This document shows, piece by piece, positions 1 through 64,000 of a stretch of DNA of 64,000 bases. Position numbers and translations under genes: made by a program. Location of the stretch: NCBI GenBank assembly GCA_039545335.1, contig BCIN01000001.1, positions 1,733,129 to 1,797,128 on the forward strand. Direction: 5' to 3'. The stretch's first letter is position 1; the number at the start of each line of letters is the position of its first letter. Source of the DNA: Kondoa subrosea. Its lineage: Eukaryota. Below the pieces are notes generated by a model. The model ran no database searches and was not told where the DNA came from. It saw nothing but the letters and a program-made list of their open reading frames with translations.

Positions 1-594
1 GATGCTACTACGAATACTGAGGATGAAAGGAGTATGATTAAGAGTGTTGATAAGGGCAAAGGGAAAGCTGTGATGCAGAATGAAAGTGATACCGAGTCTG
101 AGAAGGTACGCGCAGGGTCTCTCTGCCGGATTTACCGATGCTAACGAAGGAATGTTGTCGTACAGGAAGAATCGCAGGCGGTATTACCTAAACCTCAACT
201 ACCCGTCAAATCTCGGTCAAGTTCACCTTATTCTGTTCCTCCTTCTCACCAACCTTCGCAGCCTATCTCTCGACAAGCTTCCCAATCTGCTCAAGATCAA
301 GGCAGCGCAACAGAATCCGAGAGCGAAGTCAATTCAGTTCCGCCTCAATTATCTGCTTTACCAAAATCCCGACCTTCTCCCCCAAAACGCAGACCGCTTT
401 CACCTTCACCTTCTCCTCCTCCTACTTTTGTTGCGCCTTTGCCTAAAGCTGAGCCAGGCAAGAAGAAACGCAAGTCTGCTGCGCTGGATGAAGAAATGGA
501 GAAAGAACGCTTGGCTGTATTGAGAGCTGGTGGAACTATGGGATCTCGTGCTCCAGTGCGAAAGAAAGCGCGCAGAGGAGGGAAAGGTTTCTAA
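1..594 (+). CDS. 3' end of a gene entering from the left; S/P-rich disordered tail ending RKKARRGGKGF*, possibly XLF/Nej1-like
   Basis: Frame 1 is open from base 1, with a GT-AG intron at 106-165, then EESQAVLPKP...GSRAPVRKKARRGGKGF and TAA at 592-594. The basic patch plus terminal Phe resembles the XLF Ku-binding tail (inference). Confidence 0.7.
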
Positions 595-659
595 GGTCCA
601 AATCATGCAACATTGTATTACCTATTTCCAATGTTCTTCTCGACGCGACCAATGAGACA

Positions 660-2437
660 ATGAGACGTGCTGTTGATCCCACCTTGAACAATATCGACGC
701 TCTATTGCTCACGGATGCTCAAATTGCTACATTGGGTGTGAGCGAATGCAGCGCTTTCATTGAACAATTGGATCAACAACTCGTAACAAGTTTGCAAGCT
801 ACGGATGCCAATTTCGTTAGAGCTACAAGAACAGTAACGGAAAAGATCTTACCTGCAGTAGAACAGTATGGAGAAGCCAGTCGAGAGATTTGGCAAAGTG
901 TCAAAGTGAATCCTTTCATGCGAAACCCATAGAATGGTCAGAAGCTCATACGCAGTTGAAAAGCTCTGGAAAGCTTTCTTTGAGGCTGCTGCTGGTATTC
1001 GATTAGCTGAACCAAGATGGGCTGCCGACGCGCAGGAGCAAGACAATGATCAGGAAGGTAACGAGACTCAAGCTTCTGGTAAAGGCTACCAAGATATGAG
1101 TGATGTGACACTACAAGCAGTCAATACTTCCGATCAATCTTCTTCCTCTGCTTCTTCCACACCGTCTACAAGTCGAGGTACACCACCACCTTCTACCAGG
1201 CCTAAAGCGAAACAGGTTCCCTCTTGGTCGGACGATGCTTCCGCTTTCGAATTGCTACAGCAAGATATGGAGTCTGAATTCGGTCTATCAAACGTCAATT
1301 CACCAATTCATGATTCAAGACAAGGCAGTCGACTAAGAGATCTCAGTATGGACTCACCTGATATCGTTCGCCCTGAACTAGAAACGTTGTCTTTGGGTGA
1401 TTTGAGTAAAGGCAAAGGAAGAGAAGAAGTAGATGACTCGCCGATCAAAGCAGCTCGACAAAGTTTAGCTGCCAAAGCAACAGCTGCAGCAAGAAAATCA
1501 AGCAGTAATACCATGCTCTTACAAAAAGTACTTCAACGTAATGCAGCTCAAGGTCCAACAGCCTCTACTCCAGCTTTGAACCGAATTGCAACATCAACCC
1601 CTTTTTCCATACCTCAGAACTGGGATGGATTAGCAGATCTGTCCCGAACTTCCTTGGATCCTTACCATGAATCGCCTTTCCCAAATTTACCTCGAGCTCG
1701 GTCATTAGAAGATTCAGACGCAGCTATTTCTTTCCCATCCATGGTACATTTTTCTGTCAATCGAGCAGGCTTAAGCAAAACACCAGCCAAAGAAGCAGCT
1801 AAACTAGTAACAAGAGATGTATTAGAAACGGCTGCTATGAGAATGGATAATGGTGGAATGATTGATTCACCTATTATTGAACCTCCAAGCGTTATGAAGA
1901 ATTGGCATACCAGAAATTATGGTGGAATGCTCACTCAATCTCCTCTGCCAAAACAACCTGTTTTCTTACCTCCATCGAAACCTGCTACTGCTGCTCCTTT
2001 GCCTAGAACAAGCGATTTGATCAAATTGGATGATACGAGGGAATTTAATGAAGTTGAAGAAGACGTTTTGGGCAATCAAGAATCGTTTGATGATTTCGGA
2101 GAAGAAGCGGGAGAAGGAGGACAAGATGCTTGGGGTGTTTCATTTGCTGAAGGAGAAAGTGGGATGGAGGACACGATTCGACAAGATGATGAAGATGAGG
2201 CTTCATTCGAAATGAATGCTCCGGAAGATACTGTGTTTGGTGGAAAGAGGAAATCGGATGGGATTGGGAAGTTGGAGCAATTCCTTAAAGGTCATGAAGA
2301 TATGCAAACGTTGCATGGCGGTCGTAAGTTTGATTGAGTTTTGTCAGATCTCGCTAATTCTCGTTCTAGAATTGCTTGAAAGTCAGCCTTTTGATCGCTC
2401 ACCTCTAGCAGGAAGAGATGTGAAGCATGGGTTGTAA
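660..2437 (+). CDS. ASK1: DASH/Dam1 kinetochore complex subunit Ask1
   Basis: IEQLDQQLVTSLQATDANFVRATRTVTEKILPAVEQYGEASREIWQSVK|LWKAFFEAAA matches the Ask1 N-terminal domain and is followed by a long S/P-rich tail. Introns at about 907-963 and 2323-2370. Confidence 0.88.
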
Positions 2438-2511
2438 ACATATTGATTCGTCACAACGTGGCAAAAGTTGATCTTTCGTCTTGCGACGCTTGTTTGCAAT
2501 CCATCATTTGA

Positions 2512-3580
2512 ATGTTCAAGCGTTTTCTCGGCTTAGGATCAATAGCTTCAATGGGAGGACACGGATTGAATTATACAGGACCTACGACTCAGGCTGCGTT
2601 GTCAGCGACTAAAGCATCAAGGTAGATCTCCAGTCATCGACACTTGCAAGCTCAGGCTAAGACGGTGAAGCAGCGCTGGCACTGACACTGCCATTTTTGC
2701 CAACGGTATTGTACACAAGTACTCTAAGCACGGTACACTAATCGAACTGATCTAAACAGGCTGCTTTTGGGGAACTCATCACAGTAGGTCCAACATCTGC
2801 TTTGTTAAATGTCATGAAAACTCATGCGATGTCTGCAGTGTTCGATCAAGCGTTTACTGGCAAAGGCTTAATCTCCAGTGAAGTGGGCTACGCAGGCGGA
2901 AAGACTTCCTCGCCTACCTACAGACAAGTATGCACTGGCGCAACTGGTCATGCTGAAGCCATGAAGGTCGATTATAACCCTCAAGAACTCAGCTATGCCG
3001 AGCTTGTGGAGTTCTTCTATCGCATGCATGACCCTACAGATGTCAATGGTCAAGGACCTGATCGGTATGCTCTCGTGTTGTTACTCCGTCATTTGAGCTT
3101 AGTCTCTCGTAGTGGCACTCAATATCGCTCTGTCATGTGAGGCCTTAGGTTATCGCATCTAAAGTCCAGCGCTAAACAAGGCTTGACATGCAGCTTTGCC
3201 ACTTCCGAGGAGCAGATGGATACCGCCAAAGCAGTAACCAAAGAAGTCCAGGACAAGCATTGGCCAAATAAAAAGATTGCTACGCAGCTCGTGTACGCCA
3301 AAGATCATGAGTGGTACACGGCAGAACAGGTACGCTTTTTCCGGCGCCCTTCGTTTTCATTCACTAACTTGATCATCCGTTCATTTGCTTAGTACCACCA
3401 GAAATACTTGGAAAACAATCGTACGGGTGCCTCTATATTTGTGACTTATATGTTGGCTTACATTCTCTTGATTGGCGCAGCTGGAGGATATGAGGTAAGC
3501 CAAAACTGACCTGCGAGAATCGAACTCTTGCTCATGTCTATGCTTCTTCACAGTGCCCTAGTCACAGACTCTACTGGTGA
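2512..3580 (+). CDS. msrA: Peptide methionine sulfoxide reductase MsrA
   Basis: Spliced AIFANGCFWG, EVGYAGG, PTYRQVCTGATGHAEA, HDPT..NGQGPD.GTQYRS, AEQYHQKYL, ending GGYECPSHRLYW*; many short introns. Confidence 0.95.
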
Positions 3581-3853
3581 TTACAGTGAGTTCTGCTTGT
3601 CTTAGACTCATTTCTTGCCCTGCCACAACGTGATGAGACCGCTGGGGCCAGAGTAACAGTCTTTTAAGATTCTGTGATGCCTACACAAACCAGCCATACA
3701 TCTTTCTTCTCGGAAGCTAGTCTACGGACGCTTCTTCAGCTTCTGATCCTTTTCCATCTCAAACTTGTGTCTTTGAGAACTCGAGCTGATATCTGGTGGC
3801 AGTAATGATATGTATATAGACATCTATGCATTGCAAAATATGTAAACACTGCA

Positions 3854-5734
3854 CTACAAGTCGACCAGTAACTTTGCTTTTGGTTGCCAGGGATCTTCGC
3901 CTGGTGTAAAATCGAAAGTTGTCAAAAGCCGATGCGCATATATCCGCAACTCCAGCATCGCAAATTTGTTTCTGCATACACGGGTCAGTTCTGTTTCTGG
4001 TCAAGGCTCAAACACATACCCTAAGCAAGATCGAGTTCCTCCGCCAAAGTTGACCATGCCATTCCAGCAGCCTGGTCCGAAGCCAGTATAACTCCTCAAT
4101 CTCTCTCCATTTTCGCCTAACCATCTCTCTGGTCTGAACTCTAAAGCATCTTTTCCAAATCGTTCCTTGTTCTGATTCATGACTTGGATTGGAATGCTGC
4201 CGCACTCGTCAAGATTTGTCATACGGCCGCTCGATGTACTGACCTTAGCGACTGCCCTTTCTTTACCGGCAGGGCATCTATCCGTGTCCCATCTATCAGT
4301 CGAACACTCTGACTGAGTGGAATCACATCATCTTGAGAAGCGATTCTTTCCAGTGGTACGACATCAACAACTCTGATCGCTTCTTTCAGACAAGCATCTA
4401 GATACTCTGCTCTCTGCAATTGATCGACTGTAGGATGATCGCCCAAAGCAAGCATTTCAGATCGGAGTTGGGCTTGAATTTCTGGGTTTAGAACCATCTG
4501 ACGCAAGAAACCGGATTGAACTGATAATACTGTTCCCCAGCCTGCCATGATGAAAGTCATCAACTGAGCTTGGACTTCTTCTGCTGTCAATTGTGTTTTT
4601 GGTGTTGCGCTCAAGTTGGCTTTGACTGATTAGTCACAGAGTCAGTCTAATTTTCAGGTCTAAAAGAGAATATACTGACCTAGTACTGATAACAGATCTT
4701 TCCTGATTGACGAGTCTAATTGAGCATCTTGAAGTCCAGCTTTGAAGAGATCTTCCGAGGTCGATTTCATTACATCCAGCTGGGCTTTGAGTTGTTTTCC
4801 GCTTTCAATTGGTAGGGCAAATACGAGGCGCAGAATGAAAGCCGGGAACTTGTCTACGATCGCTTCGAGCAAGAGCTGCCTGTATGTCCGTTGGTTCGAA
4901 ATGGACCTGATCAATAGAGTGAGTCCAAAGCGTTTTCAAGTTTAATCTGGCTCACATCAAGTATGATAGTGCTCCGAATAGCGGCGTAGTGGAACCTTTG
5001 TTGAAGACATCAAAATCGTAACCAAATGCCGCTTCGCCAATAGCATTCAACAAGCTGAAGCTGCAATCCATTGTCAAGTTCAAATAAGTCCAAGACTCTT
5101 CGCTGGATTTGATCTGGTTGATCCACCTATCTCTCACATCTTCTGCACTCTTCTCGAAGATTGGGCCAAGCTGATTGATTTGTTGCGTACCAAAAGCAGG
5201 CAACATGATTCTTCGTAATCTTCGATGCGTTTCGCCAACAGTCGATAGCAATCCTTGACCAAACATAGCTGCGAACCTGGGTTTCTCGACTGTTTCTTTA
5301 TCGTACAAGTAATTCCCGCCGGACAGAAGATGAGCTACTGCTGCTGGATCTTCGATCTGGATGTGATCTCGCTGTATTGTCAAGATCATCAATCAATGTT
5401 GAAGTCAAACAAAGGGAAGATGGCCTACGCCTAAGGAACCCTTGAAGCGGACGATGCTACCGTAGGTACGAGACCATTGAACACTGATGCCCTCCGAATG
5501 TGCTATGCTGTAGAAATCGACCAAACTTCCCAAAAGCCATGTTGAAGATTTCGGTCCTGGTAGTCTACTGATAGCGCTTGTTCGATACTGATACTGTCTG
5601 TACGCTAAATATGCCAGAGAGAAGAGGATTGTCCAGGTGCTGTTGAGATTGTCTCAGCTTATGTTCGCCGTGGAGTTGTCGATTAAACCGTACAGAGGGG
5701 AGAACGATGTGACATCTATGGGAAATAATTGCAT
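3854..5734 (-). CDS. Microsomal cytochrome P450
   Basis: N-terminal anchor (TWTILLSLAYLAY) and LPGP hinge, I-helix TFIMAGWGT, ExxR (KEAIR), FRPERW, heme motif FGGGTRSCLG. The 3' end is uncertain: TAG at 3854-3856, or one more intron to about 3759. Confidence 0.92.
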
Positions 5735-5840
5735 CGTCGTTGCTCTTCATGAGCCATTGCAGAAGAAAGTCGGAATGTCATGCACACAAAAGAGACTTCG
5801 TGACAAAAGACCTGTTTATCCCGACCGAAGACTCCAGTCG

Positions 5841-7451
5841 ATGAATAATGTGCTGCGCTCTGCTACAAGAGTCAACAGAATATCCCGGCGCTTGCAAGAC
5901 AGTACCAATGAGCTATCGTGCCCATGGTGTCAAAATTTCGCTCGTCAGCGGAAATCTCTAGCAAGGCAGCAATCTACGTCTGCAGCTTCTACTTCTTCCT
6001 CTTCTTCTTCTCATGCACAAAGGCCACCGATATTGGCATCACAAACGTTGCATAATGCGACCTTACCTGTCTTCACCGATCCTCTGAAATTGGTTGGCAA
6101 GGAATTGGGTGTAATGAGGAGTAGTATACAGTCTTTACTTGGATCAAGGCATCCTGCGCTGGATACAATGTCGAAATACTACTTTACTGGAGCAGAAGCC
6201 AAGCATATCAGACCTATGATCGTCTTGCTTATGTCACAAGCTACAAATGGTCTAGCACCGCAATTCGATTCGATATGGCAGAAAGCTATGCAGATCGAGC
6301 AAAGGACGACATCCAATGAAATTGACGATGCGTTTGAAGGCGAAGAAGAACATGTTCGCAATGTGAATACTTCGATAAATCCAGAATCGATACTGAACGA
6401 TGTCAATCCCGATGCACCAACGCGATCAGATCCAGCGATTCAGAATGTCAACGATACCAAAGGCACTTATGTCTTACCTTCTCAAAGAAGATTAGCGGAA
6501 ATCATCGAAATGATTCATGTTGCTTCTCTTCTCCACGACGATGTCATTGACAACGCAACAACTCGTCGAGCTCAACCTTCAGCTCCAGCTCAATTTGGGA
6601 ACAAGCTCACGATTTTGGGTGGCGATTTCCTTTTAGCTCGAGCATCCCTTTACCTTTCACGACTGGGAAGTACAGAAGTAGTAGAAGTCATCGCTTCCGT
6701 ATTAGCAAATTTAGTAGAAGGAGAAGTGATGCAAATGAAAGGCAACACACCTTCAACTGCTACTTCTTCTATCTTATCCTTTCTTTCCACTTCCACAAAA
6801 TCAGGACCAACACCAGAAACTTTTGATCATTACATGACCAAAACTTATCTCAAAACTGCTTCCCTCATGGCTAAATCCGCAAGAGCTGCTGTTGTGCTAG
6901 GAGGAAACGGGATTAAGCAAGGCTGGCCACCCGGAGAAAAATACAAGCTTGCTGCTTATTCTTACGGCAAGAACCTTGGCTTAGCTTTCCAGGTAAATTT
7001 ATCCTTTCTTTTCTTAATGCATTGGTGCTCGAACTTAAAAACAAATAAAACACAGATAGTGGACGATTTATTGGATTTCACTTCAAGCGAATCAGTTTTG
7101 GGTAAACCTGGAGCTGGAGCAGATCTGAAATTGGGTTTAGCAACAGCACCAGCTTTATATGCGTGGGAAGAATTCCCAGAGATGGGTGCTTTGATTGAGA
7201 GAAAGTTTGAAGGACCTGGAGATGTGGAAATGGTTCGTTTTTGTGCTGGATCGGTATATTGATGCATCGCTGATCCGGTTGCGTAGGCTAAAAATTACGT
7301 TTCACGATCAAAAGGGATAGAAAGAAGTAGAGAACTGGCAGCTAAACATGCTCGATTGGCAAGGGAAGCGATCGTTGAAGTATTTCCAGAAAGCAAAGCA
7401 AGGGAAGCGTTGGTTGGATTGACAGAAAGGGTGTTAAGTAGAGTCAAGTAG
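5841..7451 (+). CDS. COQ1: Mitochondrial trans-polyprenyl diphosphate synthase (ubiquinone side chain)
   Basis: Arg/Ser-rich presequence MNNVLRSATRVNRISRRL; KHIRP, EMIHVASLLHDDVID, KTASL, FQ|IVDDLLD, GADLKLGLATAP; last exon ends RVLSRVK TAG at 7451. Confidence 0.93.
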
Positions 7452-7603
7452 AAGAAATAGAGATTGTAAAGAGCTTCCAAGTTGCATAGTACTCCGTTGC
7501 ATGAATTTCCAGGTTATCCACAGACGAGATTTGGTCGACTTGCTTTGGGATCTTGCTTGGGAGGCATCAATTGGCAAAGGCTGCTTCATGTGGGCCGCAT
7601 TGG

Positions 7604-10065
7604 ATGCGCAATATTGGAACTCTATGTCGAAGGAGAATTCTCAACTCTGGGTGTCAAATCAGCAAAGGCTGCAATCAGCCAAGGTCACAGTCAAGCGTAA
7701 GCGAAGGAAAAGCAGTAGAAGCTGTACAGTATGCGCAAGATGCTCCTGCTTCGCCCAAAGTCAGCTCTTGCAATTTTGTGAGTATCTGTTTGAAGCTCAT
7801 CTTGCCCAGCAGATCCAACCAATACTAGCCCTTCCGCCGCCTTCGCCGAAGACAAAGAACAACAATCTATGGCAAGCAAAGTTCCAGCAAGCTCTCAGTC
7901 GAGGAGACGTCGAAATGACTTGGAGATTCTTCACACCGAGTACAGTAGAAGCAGACCTCATTCAAGCGAAGGAGTGGATGTCTCTTTACCATCTACAAGC
8001 ACGGGGCACAGAAGTCGAAACCCGTCTCAAACGTTTGATCTTCATCTACAATCGCAATGTGTCAAGCCAAAACTCACAACCCTCTGTCTTCCTGTCTTTT
8101 TTACACCTCTTCATCGAAAGCGCACAAAGTCTTTTGCATCTCCGAAGCTCGAAAGGCGGCTTGATCCCTGCCAAATTTCGTGTCGAGCTGGCCAATCTTT
8201 CCCGTCAGATATCTGGCTTTACAAATCAAGTACTCCGTTCAACAGGAGAATCATACGGGCGTCTGGAGGTATTGATGGCAAGTCTAGAGTACGCTGGCTT
8301 AAACAGTACACTTCGTCCGCGAGCCAATACAAACGATTATCTTCGGCAATATCGTACTCTTCGCTATTTGATGAGGGCTGCTCATGATCAGCCTCTACTC
8401 TTGTATCGCTGTCAAGCTATCTCTCATGAGATACTCAAAACCCTATTGGCGTCGAAACATCGGCCGATCAGGACAACCCGTCTGCTCGAAGACTTGGTCG
8501 CTACCAATCTAGAATTGCCGCCTTATCACTTACTGCAACCCGTGGTGTCTCAATTTGCCAAGACTGCTCCCGATGGCGAAATCAAATATCTGCCTACACC
8601 TAGCCTTTATCTAATCTCGGACACTCTTCGAGAACGTCTCAGTATCGCTCAATTGAAGGATGCCAGTACCACTTCAGAACTTCAAGAAGCTCTCTCTTTC
8701 GCCTTGCGTAGCAAATCCATACCAAGTGGACAAGACCTATTGGCTGCTCTAATTCATGCTCTGGCAAGCACCGATATTGAGCTACCTGACATGGAAACAC
8801 CACATCGTGTCAAGTTCGCCATCGATCTGTTCTTGACTTATGTTAAGAACGGAGGTGAAGCAAACGGGTTGCTCAAGCGCATGATCTTGGATCTGATTCA
8901 GCAAAATCCAGGCATGGAAGGCAAAGCTCGAGCAAATCAATTAGCAAACCTCATTGTCTATCCTCGACTCTCTCGTCGCAAACGCCAAGTCGATACTACT
9001 CACCTGGCTGAGGTCTTTCATTTTGCACTGAATTCTAGTCACTATCCTCTGGCTAGATCAGTTTACCTCTCTGCTCGTCGTCATTCTCCAAGCATTCTCA
9101 GTGCAGCTTTCGACGGTCCTCGTGGTCAAGCTCGTTATATCTGGATGCTCAGCAATGCCCTTGATCCTGTTGAACTGGCCAAGCGTCCCCGTTTCCCGCT
9201 GGTACTTGGCTTTCGACATACCCTGAACCTCGAAGCTATAGATGCAGATCTTTCACGAGCTTTCGCTCATCATATTGGCAGAATTAACAATCCTGCTCTG
9301 GTAGAAAGATGGCTCAGTACTCGACAAAGACCTCTTTCGTACAACGACTGTATTTCTCTCCTGCAATCGGCTATCCAAACGACTCGTTTCATACCAGCTC
9401 GACGTATACTAGATTTACTTCAACCCACACAGCTTCGCCCTTTCCCTCTCGATGCAGTCTACAACCGCCTTCTCGCTTCTATCTCAATTGCTCATCCAAA
9501 TCATATCCGAATAGTCAAGGAATTTATTCGTAATATGCCACATGAACCAAATGGCACTACCTATACGTGGTTATTGAGAGCATTCAGCAGAAGATGGAAT
9601 CTCTCAGCCAAACATCTAGCCCAACTCAGACAAATCAGGATCAATATGGTCGAAGATGGTGTATTACCAGATGCAAGGCATGATGCGGAAGTGGTTTATG
9701 CTTTAACGAGAAGAGATGCTTTAGGTGAAGCGATGAAAGGTTTCTTGATGATACAAGACGTGGATTTGGTTGAGAGCGAGATTGCGGGAATGTTGGCTTG
9801 CAGATTGGCTGATGTGGGTATGTTTGATGAAGCGCAAATCGTTGTCAGACGTTGGCAGCAAAGTGAACAATCAACAAGAGTTATGGCGGATGTGAGGAGA
9901 GATCCGAAGACTCTTATTGTTGCCGCTCTTTACATTCAAGCTATGCGAAGTGGGAAGAGATATTTCGATGAAGATTGGTTGCGGAAGCTAGGAATCAGGG
10001 AGGACAGAGCTCTGTTGAGATTAAAGAAGAAGCTATGGCTAGCAGGGAATAAGACATCGAAATAA
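7604..10065 (+). CDS. Mitochondrial PPR-like helical-repeat protein
   Basis: Long ORF with degenerate PPR motifs (AVYNRLLASI, PNGTTYTWLLRAF, MVEDGVLPDARH). The likely start is 7604 (presequence-like MRNIGTLCRRRIL...RSQSS), spliced through intron 7760-7812 into the long frame. Confidence 0.7.
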
Positions 10066-10152
10066 TACATGAATGAAATGTAAGGGTTGACTGGATTATT
10101 GTACAAAAACAAAAGAACGAGACAGCTATATGCTTGGAATTGATCTACTGAT

Positions 10153-12374
10153 CTACTTATCACCGTTCTTGTACAGAGGCATGTCTGAGATCCAACGATT
10201 GAAAAGATCGAGAGCTGCAACAGGCTGGAACGACGACTCAGCACAACGCCAACAATAAAATTATAGAGCGCCAATTGAATATAGCTTACTTGATCGTATG
10301 GAACCTGAAGATTGCTGTCAGCATGTATACGCATACTTGAAAATGATCGCAAGCTCACCATGTGACCTGCATTGTAGACCTTGACGAAGGCGAATTTACC
10401 AGCTCCATGTCCGATAGATCGTACCTCTCCCACGAGCTTATCATCTACCAGAGTAGTCCAAGGTAGGTCTTTGGCTGCATTGAAATCTTGCTGAACAGTT
10501 TGGTTCAAGGCGAGTGCCCAGCGCTTGTTTCCTGCAATGAAGGGTTCTAAAATGATAACATGAGGTTCAAACACAACACTCACCTAACCAGTTGCACATA
10601 GCGTCGTCTGCAGGTATACGTATCAGTGATCATTGCCGACTGCAGGGGATGAAGCGGACCTTCTCCAGCATAGATTAAGACGCGGATTCCGTCATCAACC
10701 AATTCTGGCAGCAGGATTGAGCTATCATGCATGCCATCGCCTGTAGGACAGTCAGATGGCCAACTATCGAAGGTGTCACATGACGTACCTTGGAAGGAGA
10801 AAGCTCTGAGCAGAGAACAGGGAATTGAGATCTGGGGAGAAAATGATGTGTATCCTACGTACTGATTGACCTGCCTGTAAAGTGACAATCAATGCAATCA
10901 GCGAATGCTGATGAGCCATGAAGAGTCACATACATGTTGCATGACTCGAATTTGAGCCTAGATGGGGCTCCAAGCTCTTTCTTGACATGATCTTGATTTA
11001 TGTAGGCTTCTATCCACTGCATTTGTTGGTAGCAAAGAGGTCCATCCTTTAGTCAAAAAAATCAGCGTAATGCAGGCAATGTCTGAATAGGGCAGAACTG
11101 ACTTTGCCATTTCGGTCACACTTTCTGCGGATGTCGTACGGATTGAGACCAGAGTTGCTAATAGGTCCAACAATGTTTTGCCAGCCTGTCATTTGGTTTC
11201 AGCATCCATACCGTTCAGAAAAGCACTTAAAACGTACAGTAAAGAGTAGCTGGAACACAAGTCAATCTTGAAGGGTTATCGTAGCAGTATTTCTGCAATC
11301 TAGCGCAAGTAGGGGTCTTGCCCTTGATTCCGGTACAGGTAGCATCATCGAAAATCTTGTTCTCCTTGCAAGCGAAATCGTATTGCGAAGCGAATTGAGT
11401 TAAAGGTTCAGTTAAGCCATTTCCAATCATTACTGAGGTCAAAGGGATTTTAACATGTTCCGTTTCGCGTAATGCAAGAGCTTTATTCTCTTTGTGAATG
11501 TAAGAAGCGAAATGAGGTGCGTAGTGTCCTCCATAAGATTCCGCAGCCAAATGGAATGGCAATTTGCCATATTGTGGGAACTTCTTGTACCATAATTGCA
11601 GGAAAGCGTAGACATCTACTGCAGCAGCAGGTGTATTATTGACTGACTCGTTGTTTGACCAAGACAAGCCAACATTGATAGGTTGATCGAGGAAGAGCAC
11701 GGAGCTCTTTGAAGTCCAGGAGAAAGGATTGTAGGTCAAGTTCTTGCCTTCATTGGCAACCGCGCAAGGACCCAATTCGAACAGAAGACCAGTCGAAGAA
11801 GAGCAACCGGGACCTATTTATGCGGGTTCTGTAAGCAACTCACGGAACAATTGCTCATTTGACTCACCTCCATTGAGCCAAAGTGTAACGGGATCTTCTG
11901 TAGGGGAAGATCGAGATTCGAAGAACCAGAAGAACAAGTGTCTACACAATCCTTCAGCTCTGACATAGCGAATCTCATGTTTAGTTTCACCTGTCGTCCG
12001 AAATGTCCAGATAACCCGAGTACTGCTGCACATCGGGATCGCAAAGACCTTTAGGCTGCTTAATCCTGATCTGATAGTCTGGTAGCTCTGCCATTGTAAT
12101 AACTTCGACTATGGTCCAATGTTCAGCTTGTGCTATCGATTCTCTTTGGGTTTAGCAACTTACAACCATCTGTGTCTGCCTGTAGGGATTGTAATTTGCT
12201 CTTGGCGTAGCTCATAGCCTGCTTCTCCACATGCGACACGACAGATTCGACCATGTCAAGGCCATCGCTCAGTGTATCGATCAGAGAGGTCTCTTTGCCT
12301 TGCTGGAACGTGATCTGATTGGGCAAAGCGTTGACTGCCAATGCAGCAGCTAGGAAAATGAATGAAGCCTTCAT
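10153..12374 (-). CDS. Serine carboxypeptidase S10, carboxypeptidase Y-like, with signal and propeptide
   Basis: Signal [51 protein letters not shown] (Ser), YAGEDDAMCN (Asp), NAGHMVP (His). Confidence 0.95.
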
Positions 12375-13069
12375 CTTGAATGTGATGGTTTCGCTCAAGA
12401 AACTTAAGAAAGGGGACCACGCAAGCTGCTCGAATTGGGCATGGCGAGCCACCTCTGTTCTTCTGGTTCCCTTTGTTTCTGGTGACTTGCTGCTCTGTCA
12501 ATGCTTGCTATGCGAAGCTTGTTATGCTGTATCTGCATAAAATCTTCTACATTCGGTCCGATCGAAAGACAGCACTTTCCTTCTTCATCTCATTGCTCGA
12601 TATTACTACTATACGCTCGCAGCTGTCTCCAGTTTGGTGAAGATTGGCCTCCATGCATATCCGAGCAGCTTCCCTCTCTCAAGTGGAATCGGCGGACGCA
12701 TAATCAAATTATCTTGTGAAAGGTATCAAGTGCTTGCTCTGAGCTTCCAGTCAGTGTTCTGCAGATTCCATATCCTCTCCATTCTTGTCTTTTATCTTGG
12801 TCTTATTGCTCTAATTCCACCCTGCTCATTCACCTCGAGAACCGTCTTAGGTCATCTTAAGTCCTCCTTTGTCATCTGTTCGTGTGCCTTCTGAATGAAA
12901 AGAAGTAAATGCCAACAATAGCTGCCTATTATTGGCTCCTGTACGGCGGTCCGGACGTAGTCGCGTACGTACACGCAGTGATATAAAGCCGTTTCCCTCT
13001 CGTCTGCTTCTCTTTCCAACTCAACCACAACACACTCTCGACCACACTCACTATCTCACAAATTGTATC

Positions 13070-13960
13070 ATGGGATTCTTCGGAGGTCAGTCCAACGCAT
13101 CATGCTGCGAGTTTGGTTCAACATATCTTACTCTCCCCGCATGGGCCTGCACAGATGACAGCGACCAAATGCAAGCATACAATCAAATGCAAGATGGTTC
13201 AGTCGACAACAATCAAGCTAGCTTGACTCATGGTGTGTCATGCCCTGCTTACCGCTCAGAAGAAAGCTCATACCTACCTACCAATCTACAGAACTTATGG
13301 CTGGCGCTACTGCTGCTTATGCTGATAGTATGTATCGCGCTTACTTCGACAGCTCCGTCTGACATTGGAACAGAGAAATACAATGAACACGTAAGTTGGC
13401 TCTGATCTTATCTCATTCTGTCTAATCTGCTTGCTACCTAAGTGCGAAGCCAACGGTCAACCAGAGTCTCATGACAAGGCTAAAGAGCTCTTAGCTGGCT
13501 TCGGAGGTAGTGTTTTGGTCTTTGTTCAATCCTACGATGGGCTGACCATGTCTCCCATTCGCAGGTGCTTTGTATGTTATGCATCGCTCCTCACATGGTG
13601 TGAAACCTGATCTTCGCCCAATAGCATCGATAGAGAAGCTGAGACTCGTGGTGAGTCAATTCTTAGTATGCAAGCAATCCGCTTATCCAAGATCTTGATC
13701 ACATAGGTGCCGACTTCAGTAGGCACTCTAGCCGCTTCTCTTAGGTTCTTACTGACTTCGCGGCATCTCTATTCTAGTTGATCGGTCCGTTCCGTTACGC
13801 TTTTGTTCTGATCTCTCTTGATGTAGCTCGATGTAGCGAGGAAGCCAAACGTCAAGCTGCTCAACAAACCGAGTCCGTTCTCTCTTATCCATCCTTCCTA
13901 TTCTGGGCTCATTGTTGCGTTGCTGATAGTCAAATCGCGAACCAGCAATTCGGTTACTAG
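13070..13960 (+). CDS. CipC-like (DUF3759) small protein, copy 1; 11 exons
   Basis: Spliced MGFFGDDSDQMQAYNQ...THELMAGATAAYADKKYNEHCEANGQPESHDKAKELLAGFGGAFIDREAETRGADFIDREEAKRQAAQQTDQIANQQFGY*. Confidence 0.85.
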
Positions 13961-14223
13961 GTTTACGGGCTTGTACTGAACTTACATCGCAAATTATGCA
14001 TGGTTTCTCTTTATCAATAGTCCCAGACATATTCTCGCTGTCTTGAACTCTGTCTTGCCTTCATTAGTCCTGCATTGCCTCGACTGCGGCCCAGTCGAGT
14101 CGCGCTATTAATAGCTCAACTCAAATTGGAGCTTTTAAGTAATTACGTAAGGGCCGTCGTGTTCCGGAACCTACTTGTACGCTCCTTCTTTTCCTATTCC
14201 ACGACCTCGTTTTCTCAATCACA

Positions 14224-15002
14224 ATGGGTTTCTTCTCTCGTGGCTTTTACCTTGAATTTGTAGAATTGGCACTGATGCATTGCTTCAGACGATTCCGATG
14301 AAGCTCGCGCTTACGAGCAAGTCCAAAACTATAACGGCTCTGAGGAACACAAGGCCAAGTTCTCTCACGGTTCGTTTGATCCCTTCCTCTGCTACAACGC
14401 GTCTCATTATGTCATTTGAGCAGAATTGATTGCTGGAGCTGTACGTGCTTCCACTGCCCAACGTGTTCACCTCAGCGACTGATCCTCTTACTTCCCATCA
14501 GGCCGCTTATGAAGCTGAAAAGGCCTACCAACGTCACGTAAGCTTGCATCTTCACTTCGTGACGAGATAGGAGATTTGCTCATTCGGATGGCTGTACAGT
14601 GCGAACAGAATGGTCAACCAGAGAACCACGCTGAAGCAAAGGTAAGCTGCTTCAATTGTACCATCTTCTGCGTCCGCTCATCGCGCTCCTTTTTCAGGAT
14701 CTGCTCGGTATGCCCACTTCAGATTGCTGCGGAGCCATAGACTGATTGCTTTCTGATCGTAGCTGGCTTCGCTGCTGCCTTTGTTGTAAGTGCTCTCACT
14801 TCATTGCGAGAAGACGCTTTTGCTCACCTTAATCTATTTTAGGATCGCGAGTTCGAAGGTAAAGGTCTAAACTTCCTTGACCGTGAAGAAGCCAAGATGA
14901 AGGCCAAGCACCAAGCCAAGAGAGTAAGTTCTTCTTTGCGCAATTCCTGCTGCCCTTGACTCAATGGCATTACAGGTTGCCGACAACCAATTCGGCTACT
15001 AA
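14224..15002 (+). CDS. CipC-like (DUF3759) small protein, copy 2; 9 exons
   Basis: Spliced MGFFSHDSDEARAYEQVQ...KAKFSHELIAGAAAYEAEKAYQRHCEQNGQPENHAEAKDLLAGFAAAFVDREFEGKGLNFLDREEAKMKAKHQAKRVADNQFGY*. Confidence 0.88.
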
Positions 15003-15196
15003 GCGCGAAATAGCGAGTCGAAAGCATGGAATTCGGAAAAGCAAAGGACATTGCTATTAGGACGCATCTAGTATGCTAATCATTGGAATAAACTGAAACC
15101 CCTTTGTGCTATTTCACGGGATCCCGCTTTTGACGCGTTCGAGAGACCAGAGCAGTGCATCTTTTCCTTCTCGTCTAGCACAGCATGGTCTATCAG

Positions 15197-17143
15197 ATGG
15201 CTGCAATAACGCTTGCTCGTCCACTCTTTCAACGAAGAATGCTGTCTACTCAAGCAGCAAATATCTTGAAACAACTTGACCTCAACCCAGGTGAACTGCA
15301 TGCTGGGATCTACGATGGTGCATGGCGTGAAGGGTCTGGTGCAGTGCTTGAGAGCAAAGAAGCAGCTACTGGTCAAGTCCTAGCTACGATCGCTTCAGCC
15401 AACAAACAAGAAACATTGGAAGTGCTCAAGCAATGTAGGAAAGCTCAACAAGAATGGAGAAATGTCCCTGCTCCGAAAAGAGGAGAGATAATCAGACAGA
15501 TTAGGGTCAGTCTAAACTGTCTATCGTGTTGTGCTCAAGCTGACAATGTCTCATAAGAATCGACTTGCTTCGAAATTGGATGCTTTGGGAGCTCTTGTAT
15601 CGCTCGAAATGGGTAAAAGTAAGTGCTGTGTACTTATCTTGCGCTATGCTGATCGAATGTCAGTTCTTCCCGAGGGAGTTGGAGAAGTTCAAGAAGCGCT
15701 GGACATCTATGACTATGCTATTGGAGTGAGCAGGCAGATTGCAGGCACTACAATCCAATCGTACGTCTGGTATTGCTCAATCAAGCTCTACTCTGAGATC
15801 CTGCTAAAGCGAAAGACCCGGGCATATGTTGATGGAAGTGCCGAATCCGCTAGGTGTAGTAGGCGTTATCAGTGCTTTCAACTTTCCTGTTGCTGTTCAT
15901 TCTGTGAGCGATCTTTGGTGTCCTGACTGATTGTGCCTCCTAATTGGGGTCTAGTGGAATTTCGCTCTATCCTTCATATCTGGTAACTCAACAGTTTGGA
16001 AACCTGCTCCCTCTACTTCTCTGTTAGGCATTGCTTCTACTAAGATCATCGCTTCGGTGCTAGAAGAGAACAACTTGGACGGCGCAATTGCTGCACTCGT
16101 TTGTGGTGAAACGGAAGTCGGTCAAGCATTAGCTGATAGTTCAGAAGTCGATTTGCTGTCTTTTACTGGTAGTGAAAGAGTAGGCAAAGTAGTGGGAACG
16201 ACTGTTGCGAATCGATTCGGCAAGATTCTGCTTGAACTGGGGGGAAACAACTGTGCGATTGTTATGCCGTATTTCCTTTCTCTCCCATCAAAAAAACAGA
16301 AGCTCATTTGTTGTTTTGTTGTTGGTAGGGACGCTGATATTGCTCTAGCGAGTCGTACGGTCTTTTTCGGCGCTGTGGGGACAGCTGGACAAAGATGTAC
16401 CTCGACTCGTCGACTTCTCTTGCACAGATCTATCGCCGATCAATTCTTGCAAGAGCTCAAGAAAGCCTATTCTCAAGTTCAGATTGGGAATCCACTATCT
16501 TCGGGAATCCTATGCGGCCCTCTACATTCAGCTGCTGCCAAAGAAGGTTTCCTTTCCACCTTGAAAGCAGCTCAAGCAGAAGGAGGCAAGATTTTGTGTG
16601 GTGGTGATGTCTTTACTCCTGAAAGTCAAGACTTGCAAAGCGGGAATTGGGTCTTGCCAACTATCATCCAGCATACAAGTTCACAAGCGAAAGTCATGCA
16701 AGAAGAATGCTTTGCTCCTATTCTGCACGTAGCTACGTTCGATACGTTAGAGGAAGCGATCCAAATCAATAACAGCGTTAGACAAGGCTTAAGCTCGACC
16801 CTTTTCACTAAAGATATGGCGAATGTTGTGTGTTGATACCTTAATGCCAGTATCGTTGCTTACTATCTCTCTCTTAGTTCACTTGGATTGGCCCCACTGG
16901 CAGCGACTGCGGCATTGTCAATGTGAATCAATCTACCTCAGGTGCTGAAATTGGCGCGCCTTTCGGTGGGAACAAAGCGACAGGGTGGGGTCGCGAGAGT
17001 GGTGGGGATGCTTGGTAAGTCCTTTTATTCGTTACAATCTCCATGCTGAGATTTCCATCAGGAAACAATACAATCGCTGGAGCTCCTGCACAATCAATTA
17101 CACTGACAAATTGCCTTTGGCGCAAGGAATCAAGTTTTCGTGA
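15197..17143 (+). CDS. Aldehyde dehydrogenase family 7 (antiquitin / aminoadipate-semialdehyde dehydrogenase), mitochondrial presequence
   Basis: [66 protein letters not shown], ending [10 protein letters not shown]. Confidence 0.93.
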
Positions 17144-17183
17144 TTCCCATATATTGTACTACTTATGCATGTAACAGTATTTA

Positions 17184-18451
17184 TCATTGGAGCGATTCCC
17201 TTGCACGCTCATACCATTCCTGCCTGAACTTTTGCTGATCCGTCACTGCAATCTTTAAGCTCTCCTCTAAGCCCTGTAGTATCGCTTCGTCTGTCCCTGA
17301 TACAGGCGAAGATACCTGGGATTTATTGCTCTTCTTTGACGCACTAGGATGCGAAGCTGGGTCTTCTGACCATTGTTTGGCTTCCTCTGCTGCTTCGGTA
17401 TTCCCGCCGTTCTTGTACGTGCTCTCCGCCAGATGCGCATATTTCCTGCATCGCTCCCAATCGCCCTCCATCGCACATATTTGTACAGCATCATTCAATG
17501 ATCTCGCGCAATCTGGTCCAAACAATCCTTCTTCTTCCAGTAATCTGATTCGCAGGTTTAAAGCTTGCAGTCTCTTCTTGAAGTCCTTTTCCTTTGTAAT
17601 CCACTCATCTAACTCTCTTGCTGCTTGTCTTCTGACATCACTTTCTTCACTAGCTGTACTGCAAGTTTGACATCGACATTCGAATCCATAAGAATCTAGT
17701 AATTGTTTCTGTCTCCTTGCTCGCGGTTGCACTCGTTCGCAGTACGATAAAGTGAGTTCTTCACCAACTTTAACAGGTCGAATAGCAAAGAAAGCGCCTG
17801 TTGATTCTTCGAGTTCAGGTTGATAGGTACAATTGGGTGTACAATCGTGGTTGTAACGAGGCATAGTAGGGAATAAAGCAGCATGAGAGTTACCCCATAT
17901 GTAGGCACTTGGAGTCAAACGAGTAAGTATGAATGATCTCGAAGATCGATATAAACTTACTTGGATTGGAAGATTCGTTCTGCTTCTGTCTCACCAGGAC
18001 CGTTGGAAGTGAGTGCAAAGAAAGCTGCGTGAGCTGAAGGCGAGAGAAGAGGGATGGCTTCGAGAATTTGAGACCGAGGTGCAATAACCAAAGGTGATTC
18101 CCGTATAACGCAAGCTCCAGGGTCAAGAGCTTTTGAAGCGAACGCTCCTAGTCCTTTGCCTGCATTGTGGTTTAGGATAGAGAAAAGGAAAGGAAGTTCC
18201 ATGACACGCCTTCACTCGGTTTGATCATATAGGCAAGATTGTTTAATCTTTTCAGCCTCTGAATAGCAGAGAAACATATATGTGAGACGAAGAAAACTTG
18301 TACAAGCAGAAGAACACACATCCAGAGAGATAGAGAAATTATAGACAGGTGACTTTAAGCGTTCATGCATCTTCTTTACGCCTAAATCAGGCTGCTCTGC
18401 ACGGATTTGACTCAGAGCTTCCTGCACTTCTTCATCTGCAGGGACATGCAT
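17184..18451 (-). CDS. SET-domain lysine methyltransferase (Set5/SMYD-like) with a C-terminal TPR-like region
   Basis: GKGLGAFA, RYNHDCTPN, GEELTLSY, post-SET YGFECRCQTC, helical C-terminus. Confidence 0.88.
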
Positions 18452-18525
18452 TCAGGCGCTTCGCTATCGTTTGCGAACAAAGTGCTCTTGCTCCTAATCA
18501 GCCGAGTAATGTGATACCCGTAGCC

Positions 18526-21524
18526 ATGGACAGGCGCGATACCATTCGACGCAAGTCTAGTACACCAGTCGTCGCGACCACGAGCGCAAGCAGCGCTGCA
18601 TCTGGCTCCTTTACCAGTAGCTCAACATCAAGCTCAACAGAGACCTCGTCATCCGCAAAGCTCAGGAAGCATCTGTCTAGAGCAGAATCAAGTACTGGAC
18701 AGTATGACTTACCAAGAATCTCGTCTGCCAGTTCCCTAGCCTCTTTGCGAAGTAATGCGACCGAGTCGAATGTCACTTCTGACCCCGATATATCGCTTAA
18801 GCCGGCTCTGGCTGGTGTGCGAAAGCGGCCTCGAGGTGTAGCGCGCAACGATGCAAGAAGATCTACATGGTTTGGCTTTCAAACACCGATAGCTCAGGAT
18901 GACATTCAAGAGACAGTAGAACAGAATCTTGCTATTGAGGAAGAATCACCTGCAATCGCTCAAGTAGAAGCGGACGATCCTCAGACAATAGCTGTCCCTG
19001 CAGAACCTCATCCGGAAAGCGAAAGTCCGCATACTGTGACAATCAACCCTCCGCCATCATGGCTCTCTTATCTCACTCTGTCTCGCGGAAATAGCCGTCC
19101 TATGGAAGAAGATCCGCACACCACCTCTGTAGATTCTGTCGAGCCTCTTAACTCGCCTCCAGCTGTCGAAGACCCAGAACTCGCACTACAGGCCCAAGAA
19201 CAAGCTTCGCTAGATACTGTAATCGCGCCTCATATGGAGACAACGCTTAGTAACGCTAGTAGTCGGTCCTGGAATTGGCCTTTAGCTGGATACTGGCAAT
19301 CTCCTTCAACCCAAGAGGAAGTCAAAGACGACACGGATAAGGCAGAACAACCTGTCCTTGCAAATGAAGCTAGCTCGCCGAAAGAATCAGGGTCAGCTGC
19401 GTCACTGCAAGATATTCAACCTAGTCTGTCGGATGTGAAATTTGATCGAGTGACAGCAGCGCAGATAGACTCACCTAGTTCTTCTTCTTGGTTCAATACT
19501 CTGTACAAAGTGGCAGGCGGCAGTCAAGCAGCAAAGTCATCAATGGTTGCATATGGGCTCGGTCTGAATGAAACTCCGCCGCCAGTTGTCATCCAGAAGG
19601 AAGAACAAGCATCTACCTTGCCTACCTCTGAGCAATCACTTACTACACAGCCTCAATCTGGACATTCAAGGCAGACTGCAAGTCGATCTGGCTGGCTCTC
19701 TTTCTTCTCTGCCGACAATGTTCCCTCACAGGCCGTTATCAACGCTTCTCAACTGTCTGTCTCGCCGACAAAGGCGCACAATTCGTCAGATAGGTCTCCA
19801 ACTTCAGCGCCGAGCAGTCGAGCTTCATCTATCGCTTCTTCATCTAAAGTAGCACCTATGTCGCAACCAAGTCAAACAAATCAAGCTAAGATTGAACAAC
19901 CCAAAGTCAACGTTGTCGAACCTTTGACTTCATCAATGACCGCCAAAAGAGCAGTTGCGGTATCAAAGAAACAGACTAAAGCAACACCAGCTCCAAATCT
20001 TGTTTTACCTTCCTTCGACGATACATTCTGTCGTCCACCTCGATCTGTTCCTCCTGCCGTACGACCAGCCAAATCCATTCGATCAAGAGTTGGATCATAC
20101 ATTTGGGGCGCTTCGTCGGAGGAAGGAAAAAGTCGAGAAGACGACAGCGGATGGTTGCCCAAGAGTTTGCAGACTTTGGGTCAGAAGAGTCATGCAGATC
20201 AGGCAAAGCGAGTGATGATCATCAGTGTTCATGGATGGTTCCCTGGTTTGTGCTCTCCCTGTCGTGCTCTCGATTGAGGCTGATTATGTCTTGTGAATAG
20301 CTGCCATTACTCAAACCCTCTTTGGCCAGCCTACAGGTACAAGTGCGAAGTTCGGCAACATGCAGGCAGATGCTATTCGTAACTACTTTATTCAGCACAA
20401 CTACTCGATCAAAGATACTTCTCTCACTATTTGTCCACTGGAAGGAGAAGGCAAGATCGCTCATCGGGTTCGCAAGTTATTCAACGACTTTTGTGGCAAT
20501 CCACAATGGGTCAAAGCCATACGAGAGGCAGATGCGATCTTTGTTACGACCCATTCTCAAGGCACAATCGTTTCCACCCACTTGACAAATAGACTCATGG
20601 AGGAATTCTCTCTACCTGGTTCTAAATTCATGTTAACTTGCATGGCTGGCATTTCATCTGGTCCTTTTCACCATTTGAATAGCAACATGTTGCTTCAACC
20701 ATATTTCAGCTACGTGGAAAATTCCGCAGCCAAAGAATTGTTCGAGTTTCAAGATCCAAAATCAGACCCGTCGAAAGAGCATGCAGCGCAATTGAAGATT
20801 GTGTTAGAGGCCGGTGTCAAGTGTTTGTTCGTTGGTGGATTAGAGTGAGCTTGACATCGCTGAAGCTCAAGGTTTCTGCTTATTGAGTAATTCAGCGATC
20901 AATTGGTCCCTCTCTACTCAAGCACATTGTCCTCTATTGTACACCCTGGGCTACTGCGCGGCGTCTTCATCGATGGTAGAACTTTCCAAGCTGTAGACTT
21001 TCTCAGCAATCTTATCATCCTCGCAATGCGAATACGTAATTCTGGCCTACACGATCACTCTCTCATCGCTCAAATCAGTGAATGCTTGGCTGGTGCCCTA
21101 TCAGGCGTAGGGCACTCCGCCATTTATGAAGAACCGGCTATTTATACTCTGGCCGTCCGCTATTTCTTTGAAGTCGAGCCTATTACCCCTGGTCTACCAT
21201 TAAATTTGGACCGAACGCAGAGGAGATCTACCAACGCTTCTTACTTGACCTGGGCTTTCAAAGGTAGGAAGGCTTGAATTCTTTTTTGACTAGCGGAACT
21301 GATGTTTCACTCAATGTACAGGCTTGGTCGATGATCGACAAGTTCAGAAACTTTTCAAGTCGGAATTAGATGAATTGAGGTTCGAGTTTGAGAGATGGAG
21401 ACCGACGACTAAAGCTCTCAAGGATCTCAAGACTCGACTTCAACCATTTGAATTGTATCCTCTTCCAGAACAGCCTCAAGTTGAACATTCTACCGATGCA
21501 TTCGCTACTCAATCGAAGTTGTAA
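18526..21524 (+). CDS. YML020W-like alpha/beta-hydrolase-fold protein with long disordered N-terminus; C-terminal SKL
   Basis: S/P-rich N-terminus, then IISVHGWFP, THSQG (nucleophile elbow), DQLVPLYS, GHSAIY; ends FATQSKL*. Confidence 0.8.
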
Positions 21525-21655
21525 CCTATTGCACGAATCCTTTGTAAATATGAATATAGAGCCTGTACTTGTAATCCCATTTTCACGTGACAAACCATCT
21601 TCGCTAGGATCTGCATTTCAGTTGTATTAGTCAGCAAATTTCCTCTCGAGCTACC

Positions 21656-22629
21656 ATGTCTCCCCAGATCACATTGCACCATCTAAACAACTCTAAATCG
21701 ATTCGAATCATCTGGCTACTAGAGGAACTCAAGCTCAAGTACGAAATCAAGCCTTACCATAGACAGGAGGGTGCGTCTCTAGCACTGCATATCTAGGTTG
21801 GGCTCATTGCGTACTCAGACAAGACTGCACCACCAGAGCTCAAGGCTGCTCATCCTCTTGGTAAAGCACCAGTTGTTGTGATCGAAGAAGAAGGTCAACT
21901 TGCTGTTACCCTCGCTGAAAGTGGTGCTATAGCACAATATCTCGTTACCGTGTGAGTTGATATCTAGTAGAGTCACGATGCTGGCTGAAGCTATGGCAGG
22001 TATGGCAAAAATTCAGCTCTTGGACCGCAAGGCTCATCAGAGCTGGCTCAGTATTTGTATTGGCTTCACTATGCGGAAGGGTCTCTATCCCTTCCCCTCT
22101 TTCTCGCGCTTGTCTTTACACTGTTTCCGCAAAGAAGTCCCGACGCGATCCGTCCAGTAGTCAATGGCTGTGAGCTCGAAGAACAGTGTTTTGACTATTC
22201 AACGTTGATCCTTATGCCTCACAGTTTGCAGTCAAATTATGACAAGTTTCGTTGAGCCTCGTTTGAGAAGTCACTATGAATTCCTCGAAGAAACATTGGC
22301 CAAATCCCCGAAGAAGTTTCTTATGGGCGAGAGATTGACTGCATGCGATATTGTTATGTAAGTTCAGCTACAAATGTCGGATTGATATAGACCCTGATCA
22401 ATTTGCAGGTCTTATGAAATCTATTCTCTCACTGAGCGCGGTACTGGAGATCGAACAAAGTGAGTTTTGCGGCCGTTTCAGAAGGAAGAAGACAACTTAT
22501 GACGATGCGTCACACAATAGATATCCCAATCTATACGCATACTCAGAGAAGCTGAGATCCTTGCCTGGTCAGCAGAAGGCCGAAGAGATCGGCGGAAGCT
22601 ATGACTTCAGTTACTTTATCAAAGCATAG
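21656..22629 (+). CDS. Glutathione S-transferase (Gtt1-like)
   Basis: MSPQITLHHLNNSKSIRIIWLLEELKLKYEI, HPLGKAPV, LAESGAI, YWLHYAEGSL, GERLTACD. Confidence 0.92.
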
Positions 22630-22856
22630 CCCGAGGCACGTTTGGCACATTCCGATTTACCGCTAAAAGGGAGCGGTGAAGTAAGAGATAGTAGTAGTCG
22701 ATGGCTGAAATATACTCTGAAAGGGGCGGATCCCATCGTTATCTTTGTAATCTCCTGTCTATGTACACTTGCAACGAAACGTCAAAACGAAATATACTAC
22801 CCTGGCGCAAATTGTCCCTATATAACACTAGAACTAAAAAATTGCAAAGCTGTCGA

Positions 22857-25800
22857 CTATAACTCCTCAGTATCGTCGTGCGCGGAAGGTGCATCACGAC
22901 GAGGTCGAGTAGTAGCAGAGAGCTTGTAGAGCGTCAACGCATTGGCATCACCGCCTTAAAGGATCAAATTAGCAATGGGACATAAGAGCAATCAGATTGA
23001 ACGCACAGAATTGCTTGTTGGAACCAATGCATGTCTTGCCACATGCGTTCTCGGGCAGAACTTGTCCGGTCGTCAAGGCGGAAGCGGTTGAGATCCAACA
23101 CTATAATAGAAGAGCATCAGTATCGACTTCTCAAGTTCTCGAGGCAGCGGAACATACCTCTCGTCCCCATTCTAAACCGACGAAAGTTGCTCCAGCTTTG
23201 GCTCCGGCAGCCAAACATCCTTCGACAGTCATTTCAGGTATATCGATGCGGTTCTGAAGCGTTCGAGTGTTGACACTATCTGCGTAGCAAGAAGAGTAAA
23301 CGTATCCAGATCCAGATTGAACGATTTGAGGACCGCCAGTCTTGCTTTGGTACACCAGTAGAGTGTTTCCAGCTCCGCCTGCACAAAAACGTTAGTTGTC
23401 GGTCAGTCAAGGAGATCATATGATCACCGACAGTATTGGCTTTTGTTACCAGTGCAGGTCATCGCTGTGCATTTAGCGACCGCAAGAGGCTGAGCAGCGG
23501 AATTGATGAAATTGCCGCCCCACTATTCGAAGAGTCAGACATTGTACAGGATATAACAGACTCTCTTACACATTCGCCTCCGTACTCTAGCCCGCAGAAT
23601 TTGTAGTTCTTGGTTACACAAGCAGCGAGACAATTCTCCACAGTCGCATTCTGAAGACTGAAACGTTCAGTGAGTGTTCTGGTGGAGCCATCAGACAAGC
23701 ACGATGAATAGGTGTAGTCGGCTGTTGATTGAACGATAGAAGGTCCGACAGAGGTAGCGGCCGGTGCGACGGAGGAAGAGACTTTTGTGGAAGAGACAAC
23801 GGTAGATGAGCTGGTCGAGCGGACAATTGATGAGCTCGACGAGCTGGATGAACTGGATGTCTGTACTATGGAGGACGAGGACGCAGTCGATCTGACAGAT
23901 GATGCGGTGGCGACAGCTGAAGAGGATGTAGATGAGCTTGAAGATTGTGTAATACTTGAACTGGCGACGACGATTGGAATGGATGATGCGGAGCTAGAAG
24001 AGGCGACAATGGATGACGAAGTTGAAGCTGAAGGTTGAGCTACCGCTGCGTCCAATTGATAAAGCGACAGGGCATTGGGTCCACCACCTGAGAAGGTATA
24101 AGGTGAAATCTATTGACCAATCGTGATACTCACAGTATTGCACGTCATTTCCAACACAGGTCATCGAACAACCGCCATAGTTGATTTCAGACGAGGCTGC
24201 GGTAGTAGTGTTGCTGTACCAGCATTCTTGTCCATACTAGCATCGCTAAAATCAGCCAACAGGCACGAACGCTGGAACTAGTCAGCTCACCTCCATACCG
24301 CAATATTTGGCATTGACTGATTTGCATTGAGCCAAGCACTTCTGGACAGTCATTTGAGGGATGTTGAAGCTTTGAGACAAAGTTCTAGGTCCTTTGTCAC
24401 TCCAACAGGCTTTGTAAGTGTAACCAGAACCAGAAGGTACGACTTGAGCTACATTGCCAACACTTGGTGTGCCAGGAGGCGGAATAGTTGTGTTGTAAGC
24501 TACAGTTGTATTGAAAAGAGATGGCATTGTGCTGGAATCGCAAGACGTAGCAACTCGTCCATACCCGGTTACAGGATTACAGCCTGGCAGACTGGGTAGG
24601 ATGGTGTTGGAGACAACTTCGTTAACTGTTGGAGTTTTGCGGCAAGTACCGTATTGCAAATTGAAGACTTTGCATTCTTCAATGACACCTGATTCAGCTG
24701 TGCAAGTATCAATGGCTGATTGCAGAATTTGCTTGTTCCATCCATCAGCGACTGATAAATCGAGACAGTGAGCGATTGATACACGGAAAAAGCTTCCGGA
24801 CGGGACGTACAGTCGCCGTGGAAGCCATAACCTAAACACAAATCAGTCTACTTCTATCTAAGCACAGAAAGAGCTTACCAGTAGCATCACCATTGGCGAA
24901 GACAAGTGGTTGAGTCTTGTTCATAGCTTGATCGATAAATTTCCAAGCTTGATCAACTTGATAAGTGACTTCATAAAACAAAGTGATGAATCGAACAGGG
25001 TGTGTAGAAGGACAGGAACCGGTGGTGACGCCAGATGGGAAAGCCATATGCGATTTATGATCAGGTGAATCCAAGTCTTTACCATTCCAGCATGAAGGGA
25101 AAGCGACTTGAGCTCGAAGACCAGCTTCGCAATTGGTTGCTGGTATATTAGGACCATAAGTGTTTTGTTGACCAGCGTTGTAGCCTTTCGTATTTGTCAG
25201 CCAATATCTTTACTGACGAAAATAACTTACGAAGACAAACGAAGTCGATAGCTTGTTGCTCCAGAGTAGGTGTATAAGTTCTAAGCATGGGAGAACCAGA
25301 GACCATTCTGAAACCATCAGGGAAGCTGTTTAAAGCTTGACATTAGCTAGATCTCCGTATTACGAATTAAAACGAAACCTACGCTACAATCTTTTCGTTG
25401 GCAGATCCAGTTCGTTGCTATATCGGAGAGATCAGCTCAAGGACCTTCTCACACTCTACCGAAGCTTACTAAATAGTACACCTACCTCGGTATATCAGCT
25501 TTCTGCATCAGCTACTGTAAGGGAGGTCTTACCAAGATATCCCCTCCGGGCACGTTCAGAAACGATCCATTCTGGAATTGCATATACAAATCCGGTACCC
25601 AATAATTGGATAAATCTTGAGTGACTGTGATTCAATACATCAGTATTTTCGTCCCAAGTGAGACACGACTTGTAGAAAACTGACTTTGACAAGAAGTACA
25701 TTGTGAAGCTTGTAATTGAGCAAAAGAAGTAGTAGGCCCGAAACCTGATCCACCGACTCTACATTACGTATACAATGATCAGACAAACGGTCAATCAGAA

Positions 25801-26027
25801 CGAAAATAGTGAATACTCACACATTATGAACATGAGTGGAAATTCCACCTGGATTGACTATCGGATCTAATCGTTCTTTAGTAAGTACCTGTGCACACAA
25901 GTCAGTTCCAATTTCGAATAGCGAATTGAAATGGATGGGATGAAATCACCTGGCATGGTAATCGCCAAAACGCGTTTGTTGATTGCGCCAATAGACCAAC
26001 CACCAATACGAGAGTAGGTAGTATCAT
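22857..26027 (-). CDS. Secreted DUF1996 protein with three WSC domains and an S/T-rich linker
   Basis: Signal MILPTLVLVVGLLAQSTNA then FWRLPC; ERLDPIVNPG, FPDGFRM, FPSCWNGKDLDSPDHKSH, CPSTHPV; three Y..C..D...RTL/TV..C/G.EYG.EC-type WSC repeats. Confidence 0.9.
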
Positions 26028-26541
26028 TTCTCCTTTGCGCTTAAATCCAAGATAGTACAGATAATCAGGGAAGGGAAGAAAGAGCGGAAGTTTATCAATA
26101 AAGAGAGTGAGTAAAAACCGAATTCCACGACCCGCGCTGAATACGGTAAGTCACTTGTAAAAAGAATTACGCTAAAGAATGTGTGTGGTGCAGAGGAGAA
26201 AAGGGCAATCACGCTCAATCCGGGTAACGAGAACAACAAGGTAAACAAATCGTTCTAACCGCATAAGGTTAGAAATTGCGACGCGATTTCTTCGTGCCGA
26301 CCCGCCTTTTCCTAGCGTTTCTTCAACTGAATTTAGAGCGTGATTGTAATGAAAGAAAAGAAAGAGACGGCCATAGATGAGTATTATTAAAGTGTGAAAG
26401 AGAAATTCCGGGAAAGAAATGCGTGCTAATGTACAAGGGAAGCAATGCTGGATGTGCATAAACTAGTGCAGCATTCATCAATACACAGACGGAGAAGCTG
26501 GGATGGTGACTTACCAGGAAACAGAAAAGATCGCGAATCCC

Positions 26542-27657
<1,116 letters not shown>

Positions 27658-27722
27658 ACTGTGTCCAAGCTTTCAATGATGATGAAGATGATAGTTTCGG
27701 GACAAGCTGTCTTTTAACCAAA

Positions 27723-28280
27723 ATGGACCAAGGGCAAATAGAGGCGCGTCTCCCTCTGTCTCACTCCTGCATTCATACACAGCTCACTACCTTACTATGA
27801 TGGGCTACACAGATCTTCAGGCGATTGCAAACTCAAGCTAAAGAGCAAACTTCGCAATTAAGTCTCTTACAACAGCAAGTTGAATACAAGGACAGGGAAT
27901 CTAGGAAACTCAGAATAGTGCAAGCTCAGGTTAATGAAATCTTGAAAGAAGATCCAAAAACTGTAATGTATGAAGGGGTTGGCAAGATGTGCGTTCGGCC
28001 ATATATGTCTTAGCTTTATCAATGCTTAAACATGCTTGGAAGCACAGGTTTGTGAAAGAAGACTCGAAAGTACTTACAAAGTCACTCAAGAAGAAGGAGA
28101 ATGATGCGCTGGAAGATGTAGCTACAATGACTAAGAAGTTCAAGGTAGGTTGTGTCCTCCCATTTTAGCTTGTCGCGTAGCTTATTGTGCTGGTGAAACC
28201 TGCAGTATGTTGAAAAGGAATTGAAGAACACCCAAAGCTCGTTACAAGAATTCTATGCTAGATTAGAAAAGGCCTCATGA
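27723..28280 (+). CDS. PFD1: Prefoldin subunit 1 (beta-type)
   Basis: Coiled coil, VMYEGVGKMF hairpin, coiled coil; first intron is GC-AG (27744-27812). Confidence 0.82.
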
Positions 28281-29370
28281 TGCAGACATGCAATCGAGCA
28301 ATTGGGCAGTCTTATAGTACGATGCTGGTTCAGTAAGTCCGTCCATCGCTTCCGAGTATCAGGAACTCATCGCTCTGGCAGTCGTACTGATGTATGTATA
28401 ATATCTTCCCTCAAGCCGAGCAAACGTGAAGATAACTAAATGGAATCACACGTCGACTTTCTCTCCAAATTATCTGCTTGTGATTGAGCTGCGGCTTTCA
28501 TCAATCGCTATTCCAAGCAAAGTCAGTTTCAGGCTAATCTTCATTTCATCTCGCTTGATAGCATCCTGTCTTTTGGCTTATGTATGTTTGATGCTCGATT
28601 CTTTTCTCCCATGCTACTTGATGTTTCTTGCCACGCAATCTGATGCTCGAGATTGGTCGTGCACCGGTTCGGAAGTAATTGGATGTTTGAGTCCAGCGGA
28701 TTGATCCTGTATGGTTCAAGCGCGTCTCTTGCTATTCATTACTACCAAGCGCAAGATTATCGCAGCCGAAAAAGCGAAACAGTATATCGGACAATCCATT
28801 TCTTCCTTGATTGGGGTTTTTCCCGCTTATGGGCACTTGCTCAGAATTCCAATGTTCCACCTCTTCCATATTACTGAGGAAGTCTTCTTCTTCTTCTTTG
28901 CGCAGCTATAGTCACAGTACTTTCATCGGAAGGTGATAATCTGCGCGCCAGCCTTATGTAATACATCGGATTCGCGTAGATTCAGCCAGGGCATGATGAT
29001 GAAAGGACGCGAAACAGATTAGACACGACAAGGACAAGGACAACTTTGCGAGTATCATAAACCTTCAGCATTGTAGATCATCAAGGAGCGTGTTCTCAAG
29101 CAGAAAGTGAAAGAAGGCAGACGACGTGTTGAAAATACAGGTTGAAGGACAACAGGTGAGGCAAAGAAGGCGATTGATGGCCCAAAGGCACCCATACATG
29201 CCACAATGCTATGCAAAGACTTCGCTTCAGGTCGAGCGCAGTGCTTGTCTTAAACATCGACTTATTCCACGCTCTTTCGCGTCTGCTTTGATACTCTAAA
29301 AGTCGCTCCTTACTACCTGACCACATCTACGACCTTCCCAATCCTTAGATCTTTTGCTAACCCTTTGAAA

Positions 29371-30135
29371 ATGTCAAGTTTGTATCCAACACCTAAAAAC
29401 AAGCGACGGACAGTACCAGCAGCCAATGTGAGCCGACCTGAATTGACAGAAGAACAACGGCAGGAAGTGAAAGAGGCTTTCGAGTTGTTTGACACGGATA
29501 AAGATGGTGTTCGTTTCTCGAAAGTCGCATTCTATGCATTGTGTTATGCTAATGGGGCTGGAAATGTCCAGGCAATCGATTATCATGAACTCAAAGTAGC
29601 AATGAGAGCACTGGGCTTTGATTTGAAAAAGGCAGAAGTGCTGAAAATCATACGCGATCAAGATAAGCATGGTACTGGCAAAATGGAGTTTGATGAGTTC
29701 ATTAAGCTCAGTAAGTATCCCTTATATTCTTGTAGACCCTCTCATCTCATTCCTATTGCAGTGACGGATCGGATATTGGCTAGAGATCCATTAGATGAAG
29801 TGAGGAAAGCGTTTCGGTTGTTCGACGATGATGGGACAGGCAAGATCTCGATAAGGAACTTGAGGAGGGTAGCAAAGGAGCTTCAAGAGCCTCTGGATGA
29901 GGAAGAGCTGTTTGTTCCCTTTGTCAATAAACGTAAATCTGCTAAATTGGATTACAGGCAAGCGATGATAGATGAATTTGATCTGGATCAGGATGGAGAG
30001 ATATCAGAAGCTGAGTTCATCAGCATAATGACGGATGATTTGGTAGGTGTTATTTCCTCATGCCAAACTTCTCGAAACTCATCTTTCCTGACAGTAATTG
30101 TAATGCTTGCTGCTAATGTATATATACAGCTCTAG
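29371..30135 (+). CDS. CDC31: Centrin (EF-hand spindle pole body protein)
   Basis: [40 protein letters not shown]...[25 protein letters not shown]...[14 protein letters not shown]. Confidence 0.95.
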
Positions 30136-30139
30136 CTTG

Positions 30140-30261
30140 GATCTGACTGGCATATGATCGCTCACATGATCTATCAGCGTTCGGATATCCGGAGATCCAT
30201 ACGGATCACCGTTCTTGGCTGTCATTTGGCTCGCCCGATGATCTATCATTCGGCACGGATC
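30140..30261. promoter_or_regulatory. GATC-rich putative cis-regulatory cluster upstream of the orphan gene
   Basis: Seven GATC in 122 bp (30140, 30156, 30168, 30194, 30204, 30240, 30258); ATGATCTATCA twice; CGGATC twice; palindrome CGGATATCCG. Confidence 0.5.
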
Positions 30262-30385
30262 TAATCCTCGTCTTGTGTTCACCTCGCCTTGCGCTGGTCA
30301 AAAAGCTCAACGCTGCTCTTCTCTCCTTCTCTAGCTTCATCATAATTGTTCCTTGATCATTCTTAAACAAGATACATAACAAGCA

Positions 30386-30884
30386 ATGCCCAGTACCAAT
30401 GAAATATTTGTGCGGATGAACGCCATCCTGGATGAGCAAACTGAACTTCGCGGTAAATGGGAAAGATTTCCCGCTGGAGTATGATCTTCTCGCTTGAGCT
30501 TGTAGAGTGTATCTAATATAGCCTATAATATAGACTACTCACTCTGATTACGTATGCTTCTTCTTCTTCTTCTTTGCTAGCCAAGTATGAATGTCTGTCA
30601 GCAGACCAAACTTCTCGCACGTCACGAGGCACTGGCCAAAGTATTTAACAACCTCGAGCAACAATACAAAGCTGCAAAACAAGCGGAAGAACGTAAGCTG
30701 AATACCCTCTTCTGTTCCTACATCGGGCTTAATATTTGAAAACCAGGTGCTGCTGCGGTAAACGGTACCCACCAACAACAAACGTATGGCCAGTCTCATG
30801 GTCAAGGTGCGTGAATGCATCAAAGTTCTCCGCCAACGACTGATCTTCGCAATAGTGAACCACTGGTCTCATGGACAGCATTAG
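30386..30884 (+). CDS. Orphan 95-aa protein, 5 exons (absent from the ORF track)
   Basis: Exons 30386-30478, 30534-30551, 30605-30692, 30747-30806 and 30856-30884 are joined by four 49-55 nt GT-AG introns into one open frame: MPSTNEIFVRMNAILDEQTELRGKWERFPAGTTHSDYTKLLARHEALAKVFNNLEQQYKAAKQAEERAAAVNGTHQQQTYGQSHGQVNHWSHGQH*. Confidence 0.75.
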
Positions 30885-31326
30885 TTAAATGTTGTAACAT
30901 GCGAACAATCATTATGCTCTTTCCTTTACCGTTTTTAAAGGCCTGCTTGACGGAACACTCTTTCTCCCTCCCTCATGCTCCTTGACTGTGCTGACAATTA
31001 TAGAGCAGCGGACTCGATATACCATAGAAAGTGAGGTCAGAGATTCAGGTCTATGAGAGTACGTTTGACACGAGATTCAAGATGTTCCTATTCAATACAA
31101 TCAATGTCCTTCCTTATTAAGCGTTACGATTGATCCATTCCCATCCCTTTCCTGTTCAAAACTAAGGCAACAAGAAATAACAGATGTCGGTACAGAATAA
31201 AGCAAGAAAGTCGAGAATATTGCCAAGACAACGAAGTGAAATGCCATGTATGTTGAGCTATGTGCAGAAGAATAGAAACAGAGAAAATGGAAATCGTGTG
31301 TATGTTCAGTCGAGTTGGATAGCAGA

Positions 31327-33563
31327 TCAAGGGATATCTACATCCTTCACTTCAGCAAAGACACCCAGCTGCGCGGAACGAGAGACATACAATCGGAATC
31401 ACCAGAGTCTTCAACAACAGCACCATCATCATCACGATAGAATGCGCGACGTTGACGCTTCTTTCTAGAAGAAGTAGATCCAGCTGGACTTCCACTTCTC
31501 CCTCCTACGCCAACGCTAGAACCAACACTGCCTGATCTTGATTTGGATCTTCGTGCAGCGGAAGCACCATGAGTTCGAGTATGCTGATTGAGGTTATCAA
31601 CTCGAGAAAACTTCTTGCCGCAGCTTTCAACAGGGCACTCGAAAGCTATTTCATCGATCAGCTTGAAGTTGACATAAGGTAGTAGAGGTGAACTTACGTT
31701 TCTCATCTGTATGTAAGGATCTCACATGTCTCTTGAGATGCTCAGACCGCTTGAAGCACTTTCCACAACCAGGAACTTTGCACCTGCAAACACAAGTCAG
31801 TATTATATTTTTGAAACAAGAGAGATTGAGCAAACGTACATGAAGAGCTTCTTTGGTTTGCCAGTCTTTGTAGTACCAACGAAATTGACTTGTTCAATAG
31901 TCGGAGCCAGATTAGGATCGATAGGCCCTTCAATCTCGATACCCAACATATGTTCATCTCTAGGTCTTCTACCTCTAGATCTTTTGGTCGACATTCTATC
32001 CCAAGCTGTTGAGTCGTCAATAGGAGAGAAAGCGCCAACAGTTGTAGGATTCTTGCCATCCATTGGTTTTCTAGTTCCAACTAAAGTACCTTGAGCGGTA
32101 GTTTTGATTTTTGGGGAAGAACGACCAATAGTATTGATGTTGTGATGATGAAGATCAGGTGAAGAATTAGAGGCAAAAGGTAGAGAGTATCCAAGCGCTT
32201 CTTTCATCGACCCTCGGACTGTCGCTTGCCGACTTCGGGTCGTGCTGTTGCTAGGATCAGAAGGTTTCACATCTTCTTGAGTATAAGTGGACTGTCGTTC
32301 ATGACCACCACTAGTGAGCTCTGTTTCATCGGGACCGTAAGTGAATTGGATATCGTCTTGACCAAAAAGTTTGGCTGCGAAAGCTGGAGGTCGAGTGGAA
32401 GCGCTGTAAGAACGAAGCATGGGTGGCGGGCCTTGAGCTATTGGATTGCTATGTAGCTGATTGTAGGCTGGCATAGATCCACGTCGATAGTGATCGAAAG
32501 CTGAAACTTCCGGCATACTTGAAGGTTCACCAGAGTAGAAACCAGAAGATGACCCTGGACTTGAGCTGTAGACGTCCATCTGAGCAAATTCACCGCCTAG
32601 ACCATTGACTGAGCTGGAAGAAGAAGGTGAGCGACCAAAGGAAGGGCGACTGTTCTGTAGAGGTGAAGAACCCATTTGGCTGGGCGAACCCATTCTTGGG
32701 GAAGAGAAAGGTGACGAGGAAGGCATCAAACTAGCTCGATAAAATGCTTGAGCTGCACTGCGGCGAGGGAGAGGTGCGATTGGTTGACTCATGCTTGAAC
32801 TTCTTGATGTGCGCTCCAAATCTTCATCCATTTCAAAAGGTGCACCAATGTCAGATCCAGCGGAAGAAGCTGAAGACATATAAGGAGAGAAATAGCTGGT
32901 GTCGCGAAAGCTCTGATCTGGAGTACCGAAAGGTTGCTGGAAAGGGCTATTGGGAAGAGATCCGATACCAAGTCCAGTAGGTGGAAAAGATCGAGGTGCT
33001 GCAGCTTGACCAACCGCAATAGGTTCTGGTTCATCTATTGGATCGCTGAGGTAATCATTAAAGCTGAAATCTTGATTGTCAGATTCGGTCATGGAACCAA
33101 CTTGCGCTGCAGGAAGTAGACCGACAGAATGTTGACTCATTGTGTGAGCTGGAAGACCAGGTAAAGAAGATGATCGACCATTGAATTGCTCCGTGTAGCT
33201 GTTCTCGAAATAGGCCGTTGCAGGTTGAACAGCACTTGCGGGATGTATACCAAAGAAGCCTTCATTCGCAGGTGGAGCTGGAGAGAGCTGGGTAGGTGAT
33301 AGAGATGATTTCCACGCTTCACTGTAAGGTTGATGCGAATAGTTGCCATAGCTGTTGCTGAACGAAAAGTTTTCGAAAGCGTTGCTGTTCGGTGATGCTT
33401 GTCCCGGTTGTTGTTGTGAGATGAGATCGGCATGGGCAGCTACTGCCATCATATTCTGCTGGTAAGAAGAATGGTGCTGAGCTGTTCGACTTGTGATAGT
33501 AGCAGCTTGATATGGCTGATGAAAGGATTGAGAGGAATGGGGTCTTGAGATTACAGCTTCCAT
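31327..33563 (-). CDS. C2H2 zinc-finger transcription factor, Seb1/Msn2-4-like
   Basis: Long S/P/Q-rich region, then CKVPGCGKCFKRSEHLKRHVRSLH and CPVESCGKKFSRVDNLNQHTRTH; last intron gives ...DSDYIP*. Confidence 0.9.
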
Positions 33564-34498
33564 CGTTGCTTGAATAAGAAAGAGAAGGTCTATTTAGACA
33601 AATGAATCAGCCGCTCAAACACTTCTAGCCTAGAACGTAAGCAACGCACAGTAACGACGAGCGGGTAAATCAACCACGAGCTGTGTTTCGCTCTAAAGTA
33701 GAGTCGATCTGTACAGAGAAGTAGTTAGCCAAGCCATGTAAAATAGAAAAGTAAGCGAAAGGCTGTTGCCAAACACACTGACCTCACAAAAAGAGGTCCA
33801 AGTATAAAGTTTCGAATGGATGTGGCCTGAGCAACCAGTCTACGGCAAAAAGCCCTGTCGCAAGAGATCGAAGAGCGATGACACTGAGCTTCTCTCGGTG
33901 GATCGGGAGCAAGAGAAAAGGATAGTCGGCGATTGAGTGGTCAGGATTTGTGAACACGTTCGATAAGACAAATAGCTGGTTTTTCGTCTAAAGAGTCGCG
34001 GAGAGCAGGAGTGCAGCGCGTGACTGTATTTAGGGTAGCCACTGACTAAGAAGCTCCGATTAAGTCGGAGGGCGAAAAAGTGGAGATGAAAGAAAAGAAG
34101 ACGTCTTCCAATCTGCAAAGGAGAGGAATGCGAGAAAGAGAGGCAGCTTTACGCCATTCAATTGATCTAATGAAGGCACGCATTGTGGAAAGGGAATTTC
34201 TACATTCCGGCAAGTGTTCACACGCCAAAACAACATTGCCCGAGAATGTGCATAATATTGATGCGGAAAGAGTTCAAGATAGGTCATGACAAGCAAAACT
34301 GGAAAGCACGCATTGGTAGAGATATGCTAGGGTTTAGAAGAAGAACAGACATATTAGGGCAGAGACATAACATTTCTCCAGCCCAGTCAAATTAAATCGT
34401 ATATGCGCATAGTCAAACGCTGCAGGAATGTTCAAGAGTAACATTGAACACTAAATGAAGCCAAAATTGCATTTCAAAGTAACCGCTTTCTAAGCTTT

Positions 34499-36154
34499 TC
34501 AACTCAAAGTCCATAAGCTCACACTCCCGTTCGCCTTCCTCTTTGAAGTTACAGCAGGCACGCTCTCTTCTTCATCCTCTTCTTCTTCGCCTGATGAGCT
34601 ATTTTCACTATCGCTGTTCTCAACGATCGAATCGAAATGCCTTGATCCAGAAGCGCAAAGCAGCATTGAAGCAGTAGGATGGAATTGTATCGATCCAATA
34701 GCATCTGTAGCAGTACTTCCAAAGATGAGAGACGTGCATCTCGAATGTCTGGAACTCTGCCTACCGTTATGAGCTTGCCATGTCGAAACAGCTTCCTTCT
34801 CATCCACATCCATCAGATCAAAAGTATGTATATTACCCATCTGTCCTTTTGTGAGTCCTTACCTCAATGAGGTAAGAAACGACATCAAACGGACCTGATC
34901 TCCCGCAACGAGGTATTGACCCATTCGATCAATATCAAAGAACAACTTCTGATTCGTTTGAGCTGGTCTACTGTACTCTTTCAATGGATTCGCTGCTTGT
35001 CTGACATCCCAACAAGTAATCGCGTTCGATCTTCTTGAAGCAACATAGAGTTGAGGTAAAGTAGGGTGAAATTTGACCTGTACGCATACAAAGCCATCAA
35101 TCAGCCTTCCTTTAATCAAGGACAAAGCGGACAACATACTTGAGTAGCACCAGCACCTTCTGTTCTAAAAATTTGCATACAAGCAGCTTCGCTAGGTGAA
35201 GAAATATCATACAACGCTACATTCCTCGAAAAGGAACAAGCGGCTAGAACGTTTGGCATATCTGGGTTGATAGCTAAATCGGAAATGATTCCTTTTTGTC
35301 CTTCGCGGGATTTTCGGGTTGGTGTTGTACTGATTCTGGTTCCTGGTACACCGTCTCGAGAAAAGTCGAATATCTCAATAGCGTTTTCATGGCCGCAGTA
35401 GAGCCTGTCAGACTCTTGAAATGATACTCGGTAAAGGAGAATCCAAGCAGACTACTGACTGTGATGCATCCGCTGAGAAAGCTAGCGAATGAGGTCCAAT
35501 GAAGCGTTCGGTATGGTCGATGATCGGGTAAGAGGCTCTGATCTGTCAGTCCCCGAGCATTACTTAGTCAACATCTGACGAACGACCCCAAGGACCGACC
35601 TTCCCGGACATGCCATCAAGCAAAGCCAAAGTCGTATCCCTAACGGACCGAAGATAGCAATAGGTAGCAGGATTGCCAGTCTGAGCACCAGGATACCATG
35701 CAGCTGTAAGAAGTGCTGCAGCGCATCTGACTATGCTACTTTGCTGTATCGAAAGCGTATTGTCTTCTGCTCCAGTCGTGCTAGCTTTGTGCACCTTTAG
35801 CTGATGTTTCGGATGGGAGAACAAGACTGACATTTGATGCGTTGTTATTGAACGATCTTCATTCTGTGACAGGAAACTCTGGCCATCCGGACACCTAGCA
35901 AAAGGTGATATACAAAGTCAGACGAAGCTCTTGAGATCAGACATTGGTTAAGAAGAAGCAAAGCACAGCATATAATACGCCTGATAGAGGTACATCGCAG
36001 ATGACACGCCAGAGGAAGAGCAGTCTTAGAAGCGGGGGATTTACCAAATTGCTTGTCGCGGGAAATTCTCTCGCGCTGTACTGCTTGACGGTATCTCTGC
36101 CTTTGCTAGACATCTAGGTTCTCCTAGTGCACGGGTATCCTGCATTTCCGACAT
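34499..36154 (-). CDS. WD40 protein WRAP53/TCAB1 (Swt21-like)
   Basis: W|CPDG, YPIIDHTERFIGPHSLAFS, GQKGIIS, VASRRSNAITCWDVR, TNQKLFFDID, ASGSRHF. Confidence 0.85.
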
Positions 36155-36232
36155 CGCACCTCGTTGCAATTGGAGAACAATACTTTGCTTGTCTAGAACC
36201 CATCAAGCAGCTGCTGCAAGATCCGATCAAGT

Positions 36233-37248
36233 ATGGGATGGGCTCGTCACTTGGCAGTCAAGACAGACTTGCCATTACTGGAGATTCATGCGCATGAGAT
36301 AGTACGGTCTCATTCAGTGATTGTATGCACCGCTCAGTTTCTCATTTGCTGTGTTGCAGGCCGCTTCCTTTGTGGCTTGTTTCGTCTTACAACTCTTTAT
36401 CAGTCCTATGATCAGCTCAGCAGTAAGCAAGAGCTATGTCCGACTGAAACTTAAGCCAAGAACAAAGCGAGATTGGGATATAAGAGTAGTCGCTTTCGTT
36501 CATGCGGTCTATGCGGTCATTGTGGCTGGCTACATGATGGCGAACCCAAAGATCTCTTCGGACCTTAATTCGGATAAGCTGTTTGGCTATAATAGCAGGT
36601 GCGATGAGATGTGCTTGCTGCTGTATGCACAGCTAACATGTTCGTGTTATCGTACAGAGCTGGTTCTCTGTTCGCTGTATCGACAGGCTACTTCCTCTGG
36701 GATTGCGCAGTCTCGCTCTACACCTTCTCCCCATCTTCTCCCGGCTTTCTCATACACGCCGTACTCTGCGCTTATGTCTTCTTCGGTTCTTATCGACCTT
36801 TCCTACAATACTTCGGTGTCCGGTTCTTATTTTGGGAAGCGAGTTCACCTTTCTTGAACTTGCATTGGTTCTTTGATAAATGTGATTTGACGTGTGTTAT
36901 CCCTTCTCACCCCTTCTCACATCTTCTTCTGACTGATGGAAATATTATTGTGTATATAGTGGATCAAAAAGACAACTTATCAATGGTCTCATTTTACTCA
37001 CTACTTTCTTCTGTACTCGATTGATCTATGGCAATCTAGTAGCAATAGATTTCTTCACTCAACTCAGTTCAAATCAAGCTCAGAATAAATTACCTTCTTA
37101 TATGCCTTTGGTGTATAAATCAGCTATGGCCACTTTGAGCTTATTGAACGCTTTTTGGTTTTACAAAATGGTCAATAGCGTTAGGAAACGCTTTTCAGGT
37201 TCAGGTTCGAGTAAGAATGGGAAGAACGAGGTCAAGAGGAAGGGATGA
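36233..37248 (+). CDS. TLC-domain membrane protein (TMEM56/Tda4-like)
   Basis: WDIRVVAFVHA, GYFLWD, FLIHA, RPFLQY, FLFWEASSPFLNLHWF, LNAFWFYKM. Confidence 0.88.
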
Positions 37249-37543
37249 GTAATGATTGGATTAAGAATACGTGACAGAACAAAGGCTTTGTATATAGCAT
37301 ACATAATTGAGCGTTCAGTGCGATTAAAGAGGAATAATTCATCTAATATAGGTGGTTAGGAATGACTGAGACGGAAAGGAAGACATAGAGGCAGGGAATA
37401 AGCAGTATTGGATCACACAAATGCATTTTGTTGCTTCTCCCATTCCTATATATTTTGTTTCTCCCTTTTGCGTTTCTTAGAATCTAGCTTGCAGTTTTCC
37501 ACCTGCTGTAGCAGCTTCTGTCTGTTTAGCATAAGGTTCATAA

Positions 37544-38862
37544 CTAAACGCTGCCTCAAGCATCAGCTACTGCTTTGTTACTCATCAACATTGGATCTCC
37601 CACCTGTGCCCGCTGATGAAGAACACTTTGTCGATTGAAGCATCGATAGGAGCTGCTGGTTTAGCTGAATTGGCAGGGAAAGTAGGAGGAGAAGTCTTGG
37701 AGGCAGAAGATTCAACGGTAGAGTTCTCACTGTGAGCAATCCAGAAGCAAATTCAGCATCCATTTACTAGAATGATGATTTTTGCGAGATAAAATCTCAC
37801 ATTTTGATTTCTGAACCAGAGTTTCCGGCAATCAAACGTTTCCAAGCTTCGTGGCATTCCAAGATGATTTCTAAGGCGTACTTCTTGTTCTTAGCTTCAC
37901 CGCTGAAAGCGAACATGTTTTCTGGCTTTCCGTCAGGAATCTGTAACTTTCGTAAGCATATCAGAGACAGAAGAGGGGAGACAGGCGAACTTTGTAGATT
38001 CTGTGCATTCGACGACCAACCGATCAGATTATGCTGAAACAAAGCCGTCTCAGCGCACCTGAACCATTCATTTGAAGCTGTAGAGTTTGCTGGCGTCAGA
38101 TACTTAATGCAGGTCATACAAACAGCTACGTACCTCGGATAAGACCAGGCAGATGACGTTCGACATCCTCAATATCGTTGAGCTTAGGTGCCAAAGGATC
38201 GTTGACGTCAATGACCTGTCCTTCATATATCAGCTCTCTTTTGCCCATCCAAATGCATACTGCCAGGACGCACGAGCACTTTCCAGTCAGTTTCACCTTC
38301 ATCAAGTAAAGCCATAATGCCCAAAATCTTGACTTGTTTGACTTGACCAACATAACCTACGGCTTCACCGATTTCGCAAACATCTAAAGGATCGTTATCT
38401 CCTTTAGCTTTGGTTTCGGCGTGGGTGTGGTTTGGGTCTTCCCAGGTCTAAAGTTTCATTTTAGCATACTACGCATGATTTGCGCAGAAGGGAGGAACTG
38501 CTCACCTGAGGGAAAGCACCATAGTTCCAGATATAACCATGATGAGGGAAGCAGTTTCTAACGAAACGCAATTTACCCTTCTTGGTGTCTTGAACAATTG
38601 GGTTGAAAGGTTGATCTTTAGAGATTTCTAGTTTCGCATTCGTCCATCTTGGGATTTCGACGACCATGTTGAAGACATTACGGTCTGAGTTGGCGTACAA
38701 AGGCAAGTCATGGAAGAAAGATTGCACTTGACCAGTTTTCGAGTCTGAGAGGTAGACTTTGTAGTCAAACGTGTTGGCTGCTCCGATTTGGAGAGGCTTG
38801 TGAGAAGATTCAGTCATAATGTGTGAAGTGATTTGGGATAAACGTCGAGTGACCGTTTGCAT
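37544..38862 (-). CDS. IPP1: Family I inorganic pyrophosphatase (predicted alternative N- and C-termini; long isoform ends at 37477)
   Basis: [60 protein letters not shown]; spliced C-terminus [13 protein letters not shown]. Confidence 0.96.
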
Positions 38863-38937
38863 TCAACCCAAGTGTAAGCTTTCAGAGATTGTGCAATCTC
38901 GAGAGTCGGAAACGTCGGAAAATCTCTACGCGTGCAA

Positions 38938-40539
38938 TTACAGCTTCTCTGCTTCATAGATACTCTGTACATTGGGTAACAAGTCCGCTAAAGTCTTCTT
39001 GTTCTCCGTCTCTTGTTGTTGCGGCACATCAAATGCTTTGCACAAAGCGTCATAAGTTTTGCATTGGGCCAAAGTCTGCTTCAGAATTTTCCTCTTTTGC
39101 TTTATGCCTCGGATATCTTTAAATTGCGATGCGGTGACTGAGAAATCCATAGATGTGAGGCAATACTTGCTGTTTGGATAAGCGTTGTCCACTGCTAGCG
39201 CCTGTGCAATTACATCACCGACGATCAGCTTGATGCTGATGAGCCAGCAACACAACGCACAACTTGAGTATAAAGCGGTACAATCGATTCCACGGGATCC
39301 AAATAGCCTTCTTCTCGGAAGCAAGAAGGGTTCGCTTCCGCTCCTCTAGCAATCATGATAGAAGAGACGCCTGTGTACACAACTTTCACGAACAGGTTAG
39401 CTGATGGTGACGAGTAGTGCGCACCTGTTAGATCTTTGATTCGTTGAGTATCCGCAAAACCTAAACAATCGCCATTCGCAACTCTGTATTAACCTAGTCA
39501 GCATATACTACGATCGTGACTTCCTTCAAATACGCACACAGGTATTCCCATGGGCGTAACCAAATCTACTATATCCCTCAATCGATCCAATAAAGCAGGC
39601 TCTCTCGGTCTCATATCCCTCGTTCGACAATGCACAGTCAAACAAGAGATCCCTGTACTCGCTATTCGTTTTACTAAGGCTAGTGTATCTTCTTGTGTTG
39701 GTAAAAGACGGATTTTGCAGGATACTGGGACGGAAAGGCCTCCCACTAGAGAGGTAAGAATCTGGATAGTTCATGTTAGATGAGAGGAGTATGAGAGTGA
39801 GACTGACTGACCGAGCAAAGGGTATCTGGTTCCTGCCTTTGTTATGAGCCTCTGAGTGAAATCGTTGTGAAAAGACATACAGTCAGAAGCGCTGCACCCA
39901 TAGCACCAGAAGTGGAGAAGGCTGTAAGACAACAACGGGAGCTGATCAGACTAAATCTGAGAAGCTTCAGGTGAGCCTCACGTTTAGGACATCCACAATT
40001 CCTGCCTACCTGATCAGCAGAGAGACTCATCTCAATTCGAAAGAGACTCACAGATCTACGCCCGAAACATCACCTTCAACCATCTTAGCAGCTTTCAGTG
40101 CCAATTCATGGCTTGCACTTCCAATCTGATAGATCAAACGACTCTTCTCAATCGGATGACATTCCCAAATGGATTTCTCGCCCTTCATATATTTCACTGT
40201 CCCATTACTTTCATTGACTGTTCGGACAGAGCCTAGTATAGCTTTATCGACAATCTCTGGACCCCAAACTAGTTGTGCTCCGAAGTTGAGTGAAAGCAAA
40301 CGAGTAGGTAAAGTGCCGCATCTCTATAACAATACAATAAGTGACTTCCAATAAGAGAGGAATGACAGTGAACGGACAACCATAGGAGCTAAATGCAAAC
40401 CAGTAGCGTAATTTGGTATGCGAGCATATTTTTCCGACGGTGCTGCGGCAGCTACAGGAGCAGGAGAAGGAGAGAGCTTGACACGTTTGGCTGGCCGGAT
40501 CTCCTCTACAGGCGTGACACTTCTTGATCTAGTAGCCAT
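38938..40539 (-). CDS. DUS2: tRNA-dihydrouridine(20) synthase
   Basis: LAPMV|RCGTLPTRLL, WGPEIVDKA, QIGSA, DL|NCGCPK, GAMGAALL, KIRLL, TVHCRTR, ANGD, MIARGA. Confidence 0.9.
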
Positions 40540-40623
40540 TCGTAACAATCGCATACAATGTGGTCACGGAACAAGCGTATTAATATGGGATCTCAATGCA
40601 AGGTATACCCAGTACAAAGCAGA

Positions 40624-42434
40624 CTACGAAGGAACCCAATGTGTTGTTCGCATGATGAGATATGAGGCCCAGGAGATATCTCCTTTACCATTTGTCCAAG
40701 GTCTCCAAACTGGTTTGAATGTCTGAGCCGCTGCGTAATTTCTGACCGAGCATCGAATCAGCTCAGAAGTAGGCTCAGACGGCAAGCGATATACCGTATT
40801 ATTGCTCGCCATGCGCAATTGGTGGACGCAGGCGATAGCCAATGTCTCCAGAACTGAGATGATTGATTCGCTAGTCTTTCGCTGTGAGCATCATCTGCCA
40901 GAAGTCGGTTCATGATTCCTTCCACTGTTTTACGGCTTGAGTACAGAACATTCTCGAGAAGATGAACCTCACATCGCTCGAATTGATCACCAGCGTATAT
41001 CAGATTTTGGTTCGGCGAGTTATCGTCCGCATTGATCAGATGAGAGAAGTGCTCCACGTAGTTTGTCGAATGTGTGATCAGTACCGATCGACATTGTGCC
41101 AAGTATCTGTACAAGCCGCGAGTCAATTTAGCAAGCAAAGGTTGCAAACTGGATCTCAACGTACTTGAATCGTCCAGAATAGGAACTACCTTCCACGTGA
41201 GCTAAATACTTCCACTTGCAGTGATCGTCCATAGTCATTCTGGGCAATGTATCATGAGGCATGAAGAATCAGCGTGTAAAGGGTAATGCTCACATTCGAT
41301 CTTTCTGTTCCGCCCAGCTGTCGAACCTCAAGGATCAGCATTTGCGTAGACCAGGAGCGGCTGGGGAATCCTACTTCAGATCGCTGACTTCGCCCCATTT
41401 TGGATTTCGATCACTCTATCGCATCTTGAGCTGACAGTCAGGCAAACGACGAGATGACATACTATTTGTATCAATATCGGTCTAATGGCATTGACCCAAG
41501 TTCTGCACGAGCCACTTTAGCGAAAACACCTATTCTTGCAGCAACCCGTACTCACGCCCCTCTCCAAAATAATTTCGGTATTTTGTCTTTCCAGCTCAGT
41601 TTCTCTTCAGCAAGCATAGCTTTGTCCCTCACTTCAATGAATGAATTGACTCCAGGTTCGGGCCATGTTCCAAATCCAAAATCAGGCATAACCCATAGTT
41701 GTTCATGCTCAGGCTTTCGACATAGAGCAACGAAAGGTGCATCTACTTCTCCATGACCTAGATCTCGAAGATCTATTACGAATTCAGCATCGGGTAGTGG
41801 TTCTAAACTTGATACGAGCGCTTCATCTGATGCAAACTCTGAGCCTGATATTGCAGAATATACGAAGTGGAAGCTCACTGATCAAGCCTAGAGCTGCTAA
41901 TTCCCTTCCCCCAGGTCCAGCTTCCCTCTCACGTATGTACATCCGATTATTGGCAATCAAAACCCTCACTCCAATATTCTCCACATGATCTTGAGCTCTC
42001 TGCACATCATCTTCTGTTATCCCTCCTCTCTTCTTCCAGTATCTCAAACTCCTTTCTGCTTCTTTGTTCAATCCAGGGAAAATCAAATCGCATTGCTCTT
42101 CCGTCAAATGCCTATTCATTTGAGGCTCATAATAATCACCTGCATCCGTTCTTGAAACAGTAGAGAGATAGTCTTGTATCGCATCAACTGGAGCTTGTTC
42201 TATAGCGTGCATTTGAGCTTGTTGTACATTACTCCATCTAGCATTGCGTTGATTGACTTGAAACATTGCACCAAGTAGTAATGGAATCAAAGCAGCAGGT
42301 AGTGAGTAAGTAAGTAAGTTTCGAATAAATCGTGATTGAGGTGGTGCACGCATTGCGTAAGTCAAAGGATCTGCATCCAGATCTTGAAGCGGTACGTTGC
42401 TATAACTTCGCAGCTGCCTTGGAAATAGGCGCAT
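40624..42434 (-). CDS. Glycosyltransferase family 90 (CAP10/POGLUT-like), type II membrane protein
   Basis: N-terminal TM; WVMPDFGFGTWPEP, WKDKIPKLFWRG, CKWKYLAHVEGSSYSGRFKYL..C.SV. Confidence 0.88.
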
Positions 42435-42844
42435 ACGGAATAGAGGCTGTCAAAGCTGATATTTGCTAAGTCTACTTGGCCCTCTAGGTGGCAGAGCGAG
42501 ACTAGGAAAAACTTTGATAAAGGTGCCAGAAATAGATGACGTTGTTCGTGAACGGTGATGTGGTGCCTGCTGTCGACAGTACAAAGCTCGCCGCTCTCGC
42601 ACATCATTTATGCCCGAAGAGAGAGGGCCAAGCCGAGGAGCATGCATCAGCGCCGCACGACCGTAAGGATTCGAAAATCCTTGGCTAGCCTTTACCAACC
42701 CGCAGCTGGAGAGAAGGATACTCTGGAGTCTGGATTGCGCTGTCCCAAGAAGACAGAAGATCAAGCAGTTCTGACGTGCTTACGTAATCTAGAAACGCGT
42801 CTTCTCAAGTTGGTTTTCTCAACCCCTCCCAAACCCTTACAATC

Positions 42845-43583
42845 ATGTCTACTCCCTCATCCTCGAGCTCGAAGCGTACCCTTGGCGACTCAGAGAATGA
42901 AGAGACCTATTCTATCTTCTCTAAAAAGGCCAAAACTGTCTCAGACGAGCCAGAGCAGCTCGATACCGCGAATCTAGTGCTATCACTCCTAGAACATGTT
43001 CTGACGCGTCATCACCGTCCAGGCTGCGATCATGAAGCTTTCCAAAACTGCTTTGAGCAAGAAATCAAAGGAAGACCTAGTAGAATATGTGCTGGCTTTA
43101 CAGAAGTTTGCCAAAGCTGGCGGAAAGAATGCCTTGACTCCTGAACAGGTAGAAGCGAAAGTTGAAGCCGTGAGAAATGCTATGGTTAAAGGTATTCAGC
43201 GTCAGATGAAGGTAAGCCTAGAGTCCTTACTGATTAAACAGATGGTATGATGTGCAGTGGCAACCTAGCTGCAAGAACGGTGGAACCAAATGGTCCTACA
43301 CTGCTGTAGTACCATCCTTCGAGGTCTTCAGCCAACTCTTTTCACTACCCAACTTCAAGAGGAAGACTCACAAGTTCACTAAAGCTGAATTTGAAGAAGG
43401 TGCAGAGAAGAGATCTCTGCTTCTATTCGATATGGTCATCTGCAATCGAAGCATGCTGATTATGATGCTGATACAAGCGAGACAGGCGAACTTGTTCTAA
43501 TTTCAGTGAACGTCAACTTGAAGTGGAATGCTGAGACTTCTGAATTCACTGTAGGAGGTACTTACGGTCTGCCTGGAAAGTAA
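42845..43583 (+). CDS. Small conserved fungal hypothetical protein with an apparent frameshift near 43395-43412
   Basis: Spliced ...VRNAMVKGIQRQMK|WQPSCKNGGTKWSY...EFEE; the C-terminal block (ISASIRY|GELVLI...NLKWNAETSEFTVGGTYGLPGK*) lies in the -1 frame. Confidence 0.65.
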
Positions 43584-43807
43584 ACTGATGCTCCTTATGG
43601 TCGAAATTGTCCTGGTACCCAGGGTTTTCGCACTGTTCGCTTGTAACGTTTCCGCGCTGGTCGCTTGCTTGTACTATTCACAATGATATACTGTGACTGT
43701 TTTAGCTCTTCGCGTGCATATTGCCTTATGTCGCGTAATGTAGCTCATAAAAACAAACATTGTCATTCTTGTCTTGAACCGCCAATCCAAGCTTATTCTG
43801 GCTCGTT

Positions 43808-45357
43808 ATGGCCCTCCCTCTCGAGGTATCACCCTCTCCCATTCGTTCTGATCAGATTAGCTGACTGTACTCGCCAGATCTGGATAGAAATCATTCAGAT
43901 TTGTCGAACATCTTTCACGACTTCTCAATTGGCTTCGCTCTGCTTAATCAACAAGACTCTCAAGCCTTATGCTCAGAGTGCTTTGTACTATGCACCTGGA
44001 GTCTTCAAAGGTCACAAGCACGACCGCTTTCTTGCTTCCGTTACTCGTAATCCCAAGTTGGCTAGTCGCGTACGCAAACTCAACTGGGCTATGAACGAGC
44101 CAGATACTGCTCTCGACGGTGAGGTAGGTTCCGCCTGTAGAATTACGGAATTGAAGTATGTTTGCTGAATTGTAATCTGTATCATTAGTGCGGTTGTGCA
44201 CATTGTCACCCGCAACAAAGCTTTGGATCGCTCGAATTGTTTCAATTGGTAGCAAAGAATCTCATCTCCTTAACTGTGGATGTCAGCAATGTGTGAGCTT
44301 CCCTTGGAATGATATTGACAATGCTAACGTTCTGGTATTAGTGACAGTATCCTTGATCTTGATGAAGATGATTTAGCTGGATTTGAAAATGTTAGAAGTT
44401 TCACTTTGGAGAATAGCAAGCGTGGACAATTTGTCTTCATTCAAAGCGGTTTGATTTCATTTTTCGGAATGGGTAAAGGTCAGTCACTCAAGATTTGTAC
44501 TGGAAGTCGAACATTGAAATTTGATGGCTCCTAGCCTTGCAACATATCACTATTGGCTCTCATATCGAATCTACACCTTGGCAGAGTTTACCAGATTGTC
44601 CTTCTCGCTTAGTATCTCTGCAAGTCCAAAGCGCCGATATTCAAGCCGCTGATCTGACTGCTTTGTGCGTCTGGCCTATTACGCATTGGACTTGTGCTAA
44701 TGTCTAAGGCAGACTCGCTAATTCACACGACACTTTGCGCATTCTGGGCATTGGCTGCAAGTAAGTGACGCTGTACATGAATTCCAGGCAACGGCTCATT
44801 GCTCGCAGCCAATATCTGCCCTTCAAGTCCTGTATCGATGCTCTTAAACCAATTTCGGGGGGAATCACGCATTTAAACCTCAACCTGCACTTAAACAACG
44901 TCCCCGAAGGCACTTTCATGGATGAATGGATCACAGTACAGGATCTTCTCGTTCATTTTACCAGTTTGAAGGTTCTACGCCTTAGTACTTCTTTTGTGCC
45001 GAAATTCGATACCTTGTCTCTACTCGATACGGTACAAGTGTTTGTTTTGTCGCATTATGATGATGACGGAGGTTTGTCTTTCTCTGCACTTGTTCTGTCT
45101 GGGGGAAGAAATCTCAACCTTTGGTTGTTAAAGATCTCTACACCGATTTCTTTGAAACCATCAATTTGGCTCGATGGTCTCAGCTCAAAGAATTGCATGC
45201 TAATATTTTAACCATACCTGGTCATCCTAATTGTCCCGTTGAAGGTCAAGAGAAAGAATTCCATGAGTCTGCTAAAGTTTTGGGCGTAAAGGTCTTTGCG
45301 GATGATTTACCTGGGTATGTTTCTTTCCACTCTGAGATACTCTGGAGGCTGATGTAA
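43808..45357 (+). CDS. F-box-like protein with degenerate LRR-like region
   Basis: MALPLE|IWIEIIQIC...LASLCLINKTLKPYAQSALY is F-box-like; NPKLASRVRKL; multi-exon LxxLxL-type repeats. Confidence 0.7.
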
Positions 45358-45842
45358 ATATAGCTGGGCATCCGTGATAGTTGATTGAGCAGACGCACGC
45401 GGCGGTAAGTGGTGACCAATCGAGAAAGGGGCGAGTTGTCTTCGGGCTTGTAATCGTTGTCTCTGGAATGGAAAGGAAATCTTCTTCTTTGCTGACCTCG
45501 ATCGAAAGGCTCCTAGTATGCTTGAGCAAACGATTGCATGCTTTTAACGAGTGTGTATATACACTATTTTGAGCACTATATAACATTTTATACTTCCTCC
45601 CTCCGTCTCCGTCTTTTGCGTGTGTTTTTCTTGAAGTGCTTGAGTTGCATGTTGAATTGTGGTCTGGTTTTCATATATAGACATTGTTGTTTTTCGCCAT
45701 GCTTCTGCTGTATTTGCTCGTGCATGTTTCTGAGTCTTGTATGCGATGATTGTGCTGGATTAGTGATAATATTGTAGGCGCTCGTTGTGCGCAAATTTTA
45801 ACATATTTACGAGTAAAGAAGAATCGAAAGAATGGAGATCAA

Positions 45843-47296
45843 TCACGGGAGGAGCAAGAACAGACTGCTGATCATTGCTGCAAATGTGAGATGAGGAAGA
45901 GGTATGATATGAGAAGCCGCTGAATGTGTTGAGCTTGAATAAACTTCTCCATTTGTTAAGTTGCCAAAGCCAACAGCCGGTGGATTTGCTCGAAAGACCG
46001 CTGCAAAAAGTAATGAGCATTTGCTCGACGTGAAGTTTGGTAAACTCACTATAATATGATTTCAAGAAGGTATTGCCTAGGATCCAGCTCGGTAAACCAG
46101 CAGTGGACAATTCGAATACCGCTCCAAGACAATATTGGGTACCGTTGATGACATTTGTAGTCCCCAAGTTGAAATCTCTTGAATAAATAGGGTATTCCAC
46201 TCCATCGAAAGTCAAAGAAGTATCGAATTCCTGATCACAAGGATATTCATAGTAACCAGAATAGCTTTCGTCTTGACTTGCGAAAGCACCGGGTATAGCA
46301 GCATAGATATCTGCTACTTGAGCTTTTGGTGCACCGATCAACGAAGTACCAGTATCGACTGCAACTCTTTGATTCTTGGTTGATGAGATTACTTTGTCAT
46401 TAACTGAGAAACCATCCATTGAAAGCAACCAATATGTGGAAGAGATTAGAGAATGATAGTTTATGGAGCCGGAAAAGAGGGACGAATTAGTTCCGCCGAG
46501 AGTGAGATAACCACCAGGTTCTGTCGAAGTAGCATCTGGATCATGTAGATATCTGTTTAGATGCGATAAGCTATAGGCATGCATGTATATGGGATGAGGA
46601 CTGACCTAGTCAGAGCGAACGACATTTCATGTATTCCAGCCGCCTGCCAAAATGGTTTCGCATCCGAATTAGCAATTGCCTAGACAGAACAGTCAGCCTG
46701 AGCACCAAGGTCAATTAACACGAGCTCACTTGAAAGCCTAATCCCAAGAGACCGCTCACTTGCCCAGTAAGTAACCCATCCGTTATCTGATTGCACAAAG
46801 CGAAAGTCTGATTCTCCACTTTATAGTTTCCCCATTCTACCACATCAGAAGCCAGATACCCACTCGCTTCACCACTTCCGTAGCGTATACTGAAGCCATC
46901 GTCCGTTACATCCAAAGTAGAACTCGCAGCTTGTGAGTATCGAACTGTGCTTGAAGAACAGGTAGTACAATTCGGTCCGGCCAACCACAAATCTGCAGAT
47001 CCAGTATCGACTAGAACTTTTACTGGTGTCATTTTACTTCCCAGAAGTATTTCGGCATAGTACGAAGAGTCCGAATTGACATTAGTCAGTGAAACACTCG
47101 TTTGACGTTTGTTCAAAGAGTAAGAAGGAGATCCATATCGAGTTTGTAGTTTTATAGCTTCTCTTTGTGCTCGATCAGATAATGGGGTATTGCTAGATTG
47201 AGCAGAGAAAATTGGGAACGACTGCGGAATTGCTTGATCGAACGGCAGAGCGCTGATGCAGGAGACCAGCAATGACAATAGTGTCAAAGGTATCAT
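45843..47296 (-). CDS. A1 pepsin-family aspartic protease, probably GPI-anchored
   Basis: Signal peptide; VDTGSADLW, IRYGSG flap, VDTGTSLI, WILGNTFL; Ser-rich then hydrophobic C-terminus LTFAAMISSLFLLLP*. Confidence 0.93.
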
Positions 47297-47454
47297 CCTG
47301 CGCAACGCCGAGGGGTATCCAGGGAGGGTCTATCCTGATGTAGTCCAGAAAGGAATTCTTCTGCATCGTCAGAGGGACGCCAAATGTGGCTGAAGCTAAG
47401 TGTCTCAAATTATGTAATCCCGCTTGTTCTAGACCACCACTTGATACCCTTCGA

Positions 47455-48792
47455 ATGGATTCCCTTCCACCCAAGTACAACGGACAAGTCGATGAAAGAG
47501 TCTACTATGATCGCCAGTCACAGAAATGGGTCTTAGAGGATTCAGAAGCGTCGTTCGAATACTCTGAAGCTTTAGGCTCTTGGGTCACTTTAGCGGACGA
47601 TGATCAAATAGCTGCACAACAAGCTGCTTATTCAGTAGCAGGAGTGGACGAGGCCGTGAGTCCTTTGTTCAGAAATGATTGAATGGTTAGATACTAACAT
47701 TCATTGTGCATCTAGACACCTGCTGCACCTGTAGATAAGAAACGTAAAAGAGAGAAACCATCTAAAGAAGAGAAAGCAGCTTTGAAACAGAAACAAAAGG
47801 AAGAAAAAGCTTCACGCAATACAGCAATCTACATTACTGGTTTACCTCTACCTCCAGCAACTCCTGCAACAGTAGAAGAAGTGCAACAAGTCTTCTCTAA
47901 AGCAGGCATCATTTTACAAGACGCTGATGGGAAATACAAGATCAAGCTATACACTAATCCAGATGGCTCACCAAAGGGAGAAGCTCTGATCGTCTACTTG
48001 CAAGAAGCTTCGGCTGATTTAGCTGTTACTTGGTTCCATGAGACTGAACTACGAATTGGGAAAGCTGAACAAGAAGGTTTACTTTCAGTGACTAGAGCCA
48101 ATTTCGACCATAAATCTAACAACAACAATAACAACTCTAATTCGAACGAACCGAAAGCAAAAAGAAGTAGACCTGATCCTTCTAAACAGAAAGCAGCCAA
48201 GAAGGCTGAAAACTTGAAGAAGAAATTAGAAGGTTGGGAAAGCGATGATGAATTGCAAGCAAAGAGGGAAGCCAAACAACAGCATGAGAAGAGCAAGATC
48301 GTAGTACTTACGAACATGTTCACGCTCAAGAATTTGGAAGAGAACCCTACGCTGTTGTTAGAATTGAATGAAGATGTGAGGGAAGAATGTGAAGAGAGCT
48401 TTGGTAAAGTGACGAATGTCGTACTATATGATGTGAGTAGGATTGAGTCGTGCATCTTACTGCTGCTCAGCACCTTTCTTTGCATTCACAGCAAGAACCG
48501 GATGGAATTATGACTGTCCGATTTATGGAAGAAGATGCAGCAGAAGCATGCATAAGAGTATGTTCCCCTTCTACCTTCAACCGTCAAAGTTGACATCTTT
48601 CTTCAGAAAATGAAAGGTCGCTTCTTTGATGGCAGACAAGTCGGAGCCTATCTTTCGGACGGGAAAGCGAAATTCAAGAAATCATCAAAGAACGATCCTA
48701 CAGCTTATGGTGAAGAAGCAGAAAAGGCAGAGAAATTACGACTAGAAAAGTATGCGGCTTATTTGGAAGCTCAAGGGAACCCCGATCCATAG
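47455..48792 (+). CDS. CUS2: U2 snRNP-associated splicing factor Cus2/Tat-SF1/Uap2
   Basis: RRM1 NTAIYITGLP...KIKLY...KGEALIVY; UHM IVVLTNMF...DVREEC...VVLYD...MKGRFFDGRQV. Confidence 0.92.
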
Positions 48793-48884
48793 AACGAACG
48801 AGTGTGGGTGTATTATCACTAGAAATGCTATGAAGTGTATTACTATTCACACAAATTTACTACTATCAGACACTTTAAACCCTG

Positions 48885-50349
48885 TTATACCCAATCTGAC
48901 CTCCTCTGAGGTTGTTCAGATCGTCTACTATCATAGCTCAACCTAGGCATGTCCACAACTTCACTGACAGTAGCTACTACTCTTTCTACTCTTGCTCCAT
49001 CTTTGTTATCCGCCAAAGAGTAGGAAGATGGCGATTCGTTCAAAGTGAAAGAAATGCCTCGACTGGGTGGTCGAGAAGGAGCCAGCTTTTCTGGTATAGA
49101 AGGACCTGAGAAAGGTGTGGTGTAGAAGCCGGATAGATCTACTCCTGGTTCTTTTGCTGATGAAAGATAGACCGTTGAATAAGGTTGAGCTATACCAGAA
49201 AAAGAGGAAACATTCAGCTTTTAGGAACGTCAAGTAGAACACAGAACATACGAGGCTGGAACCCTTTGTTTTTACTCAAACCCAATACGTTCCTTGTTGA
49301 GCAGTATAGCAGAATATTGGCAAATCCAGCTAGAGTGAAGATGCAGCCAACAGTAGTTTGAACAGATTGTGGGAAATTGTTTCCTGCTACTCCGGCGATT
49401 CGATAGATTGACAGAGGTAACACTACAGCCAAGTAGACTACTGGATAAGCCAGCCTATATATACTCTATCAGCAAGTGGAAAAGAAGGAGGTCGCACGAC
49501 GTACATTTTGGAAGCTACGGCATCCACCTTGAAAGGTGCTCTATCCTTGCTGCTTCTTGTGTACGAGACTGATTTCGAATATGCTCGAGTATGAAGGATG
49601 AAGAAAAGAGCGACATAGAATGCGACGTTGACAGTGCATGCAATGAAGAGCCAAAGACTGTAGATACAGATGAGTATGGACATAAGGTAAAATTCAACGG
49701 CAGAAACTGACTAATGGAGGTAGAGCCGGCTTAGTTCATACTTGGGTGAAATGAAACACCAAAGTCCACTCCAATCGTAGAATCTTCCGCGCTCGTCTTG
49801 CACAAGCAGAGGTCCGAGTACAGATAACACGATGCAAAGAATCCATATTGATGTGACACTGGCGATCATGATCTTCTTTGATGGCGTAAATCCAAGACCG
49901 AGCACAAGGAATGTATGAGCAGCAATGAATACAGTCTGTGAAAGAGAGTTAGTTCAAAGCTTTCTTTAAATCAAGGTCTGACTCACCCATGCAGCACCTC
50001 CTACATCTCCCATTTCGATGAATGCCCCTTGAGCTGTGCAAGTCGCGTTCGTAATGTTTGAAGCAACTTGAGGTACTTGACCTATATTGATCCAATGGAA
50101 GTTCATAACGAAACCAACAGCTTGTATGAAGTCAGCCACGACTAGGTTGACAAAGAGACAACCGAATTGAGTTTTGAGAAATCGCATGCCTTGCTTTGGT
50201 AAGTCATTGGGACTTCTTCGAGCGTGTTTGATGAGAATGAAAGCGAGATAGAGAAGGAAAGAGCTTGTTGCGATTAATGAGAGCATGGCAGACGCGCCAA
50301 CGATCGCCATATCGGTCCTCTTGCCCTCGATCGATATCATGCTTGACAT
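48885..50349 (-). CDS. Git3/Gpr-like 7-TM G-protein-coupled receptor
   Basis: NLVVADFIQAVG, CTAQGAFIEMGDVG, IAAHTF, FY..SGLWCFI, KMLAYPVVY, GFANILLY; S/P-rich tail. Confidence 0.85.
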
Positions 50350-50579
50350 TTTGGTAGGAGAAGTCGGACAAAAATGTGAGGAAATGAAGAAGAGAAAGAA
50401 GAAGAATATTCGCTAGTTATGACCCAGAGGGAAAAAATGTTTTGGTGTAAGAGAATCGCCCGGTAGTTCAGATCTGTTATTTTCTGGTCTCCTTTTTTTA
50501 TCTTCTGGATTGAAACCAGATTTGACGCGCCCTCGAGTGATTATTCACCAGAACTGTGCACCAGGATAGTGAAGCACAG

Positions 50580-51868
50580 CTATGCTGAAGGTCGCCAATC
50601 CAATTTGAAGCCAAACTCTTTCTCGACCACTTCACCGATTGAGGAAGTGGTGAAATCAATCCATCGCACATCTTTCTCTTCACCTAGAACACCAGCTTTT
50701 CTGTATAGTTTCGCTCGACCTTGACCATCTTTCATTGCTTCGGCCCAAGCAAGGGTTTTTCGCGTTCCGATTTCATTGATAGTCACCACGAAAAAATTGG
50801 TGAAAGCTGCTGCGTCGTTGTGCTCCTCTGAAGTAATACATCATCAGCTACGTATTGTCAAGCAACAAATGTGCTCCTGACGATGAAAATTGAGCGCGAC
50901 TTGATCGGCAGGTTCCTGTAAGCAACAGTACATTACTGATCAGATTACTCTGAGGCAGTATGCACCGACGCTTACCATAGTAAGAAGCTGGAAGTGGTAA
51001 ATGGGACTATAATAGTCCACTTTCTTTTCCTGGTTTGAGATATGTCGATAAACTGTCCAACCCTTGATTTTGTCTCTCATAACGCTTTCTTCAGCTTGAG
51101 GGAGGAACTCATTACGGAGAAGATAGTCTTCGAAGGGAACATCGGATGGACCGGTGGCTCCATCTTCCAGTAGGATAGGATATGGACTACCTAAACTTGC
51201 TCTTTAGGCTATAAGCGAGCATAAAGCTAGAAGACATACCTCCACTGCCCTGAAGTAGAGAATATTGAGTTCTCCTAGTGCATGTCAAGGAGATCTGACA
51301 ACTCACAAAGCCTACATCAACCAAATATCTGTTTTCTGATCCTTCCCAATCTATGATGTTCACTTGATGACCTAAAGCTGACCATCCAAAACCTGCTTGA
51401 GCAGGATCTTTCGTGAGATATTTGTAGACTCTTCCAGCGCATTCAGAAACGGTAAAACCAAACGAGCGCTACATCGAAGCTCTTAAGTTCTTGTCGTCTG
51501 AAATAGGAAGAACATACAAGGAAAGCAGCAAAGAGACCATTGTTCGCAAAACAGAAACCTCCTCTATGACCTTTTACTATCCTATCAAAATTGCCTTTAC
51601 CCAATTGCATCCCTATTCCATTCTTCAACTGGATTGGTTTGTCTTTAATATGCCAATCTTCAGGCTTGACGTGCAAAGGTGTGCTTTCAAAGGGCACAGC
51701 GAGTAGATGATGCCATTGTAATTTGCTTAGCAGTTCAAGGGAAACAGGCTCGTCTAAAGTTTCAGCAGGTAAGTTGATTCGTTCAAGATAGAGAGTGGCA
51801 TCAGATCTAGAGAGCTTTGCTAGCCGAAGAGGATCTTGTTGATTGAAGTAGATGGATTCGCTTGACAT
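50580..51868 (-). CDS. Arylamine N-acetyltransferase
   Basis: YLERI, HLLAVPFE; catalytic triad motifs RGGFC, LGHQVNII and YLVDVGF. Confidence 0.9.
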
Positions 51869-52022
51869 CTTTACGAAATCGAGACAGAGAGCTTGAAAAA
51901 CTGTGATGCAGTACAGAACAGAAGAATTGACAACTAGAACAAGTGGCCACAGAGATAAACAAGAGATCAGTTCGTCGTTCTCGCTTGACCAGCTTCAGCG
52001 ATAAAGCATATATCCTGTATCA

Positions 52023-54516
52023 ATGATATCAATCTGCAAAGGTACCCAAAAGGCGTTCAAGAGTCTGTATAGATTACAAGTATCGCAAGCATTGCGAGCT
52101 GCTTCAACATTTGGCCAAACTCCAACAAATCAAGAAAGTTATGCAGTTTGGGAAAAACAGCACAAGAGAGCTATTTCCGCTGTCAGTGGTTGCAGCGGAG
52201 TAATACACATCAGTAGAGCTCATTGATAGAATAGGAAGAGACTCGAGATCTGCCGCCTTTGACGGAAAATGACTTGGAGCAATTCTATCAAGCTGTTATG
52301 GCTTCTTCACCACCGAGCAATGGACTACGCAATAAGAGTCTACCTGAGCCTCCTTTGAGTATCGAAGAACAGCTAGAAGCTCTATCGCAGCGCTTGCTAG
52401 AACCCCCAGCTGAAGAAGTAGTAGAACCCGATTTGCTAGTAGAAGGCGTAACAACAGACAGCGTATCCCTTCAAGATCACCAGGAAATTGTTGAGCATGT
52501 CGAGGCAGAAGAAGAAGAACAACAGCTGGAAGCACCACTATATGCCGAAACGCTAGCGAGACTGCAAACAAGCGTTGAAGCAGCTGAAGCGGTTGCCCCT
52601 TTGTCCAGCTTAAAGATTCCTCTTTCTATAGCTACTGTATCTGAATGGGCTTCACTCGCTTCTGCAGCTGTCAGTCATCTTAGGGATTTGCGTATGATGT
52701 CCTTATAAAGTTACCCATGACAGATCTCCATCAACAGGAAGGAAGATCTCTTCCACATCCTGGACCTCATGAGCCGTGCTGGAACACCTCTTCGTGCTTC
52801 TGAGTTGAACACGCTTCTTCGTTCCTGCAGAAGTGCTGCTAGCCCTTCTTTGGCTATTGAGTTACTCAATTATGCGGAAGACAGTAAGCGCGGACCATCT
52901 CTTTTTACGGTCAAGCTCATGAAAAGTCAGATAACATCAGCACCACAAGCGAATTGCATCATCAAGTCATTCTCTCCTACTTAGCAGCGAAAGAATTAGT
53001 TGGCGCACAGCGGCATTTGCGAATGATGGAAGATGCTTCTTTCACACCAACAATGGCATCCTACAATTCAGTCATTGCTTCCCTTTTCCGATCTTCTTCC
53101 CTAACTCCATCAAACCGCAGTACAGCATGGAATCTTTTCGCTCATATGAGACTCGTATCTCATCCTGTACCAGATTTACAACTCTTCAATACAATGTTGT
53201 ATGCTTGTGCTTCTGGACCTGATCCATCACCTGAAAGAGCTCAAGATCTAATGCAAGAACTAGCTACTATTCAAGATCATCATCGTGATAATGCTTGGAG
53301 TCCAGATGTGGATACTTATACTGCTTTAATCCGATCTTGTACACGTACAAGAAGAAAAGGAGAAGAAAACTATTATGTTCAAGGAATAGAATACCTGAAG
53401 GAAATGTTGAATCAAGGTTTACAACCTAATAGAGAAACTTTACATTCTATCATGGAAGGAGCTAAAAGAGTTGGTGATCTGGCTAGAAGTAGATGGATTT
53501 TCTTGAGATTGGGCAGCGGAGAAGAAGTTGGTGGTGGATTGAATGATGTGACTGTTGCTTTATTGTTTCAAGCTTATGCTACGTACAAGACACCCGTTGG
53601 TAGAGGAAGAGGCAAGAAATTGGTAGAAGTTCAGGAAGAGCAAAAGGAAGAGAAATCGGCTTTTGCTCAAAAAGAACAGATTGCTGAAAGGGATGAAGAG
53701 GATCTTACTTTTCCTGGACCTTTACCACAAACTTCTGCTCAAGTGGTCATTCAAGTCAATGATCTGTTTGAAAGAATCGCTCGCGTCAATGGTGTAAGAA
53801 AAGAAAATGCTTCAGCAGAAGACATGCAACTGTTCTCGGACGTCGAACTCAGTCCTTATTTGCTCAATTCTTATCTTCTTGCACTTGGAGCACATTCGGG
53901 CTTCTCTTCGAATGTACCGGTCTATCGGAATCTCTTCGCTGATGTCAATGTCGAACGTACTTTCGATACTTACAAGATTATTCTGGAGGCATGCGAAAAG
54001 CCAACGAACAAGGGAGCTGGCTTGAAAGCTGCTCGCCAGTTCTTTCAAGAGTGGAAAACTTGGTCTGCCGACCGCAATAGCGAATTAAGTAGCGAATTAA
54101 GTCAAGCACAAGCAGTTTGGACGTCCTATATCCGAACACTTGCAAGAAATAAGCTTGCAACCGAAGCATTGCAAGAAATTTCTTCCTTCTACGAAACTTA
54201 TCCACCTTCATCGCTTTTCGAATCAGCACAAGAAGTTATTGACAAGCGGGCCAAATTACCGCCTGCTCGCATTCAGCTAGCCAATGAGAGCTATCCCGAA
54301 ACTACTTCATCTTCTTCTAAAGTTCCAAGCTTAGTCTTTCAAGACGTCGCAAGTCTTCACAAGCTTCTGAAAGATACTGAAAACCAACGGGGATTGAAAA
54401 AACTCGGCGAGATATTGCAGCAGTACACAGCAGCGACAAAGGAAGCAGAGATGCTGCTCAGACAAGAAAATATGGTCTCTTCCAAGGGTACACAACTAGT
54501 TACAGAACATGATTAG
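52023..54516 (+). CDS. Mitochondrial PPR protein (Ccm1-like)
   Basis: Presequence-like start; PTMASYNSVI, AWNLFAHMRLVSHPVPDLQLFNTMLYACA, PDVDTYTALIRSC, PNRETLHSIMEG. Confidence 0.82.
54078..54101 (+). repeat. 12-bp in-frame tandem duplication (TAGCGAATTAAG x2, encoding SELS-SELS) within the PPR CDS
   Basis: Read directly from the sequence. Confidence 0.85.
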
Positions 54517-54705
54517 CGTTAGTTCTTGCTTATTCGGTGTCTGCTCTCGATCTTAACGGCTCGATCTTTGATATAGTAGCATAGCTGGCAAGCTGTTAAA
54601 GACACCGCTCCTACATCATTGACGACGAGAACAGCCCTCTTCTGCTCTTTGTTTGACCTCGCTTCATCTGGCTGCTATATCTCTTCCTGTTTCTCTTCCG
54701 CCATC

Positions 54706-55631
54706 ATGGCTCTTCTGCGTCGTCTGACTCAAGCTCTCAGTCCTATCTCTCACATCTCGCTAGTCTTCTCTTTGGGATTTGCTCATGCCTATCAAAAGCA
54801 AACTCTAAACGGATCCATAATTGACTTCCTCAACCCAGCTCTCTGGTGGTCGTATATGCTCTCTGTCTCTTTTCCGATCATCTTGGATCAGGTCGATAAC
54901 GCTTGGGCTAAAGAAAAGGCAGACTTGATCAGCCAAGCTTCAGTAGGCATCTTGCTGATTTGGCTCTCATTCTTTCTGACATTTGTGGTTAGGGCAAAGT
55001 GCTAGAGATTGGTGCGGGCTCAGGATGCACAGTCAAGTATTACAATAAAGCAAACGTCGAGAAGATTTACGGCTTAGAAGCAACGAAAGCGATGCATCCT
55101 TTTCTTCGTCAAGCGGTGCAGAATAACAATCTACAAGATGTGTATGAGATTTCGGACATTCGACTTTGGGATGAAACGGCTATGAATACAGCTGGTATAA
55201 AGGATCTCGATACAGTGAGTATTGCAACCTTTGATTGGGTGTCATGCCAACACTGTGAGGACAGATTGTTTGCGTTCAAATGCTCTGTTCCGCATCGCGA
55301 CCTCAGCAGCTCATTGCTCAACTGCAAGCTCTCCTCAAACCAGGCGGCAAGCTGCTGCTCTTCGAACACGTCAGAAGCGATGATCCTTGTACAAGCAGAA
55401 TATCAACATTCTGGAATGCCATCTATCCGAAACTTTTCTATAACTGCAACATCAATCGATCGAGTCATATATGGGTCGCTGAACTAGAAGGTTGGTCGTC
55501 AGTAAGGATTGAGCGACCTGCTTGGGAAGACGCGGTAAGCTTGATTCCTGCTTGATGTCGAAATCTGACTAAGGAGTCGAGATCAGAGCACTTTACAACC
55601 TCATGCGATCGGAATGTATGTAAAGGAGTGA
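54706..55631 (+). CDS. Class I SAM-dependent methyltransferase (METTL7-like)
   Basis: Hydrophobic N-terminus; GKVLEIGAGSG, LDT|IVCVQMLCS, LLKPGGKLLLFEHV, CNINR. Confidence 0.88.
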
Positions 55632-55661
55632 TATCATGATTACAGGCAAGACCATATTGCA

Positions 55662-56917
55662 ATGATGCGTCACTTGTCTTCAACCATGTTAGATCAGCTC
55701 GATAGCAGTGCCGATCAGTTGATTTCCTCTGTTGACACGTCTAGCGCCAACATCGAGCACTCTGAGACACCCTCTTCGGAAATGCAGAAATCCATCAAAA
55801 CAGTCGTCCAAGTAGCAAAGAGATCTATCGCTTCCATAGCTGAAGCCTCAGCAGAAACAGCAGCTATCAAGCGTCCTCGTCTAGATCCTGTCGCCTCTGC
55901 ATCCTCAAATCCAGTTGCTGCGCTTCCATTTTCTCTCGATGCCTTCAAAGCGAGTTTGTCTACGGATGGGAGTCCTTCCGAACGCGATCTACTGGAATTA
56001 GAGCTGGGAATAGGCGAATCATGGCTAAAACTATTGCACAATGAAGTGAGGAAGGAGTACTTTCTCAAGCTTAAGCGAATGCTCTGGAGTGAAGGTCTTC
56101 GGGGTGCAGAAGTCAAGCAGAACAGAATATTTCCTGCTGCGAAGGATATCTATTCGTGGAGTCGATTCACACCACTAGACAAAGTCAAGATTGTTATCCT
56201 AGGTCAGGATCCGTACCACAATGATGGACAAGCTCATGGTCAGCTCGCATTCCGTCAAATCTATGTTCAGCTTACTCATTTGTTTGATTTGTTGGCAGGT
56301 CTCTCTTTCTCTGTTCAGCCAGGGATTAAGATTCCACCTTCGCTGCGCAATATGTATACTGAAATCAAGGCGAACTATCCCGATTTTGACATACCGAAAC
56401 ACGGGTCAGTCCATGCTATGCTGCTGATTCTCTAGGGCTCTACAACTGATACACTGTACAGCTACCTGGGATCATGGGCTGAACAAGGCGTACTTTGTCT
56501 GAATACCTGTCTTACCGTCGAAGCACATAAAGCAAACAGTCACTCCGGTAAAGGATGGGAAACGTTTACCGATTCAGTCATCAAGCTTGTAGATCAATAT
56601 GGTGGAAGTGGTCTAAGTGAAGCGGAAGGTGGTGTCGTGTTTCTCGCTTGGGGCAAACCTGCAGAGAAACGAGTCGCAAAAGTGAACAGGAAGAAACATT
56701 TGGTTTTGACTAGTGCAGTAAGTTCTGCATCGCTCTTGTGTAGAACCTTATCGCTTGACATCATTGCGTGCAGCATCCCTCTCCTTTGAGTGCTCGAAGA
56801 GGTTTTATTGGCAATGGGCATTTCAAGAAGGCAAACGAATGGTTGAAAGAGAGACACGGCGAAGAAGCAGTGGTAGATTGGACGAAACTAGAAGTACCCG
56901 CAAAAGCTACAGTATAA
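55662..56917 (+). CDS. UNG1: Uracil-DNA glycosylase (family 1)
   Basis: [44 protein letters not shown]; alternative start at 55686; KRPRL NLS-like motif. Confidence 0.96.
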
Positions 56918-57142
56918 CGGTGTTGCACTTGAAAGACGGGAGCAATCAGCCTCAGCGCGATTCCAGTGCATCCTCTTTCTCACTCACTCTGACTATCCCT
57001 TGGTGACAACTAGGTGACATGCTCTTTTGCTCAGACCCATCTATACCGGGAAGTTGTAATCAGGTAACGGAGACGCCCGAATGACCACCGAAAATGCGGA
57101 GCCGCTTCGCTCAACCACTCACGCCCTCCCAATCTCACGACC

Positions 57143-57825
57143 ATGGCCTCCAATCAGACTTTAGAGCAACAAGTAGCTGAATTGCAGAAGACTGTGACCA
57201 GATTAAGCGACCGCGAAGCAATTTACGACTTGCTCAAGCAATACACCTACGTACATGACCGAGCTTGCGACCGAGATGCATCTTTCGCTAAAGAAGAACA
57301 ACTAAACTGGCAAAACTTATTTGCTGAAGATGGTGAAGCTAGCTATCCTTTTGGTTCACATAAAGGTCGAGAAGGGAAAGCTGATTGGGCATTCGGGTAT
57401 GTAATGCAGCAAAGTAGCTTTCGAGGCATAACTGATTGTGTTACACAGATCCGTTCAGTACTTTGCTACCTGGTAAGCTGAACTTTACTTCGAATTTACT
57501 CAGCAATTGAAGGTGAAGTTCAGCCAATGCATCAATACCAACATGCATATCATCTCTATGAGCGAAACAGAAGCCAAAGTCCAATCAAACATCGCTGCGT
57601 GGTGGACGAAGGAAAGCGATAAACCGTCAGTACACTTTGCAGAAGGTGGGTACTACAGATGGGAGCTGAGGAAGGTAGCAAACGAAGGGTGGAGAGTAGC
57701 AAAGGTTGAGCTGCGAGTCTCGCTCTATCAGCATAAGCCGGCCGAATTCTGATGTATCAAGCAGGTTCATACTTTGGACGGCAGGCGACGATCCTTCCGG
57801 AGTAGGCCCACAGGAGAAGAAATGA
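57143..57825 (+). CDS. SnoaL/NTF2-like domain protein
   Basis: RLSDREAIYDLLKQY...D, LFAEDG, HINTN..I, GGYYRWELRK...GWRV; last intron GC-AG (57713-57764). Confidence 0.82.
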
Positions 57826-58273
57826 AGAGTCATGACATATCTAAGCGCGGTGTGAAGAAAGGGAATAAGATGAAATGAGGCAGGGAAAGATACAATATAG
57901 CATCACTTCCATCAGGCTTTGGAAATCAGATATTGTGCGAGCGATCGAAGAGGCTGTGATCTGCACAGTAGTGAAAAGTTGTGACAAACCCCCTGCGCAG
58001 CACAAGCACGAGAAAAGGGACTGAGACACGGCTATTATAAATATGATGTGACACTGAAAATTCAGAAATTCCTAAAGAAGAAGGGTGGTGACGGGAAGGT
58101 TCCTTCTGAAGCTCTTCTTCTCGAGCGACCATTCTAGCTTTGTAGCGACTCGTCAACAGCTTCGGTGGTCCTGTTGTACCCATCTGGATTTGCCCACCCG
58201 CTCTTTGTTTTTTTTTTGGTCCCTTTGACGCGCTTTTCATCGAACCCCTTTCTGTATTCAACGATACTATAAA

Positions 58274-60184
58274 ATGCCTTCAAGAGGCCGTCTATTTGGC
58301 CTAGTAGGCTTATCAGCTGTTAGCATTGTAGGCTGCAACTCTGCGCAGCTGTTCGAAAAGTGTTTCAGACTCGTTATACAGGTACTGGCACTTGGGCTTG
58401 GGTTGGGTCTAGGATTAGGCTTGAAGAAAGATGACAACAGCCATTCCTCATCATCAGCCAAAGACGCGCAAAGTACAAACGGTGCTGCCAAAACTGGTAA
58501 AACGACCGACACTGCAACGAGTGTAACACCTCTGCCTAAATGGGATTGGAGCTCTCAAAAGATGCTGGGCATGGCACTTGGAAAGTAGGTGACCCTGCTG
58601 TATCGGTGACGGCAAGCAATCACTAATATTTTCCGTCAAAGTTGGCTCGTCTTGGAACGATGGATGGACGAAGATTGGTTCACCGGTCTAGCTGGCCCAA
58701 ATGCATGGGATGAATGGACATTCACTCAAGCACTTGGTTCAAACGCGTCTGCGGCTCTGACTGAACATTGGACAACTTACATTACTGAAGATGATGTGAA
58801 CTCAATCGCTGCGGCCGGTTTCAATCACATTCGAGTCCGTAAAAATCCGTCCGCGCCAGTCGGAATATGGCTGATATTTCTATCAGGTACCCATTGGTTT
58901 CTGGGCTCTAATTCCGTATGTCGAAAACCTCTTGAGTGATATCTTCGCTTATGTTTGTGCTTCCTAATTGCCCGTAGAACCGAAGGAGATGAGCCATACG
59001 TGACTACTGGTCAGCTAGCACAGTTAGACAGGATTGCTGGGTATGCGTACAACAACAAGATGTACGTGCTGTTGGATTTGCACGGGATGCCAGGTAAGTT
59101 TTGCCCTGCAAAGAATGACCGATGCACTACTGAAGAGCTTTGGCATTACAGGCAACCAGAACGGCGAACAGCAATCTGGGCAAAACACTACAAACATCCA
59201 GTTCTTCACTCCGGATCAACAAGTTCGAAGTGATGCAACAGTTCAAGCAGCTATTGATTACATTGGAAACTCAACCTACTCGAGCGTATTCTCAGGAATA
59301 GGATTAGTGAATGAGCCTAGGTATGTCCGACACTCCGGTTCGGTATCAACTTGGTACTCATGTTCTGTGATGTTCAGACCATATACCGCGGATCAGCTCA
59401 ACACTTTGGAAGGCTTCTATGAAAGATCCTACTCCACAATGAGCGCTGTGGGCCATGCCAGTATCATTCATCATGCGTTCCAAGGTCCAGATTGTAAGGC
59501 GAGGCGCCTCCCATGTACTTTTAATTGCTTAGGAGATGTTTTGCAATACAGACTGGCGGCCATTCCTTGGCGGCAAAGACCCGAAGCTGGTTATCATGGA
59601 AGATCACCCGTATCCGGGCAACTTTCCTCTTCAATACAACGCAGACGATATTATTTCTCAGGTCTGCAGCAAAGCTTCAAGCTATGCTGACTTCCCTGTC
59701 CCGGTTGCTGTCACTGAATGGTCCCTCACTACCGGTATCACTGACCCAACCTTCGAGAAAAGATTCTTCCGCGCGCAATCTTCCGCCTTTGGTTGGTCTG
59801 GTGGATCTACTTTCTGGAGTTACAAGACTACCCCGTCGGACAACCCGGTTCTCGCAATGCCTGCCACTATTGGACAGTACTCTTATGTCGATCTAATGAA
59901 AGCAGGATCTCTGGAAGCGGTTCGTATTATCTTCGGCTTCACTGACAATTATTGATTGAAATCCGCATAGCCTTCTACTTGGTCCTCAAGCACGGACACT
60001 CCTCCTTGTGGAACAGCTCCATCAGTCACTTGGGCTTCTCGTGAGTCGTCTGCGATATAACGTGAATAGCCGCTGATATTTCCTCTCAGCTGTTCCGAGT
60101 GCGACTTCTACTCCTGCTCCTTCATTCCAGCACACCAAAAGAAGAGTTCCCCACAAAGCTAGACTAGCGAAGATCATTCAGTAG
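58274..60184 (+). CDS. Glycoside hydrolase family 5 (exo-1,3-beta-glucanase-like) with N-terminal membrane anchor
   Basis: GSWLVLERWM, DEWT, NHIR|VPIGFW, LDLHGMPG.QN, LVNEP (acid/base), DHPY, VTEWS (nucleophile), FWSYK. Confidence 0.92.
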
Positions 60185-60400
60185 AAGGCCATAGAGTATT
60201 TCATAACGGGAAACGGACTATTCAAGTTAAATTCGTCTGATTTTAGGGCAGGCACCAAAGTCAATACTTTTCGATTGTAGTATTAATTTATTCAAGATAA
60301 AGCTTGTAATTATTATACAAAGAAAACCAATTTGACATTCACGAGGGGCAACATGAGACGCATTAGAACAGATTACAATCTTCACAATCAGGCTTTACAA

Positions 60401-62580
60401 TCAAGGTCCAACGCTTTGCCATAGAATAGTCTTGACTAGCCCGCTAAGAGCTTCTCTTTCGTGTCTCCAGGTCTGCAACGCGATCAGCATCAAACGGAGT
60501 ACTTCCATGAAACAGGCTTACATCCATCATCAAAGAGACGCCGCTATCGAGCGAGACAAGTCAGTATATTGCTATTGAGCTAGATGTGTCTACTCACAGC
60601 ATGTTCAACCAGAGTTCTCCACCAAAAGGTATTGGTCCAACAAGACCTCCTGCTTTCAAGTAAGCCCAACCACTTTCCATAGCCTATAGACCAGCAGCTC
60701 GTGAGCTCATTATTTCGAAAAGAGGAGGGAAGGTTGCAAACCTTTGGTGTAACATAAAGCGCCAACTCTTCTCTTCTTCTCTTGTCCTCAACAAACAGAC
60801 TCAAACAGGTAGTAAAGCCTAAGTTACTTCCTGTCAGCTCTCATATGCTAAAAAAAAAAGGCTCAAAATTTACCAAAGACCCAAGACCACCATCGATGAG
60901 CTGAAATCTTAGCTAATCTCTTGAACCCTAACTGTTCCAACCAGTTGAAAGAATGTCTTTGAAAACAAATGAGACTTTGGAAAATGGCAACAAAGAATCC
61001 GAGGAAAGCTGAAGATTTCAAAGTGCCTAAAATAGCTCGGAAAGCAAATCGTTGTGGACTATTCAAAACCAGATAAGCCTTGCGACGCGATAGAAGAGAA
61101 AAAAGGGGAACAAACTCTCGTAATGTCATTTTGCGTCGTAAAACCAGAGGTGGAATAGTGTGTAATGCTAGATAGACGGGCATGATCCATCTGACTACAG
61201 AAGACCAAGTATTAATTTCGTGGATGATACAGCTGTTCGTGCCGGGGTGATGCAGGGCACTGTCAGTCAGAACCAGGCGCCTAAGCTACACGAAGGAAGC
61301 AAACGACCAGGTATACTGACCAAGGACAGAATCTCGGTCCATCGTTCCCGATCATGGCTTTCTGGATAGCCTGTTCACCTATTGACCGATTGTAAGGTGT
61401 GACTGTCATTCGATCTAGGATGGCTTGAGCATGATCATCTGGGAAAGGTTTGTTCCATTGTCTTGCGCGTTGAATCGGTACGAGGTGAGAATGTTGCCGC
61501 GAAGCTTTCTGATAACAATTATTCAGTAAGTGATTATTCCGTTTTCGAAAGAAAACCTACCGTAATCCAAGAATTGTAGCCTCGATCAAGCATATTCGGC
61601 GCAAGCTGCAACCTATCTTAGCTGATTTGCCCAAACAAGCAAAAGACGACTTACAATCCAGCTATACATGATTGTCCCACATGATAAACCAAAGAGCAAA
61701 ACATCACCATGTGGTATCTTGAGTCCTCTTCGATGACCTCGATGGACCACACCTTGAACAGAACGAATAAAGACTTGTTGAGCTACCGCAGTTCTCGATT
61801 CGGGTCTTTCAGCTAGAATTGCTAAACCAGCAACCGCTCCAGCTAAAGGAGCATGCCATCGTTCTTCTTTGCCTTTCCCTCTCGGTCCAGGGTTGTATAA
61901 TCTCAAACCGTGGAAACTGCCATTTCACGTGCATTAGTAATTAATAACAGGCTTTGAGTGTAATACAGAAACTCACGTCCAGCGATCTGTAGAGCAAGAC
62001 TATTAGTAACATACAATACAATTGTGAGTGAGAGAAAAACGTACACAAAGCGGTGAACAAACCAAACATTGCACCGAAGCGAACAGAAGTTTCACCCATC
62101 AAAGTATGTAAGATGATACTTCTTAATCGTTTCAGGAATCCATTCGGTTTGCGTAAAGAAGAAAAGATAGCAAAGATGAGATTGAAGCCTGCTCTGAAAG
62201 TATAGGCCAATAGGAATGATCTTAATCCACCTCTGACAGTCCCTGAACCGTTCATCTACGCGTAAGAAAGGATCATGTAGTAAAGAGAGAGCAAGCGCAC
62301 AAGCGATCAGAGCATCCAAATCCCTAGGTCTTCGTTCTGCATAGTCCTTACCTCTCCACAATCGTTCCGTTACAGCTTTCGCATCCAAAGCAGACAAGCC
62401 TTTCACGCTTAAAGTCCGACGTAATGCATTTGCTGTCTCTTCTATACTAGGTGTAGCAGGAAAGACAGGCGAAGTTGTGCCATGTGTTGAACCTTCATCA
62501 CCTGGAGTTACAGCTTGCCAAACTTCATTAGGAACTTGAAGAGGAAATTGAGGTGCTTCTCCTTCTGGATCTGCTGCCAT
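60401..62580 (-). CDS. TMEM135-like multi-pass membrane protein
   Basis: GGLRSFLLAY, RFGAMFG, LAGAVAGLAI, GDVLLFGLSCGTIMY, KSSAFLG, EDKRRREELALYVTPK. Confidence 0.8.
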
Positions 62581-62789
62581 CGTTTCGCTCGTTCTGTGAC
62601 CTCAGACTGTGCACACAATATAAAGCTGGGTATATGTACTCGGTCGCTCTTAAACAACCTTGTGCCCTAATTTCGTTGGAAGTAGTGTGATGATGGAAGA
62701 TAGTGCATCAGCAAGCGAGCAGAGCTTCGTGCAGCAAACGTGAGATGAATGCGGATGGCTCAAACTCAAGTGGAAGGCTGAATGAATGA

Positions 62790-63745
62790 ATGGATGACAG
62801 ACGCTCGCAATATTATCTTTCGCGAAGTGAAATCCTCAAGGGTGTCGCTAGTCAGTCCAAAATAGTCAATCTCGGGTTATCTATCACCACAGCTTATGAG
62901 ATTTGTCCCGCTAGATCGCTTTGTTTTCTCTCAATTCTATATCTTCTTCTACTTGAGCATGTAAGTTCTTCATTAGCTGGGTATTCTCTGTGCTGATAAG
63001 TCGCTGTAAGGGCTATGCTTTCTTTGGCGTCTGTTGTGCTTAGCATAACGAGCGAATGTCCAACACTTCCATTCTACGTACTGGAGATCATGTAAGCGTC
63101 CAGTCTTCCTTTGCTGCTGTACTAGCTAACTATAATCATCAATACAGAGTCAATACTGCTATGATTTGTGAAGTCTCAATACGGCTTGTAGCTTTTGGCA
63201 AGGTTTGTCCTTTGGTTTTTATGCTTGCTTGACGTTCTCTGACTTTTGAGGTAACACAGCAATTCTGGAAATCGTATTGCACGTTCTCCCTTCCCTTCTT
63301 TGTTTCGTTCTCTAGCTAAGATATAAAGCCAGACAATATCCTTGATCTGGGGATAACAGGGCTTTGCGTAATAACTGTCCTTTTCATCTTTTTCTCTGGT
63401 TGTTCGGCAAAAGGAGAAGAAGTCTTTGATGATATATTACTCATTGGAAGGAATATCATTCAGTTTTCAAGATTAGCTATCGTTATGAGAAGGTCAGTTT
63501 GGTTTTCGCTTATGCTCGACGAGCTGACCCGCTTGCCGTTGCTGACAGGTCTGGGAAGTCTATATTCGGAAGAGGAGTACCTCAGATAGATCTGGATGAT
63601 GTGGATGATACGACGTTGTTCGCACTGGACCTCGATCTAGATGTGAGCAAGTCAAAGTTCAATTGATTTTTGCTGAATGTCGGATCAGGACGAAGAGCAA
63701 GAGCTAGCATCAAGGAGGTATCAAGGAGGAGAACCGAGAGCATAA
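62790..63745 (+). CDS. Stand-alone voltage-sensor-like (S1-S4) membrane protein
   Basis: Spliced ...FYLSMAMLSLASVVLS...FYVLEIIVNTAMICEVSIRLVAFGKQFWKSYYNILDLGITGLC...LLIGRNIIQFSRLAIVMRRSG, then an acidic tail; no pore domain. Confidence 0.78.
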
Positions 63746-63808
63746 AATGCTAGCAAGTCGAAGGGTCAATTTCAAAGGGGGAAAGAACGACCAGCGTTTT
63801 TTTGCATT

Positions 63809-64000
63809 TTACATTTCACCGCATTCTAGAGTAAGTGCATTTCATCAGCTGTAATCCTCCAAGCTGATCAAAAAGATTTCAAGACATACCAGTAACTTTC
63901 ACAGCTAATTTCGGTCTACTACCAGCACCAACACTTGCGTTCTCGATTTTCCGCAAGACAAGCATACTTTCAGCTCCTTCTACGATTTTACCAAACACTA
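63809..64000 (-). CDS. 3' end of a cyclophilin H-like peptidyl-prolyl isomerase
   Basis: VFGKIVEG..SMLVLRKIENASVGAGSRPKLAVKVT|ECGEM*. Confidence 0.85.

Follow-up and report, generated by a model that had tools for sequence, protein, structure and literature searches.

The IPP1-type gene on the minus strand of a 64,000-nucleotide stretch of the Kondoa subrosea genome (hereafter "the window") is most likely spliced in two ways that differ by 7 nt at the last acceptor, and the rarer of the two, as far as the comparison with close relatives can tell, skips the stop codon of the ordinary enzyme and opens a tail that ends in Ala-Arg-Phe, a tripeptide resembling the C-terminal peroxisomal signal PTS1. 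We think that the full chain of events, that is, alternative splicing, a tail kept by selection and peroxisomal import of a pyrophosphatase isoform, is a probable account of these sequences, although a good deal less than a certain one.

The identity of the gene is clear: it encodes a soluble inorganic pyrophosphatase of family I (Pfam PF00719). Against this profile, exon 1 scores 46.5 bits and exon 2 scores 54.4 (curated cut-off 23.5), and the protein of a close relative (P0001, discussed below) covers the whole profile with 170.1 bits. The spliced translation also contains the stretch GDNDPLD, in which D-x-D-P-x-D is the metal-binding signature of family I pyrophosphatases. Rebuilt from its coordinates, the gene has eight exons, with the main ATG at 38817; exons 1 to 4 lie at 38817-38506, 38447-38274, 38215-38134 and 38077-38059, exons 5 to 7 at 38000-37991, 37940-37801 and 37729-37604, and exon 8 starts either at 37550 (short form of the last intron, the exon running to the TAG at 37544) or at 37543 (long form). 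The canonical coding sequence (37544..38817, TAG stop included) gives a protein of 289 residues on spliced translation. Every exon junction is matched by an intron-less contig (L001) from a relative that is 98% identical. Two of the exons are consecutive microexons, of 19 nt (38059-38077) and 10 nt (37991-38000), both confirmed by the same contig; the donor of the 10-nt one is GTTCGC.

The last intron has a single donor (GTGGGA, its GT at 37603-37602) and two acceptors, both of the YAG type. Splicing to the proximal CAG, which ends at 37551, removes 53 nt (37551..37603); the exon then begins at 37550, reads C GTT TAG, and the protein ends ...FFISGHSV after 289 residues. The AG of the distal acceptor (37545-37544) is itself part of this TAG stop. 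Its use removes 60 nt (37544..37603) and starts the exon at 37543, with the consequence that a Ser codon is re-formed from AG and T and is followed by YEPYAKQTEAATAGGKLQARF and a TAA at 37479-37477, making a protein of 309 residues. The tail frame that is reached by distal splicing only (37477..37543) thus consists of the T completing Ser, 21 codons and the TAA, and its terminal tripeptide Ala-Arg-Phe is encoded at 37480..37488. Between the two acceptors lies the segment CGTTTAG (37544..37550), which belongs to the last exon of the short-intron mRNA, where it provides the end of Ser, Val and the stop TAG (37546-37544), and which is removed with the intron in the long form. Seven is not a multiple of three, and the two forms consequently end in -HSV (short intron) and -ARF (long intron). 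The original prediction had given this arrangement from the letters alone, and its donor at 37603, its acceptors at 37551 and 37544 and its TAA at 37477-37479 are all correct on the minus strand; spliced translation likewise bears out the end FFISGHSV that it derived from the proximal acceptor, and the extension ending in -ARF that it derived from the AG of the stop codon.

Both acceptors are plausible in their position, since the distances from a branch-point-like CTGAT motif (37562..37566, with its A at 37563) to the 3' end of the intron, 12 nt for the proximal and 19 nt for the distal one, fall within the normal range set by the other six introns of the gene (12-23 nt). The proximal acceptor is expected to dominate. 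Retention of the last intron would lead to ...GHRWEIQC and a stop, an end that carries no targeting signal. Stop-codon readthrough as a route to the tail is ruled out, as the TAG is followed in frame by TTA and then by TGA. An AG a few bases past a 3' splice site is common, and the tandem-acceptor arrangement by itself could be due to chance; it is the comparison with relatives that raises it above chance.

Of the 2347 candidate proteins in a search with exon 1, 2334 scored E <= 0.001, and the best 120 of these were used. The best match, P0001, aligns with the window protein at 97.9% identity over 288 residues. It is encoded on a contig of 1043 nt, which is too short to hold some 400 nt of introns in addition, so that the contig must be mRNA-like. 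In P0001 the residues GHS are joined directly to YEPYAK, precisely as expected from distal splicing, and the C-terminus is -SARF. When metagenome contigs were scanned with P0001, 80 loci were kept. One of them, L001 (1079 nt), is 100% identical to residues 28-320 of P0001 and fully spliced, with both microexons included, and it represents the proximal form: it reads ...CACAG CGTTTAG TTATGAACC..., the tail following in the +1 frame directly after the TAG. With the distal form in P0001 and the proximal form in L001, both exist, as transcript-like contigs or their proteins, in one near-identical relative; the 7-nt difference between these two forms is deduced from the protein of P0001 and the DNA of L001. 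From this relative we infer that the distal acceptor is also used in Kondoa subrosea itself, probably at a low share. Positions 1-102 of L001, upstream of the codons for FDYKVY, are unlike both the window and P0001; the contig may be a chimera there, or a different 5' exon may have been used.

A second locus, L002, is 88% identical to P0001 (tblastn), and its protein, P0002, is about 90% identical to that of the window. L002 is intron-less and shows the proximal junction, and its TAG stop again ends a 7-nt segment, here CGTCTAG. Its tail in the +1 frame, YDTGKGFNAKI followed by a stop, ends in -AKI; it is ten residues shorter than the window tail and largely different from it. The two tails are nevertheless alike in starting with Tyr and an acidic residue and in ending with Gly-x-x-hydrophobic-amide-Ala-basic-hydrophobic. 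The genes of both the L001 and the L002 relatives are represented by spliced contigs, and we assume that they have the corresponding introns.

The tail's conservation as coding sequence emerges from the alignment of the spliced window mRNA with L001. Within the tail, the two differ at 2, 1 and 8 of the 21 sites at codon positions 1, 2 and 3, respectively, and in the main coding sequence at 11, 1 and 97 of 273, which sets the difference at third positions at about 35%. Twenty of the 21 tail residues are kept, the single change being Gln to Ser at position -4. If the third-position rate is taken as a proxy for neutral change, three or fewer changes among the 42 first and second positions have a binomial probability of 2.2e-5; that at least 8 of the 11 tail differences should fall on one codon position has a probability of 0.009. 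Identity amounts to 82.5% in the tail and drops to 61% in the 3' UTR past the tail stop (52 +/- 3.7% for shuffled sequences), and the tail stop itself is TAA in the window and TGA in L001. The bias of the tail differences towards third positions means that the stretch past the annotated stop evolves as coding sequence in precisely the frame opened by distal splicing, and these comparisons support the view that this frame is under purifying selection.

The PTS1 consensus at the extreme C-terminus is [SAC][KRH][LMIF]. Each of the three species in the close clade keeps a tripeptide of this type: -ARF in the window, -ARF in L001/P0001 and -AKI in L002. As a control we took the 66 of the 80 loci in which the C-terminal motif is present in one frame, and these yielded 113 complete alternative-frame tails. 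The strict pattern occurs among the 113 in L001, in L002 and in L075/L076 only, the last two being one sequence present twice, with -CHL after a tail of 42 residues. Outside L001 and L002, therefore, 111 alternative-frame tails include two loci, with one shared sequence, that end PTS1-like, and apart from this chance-like -CHL pair no PTS1-ending alternative frame was found in the other 64 motif-bearing loci. In particular, L003, L005, L006 and the remaining loci, whose identity is some 80% or lower, have none, which indicates that the feature is young and confined to a small clade. Among the proteins listed the picture is the same: P0001 is the one homologue out of 123 with the strict pattern at its C-terminus, and the one out of 110 motif-bearing homologues with more than 8 residues after the C-terminal motif. 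A search with residues 272-320 of P0001 recovered only P0001 among proteins of near length, and none among shorter ones.

The interpretation in the original prediction is thus upheld in part. It had suggested looking among orthologs for a conserved CAG-N4-TAG and a frame ending in a PTS1; L001 and L002 have the 7-nt segment ending in TAG and such a frame, and relatives at about 80% identity or lower have no such frame. Its reading of the long form as a peroxisomal isoform gains from the distal junction in P0001, from the conserved tail and from the three PTS1-type ends out of three, and finds no counterpart in distant relatives. Near the stop codon L005, one of the relatives at about 80%, reads AGCGTATGAACC where the window has AGCGTTTAGTTATGAACC; the two look alike except that five bases are missing from L005, which stops at a TGA and has no frame ending in a PTS1. 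This comparison suggests an origin of the TAG arrangement inside the clade. We also observe that many more distant fungal Ipp1 proteins end in -PNL (12), -PSL (5), -SNL or -SQL; such ends, seen among the listed P0001-P0123 and in L029, L036, L043 and L060, seem to resemble weak PTS1 variants.

The other end of the protein has to be considered too. An upstream in-frame ATG (38862-38860), 45 bases before the main ATG and directly behind a stop codon, would add 15 residues (38818..38862, minus strand), among them the nonapeptide RLSQITSHI (38844-38818), which is similar to a PTS2. The PTS2 consensus near the N-terminus is R-[LVIQ]-x-x-[LVIH]-[LSGA]-x-[HQ]-[LA]; the window nonapeptide fits it at positions 1, 2, 5 and 8 and departs from it at positions 6 (T) and 9 (I). 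The nonapeptide of P0001, RLSQISTHL, fits in full, and that of the L002 clade is RLSSITSHI. A loose PTS2-like pattern is present in 15 of the 123 listed homologues, including named proteins of Ustilaginomycotina and Agaricomycetes, and strings similar to R-x6-H-L occur in many more loci. The upstream ATG has a T at -3, which is a weak context, and the main ATG an A, so that leaky scanning would yield mostly the short N-terminus. In P0001 the frame is open through the extension to the edge of the contig, which means that a transcript with both signals exists in the relative. Because the upstream ATG adds a PTS2-like nonapeptide, the tail is probably not the sole route to peroxisomes, and the PTS1 would be partly redundant in this gene.

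How the gene might work can be put as follows. It codes for Ipp1, the essential soluble pyrophosphatase, and its last intron would be resolved at one or the other of the tandem acceptors. Most splicing would take place at the first AG past the branch point (CAG, 37551) and produce the ordinary enzyme, ending ...GHSV before the TAG. In a minority of cases the next AG, inside that stop codon, would be chosen; the stop would then leave with the intron, a Ser codon would be re-formed, and translation would continue in the +1 frame into the 21-codon tail ending in Ala-Arg-Phe. Acting as a PTS1, this tripeptide would allow Pex5 to carry a fraction of the enzyme into peroxisomes, where it would hydrolyse the pyrophosphate that fatty-acid activation and other ATP-dependent reactions set free. 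For Pex5 binding, import and the metabolic role, we infer this much from the terminal tripeptides and from the literature.

One could go further and imagine that a single gene makes up to four proteins, a leaky upstream ATG (PTS2) being combined with a stop-derived acceptor (PTS1) so that both import pathways are served. We find this extension tempting and put it forward as a rather doubtful one. If it were true, the TAG would be constrained twice, in its role as a stop and in its role as an acceptor. The window gene may even have been caught midway in a hand-over from PTS2 to PTS1, a reading that we draw from its PTS2-like motif, which is off the consensus at two positions, together with the youth of the PTS1 tail.

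Other explanations of the same observations deserve a careful hearing. A genuine long isoform with a selected tail may exist without any peroxisomal signal being involved, the tail serving to tune stability, dimer contacts or some other localisation and the A-[KR]-[FI] end being incidental. Such a view can point out that coding conservation of the tail is what the comparison shows, that a final Phe is rare among PTS1 variants, that no Pfam family matches the tail and that the gene already has its PTS2-like extension. We nevertheless hold it to be unlikely, given that two tails differing in length and in sequence both finish in a PTS1-type tripeptide (ARF and AKI), a pattern found in about 1-2% of the control tails, that both tripeptides are reported as experimentally validated fungal PTS1s (PMC2132610, PMC3372373), and that pyrophosphatase is described as a recurrent target of cryptic peroxisomal signals (PMC4207609).

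Use of the distal AG could instead be splicing noise, yielding an extended protein devoid of function whose PTS1-like end is a coincidence. This seems to us improbable: noise would hardly leave changes biased to third positions, with 20 of 21 residues kept against a third-position difference of about 35%, nor would it preserve the TAG stop, the 7-nt spacing and a PTS1-type end in three species, and a minor isoform of this kind would rarely assemble as a contig of its own. These points outweigh, in our opinion, the facts that acceptors in tandem, separated by a few bases, are frequent and commonly see low-level use, that the distal junction is present in one contig-derived protein only (P0001) and that more distant relatives have no tail. 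Finally, one could deny alternative splicing altogether and suppose that the window gene makes the short form only, P0001 stemming from a genomic allele or paralogue of the relative that has lost 7 nt, or from faulty assembly. P0001 is indeed known from its protein sequence, and the first 100 nt or so of L001, which differ from the window and from P0001, show that such contigs can be chimeric. The stretch lost would, however, have to equal exactly the 7 nt that separate the two AGs of the window's intron, and we judge this explanation very improbable; a constitutively peroxisomal copy would, moreover, leave unexplained why the window, L001 and L002 all have an intact stop and, past it, a tail conserved in the +1 frame. 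We thus retain the preferred reading, a gene probably spliced in two ways whose rarer product would be directed to peroxisomes.

The gene lies between a dihydrouridine synthase gene (PF01207; 38938-39770, minus strand), whose end lies only some 75 nt from the upstream ATG of IPP1, and a TLC-domain gene (PF03798; 36321-37248, plus strand), which is convergent with IPP1 and ends 228 nt from the tail stop codon. A quick tree placed the window protein within a clade of environmental sequences only, and the best named homologues among the matches listed are 70-75% identical to it. Acyl-CoA synthesis and other ATP-dependent activations become irreversible once their pyrophosphate is removed, and, to our knowledge, there is little documentation of how peroxisomes get rid of pyrophosphate. 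A PTS1 generated by splicing and conserved in a fungal Ipp1 would be an independent case for pyrophosphatase as a regular peroxisomal enzyme of low abundance. There is also a lesson for annotation, in that a TAG stop located a few bases past a 3' splice site can conceal a second, functional C-terminus; such hidden ends are almost never recorded by gene callers or protein databases, as illustrated here by the one listed homologue out of 123.

How new is all this? Peroxisomal isoforms of pyrophosphatase have been proposed for several organisms by Stiebler et al. (2014, PMC4207609), the signals being a splice-derived C-terminal PTS1 for Drosophila Nurf-38, an N-terminal PTS2 for Ustilago maydis Ipp1 and, through readthrough, PTS1s for C. 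elegans pyp-1 and for mammalian PPA1 and PPA2. The rationale given there is the clearing of pyrophosphate from fatty-acid activation, and the same paper cites pyrophosphatase activity in rat liver peroxisomes; a 2022 review restates these isoforms. Since they are already in print, the original prediction overrated the novelty of the case. Cryptic PTS1s generated by tandem 3' splice sites are equally part of the published record. Full-text searches of the literature brought up no paper on a PTS1 made by splicing in a fungal Ipp1, with the proviso that Table S2 of PMC4207609 may list candidates. Two traits are particular to this case, namely that the stop codon of the short form supplies the distal acceptor and that a PTS2-like extension co-occurs with a cryptic PTS1; this sharing of one gene by both kinds of end sets the window gene apart from the cases as they are presented in PMC4207609.

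Among other enzymes, U. maydis GAPDH and A. nidulans PGK have a cryptic PTS1 (Freitag et al. 2012, as summarised in PMC3798809). The enzymes differ from that of the window gene, and the principle, according to that summary, is alike: by way of an alternatively spliced transcript, an enzyme that is abundant in the cytosol acquires a C-terminal PTS1 on a minor part of its molecules. As to the tripeptide itself, ARF was reported to be sufficient on a reporter, and necessary for efficient Pex5-dependent import, in the alcohol oxidase of P. pastoris (Waterham et al. 1997, PMC2132610), and the statement in the original prediction that -ARF is the PTS1 of methylotrophic-yeast alcohol oxidase proved right for Pichia and Hansenula (PMC2132610). 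A final Phe is uncommon in a PTS1 and its acceptance depends on the species, and it is reported to fail in mammalian cells (PMC2132610). The alcohol oxidase of Pichia/Hansenula and the putative long isoform share the same terminal tripeptide, although the protein and the organisms are unrelated, and the residue before ARF is Leu in alcohol oxidase, Gln in the window and Ser in the L001/P0001 relative.

The closest parallel to the window gene is MDH2 of Yarrowia lipolytica (YALI0E14190g), in which tandem 3' splice sites 4 nt apart lead to either -PAN or -AKI (Kabran et al. 2012, PMC3372373); there, junction counts and localisation were measured, and -AKI is reported to direct the protein to peroxisomes. 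As in MDH2, the last intron of the window gene has one donor and two acceptors whose spacing is not a multiple of three, and the short intron gives a presumably cytosolic end and the long one a PTS1-type end, so that one gene would serve both compartments. The -AKI of MDH2 is, in addition, the very tripeptide that terminates the tail of L002. The two cases differ in that MDH2 encodes a malate dehydrogenase, with a spacing of 4 nt, and the window gene a pyrophosphatase, with a spacing of 7 nt; a distal AG placed inside the stop codon of the short form is a trait of the window gene, not described for MDH2 in section 3.2 of PMC3372373. If our interpretation is correct, another lineage would have reached the solution adopted by Yarrowia MDH2.
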